Of a DNA stretch of 64,000 bases, positions 1 to 64,000 are shown piece after piece. A program made the position numbers and the translations under genes. The stretch spans positions 154,183 to 218,182 of the forward strand of contig JBLWGC010000194.1 of assembly GCA_048772705.1 (NCBI GenBank), read 5' to 3'. Source of the stretch: Leidyana gryllorum EB-2025a (taxonomy: Eukaryota > Protista > Apicomplexa). Below the pieces are notes generated by a model. The model worked only from the letters and a program-made list of their open reading frames with translations. It was not told where the DNA came from and searched no databases. Every line of letters begins with the position of its first letter. Position 1 is the first letter of the stretch.

Positions 1-663
1 CTGTCCAAAGCTCATATGTATGCGCTTGCGGTTCCAAGTCAATGTTGAACATCTAATGTGTTGTGTGTTTGGTGTTGTGTGCCAAGTGTGTCTCACCTTG
101 TCGGGTTCGGAGTCGTGAGGTAACTGAAACGTCAGCTTCAAGGACTCCGCTGTGCCTTGGGTACAGAACGCAGCGAATCTTGTTGGGGACGCACAAGCAG
201 CTTCCAATAAGAGAGAGTCTTCAGTCGACTCTGTAACTAGATTCTGGAACGGCTCAGCATACTGTGTGAAACGAATGATATCTAAGCGCGAGCTCGGAGA
301 TCCCACCTGCTGGTCATAGAGAGCTCTGTTCTTTATTCTTCGAGACTGCAAAGCGTTTTGAAGACGCAGAAGGACGTGCGTTCGACGTCGATCTTCGCTG
401 GTTTCGTGATGTGGTGGAGGTACAACCAGCGGTCGACCCGTAAAGGCCGCTTCGTCAGCGAGACGTTCGCATACTTGGTGTCTCACAAGTCTCAAATACT
501 CGTCTCTATCAACGAAGCGGATAAATTGGCCTGCGAGAAGAATACTTGGTCGATAGATCCGTATCTTACCAGTCTTCCAATTCCACTCCTGGGAGGCGCC
601 AAGCTGACGTCTCCCGTCTCCCTTCATATCCTCCTTCAAGAACCATTCGATTGGAGTTGGCAT
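1..663 (-). CDS. Hypothetical multi-exon protein, 3' part runs off the window; absent from the ORF track
   Basis: ATG at 663 (MPTPIEWFLKEDMKG...). Removing three GT-AG introns (gtaag..cgcag, gtggg..cacag 306-262, gtgag..attag) gives an open frame to base 1. Confidence 0.65.
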   Translation of the reverse strand, partial: MPTPIEWFLKEDMKGDGRRQLGASQEWNWKTGKIRIYRPSILLAGQFIRFVDRDEYLRLVRHQVCERLADEAAFTGRPLVVPPPHHETSEDRRRTHVLLRLQNALQSRRIKNRALYDQQVGSPSSRLDIIRFTQYAEPFQNLVTESTEDSLLLEAACASPTRFAAFCTQGTAESLKLTFQLPHDSEPDKVRHTWHTTPNTQHIRCSTLTWNRKRIHMSFGQ

Positions 664-784
664 TTGGAATCAAAGGTGGTCACAAGCTCAACAACATGGA
701 CCTATGGGTCGCACAGCTGATTGATATCAAGTTTCGTGCACGTTTGCGAGCTACACATTTTGGTCAGCGGTGCATGAAGAAAAA

Positions 785-2504
785 TCAATCGATACCACTT
801 CTCCATATAGGGGACTCTGATAGCAGCAAATCCAATCCAATGGAACGAGTAACATTACCTGGGGAGCCTATAGACGACCAATCTAAGCCTTGAATCTCTT
901 CGTTGTTCACCATCAAAGTTAGGTGATCATCGTCCGACCCTTCGAGACTCAGTAACTGAGTTCCTTTGGGAACCTACACAGATGGTCTCAACACCTCCTC
1001 AATCGCGTCATATACTCACCACTTCACCCCGTATCTTGCTGAATGTGCCACCCACCGTCCAGGCCTCAAACAACCCTCGAGACGGAACTATCATGAGCAA
1101 TAGCGTACGAGGCCGTCCTGAACCCGACCGGTCCATGGCCCACGACACGCTGGCCCCCCGATAGCCTTTCCACCACTTCAGAATCCTCAACCCCGGCATC
1201 CACACAATGGTGACACGGGCCAAAGAATCTCTGAGGGCCACTACCTCCGGGCGCCAGGGACACGGTACAACCAGCTCGACTTCGTGGTCTCCGAACATTT
1301 TGGCTAATAAGGAGATCCGACTCTCCCAATTCAGAATCGCAATACATGGATTCATGACGGGCGTCTCGACCCTCGCCCCCAACGCCCACGGTAAGCGGGG
1401 CAACCGCCGGGGACGCTTGGGCTGTTTCTCATCCTATAAGAGAGTTGATGTCGACTGCAGCCAACATTCAGAGTCGTATCTTTTACCTTTCCGAGCACTC
1501 CAAACCGCACCATGGGAGCCGCTCCATAGGTGATGAGACGGATGTTATCGGCGGGACCGCCGAAGAACTCCGTTGTTTTCCCGTTACCGTCGAGCGAAGC
1601 AGAGCTGGTGAGACGACTCATCAGGCTGCGTCGAGTCGTTCTCGGCGCCGTGCCTTCGTTAGTCAGACCAGCGCTGTTGCTGGAGCACACCGATTCGTAA
1701 CTGGCGCTATGTCGACGAGTCCCGACACGTTGATGTAGCTCGCCTGGCGGGCACGAGAGATTCGTGAGATCTTCCATGCCTTCCCTCGATCGCATGAACC
1801 CGAGTGTCTGAGCGGCGTAGTCCAGCACTTTTGTTGACCGGGGTACCGGGGCGAGAGGTAAAAGTGACCGTACGAGCGATGGGGGATCATGTGGGCGTTT
1901 TGGTTCAAAGTGCATATGGGATATGACGGAATCTGAATTCTTTGGATTCTCCCTTTCCGGTGAGATGATTCGAAGACTGACTTTTAGTACCGCTTACTCA
2001 AGTAATAGGGCCTTATGCCCGTGAGCTGCGGATATCTCTCGATCACTGATTAGGTCGCCAACCATAACGGCTGGAAGCAGCAGCTGTTGATTGGATCGAT
2101 TCAACAAGACCAAGTAGGGCTGCACGATTGGGGCCGGTGAGTATAGGACTTGTAATCGGTGCCAGCAGTCGCAGGCGATCCCGAAGACCGTAGAGAGGTC
2201 GCGGCTTCCCAACCACGCACTGCTAGTTGAAAGAAAGGCGAGTGTACCATTGGCAAACAGCACCAATAGCACCGGATTGGCGATGATAGGGGGTGTTGGA
2301 CCGACCTGCTGCCACCAGCCTAAGCATACGGGAGTGCCCTGTGGGCAGACGGTTGTGGTGGTGCATTTGATATCGACTGTGGGAAATCGCCAAGACAAAG
2401 TGATGTTTCTCACCCACCGGAAGAGTGAGAGCGTGGATGTTAATGCGAGCTCCATCTTGACCTGCCACCCATACTTCACTTCCAATCCTATGTAGTACCC
2501 ACAT
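785..2504 (-). CDS. RAB3GAP2: Rab3-GAP non-catalytic subunit (RAB3GAP2) N-terminal beta-propeller protein
   Basis: The spliced product contains [29 protein letters not shown] and [15 protein letters not shown]. These match the RAB3GAP2_N motifs AVTDxxGRV..RMWKGYRDAQxGW and LVIYAPRRGxLEVW. At least four short introns; ATG 2504, TGA 785-787. Confidence 0.8.
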
Positions 2505-2539
2505 CTCCCTTTTTTCCTTTGGCGATTTCGAGGGGGCCA

Positions 2540-5296
2540 ATGGCTCGACCAAAGGCTGCTAGACCGGCCAGGGCCGATTTGGCTACCAACACGCCTTCCA
2601 ATACACCCATCGGCGGTGGAGCAAAGCTGAAAGCCAATGTTGAGGAGGAAGTTCCGCCGTTCGGATTCACAATGTCGCCCAAAACCCGGGATATCACTTC
2701 GCGAGCTGTGAGATGCGCGGCGCTCATTGGCATCGGAATCGTTTGCTTCTTCATGAGACTCTTCGCCGTGCTGCGATACGAGTCAGTCATCCATGAATAC
2801 GACCCGTACTTTAACTTCCGCACCACCAAGTTTCTGGCACAAGAAGGTGAGACCCTCTGTTCGAATGGATGATGTGATCCCGAAAAGGCTACATGGAGTT
2901 CTGGAACTGGTTCGATGCCGCATCTTGGTATCCGCTAGGCCGAGTTATCGGGCAGACTTTGTTCCCCGGCCTTATGACCACTGCGTATCTGAGTCACTGG
3001 CTGGTGAATATGCTCGGGTTACCCATTGACATTCGGGATGTTTGCGTCTTCACTGCACCGGTCTTCTCCGCTCTGTGCGCGTGGAGCGCGTACGGCTTGG
3101 CAAAGGAGGTAAGTGCGTGCGAGAGCTTTGTGGAATTATAATCGCCTCGCCAGTGCACAGGAAAGCCAGGGGCTGGGCTATTCGCAGCACTCTTCATTGG
3201 AGTGTCGCCCGCGTATCTCTCGCGCTCAACGGCTGGCGGGTTTGATAACGAAGCTATCGCCATCTTCACCCTGGTGTTCTCATTCCAGACTTTCATGAGG
3301 GCGATGCGACGCGGCACACTCTTGTCGGTCCTCCTGGCGAACCTGGCATACTTTTATATGGTCACTGCTTGGGGAGGCTACGTTTTCGTCATCAACGTGG
3401 GTTCACTGGCGGCAATGAGTGCTTCTGTACTATTTTCTCTCTCTCCCCGGCAGGTCGTCTCAATCTATGTGCTGATGTTAATCTTTATGGATAGATTCAA
3501 TGACCGATACTTTGTTGTTTGGTCCGTTTACTACGTTATGGGAACACTCTGGTGTCTCAACATTCCCTTCGTGGCATATGCCGCTGTGACCTCTTCGGAG
3601 CACATGATATCTCACGGAGTCTTCATGGTCGCTATGGTGAGTGCCCGCCCAACTTTTGTTGTTGTCGGTCTTATGCCTCTCTTTAACCGCCTTCAGCTCT
3701 GGAAGTTGCGCCAATATCTGTTGAATTACTACTCTGGTGAAGCTATGAAGAGAGCGTGTCAGCGTGCTATCATGGGAGGCTTCCTGGGTTTCGTAGCTTT
3801 GTTCCTCCTACTCCTGGCCGCGGGCAAGACACGGTGGTCTGGACGGTCAATGACTCTGCTGGACCCGACTTATGCCGCCAAACATATCCCCATCATCGCT
3901 TCGGTATCTGAGCATCAGCCTCCGACCTGGGCAAGCTATCATTTTGACTTGGGCCCCATGTTCCTATTGACACCGGCCGGTATCTGGGCGACGCTCAAGT
4001 CTGGCTCAGAGACGGCCTGGTTCCTCGGTCTATTCGGTGTGCTGGCGGCCCATTTCTCGGGCGTGATGGTCCGTCTAATGCTCGTCTTGGCTCCGGCGGC
4101 CGCATGCCTGGCGGGAGTCGGAGCATCGAGTGTTCTCGAGTACAGCATTGGGGCAATCAAATCAGCTTTCACCAGTGTGCAAGCAGCCGCGAGCCCCAGG
4201 TCTCGGGCCATCCGAGACACCAGCAAGCTGCTCGCCATAGGTGAGACCACCAAAACAGAGCATCTTGTTGACATCTCATCTCCAGTGGCTTGCGGTTGCG
4301 TGGCCATCCTCTCGTACCGCACACTGCTGCAAGGGGTGTGGTCGGCTTCGGCCGTGTATTCGCATCCCTCCATTGTTCAAAGTGAGTCGGAGACGGGAAA
4401 AGAGTCGTTGACCAATATGGCATATAGGTGGAGGACTAAGTGACGGTAGCCGTCTCATTATGGATGACTTCCGTGAGGCGTATACCTGGATGAAAGAGAA
4501 CACTCACCCTGATGCGCGATTCTTGTCCTGGTGGGACTACGGATACCAGGCCTGCTACATGGCAAATCGTACTATCGTCGTGGACAACAATACTTGGAAT
4601 AATACACATATCGCCACGGTTGGCTTGGTGAGTCTTGGTGTATTTTCTGTTCAGAGTTAATCCTTTTCACAATCTCGCAGGCCATGTCATCGCCAGAGGA
4701 GGTGGCCTATCCTGTGGTCAATCATTTGGATGTGGACTACGTATTCGTAAGTACTATCTCCCCCGCGGCTCTCCCGCACTTGAGTGTATCAGGTCGTGTT
4801 CGGGGGCGCTAGTGGGTACACGGGAGATGATTTGAACAAGTTCTTGTGGATGTTGAGGATCGGAAGGGGCGTCTTCACATTCCTGCCCGAGGAGACGGAG
4901 TTTTATGATCATCATGGCCACGTAAGTCTGTCTGTGAGATTGTTGTTTGATGGATCTCTCTGTTTAGTACAATGTCGGTCCGGGGGTGTCGTCGGTGTTG
5001 CGAGACTCTCTGATGTATCGGTTGTCTTACCACAACTTCCATAATAATACCCTCACCCAAGGGAGAGATATCGCCAGAAAGACGCGGATAGAGAAGCTGC
5101 CCCAGTTGAAGTACTTTGAAGAGGCTTATAGTACAAGCTCGTGGCAAGTCCGCATCTATAAGGTAGATTGTAGTAGTGGAGAAATGACATCATTTTCCAT
5201 GGCCTGCAGGTGAAGAAAGACGTGGATCGCTTGCCATACGGACAGCAAGAGCTGCGTAATGTGTTGTTCGACCCTCCTGGTCCGGTGTTTGGATGA
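2540..5296 (+). CDS. STT3: Oligosaccharyltransferase catalytic subunit STT3
   Basis: Motifs [42 protein letters not shown] and [12 protein letters not shown]. Nine predicted introns, e.g. 2847-2887, 3109-3153, 3397-3453, 3637-3696, 4382-4427, 4628-4680. Confidence 0.97.
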
Positions 5297-5323
5297 CAGT
5301 CCTCTAGTGCCAAAAAATAACTG

Positions 5324-8300
5324 ATGGATTTACCTCCACCAACTGGAGAGGATACACCAGCGTACTTCAACAAACCATATTACCTGAACCTCTTCGAAGC
5401 GCCTCTGCGTGCAGTGGCCGAACGATATGCAATTCTTTGGACATCTCAAGAAGTTGAATGGCTGAAATCCTATTTCACACTTTTGAGCCAACCCTCTCAA
5501 CAATTGTTCGCCCGCCTATGTGGCCGAAAATCGGGTCCTATATTCAATGTCAATAAGCTCATCGACAATTATGCTAAAGATCAAAAAGGTCTTGAACCCG
5601 ATGAGGCCCGCCACGCTGTCATGGCAGCTGTCAATGAGCTCGTCTTCACCGGCTTCGGAAGAGATATCGTCTCTCAAGCCGATATTGGCGATCAACACCT
5701 CGGTGGGCATCCCGCAACCTCACTCATCCCCAAATCCCTTCCCCCACTCGTGTGCAGAATTCCTCAAGAAGCTATCGGCTCCACAGATCAAGAAGGTTAT
5801 GTCATCAAGCCGTATCCCCGACGCGAAAGACAGAGTCAAAAAATACAAGACGAGAGCTGAACAACTCCGTTGGCTGTCCGAGGTGACTAATCCGAGTATG
5901 TCTATGGGGACGAAATGTAGACCACTTCCCCTTGTCCGCTGCAGAATCGAAGATTGGCGATCAGAAATCCATTTTCAGCAAATATAGCCTTCGGGATCTG
6001 GTCTGGCAGGCTATATTCGCCGAACTCTTAAATTCTGACGCCGACTCCTCCTCCTCCTCGCCAGCCACCGTCCACTACGTCTGCATCGACGAACGGGCCA
6101 GACACTTTTTCCGTCGGCTCCACTTACTGCATAACCTCACCAGCGGGCCAGGCCTTGAGAGTGGTACGCACGTTCTCTGCCCCCCTTCATTTTGACCCTC
6201 TGATGATCAACAGATAAAGCCACCGAGGATGAGTGTACCAACTCTATCATGGCTAAGGTCTTCGTGCCGAGCGTACTCACCTTTTTAGGAAGTCACGAGC
6301 ACTTCTCGGCGTCGAAGGCGGGCTTGTTGGCTGTTGAACCTTTGTTCGCAGGTGAGCTCCGCAAGCATTTCTCAACTGAGCAACGCAGCCAGATAGAGAG
6401 GAGTTGGAGGCGTATGAGACAGCACTCGGAGCTGCAGCTCGCGTCCAGGCTCTCGCGATGAACCGGGTGAGTCTGCAACCGGTGTCTCACGTCTGCAGAG
6501 GTGGTATTTCAGATCAAAGCGAGTCCAAATGCGACATCGAGTATAGCTGGCTCGCTGGTTTCGCGGCTACTCACTCATATCGAGCGCTTAAAAGAGCCGT
6601 TGTGGGGAGAGTCGTGGGTCCTCAAACCTTCAGACCTCAGAGAAAAGTACAACATGGCTTGGAATGTGGTCGTCCAGTCCGACGTCGCCACGTCGAACAT
6701 GTCGTCATACTGCATCAACTTGGGATCGGATGATGAGGAAGGCGCAACGATCCCAACTCCGGATGTGATGCCAACCGGCGACGACGGGTCGAGCTACGCT
6801 TCTCTTCTATTCGCGTCAGGACGTAGCGTTACGTCGTCTGCTAAATGGATCTCTCCGCTCAGCAAATTGTGTCACGCTACTCAACGTCGGTTCAGTGCGG
6901 TATGAGCAGTCTCCATAACTCAGTGTCGACTCAGCCCTTCCGCTTTCATAGGAATATCTCTACTCTTTGGCCTTATACGACTTGGCGCAATTGCTGGAGT
7001 ATCAGAAAGCCCATCAGAAGGCGGTGGTGTGTCTGGAAGCTTTGATCGTCGCGGGTGTCTCCCGCGCGAACCGAGGGAAAGCCTTTTGTAGATTGCTGGT
7101 GGACTACCGGAGACATTTGAACAATCCTTCGAAAGCACTCGAATGGGGGCGAGCGGGCCTCGATGAAAGTACGTGCAGCAGCACCGCCAGCAACGGGAAG
7201 AGTTAATCGATTTTCCCACCTCAGTTGCCTTCTTCGGTCCCGGTACGGCTATTGAGCTGGCGAAGAAGGTATGGGATTTGGTCAGTTTTTTAGCTCGCCA
7301 AGCCGCTCCCAAGTCTCGCACACGAGGGATGAAACATAGAATCTCGCTCACTGAAGTGGTCGACCTCGACACTCCTCCCAACAAGTCAGCGTCTGTTAGC
7401 GAGGAAGTCGAGTTCCGACCCACGGGATTCTATCGCATATTCATTCCGGGTGACGACATGAGTGTGGATCATCTCTGTCGGATGAGCGGCAACGAGAAAC
7501 TCACCCGTCTTATCATTGAGGGGTCTTTCCTGACCCCCAGAGAAGCTCGTCGAGTGCTCGAGCTGCTGGTGGTTGGTGACAAGGCGGAAGAGAGTGTGCC
7601 CCGACGAGTCTTTACAGCCCTCAGAGGTCAACGCGATCTGGAGATGCCCAAAGACGAAGCTGACGGAACTCTATTGTCACATGGTTTCCGTCCAGCTAGC
7701 AGCTCTAAGCCTTCCACAAAACCGTTTTCACGCCCGACATTCGCTTACGAGGGCCAAGAGCTCTCCGTCGAGCAGTATGCCCTCATTCGATACATCCGAG
7801 GAGACGCTGCGGAGGTGTTTACGGGTGGCAGTGCAGCCAAGAAACGGTCGTCAAGGATCACGACTCCACGCAGTCAAGTCGCGAGCCAAAGTGCTGAGAT
7901 CGATGCGACAGGCGGACCGGCAACGAAAAGACGGAAGGTTTCGGCCAAGAAAATGAAGGAAGAGCTCTCAATGGCTCCCGTCAAAGAGGAGAAAGTCGAG
8001 CTGTCGAGTCGAAGCTCAGTTGGTGCTCTGAACAATAGGCCGGCGGTGTCCACCGATGTGAAAGCCGAGACCAACTTGCACCCCTCAACACCCACTCGGC
8101 GTCCTCGGAGTGGAAGCCAAGAGGTCGTTGAGATGCACACTCCGTCCCGTCATGCGTCACCGGCTGCTTTAACCCCGATCTACCACACGCCTACTCCAGG
8201 TTCCAATCGGAGACACCGGCGGTACGTTGACGAGAGTGATGAATGGGTTGGGAGTCACTGCGAAGGCTCTCTGCTTCGGGAGATCTTCTCGGTACTCTGT

Positions 8301-9508
8301 TTCCCTATAATGTTCCACCCAAGTTGCGCCGAGGCCAACCACAAGGCTTTCTTTTCTGACAATCAAACTGGTCCCAGTGACTTCTTCACGGGTGACTCAT
8401 TCTTTGAAATGCGACAACGCCCTATTGAGGCATATATAACGTCGCTCAGCGAGCTCTCCGCCACTGAGCTGACAGCATTGACCGCTTGGGCCTCTTCTCA
8501 TCTGTACGAGATCCGTCTGTGTGGCAGTCGATGGCGCGCTGAGGACTCGGTAGATGCAGCCTTCCAGCCGTTTGCCCACTTCAATCCGCTGCTGACAGCG
8601 ATCAATCTGATGGGAGACGGCGTGCAGGAAGTGATTATTTCGAGTCCGCCTGGATCGGTCAGAAAAACGCCTCAATCTAAATGGGACTCCGGGAGTGGCA
8701 AGAGGGCTTATTCTCACTACAACCGGTGGAAACCGCCTCCGAAAGACATCGAGACGCCATTGGACTGCGTTCTCGGCTACCGTCGGGCAATCCGTCTGAG
8801 CCCAGAAGAGTTTCGAATGGGACGGAAGATGAACAACCTGCAGGCGGCCACCACTCTCGCTGCTAAACAGCGCACCCGATCAGGACTAATGTATGGGCTG
8901 GAACTGGGATGGCTGGCGAGTTGTTTGAAGGCAGCTAAACTCGCTCAGATATTCTACACCTTCCTGAGACATTGGTGTCACTGGTGCTCGGGGCTTCCGG
9001 ACTTGTTTATTTGGACTAATCTACGGATGAGCAGTGTGATGGCCAAAGCGTTGACATTGGAGAGAAAGGGTATCGATTGCGATGTGTCTTTCGAGTTTCT
9101 CGCCCTCGTCTTCGCTTTCATTCGAAACGACCCATCATACCTCTCAGAGCGGGTCCGACAGCATTTCGAGGCAGGGGTGATCCCAGAATACGATGGATAC
9201 AGAGCTCGGCTGCAAAAAGCGTTGGCGGCAGCACGTGTTCGACCACGAGTAGACGAGGTATTCATTCGTGACATTGCTGAAGAAGTTGGGGTTGCACTCG
9301 ATCTGGCCTCCTGCCTCCCCCATGAAACTGCCCACTGCAAGTTGATCGAGGTCAAGGGCCCCGGTGATACTCTGTCCGAAAAGCAACGGTAAGTGGACTT
9401 CTTTTGCCTCACACATTTCCTGCTTTTAACAACAGCTTATGGTTGTTCTCTATGGTCCAGGCTCAAATGGAAGCCGAAGTGGGTGTGGTGGACCTCGTCA
9501 GTGGGTGA
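5324..9508 (+). CDS. FAN1: Fanconi-associated nuclease 1 (VRR-NUC nuclease), no UBZ domain seen
   Basis: N-terminal PYYLxxF..QQLFARLxxRK, SAP-like LSAPQIKKV, SVEQYAL, HCEGS, and catalytic GLPDLFIW...LIEVKGPGDTLSEKQR|LWL. Multi-exon; stop TGA 9506-9508. Confidence 0.9.
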
Positions 9509-10611
9509 TCGTCAAGAGTAGTGAGAAGAATAGTGACAGCGAGAAGATAGATAGTGTCAAGGGATGAGACGCGCCACAATAGTCGAGTGGCCGCGCCAAC
9601 TGATCAAACTTCCCGCAACTCGAGGCGCACGTCCGTCCAGCTGCTGTCATACACCACTCGCACTGATCATCGTTCCGACAGGCTTTGCACTGAGAATGTT
9701 TGGTGCATTCATCATCCTCGAGATATCGATAGTCATATCCGTCGGTGGGAGTTGACGCGAAAACTTGTTTGCTCCAGACAAATCTCGTACCAAAGAAACG
9801 AGACAGATCTGGGATGAATGTCTCGGTTCTTCGGTCGTAGAGACACGCGTTGGGTCCCACGGACCACGCCTCTATGTCTTCGCCGATGGTTATATACCGC
9901 ATGTTGGTTAGCCGATCGCTGCTTCGGATCATCTCTCCTCGATACCCGGCGGTGATATTGATACTGAAGAATACATCGTCTTCGACCAACGCGTTCTTTC
10001 CGCTGGTGGCCGGGGTTCCGCGGTTGTATGACCAGTCCTTCTTGTGGGCACACTGGTTGGTGACTTGCACCAGCAGTGTTTGAGGGTTGCACACGTCTGG
10101 GAAACGGGTTGGATCATGCATCCGATAAAGGACGTGGACCTCGTCGAGCTGTATCTGCGTATCTGTGAATCCATCCCATTGGACCGGAATAGTGAGCGCG
10201 AAGATGTATAAGCCCTCCCATCCCTGTCTATGATAGTGGAAAGCCACCTTGTTGCACGCCGTCGAACCCTATCTGATGAGAGAGGCGCTGGCAGAGAAGA
10301 GTCAGTCGCCGCCTGGGAGTTACCTGGTCAGTTTGACCTCGCAGCCGCGCCGTGCAGCCCGGGGGAAGTTGCGCAAGACAAGGGACGCTCGGATTTTGGT
10401 AGGGATCGTAGGGGCGAGGGTACAAACCCACCCCCTGGCAGTGTTCAACACATGCGGTTTGACAGGACGTCCTTGCGTCAAGAGAGCAGTCGATATCGGT
10501 GACAGAGGAGTTTGTGAAGAGAATCTGGTTCGAGTAGAGGGGTAGAAAGCGCTGGGAGGAGGAGGAATGTACTGCGAATGGGAAGGTGCAGAATAACGAT
10601 TTCCACTTCAT
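9498..10611 (-). CDS. Secreted, Cys-rich surface protein with a PSI-like module and a hydrophobic C-terminal tail (possible GPI or tail anchor)
   Basis: Signal-peptide-like MKWKSLFCTFPFAVHSSS. A predicted intron at 10323-10269 joins two ORFs. CTKHSQCKACRNDDQCEWC...C has PSI-type spacing. The C-terminus is LTLSIFSLSLFFSLLLTITH. Confidence 0.65.
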
Positions 10612-12149
10612 CCTCCGATGTGGTCGATTAAAACAGTAGCACGGGTTTCGTGCCTCAGGAAACAAGAAACAAAAAAGGCGGCTAGGTATACGGACCCCCA
10701 GATCAGCGGGTAGTGGCCTAAATTAGTGTCATCGATCGCAATGCTACCGACAAATGTAGTTATCAATGTTGCGATGGCGTTGATTGTGCTGAACAGGGCC
10801 AAAGCCGATCCGCGATGACTGGTGGGGTAGATTTCCGAAGAGTAAAGATAGACACAGTTCCATGTGGGCCCTGCGAGGAAATAAGTTACTATGGCGAAGG
10901 CGAAAACCAAGCCAGTTCGCTCAGGATCGACCAGAAGGGTGATCGCCATGCTAAAGAGACCGATGGCGCAAACCAAGAGGCATAAGCGAAGAGAATTAAT
11001 ACGGCCTCCGAGCCACTTGTTGTCCCATTGCATCTGTAGATACGTGATGACCATGCCCGGCAATTGAACCGCAAACACGGTGAGAGTGGTGGTGTTGCTG
11101 GCCAGGCCAGCATATTTGAAGAAAGTGGTCATGTAGGTGGTGGCACCATAGTAGCAGAAAGCTAAAAGGCCCCAAACCAGCATCAACATGACCGTATTGT
11201 ATCTGTACCCTGGTGTTTTAGCGACTTTGATCATTCTGACAAAGTTGGTGAAAACCTCTTGGTTCCATTGTTTGCTGGGCACGTCATTCGATGGCATCCC
11301 CTCGAGTCGATGCACCCTCCCTTCCTCTTTCCCTCCTAATTGCTGTTCGAGACCCACGGAACCTCCGCTGGTCAGCTTGCCCAAGCTTGACCAAGCTTTC
11401 GCCTCATCGCCTCTTCCAATGTAGAAGCGGGGAGTCTCCACCCAAGTGCAAGCCAGGATGATCAGAGGCACTATGCAGGGCATGAGACCACAAAGGTAGA
11501 GATACCGCCAAGAACGTGCGAACTTGACCGTGCTCGATTCAGTCAATCCTATGTTGACAGCCGTCACGTACATTATTGCCAATACGTGAAAGATCTGAAG
11601 GATGGTGGACGGGAGCGCTCGTCGCTTAGTCGTCGAAACTTCTAAAACGTAGATGGTAATCGCTGACGGCAGCGCCGAAACACTGAAAGCGGTCAGAGCT
11701 CTCGAGAAAACATATACTCCAAAGTTCCAGCTCAACGCAGACAGCAACGTGCCCATCGTCTCAAGAATCAAACATCCGAAAATCAGAGTCCGCCGTCCGT
11801 AAATGTCGAGACTTGGTATTAGGGTCAATGAGCCCAGCAGTCGGGCGATCGCACTCGATGCAAATACCCAATTATATACGGTTTTACGGGTCTCAAGTTG
11901 TGGCCAGAGCTCCCATACGGCAGCTGTGCTCAGGGTCGGCATAAAGTTCTGCTGCATGAAAGAGCCGTACGCGAACGCGCCCATCATAAACAGTGCCACC
12001 TGCTTTCGGTGCGTCCCAATCAGCTTGAGCAGCTCTTCTATGTTCCAATACTTGACATCAACGGGCGAGTTGTTCTCCAAATCTACCGAAGCGCCATCGC
12101 TATATCGCCGTGTAACCGGCAGCTCTTCTACTCGTGCGTCGACGGTCAT
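10608..12149 (-). CDS. MFS transporter (SV2/SVOP/organic-cation-like), copy 1, intronless
   Basis: 513 aa, about 12 hydrophobic segments, motifs DIYGRR, ETPRF, YSSEIYPTSHRGSA and ETR. Confidence 0.9.
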   Translation of the reverse strand: MTVDARVEELPVTRRYSDGASVDLENNSPVDVKYWNIEELLKLIGTHRKQVALFMMGAFAYGSFMQQNFMPTLSTAAVWELWPQLETRKTVYNWVFASSAIARLLGSLTLIPSLDIYGRRTLIFGCLILETMGTLLSALSWNFGVYVFSRALTAFSVSALPSAITIYVLEVSTTKRRALPSTILQIFHVLAIMYVTAVNIGLTESSTVKFARSWRYLYLCGLMPCIVPLIILACTWVETPRFYIGRGDEAKAWSSLGKLTSGGSVGLEQQLGGKEEGRVHRLEGMPSNDVPSKQWNQEVFTNFVRMIKVAKTPGYRYNTVMLMLVWGLLAFCYYGATTYMTTFFKYAGLASNTTTLTVFAVQLPGMVITYLQMQWDNKWLGGRINSLRLCLLVCAIGLFSMAITLLVDPERTGLVFAFAIVTYFLAGPTWNCVYLYSSEIYPTSHRGSALALFSTINAIATLITTFVGSIAIDDTNLGHYPLIWGSVYLAAFFVSCFLRHETRATVLIDHIGG

Positions 12150-12179
12150 TTTTTTGTACAGCTTGGTTAAAATAATGCA

Positions 12180-13688
12180 TTAAAGCGTATCCACAAGCGG
12201 CCGACCTCGGGTTTCGTGCTTAAGGGTCAGGCAAACGCCCAGTGACAGACCGTAGAAAAGGGACCAGCTCAAAGGATAGAGCCAAATGTTGGGGAGTGCC
12301 ACCAAATAAGATCCCAGGAAACTAGTGATGAAAGCGCAGCAAGCTGTGATGGTACTCAGTATTGCCAAAGCTGCGCCCCGGTGGCTTGTTGGGAAGATCT
12401 CAGTGCTATAGATGTATAGTGTATTCCACATTCCCCCTGCGAAAAAGAAGGTAGTCAGCACTATACTCCATATTTCCACGGTATTCCGGCCTCCCACCCA
12501 TAGCAGCCCGCCAAGTGACAGCTGACCAACACAACAGAACGCAGATGTGGTGCGCAGCGTTATGATGCGGCCTGCATAGGCCCACTCCATTAGACGGTAC
12601 GAGACCAGTAATCCAGGAATTTGGACGGCGAATACGGCAAGTGTAGCCCAGTTTCCGAGGAGATCGAGTCGTGCGAAGAATGCAGTGATGTATGTGACTG
12701 ATCCCCAGTATCCGATCGCTGTCAGTGCCCACAAAGTTCCCAGCTTGATTATGTGCATCCGGTATTGTTCATGGCCAACTACTTCGCGAACCGCAACTCC
12801 AGTATGTCGGAGATGATCCAACATCTTTCCGAGTATGCTGGGAGGTGACAAGTCCGGCTGGCCACCACAAGGGGAGATCTCGCCGGAAACTTGAGAGGAT
12901 GACGAGCTGCAAAGCTCAACGTCGTGCGGCGAGGACCCCCCTAACCAATGGAACAATCCTTTTTCCCCGCCTGGGCACAACCGTATCAGACTGTTCCAGG
13001 CGGCTTTGGTGTTTCCCTGACTCAAGTGAAAACGAGGAGTCTCGATCCACGTCATTAGAAGAAATATGATAGCAAGTGTAGCTGGCAGCAGCCCGCAGAG
13101 CTGGAGTATGCGCCAAGACGGTATGTCAAAGGGTAAAGACACAGAGGTGAGGATCTGGTTGGCGCCAGACAGATACATTATGGCCAATAATTGAGCTATT
13201 TGAAGCAGTGTTGGGGGCAAGGCACGCTTTGAGGCTGCCACCACCTCCAGAACGAAGATGGTGGACGTGGAGGGCAGAGCTGCAACTATCAGCACTGACA
13301 GAGCGCGAGCCGCCACATAGAATTCAAATGTTGGCGCCAGAACACTCAGAGCGGTGGTGAAGAATTGAGCCATTAGGCAGAAGGCGATCAGGGGACGTCG
13401 TCCTATCACGTCCTGAGCTGGAATAATGAGTAGAGACCCTAACAAACGAGCTACGTAACCCGACGCGAAAACGATGTTATAGTACGTTCTCCTCCCTTCC
13501 AACTCCGGCCAAGCAGCCCACATGGACGCCGTACTCATCGTGGGTAAGAAGACTTGTTCCATGAAAGATGCGGCGGCACAGGCTGCCATCAGAACCAGGT
13601 AGACCTGCTGTCGGTGAGTGCCGATAGCTCGCAGTACATCCTCGATGGAAACAGGGGCACGGCGTACCTCAACAACAACGGTCTCCAT
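12180..13688 (-). CDS. MFS transporter (SV2-like), copy 2, intronless
   Basis: 502 aa with DVIGRR, ETPRF, YSTEIFPTSHRGAA and ETRG; colinear with copy 1. Confidence 0.9.
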   Translation of the reverse strand: METVVVEVRRAPVSIEDVLRAIGTHRQQVYLVLMAACAAASFMEQVFLPTMSTASMWAAWPELEGRRTYYNIVFASGYVARLLGSLLIIPAQDVIGRRPLIAFCLMAQFFTTALSVLAPTFEFYVAARALSVLIVAALPSTSTIFVLEVVAASKRALPPTLLQIAQLLAIMYLSGANQILTSVSLPFDIPSWRILQLCGLLPATLAIIFLLMTWIETPRFHLSQGNTKAAWNSLIRLCPGGEKGLFHWLGGSSPHDVELCSSSSSQVSGEISPCGGQPDLSPPSILGKMLDHLRHTGVAVREVVGHEQYRMHIIKLGTLWALTAIGYWGSVTYITAFFARLDLLGNWATLAVFAVQIPGLLVSYRLMEWAYAGRIITLRTTSAFCCVGQLSLGGLLWVGGRNTVEIWSIVLTTFFFAGGMWNTLYIYSTEIFPTSHRGAALAILSTITACCAFITSFLGSYLVALPNIWLYPLSWSLFYGLSLGVCLTLKHETRGRPLVDTL

Positions 13689-13705
13689 TTTGAGACCTGA
13701 CGTCC

Positions 13706-15239
13706 CTATTTTTCCGGCACTTCCCCATTGAGCTGATGGTCATCCAAACCCTTCTTGGACGTGTCTTCAGGAGGGATCCAGGAGCAGAGTGCTGTTATGA
13801 ACCTCAGCCCCCCCCAAATCAGCGGAAAGATCCAGGGCTTGTCCTCGTTCAGTGAGGCCGAACCAACATATGTCGTCACAACAACCGAAAGTGATGTAAC
13901 TGCACCAAAAACGCTCATAGCGCTTCCGCGGTGCATTGTCGGATAGGACTCGGCGCTGAACGCGTAGATCGCGCCCCAAATAGGCCCTCCGAAGAAGTAG
14001 CCCAACAGACTGATCGCGGTCAACCATCCTGGAGATCGCAACCAGCTATCCTCTGACGCCATTAAACTGAATGCCAATGTCAGTAGCGCTACGCCAGCAC
14101 CAACTGCTGCATATCGAATGGCCGGGAGTCGGCCGTGACGTTGCATGAACCAGTAGATCAAAACTTGTCCTGCGGGCACAGAGAAGAGTAGTCAAAGTGT
14201 TCGATGCAACGAGACACGCACGCAGCATATGCGTTACAGCAAACTCACCTGGCAGTTGAATGGCAAAACTTCCCGCAGTGGTCCAAGCGCGGTGGACCCC
14301 AATATAAGTGTAAAACAGAGTTAGATATGAAGACATTCCCCAGTGCGCAAAAGATTGAAGCGCTGTCAGAAGAATGACGCCAAGTGTGTTACGCCTATAC
14401 GACTTGGAGATAACAAATTTGCCCATATGGATAAAGTTATCCAACACCAAAGTGCACCAGCTTTTGTGTTTGCGATCACTAGGCACAAATCCTTCAAAAG
14501 TGTCGGGTATGGAGGAGATGTCAAGCCTCTCCAGCAGCCCTTGTTCTCCTTTCGGACAGAGCTTGCACAGAATGCGCCAGGCTCCAGTAGGGTTTCCTTG
14601 GTTTGTCGCAACGAAGCGTGGGGTCTCGAGCCAGAGCCAGAGCATTCCCGCAATGGCAAAGAGGGTCGGGACTTGGACAACGCCGGCTGCCCAGCGCCAA
14701 GCATTTTCCAAACCCTTGGAGGACTCTAAGCCTTCGATCAAGAAGGTGGCATAGATTATGTAGAGAACGGCCACTGTCTGACACAGCATCGCCGGTAGCG
14801 CGCGTCGTCGGGTGAAGACCATCTCCAAGGAGTATATGGTGGCAGCCGATGGGAGGACCGAGGTGAGGCCGAGGACAGCGCAGCGGAGGACGACGTAGAC
14901 CGGATAATTCGGCGCGAAGGCGGAAGCCACGCCCATGACAGTCGATAGACACAAGCAGGAGACAATGAAAGGCCTTCTGCCGATAATGTCGATCCACGGT
15001 AAGAGGAATAAAGATCCTGCCAGGCGTGCAAAGGCACCAAGGGCAAAGACCAAGTTGTAGGTATATCGATCATCTGCCAACCAGTCCCAGTCTTCCAGCA
15101 TAGATGTGGTACTCAGAGTCGCTAGCATTGATTGCATGCTGAAATGGGCATAGGTCAGCGCGCTGACTATCATAATGACTGCTTGATACTTGTGGGTGCC
15201 TATCGCGGCCAAGACTCCCTCCATTGAGAAGCTTGTCAT
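13706..15239 (-). CDS. MFS transporter (SV2-like), copy 3, one intron
   Basis: ATG 15239 (MTSFSMEGVLAAIGTHKYQ aligns with SIEDVLRAIGTHRQQ of copy 2). DIIGRR, ETPRF and AESYPTMHRGSA. A 79-nt GT-AG intron at 14248-14170 joins the two ORFs. Confidence 0.88.
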
Positions 15240-15241
15240 GA

Positions 15242-16585
15242 CTAAAAATTGGTCCTCTTTTTGTGGCGGGGACGCCCGTATTCCCACCGAGTGCTCACTG
15301 TAGACCCCTCTGATGACGAATTATCCGATACGATTCCAGCCAGTAGAGATTTGCGTCGGTTCATATCTCTTCGCCGAGCCGTGCGGGCCGCCGCCATCTC
15401 GTGCTGAGGCTTTTGATCTGTCGGTGGTGGAAGAGGTGGTGGTCTACGGGCAGATTGGCGAGCTGTACGCCGCGCAGTTCTAAATCCTGTCTCTTGCTGT
15501 CGTTTGCTCCGTCTCCGATGCAGCGACGGCGGCGGTGGCGGACAGGGTGTGAAGTGAGCTCCCTCCATCGGCAACCGTCGAACTCGGGAAGTTTTTGGTT
15601 GATACTGCATGTTGACAGACGATTTCAGAATAGATCCACCGCCCATAGGACTTCCTGACTCAACGGGCTTTTGCGGCTTCTTCTTGGTGATTGGCGGTAC
15701 CGGTCTGGCGTCCGGGACGCCAGGCAGCGACGATCTCCTCTTCCGTATGACCGGCGACTCTTTTCCACCCGACGAGCCCGCCTCCGCTGGCATCTGGACA
15801 ATGGAAAGACGACGCGCGAACGGTCCCGCCGAGGCTTTACTCGCCTCAGCTTGTCCCCCACTCTGTCTTTCACTCGGTGGTTCGGCGAAGCGTCCACGGG
15901 TCATCGCAGGGGTCATTGTAGTTGTTCGAGAGGGGACGGGGAGATCAAGCGGCTTTGCACCTCCGCCTTGCTGCCGCGTGCTGGGAGTCGCTGACCGCCG
16001 CAGGATCGCCGGCGGGGGAGTGGCATCACGAATTCTTCGAACGGGTGTTAGGGCTCGAGGCTTTGGTGGGAGTGCCGGTGGCGCTTTGTGAGCTTTGTGC
16101 ATGATGAAAGTCGAATCGTCCACAAAACGAGGCGTCTGCTCATCTTCAAATAGCCGAAATGTGGGTGTGTACGCCGTTGTGTGACGGGTTGGTGTTGGTG
16201 AGAGTAGGGGGGTGGTGAGGAGCATTGCAGCTGCTGGTTGTGGCGTGAGATGGAATTTTGCGTCTTGCGAGAGCTGGTCGGGGTGGCTAAGGGCTGCTGT
16301 ATCAGCGGACACAATGCTCGAGTTGTCCAGCGAACGCGAGATGACCTCAATCTCCCAGGGATCAATTAGGGCGCTTGGATGCGAGCAAATGTCTTTGCAG
16401 TCTTCGAACGCCTGTGTTGCCTTTGGGCAGTGTCGCCGACAACACGAGGGTGTGGCCTCCCATTCATGTTCGACCGCCAATCGGCGTAGCGGAATCCTCG
16501 GGGCTCCGTGGATGGCTTCCTGCCTGATGAGAGGCAGCAGATCACTGGAGAGCCGGAAGTCCTGGCGCCCACGGACCTTGAACAT
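15242..16585 (-). CDS. Hypothetical Pro/Arg/Ser-rich, largely disordered basic protein
   Basis: 447-codon ORF filling the space between MFS copy 3 and GPN2. It has a Cys cluster (CCRRHC..C..C) near the N-terminus and polyPro and RRxS motifs. Exact start uncertain (16585 or 16596). Confidence 0.65.
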   Translation of the reverse strand: MFKVRGRQDFRLSSDLLPLIRQEAIHGAPRIPLRRLAVEHEWEATPSCCRRHCPKATQAFEDCKDICSHPSALIDPWEIEVISRSLDNSSIVSADTAALSHPDQLSQDAKFHLTPQPAAAMLLTTPLLSPTPTRHTTAYTPTFRLFEDEQTPRFVDDSTFIMHKAHKAPPALPPKPRALTPVRRIRDATPPPAILRRSATPSTRQQGGGAKPLDLPVPSRTTTMTPAMTRGRFAEPPSERQSGGQAEASKASAGPFARRLSIVQMPAEAGSSGGKESPVIRKRRSSLPGVPDARPVPPITKKKPQKPVESGSPMGGGSILKSSVNMQYQPKTSRVRRLPMEGAHFTPCPPPPPSLHRRRSKRQQETGFRTARRTARQSARRPPPLPPPTDQKPQHEMAAARTARRRDMNRRKSLLAGIVSDNSSSEGSTVSTRWEYGRPRHKKRTNF

Positions 16586-16622
16586 ACCCGCACCATCTCA
16601 GTGAAAGGTGCAAAAATTTCTA
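16586..16622. promoter_or_regulatory. Candidate minimal bidirectional promoter/initiator (CAAAAATTT)
   Basis: 37-nt interval between divergent ATGs containing caaaaattt at 16611-16619; similar motifs recur at other gene starts. Confidence 0.4.
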
Positions 16623-17819
16623 ATGCCTGTTGACTATGGTCAATTGGTGGTGGGCCCCCCTGGCAGCGGGAAGAGTACTTACTGTCAGGGCATGCACCAA
16701 CTCCTGTCTGCTCTGAAACGCCCGCATTTACTCATAAATCTCGATTTCGCGAACGAGTTCCACCAATCAACGAACAACGAACTCCCACAATTCGATCCTC
16801 CAGATGTTGACATTCGAGACCTAATAACTGTTGAACAAGTTATGAGAGAACATAATTTGGGGCCCAACGGCTCCCTGATATATTGTAACAAGTTCTTGCG
16901 TCAGCACGTCCAATGGCTCAAAGACAAAATCAAAGAAGCTAAAAGGGCACGAGGCTATAAGCACTCTTACCTTCTCTTTGATATGCCGGGACAGGTCGAA
17001 TTGTACACTCACGACGAGTCCATTCACCATATCATCAAGGAACTTAGCGATAGAGACAAAGCAATCCGGGTAAGGAAGAGTACTTACTCACTCACACATA
17101 GCAAATACTTCTCTCAGCTGGCCGCTGTGCATCTCATCGATGCCAACTTATGCACTCAGCCTCATCAATATTTCTCAAGTCTTTTAGTCTCTCTCTCAGC
17201 TCAGATAGGCCTGGAACTGCCTTTTGTTAATTGCTTCACAAAGATCGATCTGCTGGAGCAGGACGGTGATCATCTCAGTGAGTCTCACACGACCGCTACC
17301 TTCTCTCTCAAATTTGGCCCTTCAGAATTCCCCTTAGAGTACTATGCGAGAGCCGAGGATCTCCAATACATGGTGCCTCACGCGCACCCACCACTTGAAA
17401 AAGGCAAGCAGACCAAGGAACATCTCTTTGCACAATTCCACTCGGAGATTTGCGACATAGTTGAGAGTTACAAGTGAGATACAAACACTCCTTCCTCCAC
17501 ACATTAATTGCCGCCCCACTGCAGCTTGGTATCCTTCATTCCGCTCAATATACAAGACAAACAGAGCACCATGGCGGTCCTGGCTCAAGTCGATCAAGCA
17601 AACGGATTTGCAATGTCAGCGTACCTGCCACCACATTTACGGTTGCCTGGTGAATCGGATAACGCTGAACTACGCCTCCCAGTGAAGAACTATCTCAAAG
17701 CATTCGGTTCGGAGTGGTTCGATGGAATTGAATTTGACCGAGACGGGACACCCACACTCGACGACATAAATGAAGCACACGCACAACAACAGCAAGACGA
17801 GCAGCAACAGTCAACCTGA
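16623..17819 (+). CDS. GPN2: GPN-loop GTPase 2
   Basis: GQLVVGPPGSGKSTYC, LGPNGSL (GPN loop), FDMPGQVELYTH, TKIDL and YNLVSFIPLNIQD. Introns 17070-17117, 17278-17325 and 17474-17524. GPPGSGK and GQVEL favour GPN2 over GPN3. Confidence 0.88.
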
Positions 17820-20800
17820 AGGAGACGACGACGACGACCCTCCCTCGGAGTTGTCAGACACCACATCGGACCTCACAACATCAGCTTGCGGAATGGCGTC
17901 TCCCGCCGGAGACGCCTTTCCCTTTAAGGCCGGCTTCCCTTTTGAGAGAACTTTTCCTTTGGAGCTGCTCTTGAGAGGCCCCACTTTCGGCGGACCCGCA
18001 CCCCCCTTCACACCAGCCTTCATTTTGAAGCCTTTTGGGGCCATCGGTTCACTGTTCAGCGCGTTTGAGGGCGACTTGGGCTGCTTCATCAGTGGACTTT
18101 TTCCTTTGCCGCCTTTAGATGGCGTGTCCGTTGTACCTCCGAACTTTCCTTTGCCTTTCATCGGTGACGACTTCATCTTCGCACCTCCATTCTCAGCAAT
18201 CTCAACATCGCCGATGACGCCTGGTGGTTCCTTCGATACCTTTCGCAACGTTGGGCTCATCTTGATGGGTTTCTTCATACTGTCCTTCGGCATTTTGGCT
18301 TTGCCCTTCTTCGGGGTGGTGGCTTTCGGATCACCTACGATACCGATGAGACGTCTCCTCTCCGGAGACATCGGCTTACCTCCGTCATTTGCGACTTTAC
18401 CCTTCAGCTGTGGGGTGCCCGGCTTCTTTGCGTCCCCGAGCTTTGCTTTCCGAGCCTCTGCTAATGTAAGAGGCCTATCACCACTGACCCCTTTGGGAGG
18501 GAAACCCTTCTTTTCACCGACTCCTTTAGATTTTGGAACCGGGCCTTTTGCAGCGGACCCTTTGGCGCTGCCTTTGGCAAACGGTCCTTTCACAGGCTGT
18601 ATGGCACCTTCGTGGTCGCTCTCCCCTTCATTGGCTCGGGCTCGGAGTCGCTGCGCTTCCTTGATAAGACTTTCGATCGAGCCTTCCACCGAGCGGCCCA
18701 ACAACTCAACCTGTCGATCATCGCTGTCATCCGATGATGCCTTGGCTTTGAGGGCTTTGGGGGATTTGATGTCAGGCCGAGCCGATTTGGACTCGGAGGC
18801 TTCTGCGTCCGACTGGGTCAATTTAGCTTTATGGACGACTGGACGACCGGCTAATTCCGCGAGCGCACGTTCCAAAGATGTCTCGTGATGGACGGTTGGC
18901 TTCTTTGTGCCGTTAGAAGCGGCTTCCGTGTTGCCGCCTCTGACAACATGAGCGCCTTCGAGGAGGATGGCTTGTTCGTCCACTGTTCGAGAATAGGAAG
19001 ACACTTGCAGGTGAGGGTTGGGAGGTTTCAGAAGGCTTCGAGGTATCATTGTGCTGCCAAACTCCGGTACATCGCTCAGCTCGACAAAGTCCGGCATCTC
19101 GCCTCCGAAATCGCGCAGTAATCGAGTAGCCGCGTCGGTGGGATGGACATTGCGGGCGTGATTCTGAGCTATCTTCAACGATCGAAGTTTGACACAATTT
19201 GCCTCCAATGCTTTGGCCAAATCCACCAAACACTGAGTGAGATTGAAGCTGACATTACGCATCGGCAGAATGAACACTCACCTTGTTGGGAATCGTATTG
19301 TTTCTTAGATCCAACTTGAGGATCCGCTGCGCTTTCTCCTTTTGAAGGGACACAAAGGGTGGAGGAGGGATCTCTTGTGGATGGTTGAGCACAGAGGTTT
19401 CCGGCCGCTCCTGAGGTTTGTATTTCCGCGCTGTAACCGGCGGCTCTTCAATTGAAGATGACGAAGGCGATCGAGATCTCGGAGTCGAAGACCGATCTGA
19501 CTCTGTCTCCGTCTCGTTCAAACTGTCGTGAGAAATGTCCGAGTCGTCAGAGAGGCTCGTCTGCCTTCCCATTTGACCACTCATTCTTGCAGGCAATTGC
19601 GGAATCTGTTGGGTGTGGGCTATCATTGGAGGTGTAGCCGGAGCAGAGGGAGGAGCTGCGGGCGTTGACTTTTGGGAGGAGGTTCCTGATGAGCTCGCGG
19701 GCGATTTCGCCCTAATCTCAATCTCTTTGGGTTCATTGGCTTTGGTCGGCCGCACCAAAGGTTTGCCGGTGATCTTCGACCCCAAAGGTTTCGAGAGTGT
19801 CGGACCTTTGCTGCTCAAACTCGGCTTCAACGGAGCTTTCATCAACTTTTTGACCGGACTCTTCACGGACGCCCCTTTCGCGGGCGTTCCACCATCCCCC
19901 AGTGCCTTTTTGATGGGCATCTTACCGCCCTTCGTTGGTGCTTTGGTCATAAGGGCTTTCGTTGACTTGGGGTCAGACGCCTTCCCGCCATCTCCGGTCA
20001 GTCCCTTACCCAATTTACCTTTGCCAATAGGCCCTTTCCCTTTGCCGTTGAATTTGCCCATCTTAGTGTCGGGGTAGAGGTTACTGGGAGAGTCTTTCCC
20101 GGGTACTGGCATCTTCCCCCCATTCATCTTGGGCACTCCACCTGCCTTCTTGGCACCCACTCCTTTGCCGGGCGCCTTTTTGAGCCCCAACTTTTCGCCT
20201 CCCTTCACCCCTTTTGCTCCAGCAGGGTCTCCTCCTCCGCCCTTGGGTCCCTTGGGGGGTGCTCCTCCTTTCGCACTTGGCTTTCCCTTGGCTGGGCTTT
20301 GACCGGGAGTCTTTCCCTTCGCTGATTTGCCCGGTGCGGATCCTACGTCTCCCTTTTTGACGGGGCCTTTGGCTGGACCTTTTGTCGGCCCAGTCTTCGG
20401 AGTACTCGCCTCCTCCTTCTTGACGACTGGGGTCTTGCCTTTAACACCGCCCTTGCCGCCCTTCGAGACGGCTTTGCCCTTCCCGAATTTCTTGGGCACG
20501 TTCTCCGCGTCAGAATCAATTGCATCGGGGGGTTCAGCGGCGAAGAGTTGGGAGTTGTCGACCAGTTTGATCGTGCGTTTCCGCTGTGTTCGTCTCTCGC
20601 CAGGGAAGGCGATCTGCATAGGCCGATGTTCATCAGGGATACCCAGGCTGGACTCTCGAGAGAGTTTTCGGAAACTGGCGGTGGATCCTTCACGCCGGAG
20701 CGTGTCCAGAGTCTCTCGTGTTTCGACGGCTTTCTTGACAGGCGGTTGGGCAATCGATTGCCGATTCTGGGTCCGGTCGCCATGTTCATACTTCAGTGCG

Positions 20801-23800
20801 TCCACGAGAGCGATTGCGAATCCGTCACTGAGACCGTTGTTGCGGACACTGAGGTCAGAGAGGGTCGAAATAGTACTGCGAGCGGCCCACCTTATTGTTT
20901 CTGTGCGGCAGAAAGCCATGAGATCCACAATGGCCAAGGCGAGCGGTGTGTTGTCCAGGAACCAGTTTGAATCCAAGATGCAATGTCGAGGATTCAAAGA
21001 TCTCAGAACGAATCGGAGAGCTCGGCTTTGATCGGTGGTATGGGCGGCCAATCTGTTAACTGAGAGGTCAATGGTTTGCACTTTGATGGGGAAACGTAGG
21101 AGAATTTGACAAATGTCCATCAGGTGGAACTCGTCAATACCACAGTTCACCAGATAGAGAGCATCGATACTCGGCATACCACCGGCCATGCGATAGAGAC
21201 GTCTGACCAGAGCTTCAAACTCGTCGCTGTTGAAAACACACTGAGATAAGTCAATGGTTTTGGTGTGATCTTCATCTGCCCAATACTGGATCTCTTCTGT
21301 CATCGGTGTGCCCACTCTGCCCAGATTCTCCAACATGACTGCTGGGGCCCGGAACGCAGGCATAACTCCATCCGGGAGCGCAGACGAACGGATTCGCAAA
21401 AGTCTCCTTTCTATACGCCTGGCGACACAATCGTGCAGCATTCTGAAGCTCGAGGGCACACGGCGGTCCAGAGCATTCTCTTCTGCGCTCCAAGTTCGTG
21501 TGCTCAGATAGGACTCGAGTCGATTCGCTCGCAGACGATATCGACTACGTCTCCGCGCTTTGCGGTCTGCGTCGGTCTTATCCAACCATCGTTGCTCGAT
21601 GACACTTCGGTTCGTTTCGATCTCGTTGGGCGTCACAGTGATAGGCGTCAGTCGGGTGCGCAAGTAGAGCCCTTCGGCTTTGATGAAAGCAGCTTGCTCG
21701 GGTATCGCCAGTCTCAGAACTGCAGTGGTCGGCTCGCAACGTATTGGGGCAATGGAACACTCACCGTGTGGCTCGACGGCGCCACCACAATCCTCGCCGA
21801 TGGTGTGGATCTCCCACGGAAAGCCCACCGCGCTGATACATTGCAGTCTCGGGCAGGTGCTGGCGAGAATTTTGACCAATTGCACAAAGACTCGGCGGTC
21901 AAACGTATTGTAATCCAACCGCAGTCGACAAAGACTCCACGCGCGTGACAACGAGCCGGAGCTCTCATTGATCGGTCCGGTCAGAAATAGGCGTCGACCG
22001 CTCTGCCAAACATTCAAATTCTGGTCGACACTTCCTGCCGTGGCAGCGTCGGGTGCAACTGGTACACGAGTCTGCAGTAATCGTACAGTCCGCGTGAGCG
22101 TGTCTGTGTCAATGGCGCATCCGGTGAGGTCGATGTCTTCCAGGGCTGAATCTGCGAAAAGATCCACCAGAAAGCGCGCCACCTGGCCGGGGGGAGCTTT
22201 GCTCCCCATCAGTGTGTGACTCAGATCCACTTCACGAATCCTTAACCCCCGAAGTACTTGCGATAAGGCTCGCAATCGATTGTCCACAGTCGTATCTGAG
22301 ACGGCCATACCGCAAACAGACTTAAGAGAACGAGTTGATCGGAGTTACTCACCGCCCCGAGTCAGATAGTGTAGATCGGCAGACTCGAGAGAGGTCTGAG
22401 ACATGAAATCCGAATGGCTCAGCGACAAAGCCCGGAGACGGCTGGCAGAAGTATTTTCGAGCCGAGGAAGAACGGGGAAGAGATCCAGGCAAAGGAACAT
22501 GTCGCCGGAGCAGCTGTTGAATGTGCTGTCTCTCTGGTCACCAGACAATGTCACTTACAATCGAAATTCCGCTTTCCGACAATGGAGACTCTGGACAGCG
22601 ACAGCGAGCAACAGAGAAGCGAACTTGGCAGCGAAATTGATTTCATGAATACTGAGCGTCTTTGATCTTCTGCAGGCGTTGAACACATCGATCGCGTCTC
22701 GCAGTGGATTCGCCCGGGTGGCAGCAATCAGTTCCTCTTTGCGAACATTCCCGGATTGGGCCCCAGTCGTCTCTGGTGGTTCGGCTGCGGGTATGAAGGC
22801 CAATAGTGATGTGTCTCCTTCGTTTCCCAACTCTTTCGCCAAATCAGTTCGGGATTTGAGGATTTCCGGGAACTTGGCAACGAGCAATGGGAAGAAGGTG
22901 AGTGTGAGGGTGGGACAGTCGGTGAGGTTAATGAACCTGAGGAACGGCAAGTACTCTCGTACGACGTAGCACAGCTTGGTGACGTCCTGATTGTTCACAG
23001 AGTTCCCACTCAGATTTAAACTCAACCCGGGCTCGAAGTAACTCTTTGTCCACACCAACTGCATATCGGAACTCTTCTCCTGCAGAAAGGAACAGAAGCC
23101 TTCGATGAAGAGAGTGCTCAGACGATTGTGGCTGAGTCTGAGGAGCGGCGGAGAGAGAGAACGGTGTCAGTTGGGTAAGCGAGTGAGTATTCGAAAACTC
23201 ACTCCAGTCTTTCTAGAGGTCGACTCATCACCAGTTCCGCGAATCCCCTGCCAATCTGGGCGTGGTCACCCAGGGAGCAATGGTTCAGCATCACGATTCG
23301 GGCCCCTGTCGCATCAATCACTCGGACGAGATGGATCATTTGCTCTGGCGAGTTGGCCAAATCCAAGACGTTATAGGAGAAATCCCAGATCTGCAGGTTG
23401 GAGGAGATTCGCGTGGGGAGTTCGATGAAATCCTTGAACCATTTCGATGTCACTTGGGCCCGATTCACCGAAACGCACATCACTTTGTCACCTTCCGGTT
23501 CAATGTCGCTGACCACGGCGCAAAGCTCGTCCACCGGAGTCTCCACCCCCGAGAAGTCGAGCTCGTAGGAATACCGATCCAAGATGCTCGCGATCAAGTC
23601 TGGATTGGGCAGACGATTCGAGTCTTTGGTGCGACGCAAATGGCGGGCCGCCACCCAACTGCATAGACCTAAATTCAACCACAAAGCGTCAAAACTCACA
23701 CGCGACACAAATCGTGGTACCACCCCCATGCTGTATCATCATCAACAGCCACAAAGGTGATCGTGTTGGGCAGGGCCACGGGCAATTTGAATCGCCCCAG

Positions 23801-26237
23801 ACACTCAATGCCTTTGACACTGATGTCAAATGAGCTGTGTTTGACCAGTCGACGCATCGTGCACCCCAAAGCCTCCGACAATCTTTCGGGCAAACGTTTT
23901 CCCATTGAGGACATAGTGTTCTGAATCCGGTCAGAGGTAGCGTGATTGTATTGACGGGAACCATTCCACTTTGCTTTACTGATAACTGGACGGGACCTTT
24001 CGCTGGTCAATCGAATAGCAAAGACAATGCGCATATTACGAATGCTCTGGGATGGCCGAGGCTGTTTCGGAAAGACCATCTGACGATCCGGGAGTGCGAC
24101 ATGCATAAGATCGGCCCGGCTCGGCTCGAAACACCACATGGAGCAATCAAACAGAACGGCCCAGACGAATCCATACGGCGTCGAATTTGTATTGTGCTGA
24201 ATCCATCCCTCTCGAAGTATTGGACCGGAAAGCAGAAAGCTCGGAGCGGCTCGGTTGAAAGCGGACATCATTGGGAAGTTGTTGCCCGTCACTGAACACC
24301 GATCTGAAATAATTCGAGCGGTGTCGTACCTTTGAGCTGATTCACCAGCGTGCGAATACTCTCCCGTTTCGCCTGGACTTTGTCCTCGTAGACCATTTGA
24401 CGAACGTCTTCGTCGGTGAACGTGGGAAGAATCTGTCTAAGGTCCGAGTCGAAATCTTCATTCTCAGTGTCAGACCAGTTAAGTGGCTCGTTGAGAGGGG
24501 CCGAGATCTCTCCTCGCAACGTCAGATACCGAATCCAATCTCTCTCCCACACCGGCCGGGACGCAATCTTGAGGTCAATCCGCAACAGAGGAATGATTTT
24601 GGTCTTCATCCACCAGGCGAACGTCAAATGATGTCTCTGCAGTGCCATCAGCGTTTTCGGACTCCGTTCGACTTCAGGAATCTCTTCCTCTGCGATCGAA
24701 ATGTGTTATGAGACTATCGGAAAGGTCTTTCTTACTCGAGCCTTTCAACATGATGTCCTTCTCAATGGATTCTGTGTACTTTTCGAGCCTCTCTCTCTCC
24801 TTTCTGGCTTCCTCCTCCTGCTCGTGACGACGTCTCTGTGCCCGTCGTACCTCCAGTCGTAGGTGTTTCAAATTGGTTTCAAATAGTGACTTCTCTGCTC
24901 TGGCGCCTCTCTTCATCACCGGATTGACGGGCCCCTCCTTGAAGATGTCCCAGATATCAATTAGGCCATCTTCAGTTGCCGTGGTGGTCTGCGCGAGCTC
25001 GAGCTGTATCACTGGTCGGGCGAAACTCTCCTCTTTCTCGGCATCGGCTTCCGCGATGGGCCCATCCACCACGCCAAAGTCTGCGATTCACATTTTGACT
25101 TTGCACCAACACACCCCCCACCGGAGTTGAACCACTGCACTACTGCTCACCATACTGCTCGAGTACGCCCATAAAGTCTTTATCCGAGTCGGGTTCCTCA
25201 CAATCCTGAAGCCACCGCTGTTGTGCGAGCATTGGCCCCACGGACAATGGGCGATCGCCCGGGATGAGGAGATTACGATCCTGATCCTCCTCAAGATCGC
25301 GAGTCACCCTTTTGTGCTTTGCCCAATGGATGGGAGCGATGACATCAAGTCTGGCCAGAAGGCCGCGGGGGACTGGAACCAAATCATTGCCAATTCGAAA
25401 GTGCTCTTCGTCGCCCTGCGCAGGTTTGCGGTCAGTTTGAGGTGTGGGATTGAATATTCTGAGTGAGTCAGCCTTATCGAGATGTTTGACGCCCAGTTCT
25501 GTGGTGACATCTGTTCTCTCAGCCCCCACTCTCATCGATGCCTCCGGATAGAGTGTGTCGAATCGGGCGAACTCAGGCATTCCCAGCCTTCGTTCCATCT
25601 CCGCTATCATTGTCATTGTCTCATAACCTTCGCCTGTGAATTTGAGGGTCTCCTCCTTGTCCGCTGCCGGGTCGACTGTGGTGCCGAGCATTCGCTGACA
25701 CTTGGCGAAAGAGCTCTCTGCGGTCTGAGCTCCCGTCCCCAATTACTGAGTACACTGAGACTGCCCTCTCACCTCCTTCTCGATGGGGCCCGTGCAAGCA
25801 GCAGGATCAGGAAGGCCCTGATCATTGAGATACTCTGGAATAGATGACCCATATTTTGGTCTGATCGCTTCCAGAAAGGTGTCGCCAAAGTTAGCAGGCG
25901 TATTCCGCCAGTGCCGTTCATCGCCCCAAGTACGCGTCCTCAATTCAGGTATGGAGGTTTCGACCTCCTTGTTGGTGGCGGCGACTGCTGCAGCGTCATC
26001 TGCATAGGAAGTGTTGATCTTGAACACCTCCTGAGTGCTGCCGAGCGTTAGATGAGGTCTTCGTGACACACTCGCAATACGGGGTGCAGTCTTGAGACTG
26101 TCGATAATGGACCCATCGGCCTGCAGTTCCAATTGAGATTGGGGGTCCGACAAGGTGCCACGGAGACTCGGGCCTGTGGGCCGCCATTCGAAGGGGGAGG
26201 TTGGATCATGATTCAAATGTCTAGACTGGCCACTCAT
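17811..26237 (-). CDS. Giant multi-exon protein (roughly 2,600 aa): coiled coil, PH-like segment, RNI-like LRRs and two Lys/Gly/Pro-rich blocks
   Basis: About ten adjacent minus-strand ORFs. The junctions checked join at GT-AG introns (EKE|TAESS, IPNK|CLVDL). LRR motifs include LNLSGNSV, INLTDC, VDLSHT, LRLDYN, IDLSVN and LDLRNN. PH-like start ILREGWI..WAVL. Confidence 0.7.
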
Positions 26238-26382
26238 TGCTTTAACACATATTTATTGTTCACTATCTGAAGGTCAGTGGTTGATGGGGAGTTTGGAATG
26301 ACAATAGGCGAGTGAGCAGGGTTTCATGGAGCGAGCGAGAGGAAGTATGGTGTGTGTATGACGCTTTTGTCAGCAGGCAGTA

Positions 26383-29300
26383 CTACTTCATGATCTCCTG
26401 CAATAACGCGTCGGGGACCAACAATGTCTGCAGTGTTGAAGAATCGAATGGTGGCTATTGGAGTTACTCTCACCAATGGGTGCTCGGTAGGCGCTACAGC
26501 AGTGGTGGCCAGCTTGTTATAGGTTCCGCTCAAATCGGCCACACCCTTCTCCTCCTGAGAGTCAAAGAAAGAAGTCCATTGATGCGACGAGTCAGTGAGT
26601 TATCTCACCTCATTCGCCATGGAAGCAAACAAGCGTTCCCGCATTTCGTCTCCAGCATCTTGTATCTTCTGAGGCCGTGCTGTCAAACTCTCGTCCTTGC
26701 GGAGTAACCCAGCGAGTATTGGGAGAGTGGATCGCACTTTGTGAGACAAGTTATTGTTTGCCCGCAACAGAGGATGGCTCATCAGAGACACAAACGCGGC
26801 CAAGAGACACCTTCTCTCGGGCAAAGTCTTGACGTGCTCGGCCACGGGTAAGAGGTAGAGATTCATGTAGGGCTCCAATCTGGATGACTGGTTATCGATG
26901 AGTGAGGGAACGTCCAGAGTGACATCGCGGTTATCACCGTCGCGCCGCCCGATGGCTCCACGGTTGGCCACCAAGTCACACTTGACTTGGAGCGCACACA
27001 TGGAAACAACGGCACACTCGGTTGGGATATTGACACTTCCTCCGTGACCAACTTTGGATATGTATTGACTGAGACAAGCGACCAGTGGTCTGGCGTAAGT
27101 CTTCAAAACACCCTCGGGCATCCAGAGAATGATATTGTTGACATATTCATAACTAATCTTGGCAGCCATTCTCCGGTTACCCAAACAGTAGTTGAACAGT
27201 GTTAACATGTTGCCAGTGGCCTGCTCCATATGACTTCCGAGAATCCAAGATCGGCGCAAGAAAGAGGAAATCAGTGACAAGATGCCGGGTATGTTTGCAT
27301 TCGAAGCCGTCCATCGGTCCTTGTGGAGTACCCCGTCAAAGATGCCGGTATACAGGTCGGCCCATTGCTGAGTCACGACGTTAGTACCCACCCTCGTGGG
27401 GAGTGTAGACAGGAGGCCAGCGACCACTTGGTAGGCGTAAGGCACAAATGCGTGACTCTCCTCCTCAGTGATGATCGCCCCCATAGTTCTCAGCACATAG
27501 GAATGCAACTCGTGGCCCTGAGCGGTAACGCCCACCGCCACAGCAACTATTCCACACAATGCGGCAACAGCCTCAAACAGGTAATGACAGAAAATCGGAT
27601 TCACCGGCTTCCGTGCCACTTCCCGAAGGATTGTCACGAGCTCGTTGAGTCTCTGTGCTTGGGTGTTGACGTCCATTCGTACCACCGCCAACAGTCTCCA
27701 AAGGCAACGCATGACGTATTCATTGTCCAAACATTCCACACTCAAGCTGACCCGCGAAAACAGGGGCTTCACAGCGTTCTGGAGTGCTCTCTGCACCGCA
27801 GGCGATTGACGATTGAGAAACGGTTCTCCCGGAGCCTTGAAGGTCAACAAGCGCTCCAAAGTTGAGGCCGCGTTGGTGTACACGTACACGTGTTCGCTCG
27901 CCAGGTACTTGACCACATACGGCAACAGATTGACCAATTGACTGTAAAAGGAGATAATGTGAATTCGGAGAGAGACTTTCCGACAGCAAACTCACTCTGA
28001 GGGAATGAACCGTCGGAACATACAGATAAACTTGAGAGCAGATCCTTTGACCAAAGCAGCCTCTGGAGACTTGATGGGAGTATCATCCGCCAATACAGGA
28101 ATGAGTTGCTGATTCAGATACTCAGTGACCGAAACTATAGAAGACACTTCCGTGATTCCTTTAGCCCGCGTCGAAGTCTTGACGGAGATGGAGGTCACCA
28201 AATAGGTGGCCGCTTCTCTCAACAGCAATCTGTCCTTTGTGGTTCTGCCACTGTGACCCGACTCAGCGAGCATCCCCTTGATGGCTTCGAGTAAGTCCTT
28301 GCAGACCTCGGCTTCATGATGATTCAGCAGAGATTTGATCAACTGTGCCGCACCTTCGCGACGAGCCCCTCTCAACAAGCCTTCGAGGTCCTCGCGAGTG
28401 TACAGGAGCGGCTCCTCGTCACAGGCCTCCAGATCCCCTTCGCGCAGACCCACATGATTGAGGATGACAGAGGTGCAGAGGTCGTGGCAGAGGTTAGGAA
28501 TATGGGCAAAGGGATCCTTCTCTGGGCCCCAGTTGACACCCGCGATGACAGCCAGACTGGCCATGGCACTGCCCACCAAGGCATCATACTGAGTTTCAGA
28601 AGAACATTGTCTAATGGCCTCAATCAGCGCCTTGGTGGCGTCGAGGGTATAAGGAGTGAACTCTTCAGTATACTTTTGTCCGTATTCTCGGATGATTTCG
28701 CACGCTGCGGTTTTGAGATCGATTTGCTTCTCGTTGTCTCCTCGGGCGTAGGGGTTGGCTGGGCAAGCCAGCAACTTGATGGTCTCTGTCATGTGCATCT
28801 GCATCTGCTCTTCAAAATACTCCGGGAGGTCAACACCATGGAGAGTTTTGATGATTTTCAGAGAGTGACAGGCGCCATCACACAGTTGGAGGGACCTGCG
28901 GGCGAGTATCTGGTTGTCGAGAGACCCAGAAGGGCTGGTACACATGCTTCGGTACATCTCGCCAAACCATTTGTACATATATAGGATGGGTTCCTGCGCA
29001 TTGGACAGGATATACTGTAATTCAGAGAGAATGCCTTCGCTACGTTCAATGTTCTCGTACTTGCTGAGGACATTGAAGAGCACATCTTGAGCTATCAGGA
29101 TTTGCTCCAAGTCACATTGGGAATTGTCCTGACCAGAGGCTTGCATACGAGCGAGCAGGAACGGCTTGTAGTACTGGTTAATCAGAGTCGGTAAGAGCGT
29201 TGGCCAGTCGCCAGGGAAGTCAGTCGCCACCATAACTACGAGCACGTCGAACAAAATGTTGCGGATCGATTGCGTGCTCTGAATCAACAAGGGAAGTATC

Positions 29301-29572
29301 TGCTCCTTCATCAGTTGTCGAGTTTGAGCATTCACTTGTTCCTCGTGTTCCCAAGTCCGCTTCAGAGTGTTCTTGAGGAAGATGGCGGCACCCAATCGCG
29401 CTGTGGGATCCACTTTACCCTCAGCTTGTGGACTCAGAATACCACAGAGTGTGCGGATGGTCTGAGTTTGATGCGACCGGAGCAGTGCATTCAGCTCATC
29501 GCATCCTGCGTTCAAAGTGGCAATGTCCGTAGATACGGACTTGGACACGGCTTCCACAACCCGAGGGTCCAT
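26383..29572 (-). CDS. CSE1: Exportin-2 / CSE1 (importin-alpha re-exporter)
   Basis: Importin-beta N motif RLGAAIFLKNxLKRxW, Cse1 motif DLPEYFEE, NEYVMRCLWR, KPVNPIFCHYLFE and FVPYAYQV. Three introns; stop predicted at 26383-26385. Confidence 0.92.
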
Positions 29573-29596
29573 TGACGACTCCAAAAAATGTTTTTA

Positions 29597-32500
29597 CTAT
29601 CTATCAGAATGAGAAGAAAAGGACCGCGCCACGCGACTCAAGAGGGACTCATACTGTGGTGGCTCGTGCCAGTCTAACGAATCATCTCTTTGTGCTCCCG
29701 GCGATACCTCAGATTGATGCCATGTCCGTCTACGCGAGGATTTAGACATTTGCAGTATCCCAGACAACATTTCATCGGGTGTTTCTATTCGAGGACGTGC
29801 CAACACACTGAACCTTCGCTTCCTCTGAACTCCCGCCCCGTCCACAGCCTCGTGATCTTCCAACAGGGCTTTCAATTTCCGCGACGACTTTCTCCGCACG
29901 ATGCCTTTGACTTTGCTGCTCACAGCTTGTGTAACAATGGCCTTCAAAATATACCAACTCAGCTCCGCTCCCAGTAAACCTGCCAGAGAGGAGGACTTGA
30001 CATCCTTCAAGTCAATGGCTGGCAAGTTGATCACTGCGTCCTCAATTCGCATCAAACCGTTGTAGCTGAACAGCAATTGTTGAGCGTTCACTTGCAAATC
30101 CCGCACGAACACAGGGCTCGCTCCCTCCTTGCTACCTTTCCCCGTAGGTCCAGCCTCCAATTTCGGGGGTACGGGGGGACTCGCGTCCGCAGCATTCGGC
30201 ATTCCTTCAGCTGCACCCAAGAGTTGAACCTCAGCAGCTTGCCAGGACTCCAGGATCTTTCTCCTCTCCAACTCTGCTGCTTCTTGCTCTGCGACGGCAG
30301 CGGCGGAGAAAAACGTTGTGATCTCCACCAAGAAGCGTTGGGAGAGGTTCAGAGAGAGTGGCTGGAACTGAAAGAAAGCTGTCTCCGGAAGATCGCACAC
30401 TATAGCACACTTACCACGATCCGCATAAATTCGTACACTTCGATGGTAGAACGGTCGTCATCGCTGCCGTTGCCTGAACACCCCTCGAACTCAGTGAAGA
30501 GAGGGAAAGTGGTGCGAGTGGGGTCAGGTTTGAGGTAGCTGGAATCACTCTTGTATTTCGCATGGAAGATTCTGCTTCGTCGAGTCTTTCGATGGCCGGT
30601 GGCAGCCTTGACGGTCCTCAGGTTCAGCGAACTCGAGACTGCTGACCACCTGAAGACAGGAGTGTCATCATTACCATCTACGGTCAAGGGTGCCAGGACT
30701 CTTGCACAGTAATCCCCCTTCTTCTTCAGCAGAGCCTCAGAATTTGAGTTGATGAGTATATCGCCAACTTCAAGATACTGCCGAGTGGTGCGGGGGGCAA
30801 TGGTGTTGAAGTCGACATGAAGTCGAGTCTCATTGAGCCTACAGCGCAGTATGTGTTTGGTTTTGCCCTGTTTCTGTTGCATCGCTCTCAGCCTCAGCTT
30901 GATCTCATCTTCGGCATCACGCTTTTCCAGACTCTTGATGGCCTCACAGATAGTCAAATCGCAGGCCGACCCTCCGAACCCGGCCTCCAACGTCACTGAA
31001 CCCTGCCCGAAGCGAGCTGAAGCGCATATTCTTTGCTCTCGACCCCTCGGAGAAGAGGAATCCTTCCTCGGCGAGGCCTGCAGCCAATTCTGCACCGCAC
31101 CATTGATTTCAGAGGCTTTCTCACAACTACTCGCCAGATGGTGATAATCGGCAGCATTGAGAGCGACAATGATCTTTGGGACTTCGACGTTCATTTGTGT
31201 CAATCCGCCTGCGAGCAGAGCCCTCTTGTAGGATGCCGAGAGACACACGACTTGGCGAAGGATGTGACTCAGGTGAGTATCGGCCTGATGGTCGCCAAAG
31301 TACCTTCGCAAAGCCTTCCACTCCGTCTGCTCAGCCGAAAGTGGTGAGGACAGCGATGTTCGCATCACTATCAACTGATCACAGTGAAGCTCGAAGGATC
31401 TCAATATCTCCTGCGCTGTCTCTCCATCGCAGGGTTTCATTGTAGTCCCGGTGTCTTGCGTCACCATCACTCCCAGGGAGGCGACTCGAGCCCACCAGCT
31501 GGTCGGTCGCAAGCCCGAATGTGCCACCGGCATTGGCGCCAAAGTCAATAGTTTGCAGTAGATGGCATCGGGCGACGGTAGGAAGACATTCGGACGACCC
31601 TCTTTGGGTCTGTCTTCTGGGGGAATGCAGTTCTGAGGTTGCATCAAGGCCGTCGAGGAGCATTTTAGCAGAGGCTCCTGGACGTGAATGTGAATCGGCC
31701 GGTGTGATCTTCCACTCAGTACACTCGACGGCATCAGGGGGTCCTCATCCACTCTACTGGTTATTCGTGAGAAGTACATCCCCTCCATATCTTCGGTGGA
31801 CAGAGTGTAAGTGCTGATGGTGGGTGAAGGAATCGAATTTGTACTCGGAGTGCAGCCAGAGTATCCCAGAACCCCGACACACAAGAAGCGCAGGCCATAT
31901 ATCAATGGTCGAAGGCACCAGGACATGAGGGGCAGATAGAGAGAGCAGGCGGGGTCGCGAATGCTGACGTCATGGCAACCTGCCCCTTGGTCGTAGGTGT
32001 AGGTGATCTCCTCAAAGTTCATGTGCAAAACGCAGATCGATGCATCATGTACATAAAAGTTTGCCTCTTGCACTTCCACATGGGTGGAATGCAAATCTTG
32101 CAAACTGAGACCACCTGTCAACATACCCATGCTCAGTCGGCAATTGGTGCTGAGCACCGTGATGCCTCGGCACAAGAAGCCCAGATTGAGATGGAACCTG
32201 GGCTCGGGTTCGGGCTCGGACTCGGACGGAACATCTACAGAGTTCAGGGCCGAGAGGGTGCTGTTGAGCTGAGAGGTGGTCCTCAAGTCACTATCCAAGT
32301 CAAAGGTGGGTGAAGACGTATGCGACTGGAGACTCTGGCCCTTCACCATTGTCCAGGCTTGGTCCAGGAGTCGCTTCAAGTGCGTCAAGTATTCGACGGT
32401 GAGGTTCATATAGGTTCCAGGGCCGCCGAAATCGAGTCGAACTGCGGCCAGACACGCTTCGTAACCCACATTGATGGGTTCCGTGAAGCGGAAGATTACA

Positions 32501-35500
32501 ACCGAAGCTGTGTTGGTTTGTAGTGTGGAGCTGAGAAGCGTTGACATCAAGAATCTGCCGGTAGTGCGGTCATCTTCCAGACTTAGTGATTCTGCTTTGA
32601 GGACCAGACTGCCTTGGGTATCTGTGATTCGGACAGAGAAGGCTTTGCGAACGCCTAAACGCATCAGTTCGAAAGTTCTGCGGGCGGGAGGTGCTGTTTG
32701 GTCGTCGTCCTCGAGGTCGAGTGACCGCCCCAAAGTCGATGAGAAGACGTCAGACGGATGCTCATTCATAGAGTCGGTAGTCAGAGGCGACAAGGTGGCA
32801 GGTCCACAGTGTAACATGGCGTGTTCGAGAACATTCTCCAAGACGTTCTTGACATTCACTTCGGGGTCAGCTGTGATCGAGAGACAGCCGGACCCGTCAA
32901 CCCCCACGTACAATTCTTCCGGGTCGATGCGTAGGACCCCATTATGCGCGTTGAGCTCAACTCTGGCCTCATGACAGACTGCTCGCAGCTCATTGACGCT
33001 GGTATGGACAACTCTGGCAAGTTGGACTTCAGTGCTCAGAGTCTCAGCAGGAGTAGCTTTAAAGGTGATCTCGGACATTGCACGCATCTTCCAGCCTCCG
33101 ACTGCAATGTCCAGAGCGTTACTTCGTCCCGAGTGGTGCGCTATCCAGGTGTCGAGGAGGATATCCCGGCGTTCTTCACGCAGGATACACTTCTTGACTG
33201 AGGAAGTGAGTATGGGAACCTGCCACGGGGGGGCTCCCTTGACGAGCTTCCGGCGATGACCCTCCCAGACCGATATCAGGTAATCGAGAGCCGCGTTCTC
33301 GATGTCATTGGCCGGCTGCGGAGAGAATTCGTGCAGATCCAAACCTTGCAGACGCCGTGGAGTGGTAGTGGACGTCGTCTCCTCCTCGTGCGATCGGGTG
33401 GTTCCCAAACAACGCACCCGGGCATCTATATCGTCCGAGACAGCGAGGTACTCCTTGGGGTCTCGGAAGGTCTCTGTTCGCATCCCCAAAGCGATATCAG
33501 ATGCCCCGAATATCATAGCCATCAAAGGCGACTGACAGGGAATGACTCGACGGCTTAACAGCGCACACAGATCCTTCAAATGACTCGGGTATTCCATGAT
33601 TCCGCCGAGTGTGGGGACGAAAGCGTCCATCATCGTAGTGATGAGATGGCGAAGCCAAGCTTCACTGCTCAGTCGAAGGCGGCAACTTTCAACAAAGACC
33701 TTTACAACCCGAGGTTCAATTGTGCCGTCGGCGAGGACGGGCAGATCGGTAGCTTTCCATTCGAGTTCTTCGTGTACGAGGGATAACCAGTCATCAACGA
33801 TCTTGCAGCATTGGGTAGGATCCAGAACAGATGATTTCTTGCTGGAGTCACCGCCAGTATCCTCGTCGCTGGTCGTGGCCATAGACCGACTCGCCCCCGT
33901 CTTTATTCTGTATCGGCGAGGACGCATGTGCCAATATGTGAGCCGTCGGAGGCTGATGGAGGTTTGGACCGGCGTGACAAAGTCAGCAGTGCCTCGTTGC
34001 ACCAACAGCACTCGCAGCATATCACAACCAGCGATCATTCCTTCGTTACTCAACCCGGAGTAGTCGCGGAAGAGACAGAGGTCAGCAGCACTCAGTGTGA
34101 TCTCGTCGCTCAGTAGCCGCACTCCCGCGATGCAGAAAGCAAAGTTCTGTGGCAAAGATGGCCCACAGTTGTACGTGGTCGCCAAAGTGCTCCACTTCTT
34201 CCAGTACAGTGACGAACTGGAAGTGAGCAGAACCATATTGTACAGATTGACCATATCCACGATATCCAGAGCCAACTCGTCGACTTCCTGATTGGATCTC
34301 CCCATGTCGAGAGCCTCGAAGAACAGAACCATCCGGTCAGCCTTGGCTGGCAGCACAACGCTCAACCCTGCCAGGGCCGCCACTGGCTCGTCGACCACAA
34401 GAGGTTTGAGTTCATCCAGAGCACAGTGTTTCAGTGTATGGGCCGACATTGTAGGCACATGGAGAAGTGTCCCGTTAAAGTAGTTGGGACACAGCGTCGT
34501 GGTGCTGACGAGTACCAAACCCTCAGGAGCAATGAGTTGGATGCGCTCGGCTGCATTGGGGTGTTGATGGCTGCCGACGTAGTTCAAAGGTCCCGTGAGG
34601 ACCCGAAGAGCTCCCCGGATCTCGAGAACGAGGATATCCCGTTGTTGGCCAGCGTAAAAGTCCCAATACTCCCCGATGCCTTTGAGATATTTGACGCTCT
34701 GATCTTTGGCCTCGCGGACAAAGTGCCACCAATCGATGGGGTGCGAGTTGAGATCGAACTTTTCTCGGTGGTGAGCCTCACTCGTCTGTCTGGCTTCCAT
34801 CTTGCGGGTGTCAAAGAAGGCCTGCGGCCCAGTCACCATGTGACGCGAGTATCGATGCACCTTGCGGCCCAGCAACAGTATTTGCCACCAGTGATACAGG
34901 TCGCCGGGGCTGAGTAAACAATCCACAGAGTCTAGGAGTATGGCTGTCTTTTGACGATACGTCGCGGTTTTCAAACACGAGGGGAGGTGGCCTCGCTGAT
35001 CCGGTGGGATCCTTTCGTAGAGGACTGAGACTTCTGTGTGGGAATGAGTTCGTGCAATCAATACGACATCCGTATCTTCAAAGACTGGAAAAGTCACAGC
35101 AGTGGGGGGTGAGCTTTGCTTCCACCAATCCCACTGTTTTTGACGACGGGAGAAGATCTCGGTGGGTCCAATGGTCACAAGCCAGAAAGAACGATGGACC
35201 TGCGACACGTAATCATTCAAGCAGTCCCATTCAGCGTCTCCCTCGCCTTCCCCCGCGGCTGGGCTTCCGGGACGATGCGGTTCGCAGAGTGAGACGGTCA
35301 GTTGAGCATGGGAACACTGAGCGAGGAGGGCGTAGGGGCCCTCCTGGTCTAACATCCGGAGTCGTATGCCCTGAGGGCCATTGATGGAGAGATCGATTGG
35401 TGTAGCGGGCGCGGTGGATGAGAGACGGGGTTTGGAGGGGTGAGAAAGGGCGACTTGGAGTCGGTGATAAAGAATCAACACGTCGCGAAAAAGATCGTCC

Positions 35501-36360
35501 AGGACCACATCAACTTGGCAACGGCCTTCCCACTCGAAATTTACATTAGTGATAGGCAGGCAGTTGTCTCCCAGAGCCTTAGCGACCCAACACAAAGGGT
35601 CCAGTCCGCATTGCAGTTTGATGGGGTCTTCGAATAGAATTGAGGATTTCCCGTCAGCCCCGATGGAGAGTCTGGTGGAACTACTTGTCAACGTGAGATC
35701 GCCGCCGGATGTTCTGATATCGAGAGACGTGGCGACACATTTATAGAATACAGGGCGAGTGAATAGATGCAGTTTTTCTTCGAGTAGAGTCTCGTCGCGT
35801 ATATCAAAAAGTGTACCTTTAGCATCAATTGTTACTTCCGCCACTGATCGGATCCAAATGAGACAATCACACCTGATTTCATTGATAAAGAGTCTGGCCT
35901 CTAATTTGTCCAATATGTATAACAACGTCGCCTTAAACAACGCTGCCATGAATTTGCGAGGCTTCGGCCATTGCCTCCGATGCTGTCGGGTAGCAGCACG
36001 CCGCTCTGGTGGCTCACCGTCACCTTTCCTACTTCTCGAGCGAAGGTCATTGAGGTCATAGAAAAAACGTATAGAGAGTCGTTGAATCCCGAGTCTGCAG
36101 CCCTTCTGGAGACTGAGACCTGTCGCAGTGATTTCCATATGGGACGACCAATTGGACGTGAACGGAAGGAGCAGAGTGATAGTAGTGTTCTTTCTAGTGA
36201 GCCGAGCCCGCACCTTAGTGAGTTTATTAACCAATATTGTAAAGAGCCATAGGGTCTGACGAGTTATAACATACACACAAAGACCAATCACGCAGGCCAC
36301 CAAGCCAACAAGTGACCGGATCTGCCACACAGGGACCAAGACATACGCTTGGGTCGGCAT
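29597..36360 (-). CDS. Bridge-like lipid transfer protein, Hobbit/FMP27/SABRE/BLTP2 family (about 2,240 aa)
   Basis: N-terminal TM helix and a long beta-rich body. After the intron at 30414-30368 the C-terminus reads VYEFMRIV|FQPLSLNLSQRFLVEITTFF and LLFSYNG..INLPAIDL..ILKAIVTQ, resembling the Apt1-type C-terminal motifs PLxIxLxxxF..FF and VSYKG..LxLPxLEY. Confidence 0.72.
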
Positions 36361-36753
36361 ATCTTCTTTATTCAGGCCACTGACATGAATCGTGAGACTT
36401 GTTGGCCAGATCGTGGATTGGCAGGTCAGCTTCCCCTTTACACACTCTATATACCTGAAACACTCTCGGCCTCACCAGACTTTTTTTGACACTACTCAAG
36501 CCCTTTTAATATCAAACCCATTCCCAACCGAAGATCTCATAATAAACCAGTCGTCTCCTATCTTAGCCGCTGGTCACTATGTTTGGTCATCCACGGTGTT
36601 ATACTGGCTGAAAGGTCGGTTGATCGATCATTTGTATTCATCGACAGCTAGAACGCCAGCCGGCGGCACCCAGTGCGTGATCATAGTGTGCGATTTTTTG
36701 AGATCGATGGTGGTATTTTTGGTTAGTCTTACCACTATACTACCAGCGAACAC

Positions 36754-37560
36754 ATGGAGAAATCAAACGTATGGGTGTCCACATATCGCGTCCTGGGAAT
36801 TCTTGGAGCCTTAGTCGCTGTTGTATTCCAATGGTTAGCCGGAGTTTACCTATTCCTACTCACATTGGGCGTTGTGCTCATTGATCTTATCGGCGCATCG
36901 CTAGGTGCCAATTGCACTGTACTACTGATATGCTTATTAGCAATCTATAGCTGGATCCATGAGCCACTCATGTCGAGCCTGAGACCCGACCAATCGGATT
37001 ACGATCTTTTTGGGAAGCGAACAGGAACCATCGATTGGTATGGTTGGGGTTTCTTGATAAGCATGGGTACTCCCATTGCCTTGACACCTGTGTTCGTGTA
37101 CATGAGAACCAGGGCTCGTGCGGCTGTCCGAAGAAATGGGACAAAAGAAGCCAAGCCCCTCAAGCCACTGCCTCAAGTGATGATGCCCCCTCAGCCCTTG
37201 GCAGCCCCCCAGCCGCTTACAGTGGTGCCTCTCCAACAGATGGCGGGAGCGTTGACCCTGATTCCAGCTGGGCGTGTGGCGCAACTGGAGACACGAAACG
37301 CGCCTGTTACCCAAATGGCAGGCAATCAGGCATCAGTGATCGGTGGCAAGCGTTTAATTGCCGGGCCGCCAGTGAACGGGACTGTGACTCAACTGTTCGA
37401 CCCGAAAAGCGGGCAACTGACTACCATTTTGGTAGCGAATGCGGAATGCACTGGGTCGTCAGCAAACGAGCCGCCCACTGGTCTACAGCCTACAAATGCG
37501 GTGTACATCGGCCCCCCTGACAAGCTGACAGAAGGTCAAATCTATTACGCGCCTGTCTAA
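36754..37560 (+). CDS. Hypothetical membrane protein (3-4 N-terminal TM segments, Pro/Gln-rich tail)
   Basis: 268-aa single-exon ORF with a strongly hydrophobic first ~120 aa. Confidence 0.7.
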   Translation: MEKSNVWVSTYRVLGILGALVAVVFQWLAGVYLFLLTLGVVLIDLIGASLGANCTVLLICLLAIYSWIHEPLMSSLRPDQSDYDLFGKRTGTIDWYGWGFLISMGTPIALTPVFVYMRTRARAAVRRNGTKEAKPLKPLPQVMMPPQPLAAPQPLTVVPLQQMAGALTLIPAGRVAQLETRNAPVTQMAGNQASVIGGKRLIAGPPVNGTVTQLFDPKSGQLTTILVANAECTGSSANEPPTGLQPTNAVYIGPPDKLTEGQIYYAPV

Positions 37561-37731
37561 GGCAAACTTTTTGTCATTGTAGGTACCTCCACGGAGAAAT
37601 ACATAACGATAACCTCATCACTCGTCCGAAGGGATTAATATATAAAGCATCAAGAACCTTCGTCGAATTGTGCACAATTTATGAATATCATTATTAAAGC
37701 GTGACGCTAGTCCCACTGTTGTGATAACAAG

Positions 37732-38427
37732 TCAGACCGGTCCGAAAGAACCAGGCATCCAGAACCGCCATCGCCCATCGTTTGATCCCGCAGACTTACG
37801 TCGCGTATGGCGGTCATGGCGTTCGTCGGCGCAGGAAGAGAAGGTAGTTATCGACGATCGATATCGCAGATAATAGATCGAGTCGTCTTCCTCTTCTTCA
37901 TCTCCTATATGGTGTGCCCGCGTCGTGTTGTTTGAGTTGGTCGTAACCAGTGAGCCAAACCGCCCAGATGGTAATGAACCCGAAAAAGCCGTCCGGCAAG
38001 TGCTTGTAGCTGCTGTAGTACTTTCATCGCCAGTATCCCAATCAGGTTTAGGAAAGTGGGGTGTAGATATCAGTTGTTTCACCACTCGGCTGGGCCGTTT
38101 AGGCACGTACTGAGTTGTTCCGTTCAATGAATATCGATGTACACGTGGAAGCGCTCCAAAAGCAACACGCTTCGAGTGTTCGCCAGTGTGCTTCATCACA
38201 CTTCCTCGGCAGGCATCGCTCGAGTAACCCTCCTCGTCGTCCTCGTCCGTATAAACACTGTCACTGAAGTCTTCATCACTTGATATGATCATCTCGTCGC
38301 TACACGCCGGACCGAATAGACGACTCTGTATCGTACGTATCCTTTTCTGGTGCGCCGCTTCCGTCTCTGCCTCAGACCCCGCAATTGACCATCGGGGCCT
38401 CCTCCCTCGACTACATGCCGATCCCAT
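37732..38427 (-). CDS. Hypothetical protein with predicted N-myristoylation/palmitoylation and an RVxF PP1-docking motif
   Basis: The first ATG (38427) gives MGSACS. Internal KRVAFGALPRVHRY and acidic tracts. Confidence 0.65.
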   Translation of the reverse strand: MGSACSRGRRPRWSIAGSEAETEAAHQKRIRTIQSRLFGPACSDEMIISSDEDFSDSVYTDEDDEEGYSSDACRGSVMKHTGEHSKRVAFGALPRVHRYSLNGTTQYVPKRPSRVVKQLISTPHFPKPDWDTGDESTTAATSTCRTAFSGSLPSGRFGSLVTTNSNNTTRAHHIGDEEEEDDSIYYLRYRSSITTFSSCADERHDRHTRRKSAGSNDGRWRFWMPGSFGPV

Positions 38428-38472
38428 CGCCGCCCAAATCTTCACATATGGTGCTAAAAATTCCGTTGCTCA

Positions 38473-41400
38473 ATGGAGTCTGGAGGGGTGCGGGATGTCA
38501 TCCATGACGTCGTGGGGACCGATGTGCCGCCACCCTCACTCACTCACAGTCCCACGCACCCCCTTCTTAGACAGAATGACTCTCGGTGGGAGTCAGTTCT
38601 CTCTATCGTCCAAGACCCCTTATTCCTTTTCAATGCAAACCCTGCCAATCAAGGGATGACTGGAGAATTGCTCATGATGTGTAGTAATGATGAGATGATC
38701 GAGAAGCAGCAGACGGCAACCGTGAACGATCTGGAACGCTTAAACAAGCACGTACCTCGAGACCCAGAGGCTCGATTGGTCAATCGTTACCTGGCTGTCA
38801 AATCCTTTCAACGCTCTGACGCTTCTAAAGTCTTTCTCCCCGCGGATACCCGTCCCGTAATATGGTGCAGACGCACTGTCAACAGCATTCTTGCGCTGGT
38901 ACGTTCGTCGTCCAATACATCCACTTTCCGTTTCGCCTTGTTTTTCTCAGCAAGTTGAAGCTGACTGTTCCTCCTCTCCCTGGCTCTATCGCAAGCCTGA
39001 TGGCTTTCGATTTATAGACGTATATAACTTTGTCCGTGATCGTCTCCGGAGCATTTGGACTGACCTCACAGTCCAGCACTGCCTCGCCCATCGAGGTACG
39101 ATAGAGTGCTTTGAGATTTCTTTCCGCTTTCTACTTCTCGCTGAAGAATTGGTAAGCGCGCGAACTCCCCTCCCCAATATCAACTCCTCAGCTCTGTGAC
39201 CAATCGGAGTTCAATGCTGTCCAAAATGGAGGTCTACTCTCAACCTGTTTGGAAAAGCTGATGGCCAGTTATGCTGCTGTCAGGCAGCTGGCCTCCTCGC
39301 CGCAGCCCACCACCATTTCACCCTCTCTGGCGAGCTCTCTCAGCCCGGACGATGTCCGGGGATTGACACAGATCATCTGTAAGCTCGCTACCCCCTCACC
39401 AACGTCTTCAAATACCCTCTATTCGTAGGCTACAGCTCTCCTTATGAAGCTGAATTTTGGGCGTATCGAATTCTGCTGTGTATGTCTCTTGGCCCGGCCA
39501 GTGCCGCCTCGGCGGTTATAGACGTTCGGCATCGAATGCCTCGAGATTTAAGCAACGCTCTGCCCATTCGGAGAGCTTTCGCCATCGTGGAAGCATACGT
39601 TGACACCAATGCGAGCAAATACTTTCGATATCTGCGAAACGTCGACTACCTCACCGGGGTCCTTCTCAACAAGTACGGCAATCTCCTGCGAATGCACATG
39701 CTGAAGCTCTTACCCGCCACGCCTGGAACCGGACAAGTCGATATACCGTGGAATCAGTTCGTGTCGCTCCTGTGTAAGTCCGCGCCCGCCGAGTACGACG
39801 AGACTAACGTTCGTTCCATTCAGACCTGCACGACGCGCCTCTCACAGTCGCGTTGGAGTTCTGCAGCATATGTGGGATGAACCGAATACCCAGCACTGGC
39901 GTACCTGAGAGGATCACGCTCGCTGCAGCAGTAGCGGACAGACTGGTTATGGAAGCCAAGAGAACGCGGTGTCCCAGATTCAAGTCCCAGACGTTGGCAT
40001 CGCGCCCCGTCAAGTCCCGGAGGCTGCTGCTGGATCCTTCTCTCTCTTCGACGATGCCGAATGGTACGGTGGCCAGCTGGTCTACGACATCATTACCTTC
40101 GGTACCGTTCCAGACACCTTCAAGCACTCTTCTCAGCACGATCCCCCCTCACATTCCCTCAATGCCCTCGCAGCCCTCCGGGAGCAGTGTAACGAGCGGT
40201 ATTTGGCGGCCGCCGGTATCGTCGATGCCCCTGGCCGTGCAAGACCCAAATGCCCCGATTTTCACAAACCTCGAGGAGGTCGGGAGCTCATGCGAGGCTC
40301 CCTTCAATGTGGCGTCAAGCAGGTTGATGGGTGGGCCGACGAATCCAGACGTTCTGGGCAGCCCCGAACCCACCAAACCCGCACCTCCAACGCAAACGGG
40401 TCTCCTTCCTCCTCCTCGGCAGCACAAGCCGATGCGAAACAGTCTTTTCGCCGATATAGAAGCCGCCGTTGATCCGTCCACCATTAATATGCGACATCGG
40501 GTTCCACCAGCTGCGCGACTACGAGCGCAAGCGCCTCAAGCGAGACCCAGACCCGTTGTGATCGAACCGGTTATAAATCCTCCTGATAACAGCACGAATT
40601 CTGCGTCGCTACTGACCCAAATACCTGCGGTGATTGGAGGAGTATTGAGGGGTCCCTCGAATTGGAATCCTTTGAATCTATTGAACAGATCAAAGGGCGC
40701 GAGCGGCACTTATCCCGAGCCCCAGCCTCCGCATCTATTGAAGCCCGATAAAAATGCAACGACGGAAAGGTCGTCTAATGCCTCTGAACCTGACAGAGGC
40801 CGGAATCCCACGTCTCGAACTGACGTCCCCACGCCATCAACGTATTTCATGGCCGCTGGAAGCGACTCTGGTGATACTGAAACGGGGGCATTAGTCTGTC
40901 AGGGGGGTGAGGACCCGTCCAAGGCGGGAATTGGTGTGCGTGGAGCCAAACGCAAAGCCGAAATGCGGCCCCTCCCGGCTTACGAGCCTTCTGAAACTGG
41001 TTCCGAGACAACTTCGAAGCGGTCCAGAAGTGGTAATCCAGCGAATGCCGGGAATGGCCCGGAGCAAGTCTCATCAACATCGGCTGTAACCCCTTCCGGG
41101 GGCAAACCAATGTCTCTGACTACTGATAGTCCAACGTGGCCCACAGAGTCCGCGGAGGTGGCCATGGAGAAGTTCCGTGTGGAGCGCGGATCACAACTGC
41201 TCGCAACGTCGTTCTGGCGAGGTGGGGCTCTGCAATTGGTCGAGAACTGCCGCAAGAGTGTAAGTGAAGCCTCAGTCCGCGGCAATCCCATATGTGTCTC
41301 TCTGGCAGTACGATGACCTGATGATAGAGCGGGTCCTCAGACGGATACATATCGGCAACATGCTCAACATTTTACTCCCCAACAAGAATTCGGACTTACC

Positions 41401-43305
41401 GAGAGAGCTCGAAACCTGTCCGCTGGACTGGTCAATGTTGCTTGTTGACGCTGCCGCTCCTGAGGGGACAGACTTGAGTGTGTGTGTGGACGCCTACCTC
41501 TTCGGCGCTGTGATCGAGGACGGTTTGATGGATACCCGTAATAAAAGAGGAAATGAGGAACTTGAAGGGCTTCTGTCCGTATGGGCGGGGAAGAAGGACC
41601 CGATCAACGCCGAGACTCAAGATGAGTTCCATTGGTCAACATGGCATCGTGAACGAGACAGTGGAATGAAGCTGTCATTCGAGTCCTATCACGGGTGTGG
41701 GCTGCAACCTCCCCCCCAAGGCGTCCGAGCTCCCGCTTTACATTGGGTTATGTCCAAACCAGTGTGCGTTCGGAAAATCCTCCAAAGGCCCTCTTTGGGA
41801 AGCCCCACTAATCAGTATACCTACAAGTTAGCTCAAGGAACCAATCAGGATTTGGCTGACGAGTTACACATCATGGAGAGAATGCTCCCACGAGGTACCT
41901 ATGAATGGGACGACATGGCGATATTGTGCCATCTTGAGATTCTACTCGACCCCAGAAGCGTAAGTTGTATTGTGTAGCCAACTTTTTGACTCCTTCTCTC
42001 AGCAATGGTCACCGAGTGAGAGCTGTCAGGAACATGCTGAAGATTTGGGCTTCGTTGATCGGATTGGTGGAGGACTGAGTGCCAGAATGTCGAGTGCGAT
42101 CGATGAGCGCCTGACTGAACACACAAAGTCTCCACTGCGGGTGCTATTCGAGCAGCTTCTGGAGCGCTATCAGAGCGGCCGAGAGCGGTTCATATATATT
42201 GCAGGCATCAGCACCCGCGTGGCGGCTGTACCGCTGCTGGAAAATCCCACAGCTGAGCAAAGTGAAGCAGAGCGAAGGGGGGACATTGATCACTCGGACG
42301 AGAGAATCGAGTTTGTGTTCAACAGCGACGAAGTAGACGCGGCTATCGCCTATTCAGCGGCCAGCGGGATTAGGAAATTGCAGTCCATATATCGCTTCCT
42401 GGTCTCTGATCCGTTAGGAAGGCGAGGCTTACGCGGGGCTACCCGCGAAATAGCCTGTTCGCCGGTCCAAATTATGTGGCCACGTGAACTCACGGAGCCA
42501 TTGCCAGTGGTGTTGCAGTCCGTGTAAGTCGATGGTGGTGCCAACTTTCCTTTGTTGCAATTCGTCCCCTGCACCGTTCAGATGGGAGCGTTCTTTGAAC
42601 AGTATCCCCGAGGATAAACGATATTTCGAAGGATTGTGCTTCACCTTGGTCGATGCTCTGACACAATGGCTTCACTCTGGACTTTGGGAGATATGTGAAT
42701 TCTCCCCAGGTCCCCGGATGTGGGCACAGGGGAATAATGAGCAAGTCGGCATGGTGGCTGCCGGGGACCGATCGGAGTATGACTCGCCACCGGAGGCCCC
42801 GAGTTGCGCCCAGGACATAGAACAGAGCCGGCGGTGGATCAGACGGCTGGCCAGATTGATCCGAAAGGTGCTTCCAGAGTTTATCACGTCTGTCTCCCAG
42901 GAGGAGAAGGTGAAGACTGGAGAAGAGTGTTTCTACATTGCCAGGAAGACCGTACTGGGAGCCATCGTTTTCGCACTACAACACCCTCAAGGGAAGCTGC
43001 CGAGTTCGTCGCTCCTGGACACTCGTCTTCTCCTCCCGTATCCGCTCTATCTCAGTGAGTAATTAATGCTTTATCACCGTCATTCGTACTGAACAGGTGT
43101 GTCGACGCCACTGCACTCTCATCATCAAGAGTCACCGTCGGTTTCGAAGCCCGTGATTGGAGCACAAGTGCGAGCAGGTTTCGGTTCAACAGAAGTCTTT
43201 GAGCACCTACAGGCCTCTATCAAGAAGACAAAAGATAGTCTGACCAGGGAACTGGCTGCTGATAGCGTGACCATCGGACAGATGCAGATTGCTTCTTCTC
43301 TCTAG
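38473..43305 (+). CDS. SAC3: SAC3/GANP (MCM3AP-like) TREX-2 scaffold, long form
   Basis: GELLMMC..E, LAVKSFQRS, DTRP and YNFVRDRLRSIWTDLTVQ (SAC3_GANP signature F.RDR.R.I..DL..Q). Downstream ORFs join at GT-AG introns up to TAG 43305. Confidence 0.85.
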
Positions 43306-43315
43306 TCAATTCTTT

Positions 43316-46300
43316 CTAGCTACTAAACGCGGCACCGAAGAGTGACAGATTCGGCGACGGCGTTCCATCCATTTCCCTCCCAATCTCATCAATAACATCG
43401 GTCACAGTCTCATTGATCATCTTCTCGTAAATGTCTTCTTCCGTCGATGGTGAGCTGCCATCGCTGGTAGTGGTCGGTGAGTCAGGGACCCGGCCAGACG
43501 ATGGTACCACTCCTACACTTTCTGACACAACAACGGTGTATTCCTGCTCCATCACCTGACCGACTTCCACACCACCAGTAACGTCGCTACCAACAAGCTC
43601 AGCCTGCTCAGCCACTTCCGTAGTGACTTCCTCACAGGCTTTGCGAAAAAGAGAGGTTTCGTCAGTTCTTTCTTCTTTCACAAGACAGTCGTTAGCAACC
43701 GTGTAGAGCTCTTCACAACGCTGTCTATCCGCCGGAGTCAGAGGTGTGCGCTCCGCCTCCTCTTCCGCCTTGTCTGCTTCTGCTAATGATGATGAATCCT
43801 CCACCACTTCTCCTTCTTTCAACTGCTCCTCCACTACCGGCTCCTCCGGGTCTGTCTTCTCGGTTTGCGGAAGAGGAGTCTCTGTCTTCTCGTCCTCAGG
43901 AGAAGGAGTCTCTGTCTTCTCGGTTTGCGGAAGAGGAGTCTCTGTCTTCTCGTCCTCAGGAGAAGGAGTCTCTGTCTTCTCGTCCTGAGGAGGAGAAGGA
44001 GTCTCTGTCTTCTCGGTTTGCGGAGGAGTAGTCTCTGTCTTCTCGTCCTGAGGAGCAGAAGGAGTCTCTCTCGTCTCGTCCTCAGGAGAAGGAGTCTCTG
44101 TCTTCTCGGTTTGCGGAGGAGTAGTCTCTGTCTTCTCGTCCTCAGCAGGAGAAGGAGTCTCTGTCTTCTCATCCTGAGGAGGAGAAGGAGTCTCTGTCTT
44201 CTCGTCCTCAGGAGAAGGAGTCTCTGTCTTCTCGTCCTCAGGAGGAGTAGTCTCTGTCTTCTCGTCCTCAGGAGAAGGAGTCTCTGTCTTCTCGGTTTGC
44301 GGAGGAGGAGTCTCTGTCTTCTCGTCCTCCGGAGGAGTAGTCTCTGTCTTCTCGTCCTCAGCAGAAGGAGTCTCTGTCTTCTCGTCCTCAGGAGAAGGAG
44401 TCTCTGTCTTCTCGGTTTGCGGAGGAGGAGTCTCTGTCTTCTCGTCCTCCGGAGGAGGAGTCTCTGTCTTCTCGTCCTGAGGAGCAGAAGGAGTCTCTCT
44501 CGTCTCGTCCTCAGGAGAAGGAGTCTCTGTCTTCTCGGTTTGCGGAGGAGTAGTCTCTGTCTTCTCGTCCTGAGGAGCAGAAGGAGTCTCTCTCGTCTCG
44601 TCCTCAGGAGAAGGAGTCTCTGTCTTCTCGGTTTGCGGAGGAGTAGTCTCTGTCTTCTCGTCCTCAGCAGGAGAAGGAGTCTCTGTCTTCTCATCCTGAG
44701 GAGGAGAAGGAGTCTCTGTCTTCTCGTCCTCAGGAGAAGGAGTCTCTGTCTTCTCGTCCTCAGGAGGAGTAGTCTCTGTCTTCTCGTCCTCAGGAGAAGG
44801 AGTCTCTGTCTTCTCGGTTTGCGGAGGAGGAGTCTCTGTCTTCTCGTCCTCCGGAGGAGTAGTCTCTGTCTTCTCGTCCTCAGCAGAAGGAGTCTCTGTC
44901 TTCTCGTCCTCAGGAGAAGGAGTCTCTGTCTTCTCGGTTTGCGGAGGAGGAGTCTCTGTCTTCTCGTCCTCCGGAGGAGGAGTCTCTGTCTTCTCGTCCT
45001 GAGGAGCAGAAGGAGTCTCTCTCGTCTCGTCCTCAGGAGAAGGAGTCTCTGTCTTCTCGGTTTGCGGAGGAGTAGTCTCTGTCTTCTCGTCCTGAGGAGC
45101 AGAAGGAGTCTCTCTCGTCTCGTCCTCAGGAGAAGGAGTCTCTGTCTTCTCGTCCTGAGGAGGAGAAGGAGTCTCTGTCTTCTCGGTTTGCGGAGGAGTA
45201 GTCTCTGTCTTCTCGTCCTCAGCAGAAGGAGTCTCTGTTTTCTCGTCCTCAGGAGAAGGAGTCTCTGTCTTCTCGTCCTGAGGAGGAGAAGGAGTCTCTG
45301 TCTTCTCGGTTTGCGGAGGAGTGTCAGTCTCCTCCTCACTTAAGTCTGCGTCATCTTTCTCTTCCACGGGCGCAGCAGTAACAGGCAGACTTTCATCAAT
45401 CTGCTCGACGACAAGTTGAGCCTCAACGACTTTTTGATCAACGTTAGTTTCCTCACTGCGGGCATCTGACACAGTCACTGTCGCAGGTGAGCTCTCATCG
45501 CTGGTGGTGGGTACGTCAGGGGACTGGCCAGATGTTGGCGCTTCAGCTACACTGAGCGACCCTTGAACATCGTGTGTCCTATCCACACGACGGACTTCCA
45601 CACCATCAACAACGTTATCATCGATGTCAGCCCGCTCAGCCACTTCCGTAGTGACTTCCTCACAGGCTTCGCGAAAAAGAGAGGTTTCGTCAGTTGTTTC
45701 TTCTTTCACAGTAGAGTCGTTAGCAACCGTGTAGAGCTCTCCATAGCGCTGTCTATCCGCCGGAGTCAAAGGTGTGGGCTCCTCTTTTTCTTCCTCCTTC
45801 GGTTCCTCCTCCTCCTTTACCCCCCCCTTCGACTCCTCTTCCTCCTTGACTTCCCCTTCCTCCTCCTCCTCACCATCCAACTGGTCCTCCACTGCCGGGT
45901 CGGTCTCCTCGACTTCGGGGAGAGTCTCGATCTCCTCCTCCACATTCAAGTCCGCCCCATCCGTCTCTTCCACAGGGGAGGAATGAGTGACAGGCGCGGC
46001 AGCAACAGGCAGACTCTCAGTCTGCCCAAGGACAAGTTGACCAGCAGCTTCTTCAGCGACTTTTTGGTCAGCAGTTGTCTCGTTGCGGACATCAGACTGG
46101 CTGGCGGGCTCGACTTCCTCTAAGGTGCGGGGAGTAACTTCTCCGTCCTCCAACTCGGCGACCACCTCCTTTTCGATAGCAGCCAAACTTTCGTCCTCCT
46201 CGCCTCGTTGCATAATCACAGCAGGTGGGTGACTATCAACAGTATGAGAAACTTCCATCCCACCAATAGCGCTAACACTTGGAACTTCCGCTCGCTCATC

Positions 46301-47374
46301 CACTCCGCGAGAGGATTCCTTGCAAGCTTCGCCAAAAAAAGAGGTCTCTTCTGCCGAGCGGGGCGTGCCCTCATCCGCATTGGAGTCGACTACCACAGCC
46401 TCCCCCTCTTCCTCCTCAGCGACATCAGATGCGGGGTGCACAGCCCCGGACCGCTGCTTATCGGCAGCAGGGAGAGGCGTGGGCTCTTCTTCTTCTTCCT
46501 CTTCCTCTCCCTCTTCTCTCCCTTCGCCTTCTTCCTCGGTTTCTAGTTGACTTGGGTCCTCTTCGTCGTCGTCGCAGGGGAGTTCCTCGACGTCCTCCTC
46601 TACGTCGCTCTCCTCCTCGTCGTCCTCCTCTTCCTGTTGCTCGGAGACTTCGTCAGAGCTCTTTTCTGTGGGTGTGGGTGGAGGAACTTGATGTTCCAAA
46701 TTCGACAAATAAGAAGGGACTTTGGTAGGCTCTCTGGAGTCCTCTTCAGTTTCAATAGGTGCCGTTGCATTCACTTGTTCATTTTCAAGAGATGCGGAGA
46801 CTATGTCAATTTGCAGTCGCTCAGTTTGTCCGTTGGTCTCTTGGGCCAGGGGACTGATGACTCGGGGCTGTACAGTCGACGCAGCGAGTGTGGAGTTCTC
46901 CCGTTCGAGGAGAGCTCCGACCGTCTGCAGCGGTACGTTGGGGTTGGGTACCTCTGTTTGAGGTTCGGTTTGACTTTGAGCAGTCGCCGCGGTGGCAACC
47001 ATCTTTGCTTTTGCGGCTACATAGCAGGTAGAAGCGATGGAAGAAGCCATTTCTCCAGCTTTGGCGACATTGCCAGAAGCAACGAGCCCCAGGAGGTCCC
47101 GATAGACGGGTCCAGCACAGAAGGTATCCAACTCGTCTCCGATAGCGTCTACAAATGTGGTGTCCACACGTTGACGTTCTTGTCGCATGAGTTTGAGAAC
47201 TTTCTCTTCAATCAACTTGTCTGCGGTCGCAGAGTGGTCAATGAAGGTCTGTCCCTCTGTCTCGTCATCACTAGGCTGTGTAACGGTCTCAAGAAGTTTT
47301 TGCTCTACAGCCTCGACAGACTTGCGGCCCTGTGTGCTGAAGCAGCAACACAGGTAGCGACGGATTCTTCCCAT
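43316..47374 (-). CDS. Highly acidic repetitive protein (1352 aa) with an N-terminal LCCCF acylation motif
   Basis: Single ORF starting MGRIRRYLCCCFSTQGRKSV; E/T/P-rich with about 48 TETPxPxxEK repeats. Confidence 0.85.
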   Translation of the reverse strand: MGRIRRYLCCCFSTQGRKSVEAVEQKLLETVTQPSDDETEGQTFIDHSATADKLIEEKVLKLMRQERQRVDTTFVDAIGDELDTFCAGPVYRDLLGLVASGNVAKAGEMASSIASTCYVAAKAKMVATAATAQSQTEPQTEVPNPNVPLQTVGALLERENSTLAASTVQPRVISPLAQETNGQTERLQIDIVSASLENEQVNATAPIETEEDSREPTKVPSYLSNLEHQVPPPTPTEKSSDEVSEQQEEEDDEEESDVEEDVEELPCDDDEEDPSQLETEEEGEGREEGEEEEEEEEPTPLPAADKQRSGAVHPASDVAEEEEGEAVVVDSNADEGTPRSAEETSFFGEACKESSRGVDERAEVPSVSAIGGMEVSHTVDSHPPAVIMQRGEEDESLAAIEKEVVAELEDGEVTPRTLEEVEPASQSDVRNETTADQKVAEEAAGQLVLGQTESLPVAAAPVTHSSPVEETDGADLNVEEEIETLPEVEETDPAVEDQLDGEEEEEGEVKEEEESKGGVKEEEEPKEEEKEEPTPLTPADRQRYGELYTVANDSTVKEETTDETSLFREACEEVTTEVAERADIDDNVVDGVEVRRVDRTHDVQGSLSVAEAPTSGQSPDVPTTSDESSPATVTVSDARSEETNVDQKVVEAQLVVEQIDESLPVTAAPVEEKDDADLSEEETDTPPQTEKTETPSPPQDEKTETPSPEDEKTETPSAEDEKTETTPPQTEKTETPSPPQDEKTETPSPEDETRETPSAPQDEKTETTPPQTEKTETPSPEDETRETPSAPQDEKTETPPPEDEKTETPPPQTEKTETPSPEDEKTETPSAEDEKTETTPPEDEKTETPPPQTEKTETPSPEDEKTETTPPEDEKTETPSPEDEKTETPSPPQDEKTETPSPAEDEKTETTPPQTEKTETPSPEDETRETPSAPQDEKTETTPPQTEKTETPSPEDETRETPSAPQDEKTETPPPEDEKTETPPPQTEKTETPSPEDEKTETPSAEDEKTETTPPEDEKTETPPPQTEKTETPSPEDEKTETTPPEDEKTETPSPEDEKTETPSPPQDEKTETPSPAEDEKTETTPPQTEKTETPSPEDETRETPSAPQDEKTETTPPQTEKTETPSPPQDEKTETPSPEDEKTETPLPQTEKTETPSPEDEKTETPLPQTEKTDPEEPVVEEQLKEGEVVEDSSSLAEADKAEEEAERTPLTPADRQRCEELYTVANDCLVKEERTDETSLFRKACEEVTTEVAEQAELVGSDVTGGVEVGQVMEQEYTVVVSESVGVVPSSGRVPDSPTTTSDGSSPSTEEDIYEKMINETVTDVIDEIGREMDGTPSPNLSLFGAAFSS
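43851..45325 (-). repeat. Coding minisatellite: about 48 units of 30 or 33 bp with a 522-bp higher-order period
   Basis: The core gagtctctgtcttctcg is repeated throughout. A diagnostic variant (tcttctcAtcc) occurs at 44171 and 44693, exactly 522 bp apart. Confidence 0.95.
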
Positions 47375-47425
47375 TTAATGAATTTTTTGACGACTTAATT
47401 ACTAACTTTTGTCGACATTGTTGGT

Positions 47426-47863
47426 TTATTGTGAGTCAGCAGGCAATTCAGTAATTTCTAATCTCTCTTCGAAGACCCTTTGAGCCAAGATTCTGCTAAT
47501 GCTTTGAGCTTCGCGGGCTTTCTCCTCGCTGGGAGACCCACGGAATATCGCCAACAAATCCTGATACTCTGGTTCTGCGTTTACGGCCATCAATCTGGTG
47601 GGAACTTGTTCGACAACGTCCTTGTCGACCTTGGAAGGGTCCATCGACATCATGAGTTCCATAACAGCATTCCCGACAAAACGCATCGCAAGGCCGTGAA
47701 TTTCCGCATCTTGGGGCGCAGCTTGTTCACCGGTTTCAATGGTCTCAACCGCGTCAGACTCGGCTGCTGGTACTTCCTCAGTCGCGACCTGAGGGGCCAC
47801 AACACTCTTCCGACCCTTCGTGTCGAAACAACAGCACAGCTTGGTATAGACCTTGCGAAACAT
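47426..47863 (-). CDS. Short paralog of the acidic repeat protein (145 aa, LCCCF motif)
   Basis: MFRKVYTKLCCCFDTKGRKSV versus MGRIRRYLCCCFSTQGRKSV; shared PxYxDLL helical segment. Confidence 0.8.
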   Translation of the reverse strand: MFRKVYTKLCCCFDTKGRKSVVAPQVATEEVPAAESDAVETIETGEQAAPQDAEIHGLAMRFVGNAVMELMMSMDPSKVDKDVVEQVPTRLMAVNAEPEYQDLLAIFRGSPSEEKAREAQSISRILAQRVFEERLEITELPADSQ

Positions 47864-47884
47864 TACGGGGAGAAAAAAATTTGA

Positions 47885-49269
47885 CTACTTTGGGATCAGT
47901 GGTCCTTGACATATCTCTCTGACTACTTCCCAATGTTTGCTGGTGAAAGGTTTGTCTGCAACCCACAATGACACACCAGCGCCTTCCGATCTCGGCTCCG
48001 AACACTTACTCAGTACACATCTCTCCACTGCTCCACGACACTTGTCTGCCCATCCAATGTCGAGAGAGTCGGTGAAAACTTGAACACCTTTGCAGACTCC
48101 TTCCACGATGTCCAACCGTACCTCCTGTGGTCGCGCTGTCACAATCTCCGCGGCGTATCTGCTCACCAAGAGGCCATGGGCGGTCATTTCAGTCATTGCT
48201 GCGGCAAAGGGCGGAGTGGTTCCTAACAGCCATCGGTGGTCGGTCAATTTGTCAAAGTGATTTTCATAGGCCTCATCCTGCAGGAGAGGATGATTCTCGT
48301 CAATCTCGATTGCTTTAGAATGGTGATCCAGATCCATATTCCTCACGAAGCTTCTGTGCAAAGCTTCATTCAACTGTGTGTGAGAAAGAGAGAGAGAGAG
48401 ATAGAGAGTTGACCTTTGCCCAGACATACCTCTGCGTGGCTCAGCCCTCGAACAAAGTCCCGCAAATTCACGACTCGCGTCCTGGATGAGGGAGTCGCGC
48501 GATTCTGAGAGAGAGAGAATTGAGTGATCGGGTGTGTAATTGGCTGATACCTTGAGAATCTTCAACGCGTGGGGAGTCAGGTATCGTTCCAAAGCTGACA
48601 GATCGGTTTGGCGCATTATGGTGCCGTGATGCAAAGATTTGTCATCGGTTACGCGAAAGGCGGCCCCAGAGAACTGCGGCGAAAGGTGTGATTGGACACT
48701 CAGTCGTCTGGAGACGGAACAAAATCTTTCACCTTGTAGCCGCCAATGGTCATGTCATTGCGTCCAGACTCTTCCGCTTGGATTCCTGCGAGCAGAACGA
48801 AAGCCGTTTTACGACTTGCGCCGAGCTGAGATCAGTACCGAATTCATCGCGAAGTGCCTCTTTGATGATCCCGTTCCCCGTAGACTTGTTCAGTTTACGG
48901 TTGGGGAACATGAAGGAGTAGATACTCACACCCAGGTCCTAGTTGTAAAGTGTCGGAAAGGAGGCGGGACGATTGACGGAGCCCTACGTGATAGACGGCA
49001 CCACCTCCCGAGTATCGACGGGAAAGCGCAACATTGTCTGCCGTCATCTTATTTAAAGCACACTCAGACCATGGATTCTGGTTACGACCGATAACTACAC
49101 AGGGTTTGTTTCTCCATAGAAGAAGTAGCGGTTGATTCAGCGAGCATTTGTCCAGGATGGCAGCTTCAAGGGCGAGATTCTTGTGGATGCTATTGAGATT
49201 AGAGATCAAAGTGGTGGGTGCTTTGTTTCCCTTGAAGAAATGGGTTATTGGAAACCTGCCAACACTCAT
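47885..49269 (-). CDS. lplA: Lipoate-protein ligase (LplA type, lipoate salvage)
   Basis: NLALE, LWRNKPCVVIGRNQNPWSEC, RRYSGGGAVYH|DLG, GRNDM..K|FSGAAF, HHGT and SSRTRVVNL after removing six introns. Short basic, non-acidic N-terminal leader. Confidence 0.93.
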
Positions 49270-50825
49270 CGTGTCTGTAAATTTCCACCATCAATATAGG
49301 CCGTATCCACGCCCAATGCCGCATCTAAGCTCGGCCGGATTATGTCCGAGGGCGCTGAAACGGCCCTCTCCCACTCCGGAGTCATCAATGAGGTCAAACG
49401 GTTGTCGGGGGCACTTTTTCGCCGCACCATGGAAGCGTGTTTGGGGCTGATCCGGTCTGTCAGAACCAGATATGGTGCTGCCAATGCTACTGTCGTCATA
49501 GTCAAGAGAATTCGAGATGGGTATCGGAGCCGATCGGTGTCTGGCGAGGCGTAGGCCGCCGCAATGTGAACCACACACACTACCAAAGCCGCTCCCCCCA
49601 AAACTCGTTCCTGCCATGGGGCGTGCGCTCGCTGGCCGCAGAGATGCTGGACCACTCCGCTGATGGTGCTGAGGGTCACAGGCGCGATGAAGAGAAAGGT
49701 GAGCATCGCTGTCCAGGAACAGAGGCCCGCTACGGACTGTCTGTTGACGAATACAACGGACACTGACAATATTAGAGAGAGAAGCCACACCACAAAGAGT
49801 GTATGGCCTAAACTGAGAATTCGTGTCATAAAGGCGAAAGCCAATTTGCTCAGAAACGCTAAAGGTAAACAAATGCCTGCAGTTGCCAACAACGCCATTA
49901 TTGCACAAACAAAAGTGGACATCAGAGACTTACGGAAGACCAGTAGGCGCATAGTGGGCTTGGTTCCAACTAACTGTACTGTGTGGCTGACCACCACTGA
50001 GATGGACAAAAGTACGGTGACGGCCCATATGTAGCAAACAGCCAGATCAATCCCTTTGGACCTTTTGGAAGGGAAGTAAGAGAACACCTCTGGGGGAGGA
50101 GGGGGTGACTCTGCGGCTTCGAGAGCTGCGACTTCGTCATTCGATATGGCTTCCCACGGGATCGGCGTGCTGGTGCGGATCCCCACTCCCCATTCGGAGG
50201 CTGGGAGTTTCAAACCCCGGACGAAGCGACCCCATACTCCTCGAGGAGGGGGCTGAGCTGACTTGTAGAGGGAGTACATTGTGGTTCGGCCGTCTCGGAG
50301 GATGATGGCCGACGCCAATATGCCGATTAGGGGGGGAATGAGCAAAAAGGGCCCGAACTGCAGGAGACGCGGCCCCACTAATACCGGGAGAAGAGTGGCA
50401 GCGTAGACCGCTGCGACCAGGGTCAAGAGCCATGGACGGTGTCCATCGACACTGAGACCCTTCACCCTCGCCTGAGCAGCAGCTGTGTAGCATAAGGGAG
50501 TGCTGATTGCGAGAAATGCAACGGAGAGAGCACGAGGAATGTCGACTTCATACTTCTCATGAACATACAACCCTAACCAGCCCAGGAAAGACAGGGTATA
50601 CCCAGTGATTGACAGGTATGCTGGGCGACCTTCATATCGAGACCAGCCCGATGCGATGGGATAAGAGGCAAAGAAGAGGGCTAGAAGGATTGAAGGGGTC
50701 ACATAGCTGAACAGTTTGGGTAAAAAATGTTGCGTATGTGGATAGATGACCTCCAGGAGTGCCAGTTGATCGAAAACTATTATACCATTGGGCAGAAGGG
50801 CCAGTATCAAAGCAAGATACAACAT
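49266..50825 (-). CDS. Multi-pass membrane protein, possibly a divergent MFS-like 6+6 TM transporter
   Basis: About 519 aa from ATG 50825; two hydrophobic halves separated by a Pro-rich loop. No family motif recognised. Confidence 0.7.
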   Translation of the reverse strand: MLYLALILALLPNGIIVFDQLALLEVIYPHTQHFLPKLFSYVTPSILLALFFASYPIASGWSRYEGRPAYLSITGYTLSFLGWLGLYVHEKYEVDIPRALSVAFLAISTPLCYTAAAQARVKGLSVDGHRPWLLTLVAAVYAATLLPVLVGPRLLQFGPFLLIPPLIGILASAIILRDGRTTMYSLYKSAQPPPRGVWGRFVRGLKLPASEWGVGIRTSTPIPWEAISNDEVAALEAAESPPPPPEVFSYFPSKRSKGIDLAVCYIWAVTVLLSISVVVSHTVQLVGTKPTMRLLVFRKSLMSTFVCAIMALLATAGICLPLAFLSKLAFAFMTRILSLGHTLFVVWLLSLILSVSVVFVNRQSVAGLCSWTAMLTFLFIAPVTLSTISGVVQHLCGQRAHAPWQERVLGGAALVVCVVHIAAAYASPDTDRLRYPSRILLTMTTVALAAPYLVLTDRISPKHASMVRRKSAPDNRLTSLMTPEWERAVSAPSDIIRPSLDAALGVDTAYIDGGNLQTR

Positions 50826-50851
50826 CCTACTGTTTGTTTGCCTAGCCAAAC

Positions 50852-51319
50852 ATGCGCCAGCAGTATCTGGAAGCAGCTAGGGCCCATGGGGAAGCTCGTT
50901 TGGCCTCCCGCAGTGACCAAGCAAATTTCATAGCACTGGAAACACGCTTAGCGAATCAAGTGCTGGCTGACATCGATATCGATCAACCTCCTCCTCCCAA
51001 TATCCCTGTTCGTCAGAAAGATGACGAGGAGCTCGCCTCATGTACGGACGAATTGATTGCGACTCATTTCCGGTCTCCCACAATGGGTGATGGGGGAGAG
51101 AATTTGGCACAGACTCAATTGGATGCTGATGCTGCTGCCGATGCAGCAGCTACTGAGACTATAGTTCAAGAGACATACAATGCTGTAAAGGCCAGACTGG
51201 CTCGGCCTCCTCACTTGAAAGAGCTACTGGACTCGGAAAGGTTGCAGTGGGAAACAGCCACTAAATCGCTCCACTGGTGGGGAATGCGGTTGTCTGAGTT
51301 GGTTCGGGACCCGCAATGA
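50852..51319 (+). CDS. Hypothetical helical protein (155 aa)
   Basis: ATG-initiated ORF that fills the gap between its two neighbours. Confidence 0.6.
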   Translation: MRQQYLEAARAHGEARLASRSDQANFIALETRLANQVLADIDIDQPPPPNIPVRQKDDEELASCTDELIATHFRSPTMGDGGENLAQTQLDADAAADAAATETIVQETYNAVKARLARPPHLKELLDSERLQWETATKSLHWWGMRLSELVRDPQ

Positions 51320-51426
51320 GAGAGAGAAGGAGAGGTTTGTTGTGGACGGCCAGATGGGAACGATGACTTTGATACAGAGCGAGTCGGCGTCTGTGTTTGC
51401 TGAAACGAGGACGAAAATCCGTTTGC

Positions 51427-53498
51427 CTACAGAGTCTCATCTGCAAGACTCAAGCCCTCCAACAAACGAATCAAGCCTTGGTCGGTTGAGGCTTTCGCCA
51501 TCTTGGGGTTGCGGTAAATGTCAACGTGTTGTCGTAAGTCCTCGTGGTCTTCCAATTCCGTCTTGAAGGCTTCGATGTCTTCTTGGCGAGTTACAGGTTG
51601 GTTCCTGGTGGTTTCGACGGTCTTGTTGAGTTGCTTGAGCACCCACGCCCTTGTCTTAGCCGCCTGTTGTTTGCGTACTAAGACTACGCCATATGGGACC
51701 TTTTAGTTAATGTGAATTTGATGAGAAGGTACTAACAACACCTACCCGCTTTTCGAGGTATTGAGACACTTCGGGATCATTGTCCATGCGTGTGAGATCA
51801 TATCCCAGCACAATGTCACCTGCCTGTAAAAGAGCGCCCAAATGAGTCCTCGTCTCTATAATTTCGTCCCGAACACCCAAATCGCTCAGTCTCGCTATCT
51901 CGACTTGAGCCAATTTGAACTGATGATGAGCTCCCCAAGCCTTCTTGACGGTGCTCTTCTGCTCATCGGTCTCCATCATGCCGAATAGATAGCGTCCCGG
52001 CACCCCAGTAGTCTTGAGCTCATCCAGACTCAGCTCTTTGACGCAGAGTACCATGAACTGAACCAGATCACCGCGTGTCATCACTGGTTGGGAACGGCAA
52101 TAAAATAGTAGCGCTCTCTTCGATAGACTTACGTGGAATCGGTCGTTGGCGATCACTCTTCTTCCAGTACTGCTCGCCGGCAATGTCGACGCCATCCAAA
52201 GTATAGGGGTCCGTCAAGTGTATTCCGTTGGTAATCTTGTTACACATCATAATCTGAGCCTTGCCTCCCAGCTGGTTGGCTGTACTGGTAGGAATCCACA
52301 CCTGAGATGAGTCAACCAATCGTTTTCAAGCAACGCCAGCAGCCCACTCACCAAGTCGTCGCGACAAATCGGTGCAATCTCCACTGGATACACAGACTTG
52401 TTGTGCGCAGTGTTGTTTTTGGAGTCGTGACTGATGAGCTGTTTGTTCTCCTTCCCAATCCGTATCGGGAAGAAGGCTTTCAGCCACTCCATAAAGTGCA
52501 CCGCGTCCGCAACCCGGTGGAAACAAAAGTCCATTCCATCGGGATTATCGATAATGTTGACGCATTCCTGCAATTAATTGCCCACTTTTATCAGAAACAA
52601 GGTGCCGCCGTCCACTCACCGAATGCGCCTTGTGCTTCAGCACCAACTGTTCCAGGAACAACATGGTACGCTTGTGTTTCGTTCGCTGCCGAACTTGTAC
52701 CTTTGCAATCCACAGGTGAGGAGTGACTGATTTTGTACACTCCGCGCACTGCTTGTGTCCCACTACATACTCGATCACCATTGTCTGACGCAAGGTCGCT
52801 CCCCGGAAGACATCCTTCTCAACCACGAGTTGAACTTTGATCCTCCGACTATGGGATTCAGTCCAAATAAACTTGGTGTCCACCAGCCGAAGCCCTTTGG
52901 ACTTTAGCTTATCTTCCACCTTCTTCACGCACAGAGCCAAAAGCTCCCGAGACTCCCACTCGACTCGCAGGTATGCGGTAGGATCTTTTTCGTACCGGTG
53001 GCACGACCGGCACTGATTGACAACTTCGGTCAACGGGATGCCTTGAGTGATGTCCATATTCAGGCAATTCAGACAAACTCGAGCCTCATTAACCTCTGTC
53101 TGAACTCCACACGCGCAACACGCGATCGTCCCCGTTTGAGTTACATCAATGGGTCTCCCAGTGGGCCCTAATTGAAGCCCCGCCCGTTGCCGCGTGTTGC
53201 TGTCCGGCGTGGCGTTCATTCTCTCATGCAATGCCTCGCTCAGTCCGGGGGTGCGTTCTATAAAAGCTTCAAGTTGACTCTGCTCTGCTTGGACAGCGGC
53301 GGCTTGCGCCCGCAACTCCACCATCCGGTTTTCATCGATCTCACTCAGATGCAGTACCTGAGCCTTTCGAGCCTCCAATGTAGCAAACTCATTCTCCAAT
53401 TGGCCTTTGGTATCTTGAATAGAACGAATATTCTCTAACAATCTCTCTACCAGCTCCGATGGCTGAAGAGTCTCAAGTTGCTGTATAAGGCTGGACAT
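51427..53498 (-). CDS. NMD3: 60S ribosomal export adaptor NMD3 with an N-terminal coiled-coil extension
   Basis: CCACG..CLNC, CRSCHRY, WESRELLALC, FIWTESHSRRIKV, QCAEC, VQVRQR..HKRTMLFLEQL, KQLISHD, RTHLGALL.AGD.VLGYDL and ELEDHEDLRQHVDIYR. Multi-exon. Confidence 0.95.
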
Positions 53499-53538
53499 GG
53501 ACTCCCCAAAACCAGTCTGAAATGGGTTCAAAAACAAA

Positions 53539-56500
53539 TTATAACGTGCTACGGCACGCTCGGGAGGGGGTCTTGCCAGTGCTGTGCAAGAGCGCTTCCA
53601 AGGCCTCTGCCGTCTGCGAAAACTGACTTCTATGCAGACAACAACCTCCACTGACCTCTTCCTTCTGCCCCTCCGGCCTATAAGACGAAAAGCGCCGCGA
53701 CTGCCGTTCCCGAGCCGAATTGGCGTTCGCGGCTCCGGTCCTCTCGGGGCTAACGTTAGTACTTTTCGCGCCTAATAAACTCAGTGCCGTCCACGGACGA
53801 AGATTCCGCACGAACCACTCACCGTTACTCCCACCAACCAATCCTCGAATCAGACCTCGGATGACTTCCCCCACGAACAATCGTATGGGAGGCGGTAGCT
53901 GATAGAAGAAAGTTGCTCCCAAGCCCGCTCATGCTACTCACGTGCTGCAACCATTTGCTGCTAAGCGTCATAGTATCCACCTTCGCTTCACCAGTGAAGC
54001 TCTGATAAACCTGCTCGAGCAGCACCGCAGCTTCCTCTGGGTGTCCCATGCTCTTGCTCTCTTTGAGAACGTATTTGGTCAGACTCAGCAACCCATTCAG
54101 TCGTGGGTGGACACGACTGCATAGGTGTCCAGGCAGACTCAAAGGTGATGTCAGGACGTGACTGCCGCTCGTGCCGCCGCTTGCAGCACCTCGGTGTCGT
54201 TTACCGGGAGGCTGGTTCTCATCCTCTTCGCCCCCAGTCTCCCCTGCACCTTCAGCTTCGATCACCAAGCTTCCGTCCCCCTCGAAACGCCAGTTTGGAG
54301 GCCAAGGATTGGCATCGGCAAACGAGAAACAGCAGAATAACGCAAACGTAGAGTATAGATCCAGAAGTGCGATACGTTCTGAACGTGTTTTGTAGAAATA
54401 TCGGGGCGCGAAGCTTACTGGAAGCAATTAAAGCGCGCAGCAGTCGATTTATATGATCCCAGAAGGCCAGATAGTGGACAAAGAAGACTGCAGTGCACCG
54501 AGCGTCAAGACAAGTCCCTCACATGACTCACGGCGGCCCGAGGACGCAGTCAGACACAACATCCAACGTAGCATCAGATTTCGAACTCCATACAGTGACT
54601 CCTGAACAGGCTGGTCGTCATCTTTGGGGTCCCCTGGTGTAACGAACATTGAGACAGCACCCAGACAATCGCAGATCGCGCTGTGAAATCGAGAGAAAAG
54701 CCCATTGAGGGTGTATGTGTTTGCGCCCATGTCTTACGCATATAATTGACGTTCGCGAGCGGCCAGGCGGGGAGGGACATCGTCTCGTAAGACGCTTGAG
54801 CCGGAGAGGAGTAAACGACCCAAGAGCTCTTCTTCAAATCGATCTGTTGACTGCAAGCGATTGCACAAGCGTTGGAAGGAGTCTTGAAGGCCATGAATTC
54901 TAGTCATATCCCCCAGATGGAGGAGTACAGTAGTGGCCAGTCTTATACCCTCCATCCAGAAAGCAAAGTATGTTTGGTCGGCTGGCAGCACAGAGTCGGG
55001 GGAGTCGATGAGGTGCTGGATCAACGTTTCACAAAGTTTGACAACACTTCTGGTCGGGATGGAATTGAGTTTATACAGATTGATCAGGCGATCGATCTAC
55101 TCACGGCTGGATGCTTTCTTCGCCGAAGACTCCTAAGCTGCGATGGGAGTTACGATGCAGATGGACAGATGATTTCATGCCCCACTCGAGGATTTTCGGG
55201 AGAGCGCTTAAGAACATCAACGCCACATTCACATCGCTCGGCTCCAATCGGCTCTCGGAGCCAAGGAGGTGATTGATGATCGCCGCCAGCGCTTCGGTGA
55301 GTGTACTGACCACGTCGTTGATGTACTGGGCCACGATATCGGACTGACAACTGTCGCACAGTTGCAGTAGTTGTGTCCAGGCCCTATCAGGAGGTATCCG
55401 ACAAGTCATCAAAGGAGAGAGGGGGTATCGGAGAAGGTAATGATGTGGATGTTTCCTCACTCAGATCCTATTGCTTGGCATTGCATTGTGGCGCTCGTAA
55501 CAGCATTCGTGATATCCTCGCCTGGACGGTAGCCAGGTGTGAGCAACAAAGCTCGCAAGACCTAAGGGAAGAGGATGAAGCGGAAGAGCACTGATTAGAC
55601 GATGACCCACCTGTACAACAGAGTAACCGTACAGATCAGTTGCCGTGCGGTTTAGGGCCAACATACACCCTTCGCGTATGTAAGGGACGAATTGATGGGC
55701 GGGGAACTTGGAGGTAAAGAAAGGAATGAGCTGCTCGGCAGGAAGAGGCTCTTCCCCTGCTGGATTCCGCCTCTTTGATGTGCGTTGCTTGGCTTTGGTC
55801 TTGCCCGTCTTAGTTGCCTTGATGGGTACGGTAAGCAAAAGCTCAGCAGCGACATTGTTCAAGACGCTACCCAGCACAGCCCCCTCGATGGTGAGAACGT
55901 TGGGGTCGACTGCAGCACCACTATGGTGATGAGCAGTCATGAAAAGAGCTGCTGACAACCGAAGTCGGTCAAGAGGAGCTGCCTGCTTCTGTGAGTGGTA
56001 GTGACCATCCAACAACAGCAGACCACACAGAGAGACTCACTCGACTGAATCGCAGCAGGGGAGACAACACCGCCGGAGACTCTCGGGCTACCTTTAGTAG
56101 CTTGTCCACCTGACTAGTGACGTTGCTGTGCTTCTCATACAACGATGCAGAGAGCAGAATCGCCTGCAAAGAGCAGTTGTTTGCGTCGGGACCTTGACTG
56201 AAAGGAGGCGGGAAGAGAAGTCAAGTGAATTTGTGTGAGTGTGAGTGGTACCAATGTCTCGCAAATTTGGTAGGATGTAGATTTCAGAGGGTCGTAATGA
56301 GCTGTGGACGATTTGCAATGTTAAATGGTTCAGCCATCTCACGGGTTGACGCTTGTTCTATTTCGACAGTGACACTTTCACAAAGGAGTCTTCGGAAGAT
56401 CTCGGGTAGGGGGCACACAACGGCGAAATGGTACTCCGGAATGTGTCTGTTGAGGAAGTGTGACTCGATAGCACACTCAGTTCAGGACACACCCGCAAGC

Positions 56501-58254
56501 AAAGAGAAGTTTCGCCATTGCCAATCGCACAGATGGGTTGTGGTCGTGCAGAGAATTCTTCAGTTGCGGTAATCCCGCTTTGAGCGGCTCCTGTGCCAGA
56601 GGATGGGCAACCAAAGTCGTCAGTCCCTGAAGAGTGGCTTCCCGAACGACAGCGGAAGCCGTGTCTCGAGCTGCGAGACATATACAATCCCTCTGCCTCG
56701 TTTCTTACACAATTTCTCGATCAAATCGCACAATAGCTGAGTGACAATTGCAGCCGGGATAATTTCCCAACAATTGAACAATAAGACAGGAATACTCTTG
56801 GCAGCGATCGCTCTCACTTGAGGGTGAGGATCGTGGATGAAACGAAGTAAGCATTGAAGATTTCTGCAGCCATCACAAATGCGTATATCCAGCCAGCCGG
56901 GTGCACAAAAGGCTCACCGGCCCATTTCAAGCTCGTATTCACGAGCGGGAAGCGACAAATCCACAAGAGGGAAGGTTCGACAAAAGATCACTACGGCGCT
57001 TTGGCGCACTTTCCAATTAGCAGCATGGAGGAGCTCGTGTAGTATCCCTGGGAGCGTTCGGCAGAGGAACTCAGCAGTCACAGCGTCACTAAAGCGACCA
57101 TTCAAACATCGCTTCAACACTACGGCCGTTACCGATCATTGTGGAAGGAGCTCAGCAACAAGGCATATCGGGTTGAGACAGGTTTGTCACTCTTCAGGCA
57201 CAGGTGTGTCCATTTCTCGATCACATGCTCCATGGCGAACTGCGCCATATCTACTTACCGGACATCCTATACCTCTATCTCACCTTGATGGGCGGGTCAG
57301 AAGCGACTTTCCAGGCCATATGCCAAATTGCAGCTAGCGACTCAATCAAAGGAGTCCCCTCATTCACGACCGTCGGAGCGCCAGTGGCCACTAGTGACTC
57401 CACCAGTACCACTGCCTCGTCAATAAGTGTGCTATCAATGGACCCTAAGCACCACGCCAAGAATTTCTGTCCGTCAGTCCTGCAATCATCAGTTGCCACA
57501 ACTCACACCTTAGCCATTACCCGTGGAATACAGGTTCCAGGAAGCTCTTGACCAATTGTCGACGAGCTAGTCGTCCCGCTGCACTTCCACCTCGAAAAGT
57601 CTTGAATAACTCTCGACTTTGATATAATTCCTTTAGTCCGCTCGCTTTACCCTGACGAGAATAGACAACCAACAATGACGAATGCTCAGATAGTCACTGA
57701 CAAACCTTCCGACTACTCTTGTGGAGTAACATGATGGCCTCTAGTATGGTTCCAACGTCGCCCAGATCAGCTTTAACCCGCCGCAAGGCCTGCAACCCTT
57801 TCTCCTGCATCCGAACCAGTGCAGGATGCAACAGTAGAGCTGTTGCATCACTCAAAGATGACCCCTTGAGTGAGTGAGTCATTCCTTACTGCCTAGCGAC
57901 ACGAGTAGTGATGTCGGTAGAGGAGTTGGAGCCTCGCCATCGGCCATACTATCTCCATTCAGTTCTTCGCTTCTGCTATTCAGTGACTCAATCAGGCCTT
58001 CAACCCAAGCTCGCATCTCATCCTGAGCGGCCAAAAGTCATCCTAACGGTCAGACAACTCACCCCGTCAGCAATACTACCACCATCCTCCAAGATCAAAG
58101 CTACTCTATAACGCAAGGCGACCTCCAAAGCTTCAACATTATCAAATCCAAGCTCTTGATACTCGACATTCTTCAGCTTGCCGCTATCCCCAGTGGCGGA
58201 CATACTATCGAACATGGATGCACACACTATGTGTTGTTGGTTGTTCGTTTCCAT
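53539..58254 (-). CDS. NCAPG2: Condensin II HEAT subunit CAP-G2, intron-rich
   Basis: LHAANWKVRQSAVVIFCRTFPLVD, HDPHPQVRAIA..WEIIP and FAVVCPLPEIFRRL match the CAP-G2 motifs ARNSEVRSNA..FPIRD, EDPYPMVR..WEMMP and FWKICPMEHILVRL. Gene ends are approximate. Confidence 0.8.
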
Positions 58255-58273
58255 GCTAAACCTTGTGTCGTCA

Positions 58274-58669
58274 ATGAACCTGCCTCTCGGAATTCCGAAT
58301 GTTATACCGAAGATGAGGTAAGTGGACAGTTCTTACGGTCATATGAGGCTTTATTACAGTAATACAGCTCTATATCCTCTCGATCAGCAAGTGAGTACAC
58401 GTTGACGGATGAGCGGACAAACACCGATTCAGCGAACAATGCAAGCGGGAGAGCCAATTAGGATCTCAGTGTCTAAAACGGTTCCCAAGCTAGGCTCAGT
58501 ACTGGCTGAAAACGCGGCTGCTGCTACAGAAGGTGCTGTCGCTCAATTACTCGCCAAAACCAGACTGCTGAACAACGAATGGGAAGAATATATAAACGAG
58601 AAGGAATCTATCAACACCTGGTTGAATCATGTTGAACGACGATTCAGAAAAGCATCAAAGGGGACATGA
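58274..58669 (+). CDS. Small helical/coiled-coil hypothetical protein (about 100 aa, two introns)
   Basis: ATG 58274 (or in-frame 58253). The introns gtaagt..tacag and gtgagt..ttcag join into the ORF ending LNNEWEEYINEKESINTWLNHVERRF. Confidence 0.55.
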
Positions 58670-58787
58670 ATATGTCTGTGTGTGTGTCTACTTCTTGCAC
58701 ACAAAATTGTGTTTCAGAGGCAGACAAGGTTGATTAAATCAGTCTGTGGATTGCAGTCATTTATTTCTTCGGCACCCGGTACCCAGC

Positions 58788-59506
58788 ATGGAGAAGCAAC
58801 GTCATCGTGTAGGTTTGAGCTTCCCAATATTCCATTATGGTCGCAGATCCTTTCACAAAATCCGTTGAAGCGTTACATCGCTGATCCGGGCGCGATGGGG
58901 CTCTTCGCTTTCGCAGTGATCACTTTCGTGGCTGCCACAATTCATATGGGCTGGATGCATCACTCGATGGCGGGAATTTACGCACCGGCTATTGCCTATG
59001 GTGGCCTGGTCCAGGTATTTGCTGGTTTGTTGGACTTGTTGAGAGGCGAAAAGGTATGATCAGTTTGATCACTCAAATAATCGATCTCTTAGGTGTCTGG
59101 ATCAACTTTCCTTGCATTTGGATTTTACTGGGTCTCACAAGGATGGTGGAACTACCCCGGCGTAGAAGAAATCATGCTTCTGAGATTTGAGGGCCGTGAG
59201 GATGAGCTGCGTATTATCAAGGGCTGGTATGTACTGGCCTGGGGGTTTGTTGCCTTTGCTACCCTCCTTGCCATGCTACGCACGACTGTCGTGCAAATCA
59301 TCCTCCTTTGTCTCGTTACTTTCGATTTCACTGGTTTGGGCATCTTGAATTTGGCGCCCTCGGACACATTCGAGAAAATCTTGGGTTACGTTTTACTCGT
59401 CACTGCTTTGCTCGCGTGGTACGTGGGCGTCGCACTGTTGTGCCAGGATAAGTCTCCGGTGGTGTTACCTTTGTGGCCAGTCGGACCGACTGAGGACGAA
59501 GAGTAA
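58788..59506 (+). CDS. GPR1/FUN34/YaaH (SatP/Ato) acetate-carboxylate channel family protein
   Basis: ADPGAMGLFAFA (family NPAPLGL), YGGLVQVFAG, FLAFGFYW and AWY. Introns gtaggt..cgcag and 59054-59092. The start is predicted. Confidence 0.88.
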
Positions 59507-59665
59507 GTTTCTTATATTTGTGTTGGTCGTATCTCATGTGTTCGTAGTGATTGGAACAATCCCTCTCTTCGCGATGCGCGGGCTGACTCGGTCTCAAATG
59601 CCGTTTAAGTCAATTCACTTCGAGTTATTTTTTGCTTTCAGTATTTGCTCGTGACCTGTGCCTGT

Positions 59666-60196
59666 TTAGGCTCCGTCGAACTCAGGGGGCAAAGTCAGTT
59701 TTGTCATAGTAAAGATAGAAGCGTCAGAGAGAACTTTCGCTGTTTTCTTGATAGACAGAGGCTTCCCAGATTTTGAAGCTCCGGTGGCAGTCAGTTTGCC
59801 AAAGTAAACCTTCCCACCCGAGAAAACAATAGGGGTTCCGGTGACTGTGTCTAAGTAGCCGCCATTGTCTTTGGCGTATTTTGCCAGCTCTTCGTATGTT
59901 TTCATAACTCTGGGTACATCGACCACTGCGCTCATGATGAGATTCTCTGCGAGGTCTGAGTCAGACAATAGGTTTTTGTAGAGGTTGGGGTCGGATTTCC
60001 ATGCATCGTCAGAGGGGAGCACAACCACCAAATTCCGTCCAGCAGCTTGACTGAGCAGGTTGGAGTGTTTCAAAGCCAGTTTTTGACTCTTTTTTAAGCT
60101 TCCGCCATTTCCCTTCTTGATCCACTCCACCAAGGTTTCAGCTGAAGCCAGGTGAGCCAGATAAAGGGTGGCTGTGATCAAGACAGTGATAATCAT
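59666..60196 (-). CDS. Secreted fasciclin (FAS1)-like domain protein
   Basis: Signal peptide MIITVLITATLYLAHLASA. LVVVLPSDDAW corresponds to the H1 motif TVFAPTDxAF, and IFTMTKLTLPP to the H2 motif IHxIDxVLxP. Confidence 0.7.
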   Translation of the reverse strand: MIITVLITATLYLAHLASAETLVEWIKKGNGGSLKKSQKLALKHSNLLSQAAGRNLVVVLPSDDAWKSDPNLYKNLLSDSDLAENLIMSAVVDVPRVMKTYEELAKYAKDNGGYLDTVTGTPIVFSGGKVYFGKLTATGASKSGKPLSIKKTAKVLSDASIFTMTKLTLPPEFDGA

Positions 60197-60267
60197 TGTG
60201 AAGTGAAAGTGCACCTCACCGGCAAATATTTGAACACACTAATAGCAAGAGCGTAGGTTAACGCAGA

Positions 60268-61716
60268 ATGACTGTAAGCTCTCCTGAACTAACGGGAGGT
60301 GGTATGGATGGCGGAGGTACGGCCATGCCAGTGGTGGCGCGTACACCGCTGGCGCCGCATCTGAAACAAGCTTTTGGTTGTGATGCCGAAACCTATGCGG
60401 CCAATCTGTTATCTGAAAGTCGGGGGATTTATGCATACACCACCACAGAAACAAGTATTCTGTCAGCGGACGGTCCCGTGGCTACAACGCCCTGTATAGA
60501 TCAGTTCATGCCCTCTGTAGATTGTAACAGCGTACGGGCCAAAGGTGTGACCCCGGCATATGGGGGGTGTCACGTCATTCAAGAGGAAGATGAGGTGGCA
60601 GCCGAATTGCAAGGAGAGGACAGAGTGGTGCCCCAACAAGACTCAGATTACCAGAGTGATGAGAACGATGACGAAGTTTGTGAGCCTCCGCCTCTCCTCG
60701 GGAGCCCAAAGGGCTTTTTTGGTTCCCCTGCGCCCCGCACGGATTGTCTGCGAACCCCCAACATGTTACCGATCGCGGGCCCGAGTGATGAGAATCGTGC
60801 GCCTTTTGGCTCCGGCCGTCATAGCTGGACAGACGGTCGGCTAACGGCCAGCTTTGGAGGGCCAACGCCTTTGAGTGATGCCTTCGTGACAGACGCCGAC
60901 AGGCAGCCCACACAACATACTGGGTATGTGAGGGCGGCTGCTGCAAGCTTTTCGGTCATGGTGGGAAGGATCAAGAGGCGCAAGAGGGTGGTAGTCCCTC
61001 CTCATCCTGGTATGGACGAAATGTCGTGCGAGCGAAAGTTTCAAGAACTACAGCGACATTATGTCTGCTTGATAGGGTGAGTGAAGGAGAGTCCACGGAG
61101 TCAACGTCAGGCTCCCCTTCTGTTAGTCTGACAGCATCGGAGCTTCCGATGGCTGAAACTCAGTTGAGGAAGTTAGGGTTCAAGGTTACGTGCCGAGGTA
61201 AAATGGCTCCCTTTCTTCCTATTGTGACGCGCGTGTTGTTGTTATTCTAGTGAAAATGGGCGGGAATCGTCAATATGTGCGATTGGCCGGCCCCCCGAAC
61301 GAACGTCTGCGGCTGTGAGTGACCGTAATGGTGGCGTTTTACAGGTTGTTTATGTAGTATCCGACGTAAGGTGTTAGCAATGTTGGACAAACACGGCCGC
61401 AAAACGCGGATGGTGGCTCTTAGTTTGCCCCAAAGGGACACAGATGTGTTGAATGAGTTATGGCACTTCAAAGGTATCCAACGCTGTGTGTTATGCACGT
61501 CTCCGCCAATTGATACTGAACTCAGAGGTTGCGACCAGAGACAAGATTGTGATGATTCGGCCAGAAGATCAATTCTTCAATAAATGGCTATTACCTGTTA
61601 CTCGAATTCTGTCAAGATGGCCTCAATGCTTGAATATATTAAAGTTGTTCGATGCGATAATTCCTTTTCCCGAGTTTTCAAATCAGATTGAAGCATCTGA
61701 CTTAGTTAGAGGATGA
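60268..61716 (+). CDS. Hypothetical multi-exon protein with a disordered N-terminal half and a folded C-terminal domain
   Basis: ORFs at 60268-61080, 61026-61250, 61371-61583 and 61453-61716 join at GT-AG introns. Confidence 0.65.
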
Positions 61717-61752
61717 AAAAATCAGAATATTGTTTGCCTTCACCAATCAGCA

Positions 61753-63871
61753 TTAGTGTTTTAGTTCGATAGCAATGTCTCCGAAGGGGGCGTCCTGATG
61801 GATATCTGCCAGACCTTTAGTCCCCAAAACTAAAATCTGAACTAATGTTTTGGCCACAACTCCTCTTGGGCGACCGGCAGCTATCTCAGTGAAGCTCACA
61901 GTGGGCTGGCGGGTAACAGCAGCGTGATCTTTGAGGTGGTCCAGCAGCTCCAATGCTGCATGGCGCTTCTGGCCGGAAGAACCTGAGGACGAAGTTGTGC
62001 CCGACTTGCGGGCGAGTTTGTCCAGAAGTGAGCCACCCAGGTCAGGCTGCGCTCGGAGAGCGATTGAACCGGTCGAGACTGTTGCGGTGAAGAAACCGCT
62101 CTCACTGCTCCCCGCCAGGAGATCGTTGCCTCCTTCTGACATGACTCCATCATCAGTTGATTTGTGCTTAATGTCAATATTTCGACGCTCGCGTCTATGA
62201 TCTTCTTCTGATGTTTCTCGGCTAAGACCGGTCAACGTCTCTCCCAAGGCAAATTGATCATCGTGATATCTCCGATCGCCCGCATATCGACGCTGTCCGG
62301 TCCAGCCGTAGTCGTATACCCTTCCCAAAAATGTACCCAGAGACCCCTGGAAAGGGAAGGTGATATGTCTCGTCGTCCGTCACTTACCCTAATGTAATTT
62401 GAGGGATAGGTGGGCAGTTGGCAGATCCACAAATGCTGAACCGGCAATTTCTCGGCCTTGACAACATCGACTTGTCTCAACGCCTTTCCTCCCCGCCTGG
62501 TGGCTCGATTTATGCTCGAATCACAACACGCGTCCTTGTTGGATCCGAATCGCGCGATCTTTGTTTCTACTCGCGAACGATGAGTCGAGGAAGTGGAAGC
62601 GCGACGATTGACGCGTCGCCGGGCAGTGGCCGACTCAGCGGCCTCTGACACGAGCACCTCGGGCTCGGACACCCCATTTTTCTCTTCCTCGCTGGACGAT
62701 GCGTCTTCTTCCTCGCTGGACGGAAAAGGGCTTCGACCTCGCAAACTCGACCGTCGACTGCTTCTGACCTCTGGAGCCCCTTCCCATTCCATTTCGTGAA
62801 ACTCTGGCGTGTGTGGTGACAACGGAACCTCCGACTCAGTCATTTGCCTATCTGTGTGGGGGGAGACGGGTGGGGAAGCAAAATCCAAGGTTCGTGTTTC
62901 CACTTGGGGCAAACTAATATCATCGACTCTGTCCAAATCCCCAACGCTGGACTCATTCCTCGGTGTCATCCATGGGCTGGACGCAACAGAGTGTTGTCTC
63001 TCTATTTTGGGCAGCCACTCAGCCGAGGGGGTACCGGCAGGTATCCATCCGAGTGCCGCCAAAGCTGTCGGGGGCGGTGGGTTCGCCACGTGCCGGGCTT
63101 TGAATTGGCGCAACATCTCTTCGATTTCTTCCCATTTCACGTCTGTTGTTGTGGCGTGCGATAAGCTTTGCGACCCTATCTCACCTTCAACAAAGTCAAT
63201 ACCTTCTGCAGGATCCAAGTTCTCGGGCTGATCCCCGTCCAGATCAATGAAAGCCTCTGGTCCTACCGGGCGACAGGGCTTGACTGTAAATTGCCCGTCC
63301 AGCATCTCGGCTGGGTCGCTCATTGCCCTCAACCATTTCACTCTCTCTGCGGCTCGCTCACTCAGACCCAACACATCGGCCTCTGGCACTTCAAACAAAG
63401 GCTCATCACTTCTGCGCCGGGACCGTTTCGGCCTTACGGCCACTTTCTCGTTTGCTTCGGTAACATCCAGCTGCCGCACGTGTCAACATACACACACGAG
63501 TATACCTTACCCGGTCATAGCAGGCTCGCACGTGCTGGTGATACTCTTCGGTGGCCTCCCGCAGTACAGCCACACAGTGGTCCAGCAGTCCAACGGTGCG
63601 GCGGAAGTTGAGTTCTGTGGACCAAATGAAAAAGCATCGACTGAGCACAGGGTGTACCTTCAGCGTAGTGCAAAAGTTGCTGAATATGCTCCTTCAACGA
63701 TCGACGCAGCCGGGCGGAAGTTGCGCTCTTGAAATGATTAAACCACTCAGTAAACTCGTCTCGCGGCTCTTCGTCAGAGCTTTCGGCGGCCACGGGAGCT
63801 GCGACCCGACGACGCCGTGATGGTGTCTCTGTTGAACTCGATGGACGTGCGCGTTTGGCGTGCGAGGACAT
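61753..63871 (-). CDS. Divergent Rad21/Rec8-family cohesin kleisin
   Basis: The C-terminal winged-helix signature reads VSFTEIAAGRPRGVVAKTLVQILVL..IHQDAPFGDIAI. N-terminal ELNFRRTVGLL..V resembles LxLRxSGxLLxGV. Three introns, e.g. 63657-63615. Confidence 0.78.
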
Positions 63872-63907
63872 TGAGGTGCAAAGTTTGTGAAACCACTTTC
63901 AACCACA
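63872..63907. promoter_or_regulatory. Candidate minimal bidirectional promoter/initiator (CAAAGTTTG)
   Basis: 36-nt divergent interval with the near-palindrome caaagtttg, which reads CAAA-x-TTTG on both strands. Confidence 0.35.
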
Positions 63908-64000
63908 ATGGCGCGGTCGTCGCAGCACTGCCTCAAACCTCAACGCCGCTATGTTGGCCTCTCCACAATGTACGGATTTGATCTTTTCACACCGACCGAG
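63908..64000 (+). CDS. Partial gene at the window end, possibly like the serine palmitoyltransferase small subunit
   Basis: ATG 63908 is open to the end (MARSSQHCLKPQRRYVGLSTMYGFDLFTPTE). The tail weakly resembles the ssSPT motif YxLxPxE. Confidence 0.3.
   Translation, partial: MARSSQHCLKPQRRYVGLSTMYGFDLFTPTE

Follow-up and report, generated by a model that had tools for sequence, protein, structure and literature searches.

A tightly packed array of five co-directional nuclear genes in a gregarine, probably transcribed from individual minimal promoters

On the minus strand of the window (the whole stretch of 64,000 nt analysed here), five protein-coding genes follow each other in the same direction with stop-to-ATG distances of 2, 17, 30 and -4 nt, as read from the sequence and the list of its open reading frames (ORFs). 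In 5' to 3' order, they encode a basic protein, three MFS transporters and a Cys-rich protein; MFS1 is used here for gene 2 (the first MFS gene), MFS2 for gene 3 and MFS3 for gene 4, in the order of transcription (Table 1). The array is far tighter than is usual in ordinary eukaryotes, yet it is unexceptional within its own genome. We consider it probable that each gene of the array has its own minimal promoter and is expressed from one of several overlapping mRNAs, in a compact nuclear genome and not in an operon-like unit. The preliminary description of this DNA had given the same four gaps, and these are borne out, as is the assignment to nuclear DNA with spliceosomal introns, since genes 2 and 5 carry GT-AG introns; its argument that such gaps are too short for ordinary 3' UTR, poly(A) and promoter signals is correct.

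Table 1. Positions in the window of the five array genes, their junctions and the adjoining features
Feature	Positions	Strand	Details
Gene 1, basic Pro/Arg-rich protein, 447 aa	15242..16585	-	ORF; stop TAG 15244-15242
Gene 2, MFS1	13706..15239	-	Exon 1 15239..14249; 79-nt GT-AG intron 14248..14170; exon 2 14169..13706; stop 13708-13706
Gene 3, MFS2, 502 aa, single exon	12180..13688	-	ORF and Pfam
Gene 4, MFS3, 513 aa, single exon	10608..12149	-	Pfam Sugar_tr, 8.9e-34; stop TGA 10610-10608
Gene 5, Cys-rich	9498..10611	-	Exon 1 10611..10324; 55-nt GT-AG intron 10323..10269; exon 2 10268..9498; stop 9500-9498
Gene 1/MFS1 spacer, 2 nt (TC)	15240..15241	-	Between TAG and ATG
MFS1/MFS2 spacer, 17 nt	13689..13705	-	A5 tract 13713..13709 abuts stop TAG
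MFS2/MFS3 spacer, 30 nt	12150..12179	-	ATTATTTT; A6 run 12155..12150 abuts ATG
MFS3/gene 5 ATGA stop/start overlap	10608..10611	-	Same overlap in L006 at 5597-5600
Divergent spacer, 37 nt	16586..16622	.	From gene 1 ATG to GPN2 ATG (16623, +); AAATTTTT at 16619..16612
FAN1-like gene, last exon	9436..9508	+	Convergent; stop 9506-9508

The genes were compared with those of L006, a contig from a related gregarine that has the same gene order, gaps of 2, 18, 33 and -4 nt, and synonymous sites near saturation with respect to the array. In all seven exons (spliced genes were searched exon by exon), identity to L006 is 0.63-0.93 at the first and second codon positions and 0.30-0.49 at the third, and this coding-type conservation indicates that all five genes are real. 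Both exons of MFS1 match Pfam Sugar_tr/MFS_1, and its intron is supported by the alignment of exons 1 and 2 to residues 13-376 and 373-478 of MFS2, respectively, with the same exon split present in L006. MFS2 and MFS3 are 71% and 81% identical to their L006 orthologues (P0009 and P0001), MFS3 is 41-42% identical to proteins from Gregarina sp. transcriptomes, and the three MFS genes are old paralogues of one another (37-45% identity). An exact look-up in a public contig collection, made for the MFS2 protein only, returned no record, and a metagenome scan gave one short contig only. Gene 1 matches no Pfam family and no homologue was found by search; its C-terminal 269 codons show 57% amino acid identity to L006, with identities of 0.66/0.71/0.33 at the three codon positions. 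The product of gene 5 is Cys-rich and predicted to be secreted, with a hydrophobic C-terminal tail. Exon 1 of this gene is 58% and exon 2 83% identical to L006, where the splice donor, the acceptor and six Cys residues are kept. Its earlier label of PSI-like is unconfirmed: Pfam, homologue and Atlas searches gave no Pfam match and no homologue elsewhere, and a single-sequence AlphaFold model, with a pLDDT of 36, is unusable.

Gaps this small could in principle be produced by the annotation, if the true starts were further downstream or if some of the ORFs were not genes, and the real gaps would then be ordinary. MFS1 does have a second ATG five codons downstream, and the Cys-rich protein shows poor conservation at its N-terminus. 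However, the motif (E/D)VL.AIGTH begins 8-40 residues past the ATG of each MFS gene. In MFS2 and MFS3, this conserved N-terminal motif precedes the second in-frame ATG, and in MFS1 the second ATG is the sole alternative before the motif and would widen the gap from 2 to 17 nt at most. Exon 1 of gene 5, with its six Cys residues, contains a single in-frame ATG and is conserved in L006 from residue 17 onward, and in both species the reading frame that opens at the ATGA begins with an N-terminus resembling a signal peptide. All four junction ATG positions are kept in L006 as well. Downstream starts that widen the gaps had been named beforehand as something that would weaken the case for a polycistron; on checking, the start codons of the array are robust, given the MFS motif and the single ATG of gene 5. 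Together with the coding-type conservation of all seven exons, these observations make an annotation artefact highly improbable.

Compared with L006, the junction sequences are more conserved than the synonymous sites. In the MFS1/MFS2 spacer, 16 of the 17 positions are identical and one base is inserted in L006, against about 0.43 at synonymous sites (binomial p ~1e-5), and an inverted repeat, GGTCTC-AAAATG-GAGACC (13697..13680), encloses the MFS2 ATG as a hairpin. The surroundings of the MFS1 ATG, from about -19 to +6 and including CCAATTTTTAGTCATGAC, are identical in the two species, and the last codons of gene 1 hold a T5 tract (15248..15244) and an A5 tract (15262..15258). In the MFS2/MFS3 spacer, the A run and an ATATTT are kept in L006 and the remainder has diverged. 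Over the final 15 codons of the genes upstream, synonymous conservation is 0.54 vs 0.42, an excess that is not significant (p 0.17).

The surroundings of the array are packed in the same manner. The divergent neighbour of gene 1 is GPN2 (PF03029, 1.2e-48), and at the other end the coding sequence of gene 5 and that of a convergent FAN1-like gene overlap by 11 nt. The upstream exons of the FAN1-like gene match Pfam FAN1_HTH and VRR_NUC, and a 47-nt GT-AG intron (9389..9435) restores the VRR-NUC frame in the local translation across it. With this 11-nt overlap and the 37-nt divergent spacer, transcript ends inside neighbouring coding sequences would be unavoidable here. In a 198-kb sample of this 15.5-Mb gregarine genome, 24 of 68 same-strand ORF neighbours are at most 60 nt apart, an upper bound because some of them are exon pairs, and divergent ATG-to-ATG spacers of 26-87 nt are present. 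Very short spacers in all orientations, including overlapping coding ends, are a feature of compacted genomes, and they are present in this one. As convergent and divergent neighbours are as squeezed as tandem ones, polycistrony cannot explain the packing. A bacterial operon with translational coupling was also considered and is contradicted by the GT-AG introns of gene 2, gene 5 and FAN1 and by the eukaryotic neighbour genes (GPN2, STT3, CSE1 and NMD3).

A short A/T tract accompanies part of the start codons of this genome. An A5+ or T5+ run lies within -45..-1 of 21 of the 73 ORF starts in the 198-kb sample (29%; the statistics use ORF proxies, not curated gene models), compared with 3.4% in ORF interiors (binomial p ~3e-14) and 4.6% at 546 spurious short-ORF starts. 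The tract is strand-symmetric (10 A-runs and 12 T-runs), its positions peak at -20..-11, and it stays near the ATG even where at least 200 nt are free upstream, with AT content flat; after stops that are followed by the next gene at a distance of over 60 nt, it was found in 1 of 44 cases. Its frequency is alike at tight tandem starts (6/18, several of these tandem pairs being exon pairs) and at close divergent starts (4/12). Within the array, the tract precedes four of the five genes (p ~6e-6 vs background), and three of the four internal genes carry this putative promoter feature; all array tracts are conserved in L006, and a tract is also present before the MFS orthologue in the gregarines L007, L008 and L027 and in Gregarina niphandrodes (L028). 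In the 45 nt before the ATG of gene 5, no A5+/T5+ tract is present; the gene has a conserved TTTTAAT (-22..-16) and, further upstream, a T6 (-65..-60) that is formed in both species by two Phe codons, TTT TTT. These observations suggest a role for the tract as a promoter or start-site element. With about 30% of starts carrying it, the promoter must comprise more than this tract. A/T tracts could also be a spacer feature for 3'-end formation, or both functions could be combined.

Other candidate signals were searched for around starts and stops. Hairpins are not enriched at start codons (5/73 vs 29/601 internal ATGs), scans for bacterial-type promoters and terminators stayed at shuffle level, and Rfam returned no family. 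As a poly(A)-type signal, only a weak excess of TCAAT just after stops was found, present after one of the five array stops.

In the mechanism that we favour, each gene would be transcribed from a minimal promoter of its own. The one part of this promoter that can be recognised would be the short A/T tract, a strand-symmetric run of A5+ or T5+ that often resembles AAATTTTT. The tract ends 0-40 nt before the ATG and falls either in the spacer or within the final codons of the preceding gene. With the tract so near the ATG, the 5' UTRs would be very short, and, as the intervals between the genes are too small for a 3' UTR, each mRNA would end inside the next gene or read through it; the mRNA of the last gene would end antisense inside FAN1. 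The outcome would be a series of overlapping mRNAs, one per gene, and in each of them the ORF translated would be the 5'-most one. We infer these start and end positions across the array from the layout of the genes and tracts. RNA-seq contigs of a locust gregarine, from two runs that are both given as transcriptome data (PMC7643970), cover the MFS orthologue. The first base of one of them, L009, lies 32 nt before the ATG of this orthologue, and an A5 tract is found about 35 nt further upstream. The second contig, L008, continues across a 74-nt spacer and reaches the preceding gene; in a short-read contig of this kind, a bicistronic RNA and overlapping RNAs are indistinguishable.

The preliminary description had offered two options, signals embedded in neighbouring coding sequences or a polycistron, and had put the latter in its headline. 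The embedded signals are favoured by the orientation-independent packing and by the tract, whereas the polycistron is unsupported as the main reading. A true polycistron would have one promoter upstream of gene 1 and an RNA of about 7 kb with five ORFs, expressed through reinitiation, internal entry or cleavage. The co-directional genes with their minimal gaps, a spacing kept in L006, point in this direction, as do the polycistronic RNAs of 2-4 genes reported in Cryptosporidium parvum; furthermore, the ATGA and 2-nt junctions have the geometry of coupled termination-reinitiation, and the pentamer TGGGA, as in viral reinitiation elements, is found 47 nt before the MFS1 ATG in both species. However, TGGGA is present at one of the four junctions, on conserved Trp-Glu codons, against a background of 0.18 per 100 nt, and we rejected it as a general signal. 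The upstream ORFs are 447-513 codons each and eukaryotic reinitiation after ORFs of this length is very inefficient, while leaky scanning would face the 15-31 AUG triplets that each upstream gene holds. A dinoflagellate/perkinsid spliced leader, the sole leader type searched, is absent as well, its consensus being unmatched in the 15.5 Mb even when up to 3 mismatches were allowed. The internal genes share the start-proximal tract with divergent genes, which are necessarily self-promoted, and the packing affects convergent and divergent pairs equally. In addition, the age of the three MFS paralogues leaves no evident reason for coupling their dosage to that of the flanking genes. We regard a true polycistron as improbable, and its specific form, a single polycistronic nuclear mRNA on which ribosomes would reach the downstream ORFs through termination-reinitiation at the ATGA and 2-nt junctions, as more doubtful still.

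A mixed case is also conceivable, in which most genes would be self-started and MFS3 and gene 5 would be expressed from a bicistronic RNA, maybe beside single-gene RNAs. Gene 5 alone lacks the tract close to its ATG, the ATGA overlap is conserved in L006, and polycistronic and internal monocistronic reads coexist in C. parvum. On the other side, gene 5 has the conserved TTTTAAT and T6 elements described above, and, since about 70% of ordinary starts are without the tract, its absence at gene 5 says little. Such a mixed arrangement is possible but, in our view, unlikely, and individual minimal promoters for all five genes are the reading that we retain.

This reading has parallels in several known systems. 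Giardia has AT-rich initiator promoters and near-leaderless mRNAs, and the gregarine array shares with it a short AT-rich element immediately before the ATG, a gene-dense protist genome and, by the proposed mechanism, very short 5' UTRs; the two lineages are unrelated, however, and the gregarine tract is only a putative initiator. With the spliced-leader operons of kinetoplastids, nematodes and dinoflagellates, the array has in common co-directional runs and short spacers, but a leader of the dinoflagellate/perkinsid type is lacking and L009 aligns collinearly with L008 from its very first base; to our knowledge, spliced leaders are not known in Apicomplexa. The closest likeness in spacing is to microsporidia (Encephalitozoon cuniculi, Antonospora locustae) and to cryptophyte and chlorarachniophyte nucleomorphs, where spacers are also below the size of UTRs and signals. 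In E. cuniculi, short AT-rich or CCC-like motifs stand beside start codons. Transcripts of microsporidia and nucleomorphs are reported to begin within an upstream gene or to finish within a downstream one, and their 5' UTRs are very short (PMC3629993). In contrast to these genomes of 0.5-3 Mb, the present one has 15.5 Mb, belongs to an apicomplexan gregarine and has GT-AG introns of 47-79 nt, and the overlapping transcripts reported in those systems are here a prediction from the genome sequence.

Cryptosporidium, the sister lineage, is the nearest relative with data. In C. parvum, polycistronic RNAs of 2-4 genes that are not trans-spliced are reported from long reads; they coexist with single-gene RNAs, a poly-T motif is found in open-chromatin peaks, and accessible chromatin lies mainly at the 5' end of the units, with few internal regions (bioRxiv 10.1101/2025.01.17.633476). 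Co-directional neighbours and, for the leader type searched here, the lack of a spliced leader are common to both; unlike the Cryptosporidium units, the array comprises five genes, read from sequence alone, and its internal genes have a start-proximal tract.

Among the large branches of Apicomplexa, gregarines have received the least study, and a literature search found no description of how gregarine genes are transcribed. Here, a 15.5-Mb genome with ordinary introns packs nuclear genes as tightly as those of microsporidia and nucleomorphs, down to shared stop/start letters. In Gregarina niphandrodes, the MFS orthologue has spacers of about 470 and about 500 nt; the squeeze therefore arose within gregarines and is open to comparative study. 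If a polycistron were true, the Cryptosporidium finding would be ancestral and more extreme in gregarines, and, if it were translated by reinitiation, operon-like expression would be regular in gregarines, in longer units than those of the Cryptosporidium report. If the tract is instead a minimal promoter core, it would provide a handle for finding gene starts and for testing the minimum DNA of a Pol II gene.

All five genes of the minus-strand array are present in identical order on L006, a Logan contig (run ERR10900114) of another gregarine species, with stop-to-ATG distances of 2, 18, 33 and -4 nt at the four junctions, compared with 2, 17, 30 and -4 nt in the window. Every exon shows a coding pattern between the two species, with identities of 0.63-0.93 at the first two codon positions and of 0.30-0.49 at the third. 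As only ~0.43 of the synonymous third positions are identical, neutral sites are near saturation, and the junction geometry has been kept regardless. The co-directional genes and gaps of the preliminary description, which numbers the three MFS genes the other way round, are thus borne out by the gene models, listed below, and by conservation in L006.

Gene models of the array in 5' to 3' order, with the A/T tract upstream of the start codon
Gene	Position in window	Strand	Tract
Gene 1, basic Pro/Arg-rich protein, 447 aa	16585..15242	-	AAATTTTT, in the 37-nt divergent spacer
MFS1	ATG 15239; exon 1 to 14249; 79-nt GT-AG intron 14248..14170; exon 2 to stop 13708-13706	-	A5 and AATTTTTAG, within the final codons of gene 1
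MFS2 transporter	13688..12180	-	GAAAAATAG, at the end of MFS1
MFS3 transporter	12149..10608	-	A6 run directly adjoining the ATG
Gene 5, secreted Cys-rich protein with hydrophobic C-terminal tail	ATG 10611; exon 1 to 10324	-	
Gene 5, second part	55-nt intron 10323..10269; exon 2 to 9498	-	

Support for the MFS1 intron comes from the match of the two exons to MFS2 residues 13-376 and 373-478; the gene 5 intron is backed by a donor and acceptor conserved in L006 and by six conserved Cys in exon 1. In a Pfam search, run one exon at a time for the spliced genes, every MFS piece matched Sugar_tr/MFS_1, and no Pfam family was found for gene 1 or gene 5, on the two flanks of the MFS trio. The earlier label "PSI-like" for gene 5 was not confirmed, Pfam and homologue searches being empty and a single-sequence fold unusable. 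Wrongly set start codons are a very improbable source of the short gaps and are contradicted by the comparative data: later ATGs would widen the gaps by 15 nt at most, each MFS ATG is closely followed by the N-terminal motif that the family conserves, and exon 1 of gene 5 contains one ATG only.

The array lies among ordinary eukaryotic genes (FAN1, GPN2, STT3, CSE1 and NMD3) in an assembly of 15.5 Mb and 237 contigs. In a 198-kb sample of this genome (the window and the pieces L010-L024), 24 of 68 same-strand neighboring long ORFs are no more than 60 nt apart, and three of these pairs overlap (-4); the count is an upper bound, since some pairs are exons of one gene. The other orientations are squeezed as well: gene 1 and the divergent GPN2 are separated by 37 nt from ATG to ATG, and the last exon of the convergent FAN1 shares 11 nt with the end of the gene 5 coding sequence. 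On L027, a 25.6-kb contig of another gregarine (Logan SRR31860986), eleven called genes are co-directional in 1-12158, with gaps of 16, 47, 1, -4 nt and so on, whereas the Gregarina niphandrodes MFS orthologue has ~470 and ~500 nt free on its two sides. Taken together, these observations indicate that the array is a typical stretch of a lineage-specific, very tight packing and not a special unit.

An ORF at 17508-17819 (+) without a Pfam match fits a last exon of GPN2. Unlike the gene-dense window, L010, L021, L023 and L024 (the starts of contigs C194, C2, C3 and C4) contain no ORF of at least 150 aa, so part of the 15.5 Mb consists of small contigs and contig ends that are non-coding or rich in repeats. 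The nearest named relatives of the MFS proteins are in Gregarina sp. transcriptomes (EukProt), a locust-gut gregarine and Gregarina niphandrodes, which marks the genome as that of a gregarine other than Gregarina niphandrodes. L026, a contig of a further gregarine (Logan ERR10900105), carries two MFS paralogues in tandem, separated by 66 nt (3239-6595), and MFS is single-copy at the loci seen in L007, from another gregarine, and in Gregarina niphandrodes; duplication of the family seems to have occurred in several lineages.

Runs of at least five A or five T cover 0.4% of ORF-interior bases in the sample versus 7% in the interval -20..-11 relative to the first ATG of long ORFs. Such a tract lies within -45..-1 at 21 of 73 ORF starts, against 3.4% of interior windows and 4.6% of 546 spurious short-ORF starts picked by an identical rule (binomial p ~3e-14 against the interior rate), and the most enriched 5-mers near starts are TTTTT, AAAAA, AAAAT/ATTTT and AAATT. 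On the coding strand A-runs and T-runs are equally common (10 and 12), which points to a DNA-level element rather than an RNA leader. Where at least 200 nt are free upstream, tracts are still concentrated in the final 60 nt, with AT content flat at 0.50-0.54. They belong to starts, being nearly absent (1/44) after stop codons whose next gene is more than 60 nt away. Tight tandem starts have tracts as often (6/18) as close divergent starts (4/12), which must have promoters of their own.

Four of the five array genes have a tract; gene 5 has merely TTTTAAT at -22..-16 and T6 at -65..-60. All of these are retained in L006, and the MFS1-MFS2 spacer is identical at 16 of 17 positions, against the synonymous level of 0.43 (binomial p ~1e-5). 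Ahead of the MFS orthologue, tracts are likewise present in L007, L008 and L027, contigs of other gregarines, and in Gregarina niphandrodes, where their greater distance to the ATG is in keeping with its looser genome. On L027, a T6 or T8 tract stands just before several ATGs, once within the upstream coding end. In Gregarina niphandrodes (KK211726.1, 3660-6900), a motif like (CACGTG)TGTGCAAG recurs no further than 100 nt ahead of three or more annotated genes and may be a promoter motif there.

Other signals were seen near starts and stops. The MFS2 ATG sits in the loop of a perfect 6-bp inverted repeat, GGTCTC-AAAATG-GAGACC (13680-13697, -), identical in L006; start-codon hairpins are not enriched elsewhere (5/73 starts versus 29/601 internal ATGs). 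In the sample, coding-strand TCAAT is in excess within 10 nt past stops (9 hits versus ~1-2 per bin elsewhere) and could be a 3'-end signal; it follows only one of the five array stops. TGGGA, found likewise in viral termination-reinitiation elements, lies 47 nt before the MFS1 ATG in both species (15286-15290, -; L006 880-884), where it coincides with conserved Trp-Glu codons; none of the other three array junctions has it.

We consider it probable that each gene has retained a minimal promoter around its A/T tract and that its 5' UTR is very short. The 3' ends would form within the following gene or, for gene 5, antisense within FAN1, so that the mRNAs would overlap and each ORF would be the first of its own mRNA. 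It is from sequence that we infer the step from tract to promoter and every transcript end; the same pattern has been described for microsporidia and nucleomorphs (PMC3629993). A polycistron of all five genes, one of the two options in the preliminary description, matches the array geometry and has a precedent in Cryptosporidium, but we judge it quite unlikely: it explains neither the squeezed convergent and divergent pairs nor the tracts ahead of internal genes, and it would need reinitiation after ORFs of 447-513 codons, each with 15-31 AUGs. The genome has no dinoflagellate-type spliced leader: the dinoflagellate/perkinsid consensus, the leader type tested, had no match at up to 3 mismatches in the whole 15.5 Mb.

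A mixed case, with the ATGA pair of MFS3 and gene 5 alone bicistronic, is unlikely. RNA contigs of a locust gregarine, from transcriptome runs of a locust midgut and fat body study (SRR5171257 and SRR5171258; PMC7643970), fit both bicistronic and overlapping RNAs, because short-read contigs cannot separate the two: L008 links the MFS orthologue, over a 74-nt spacer, to a thioesterase-like gene upstream, and L009 starts 32 nt ahead of the MFS ATG, ~35 nt past an A5 tract.

In conclusion, the array is real and conserved, and it illustrates clearly how extreme the packing of gregarine genes can be. Most likely it belongs with the compacted eukaryotic genomes already known for overlapping transcription, and an operon is less likely. 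Such packing appears undescribed for gregarines in the literature searched. The phenomenon is genome-wide and not limited to the array, and the tract provides a concrete, testable handle on it.
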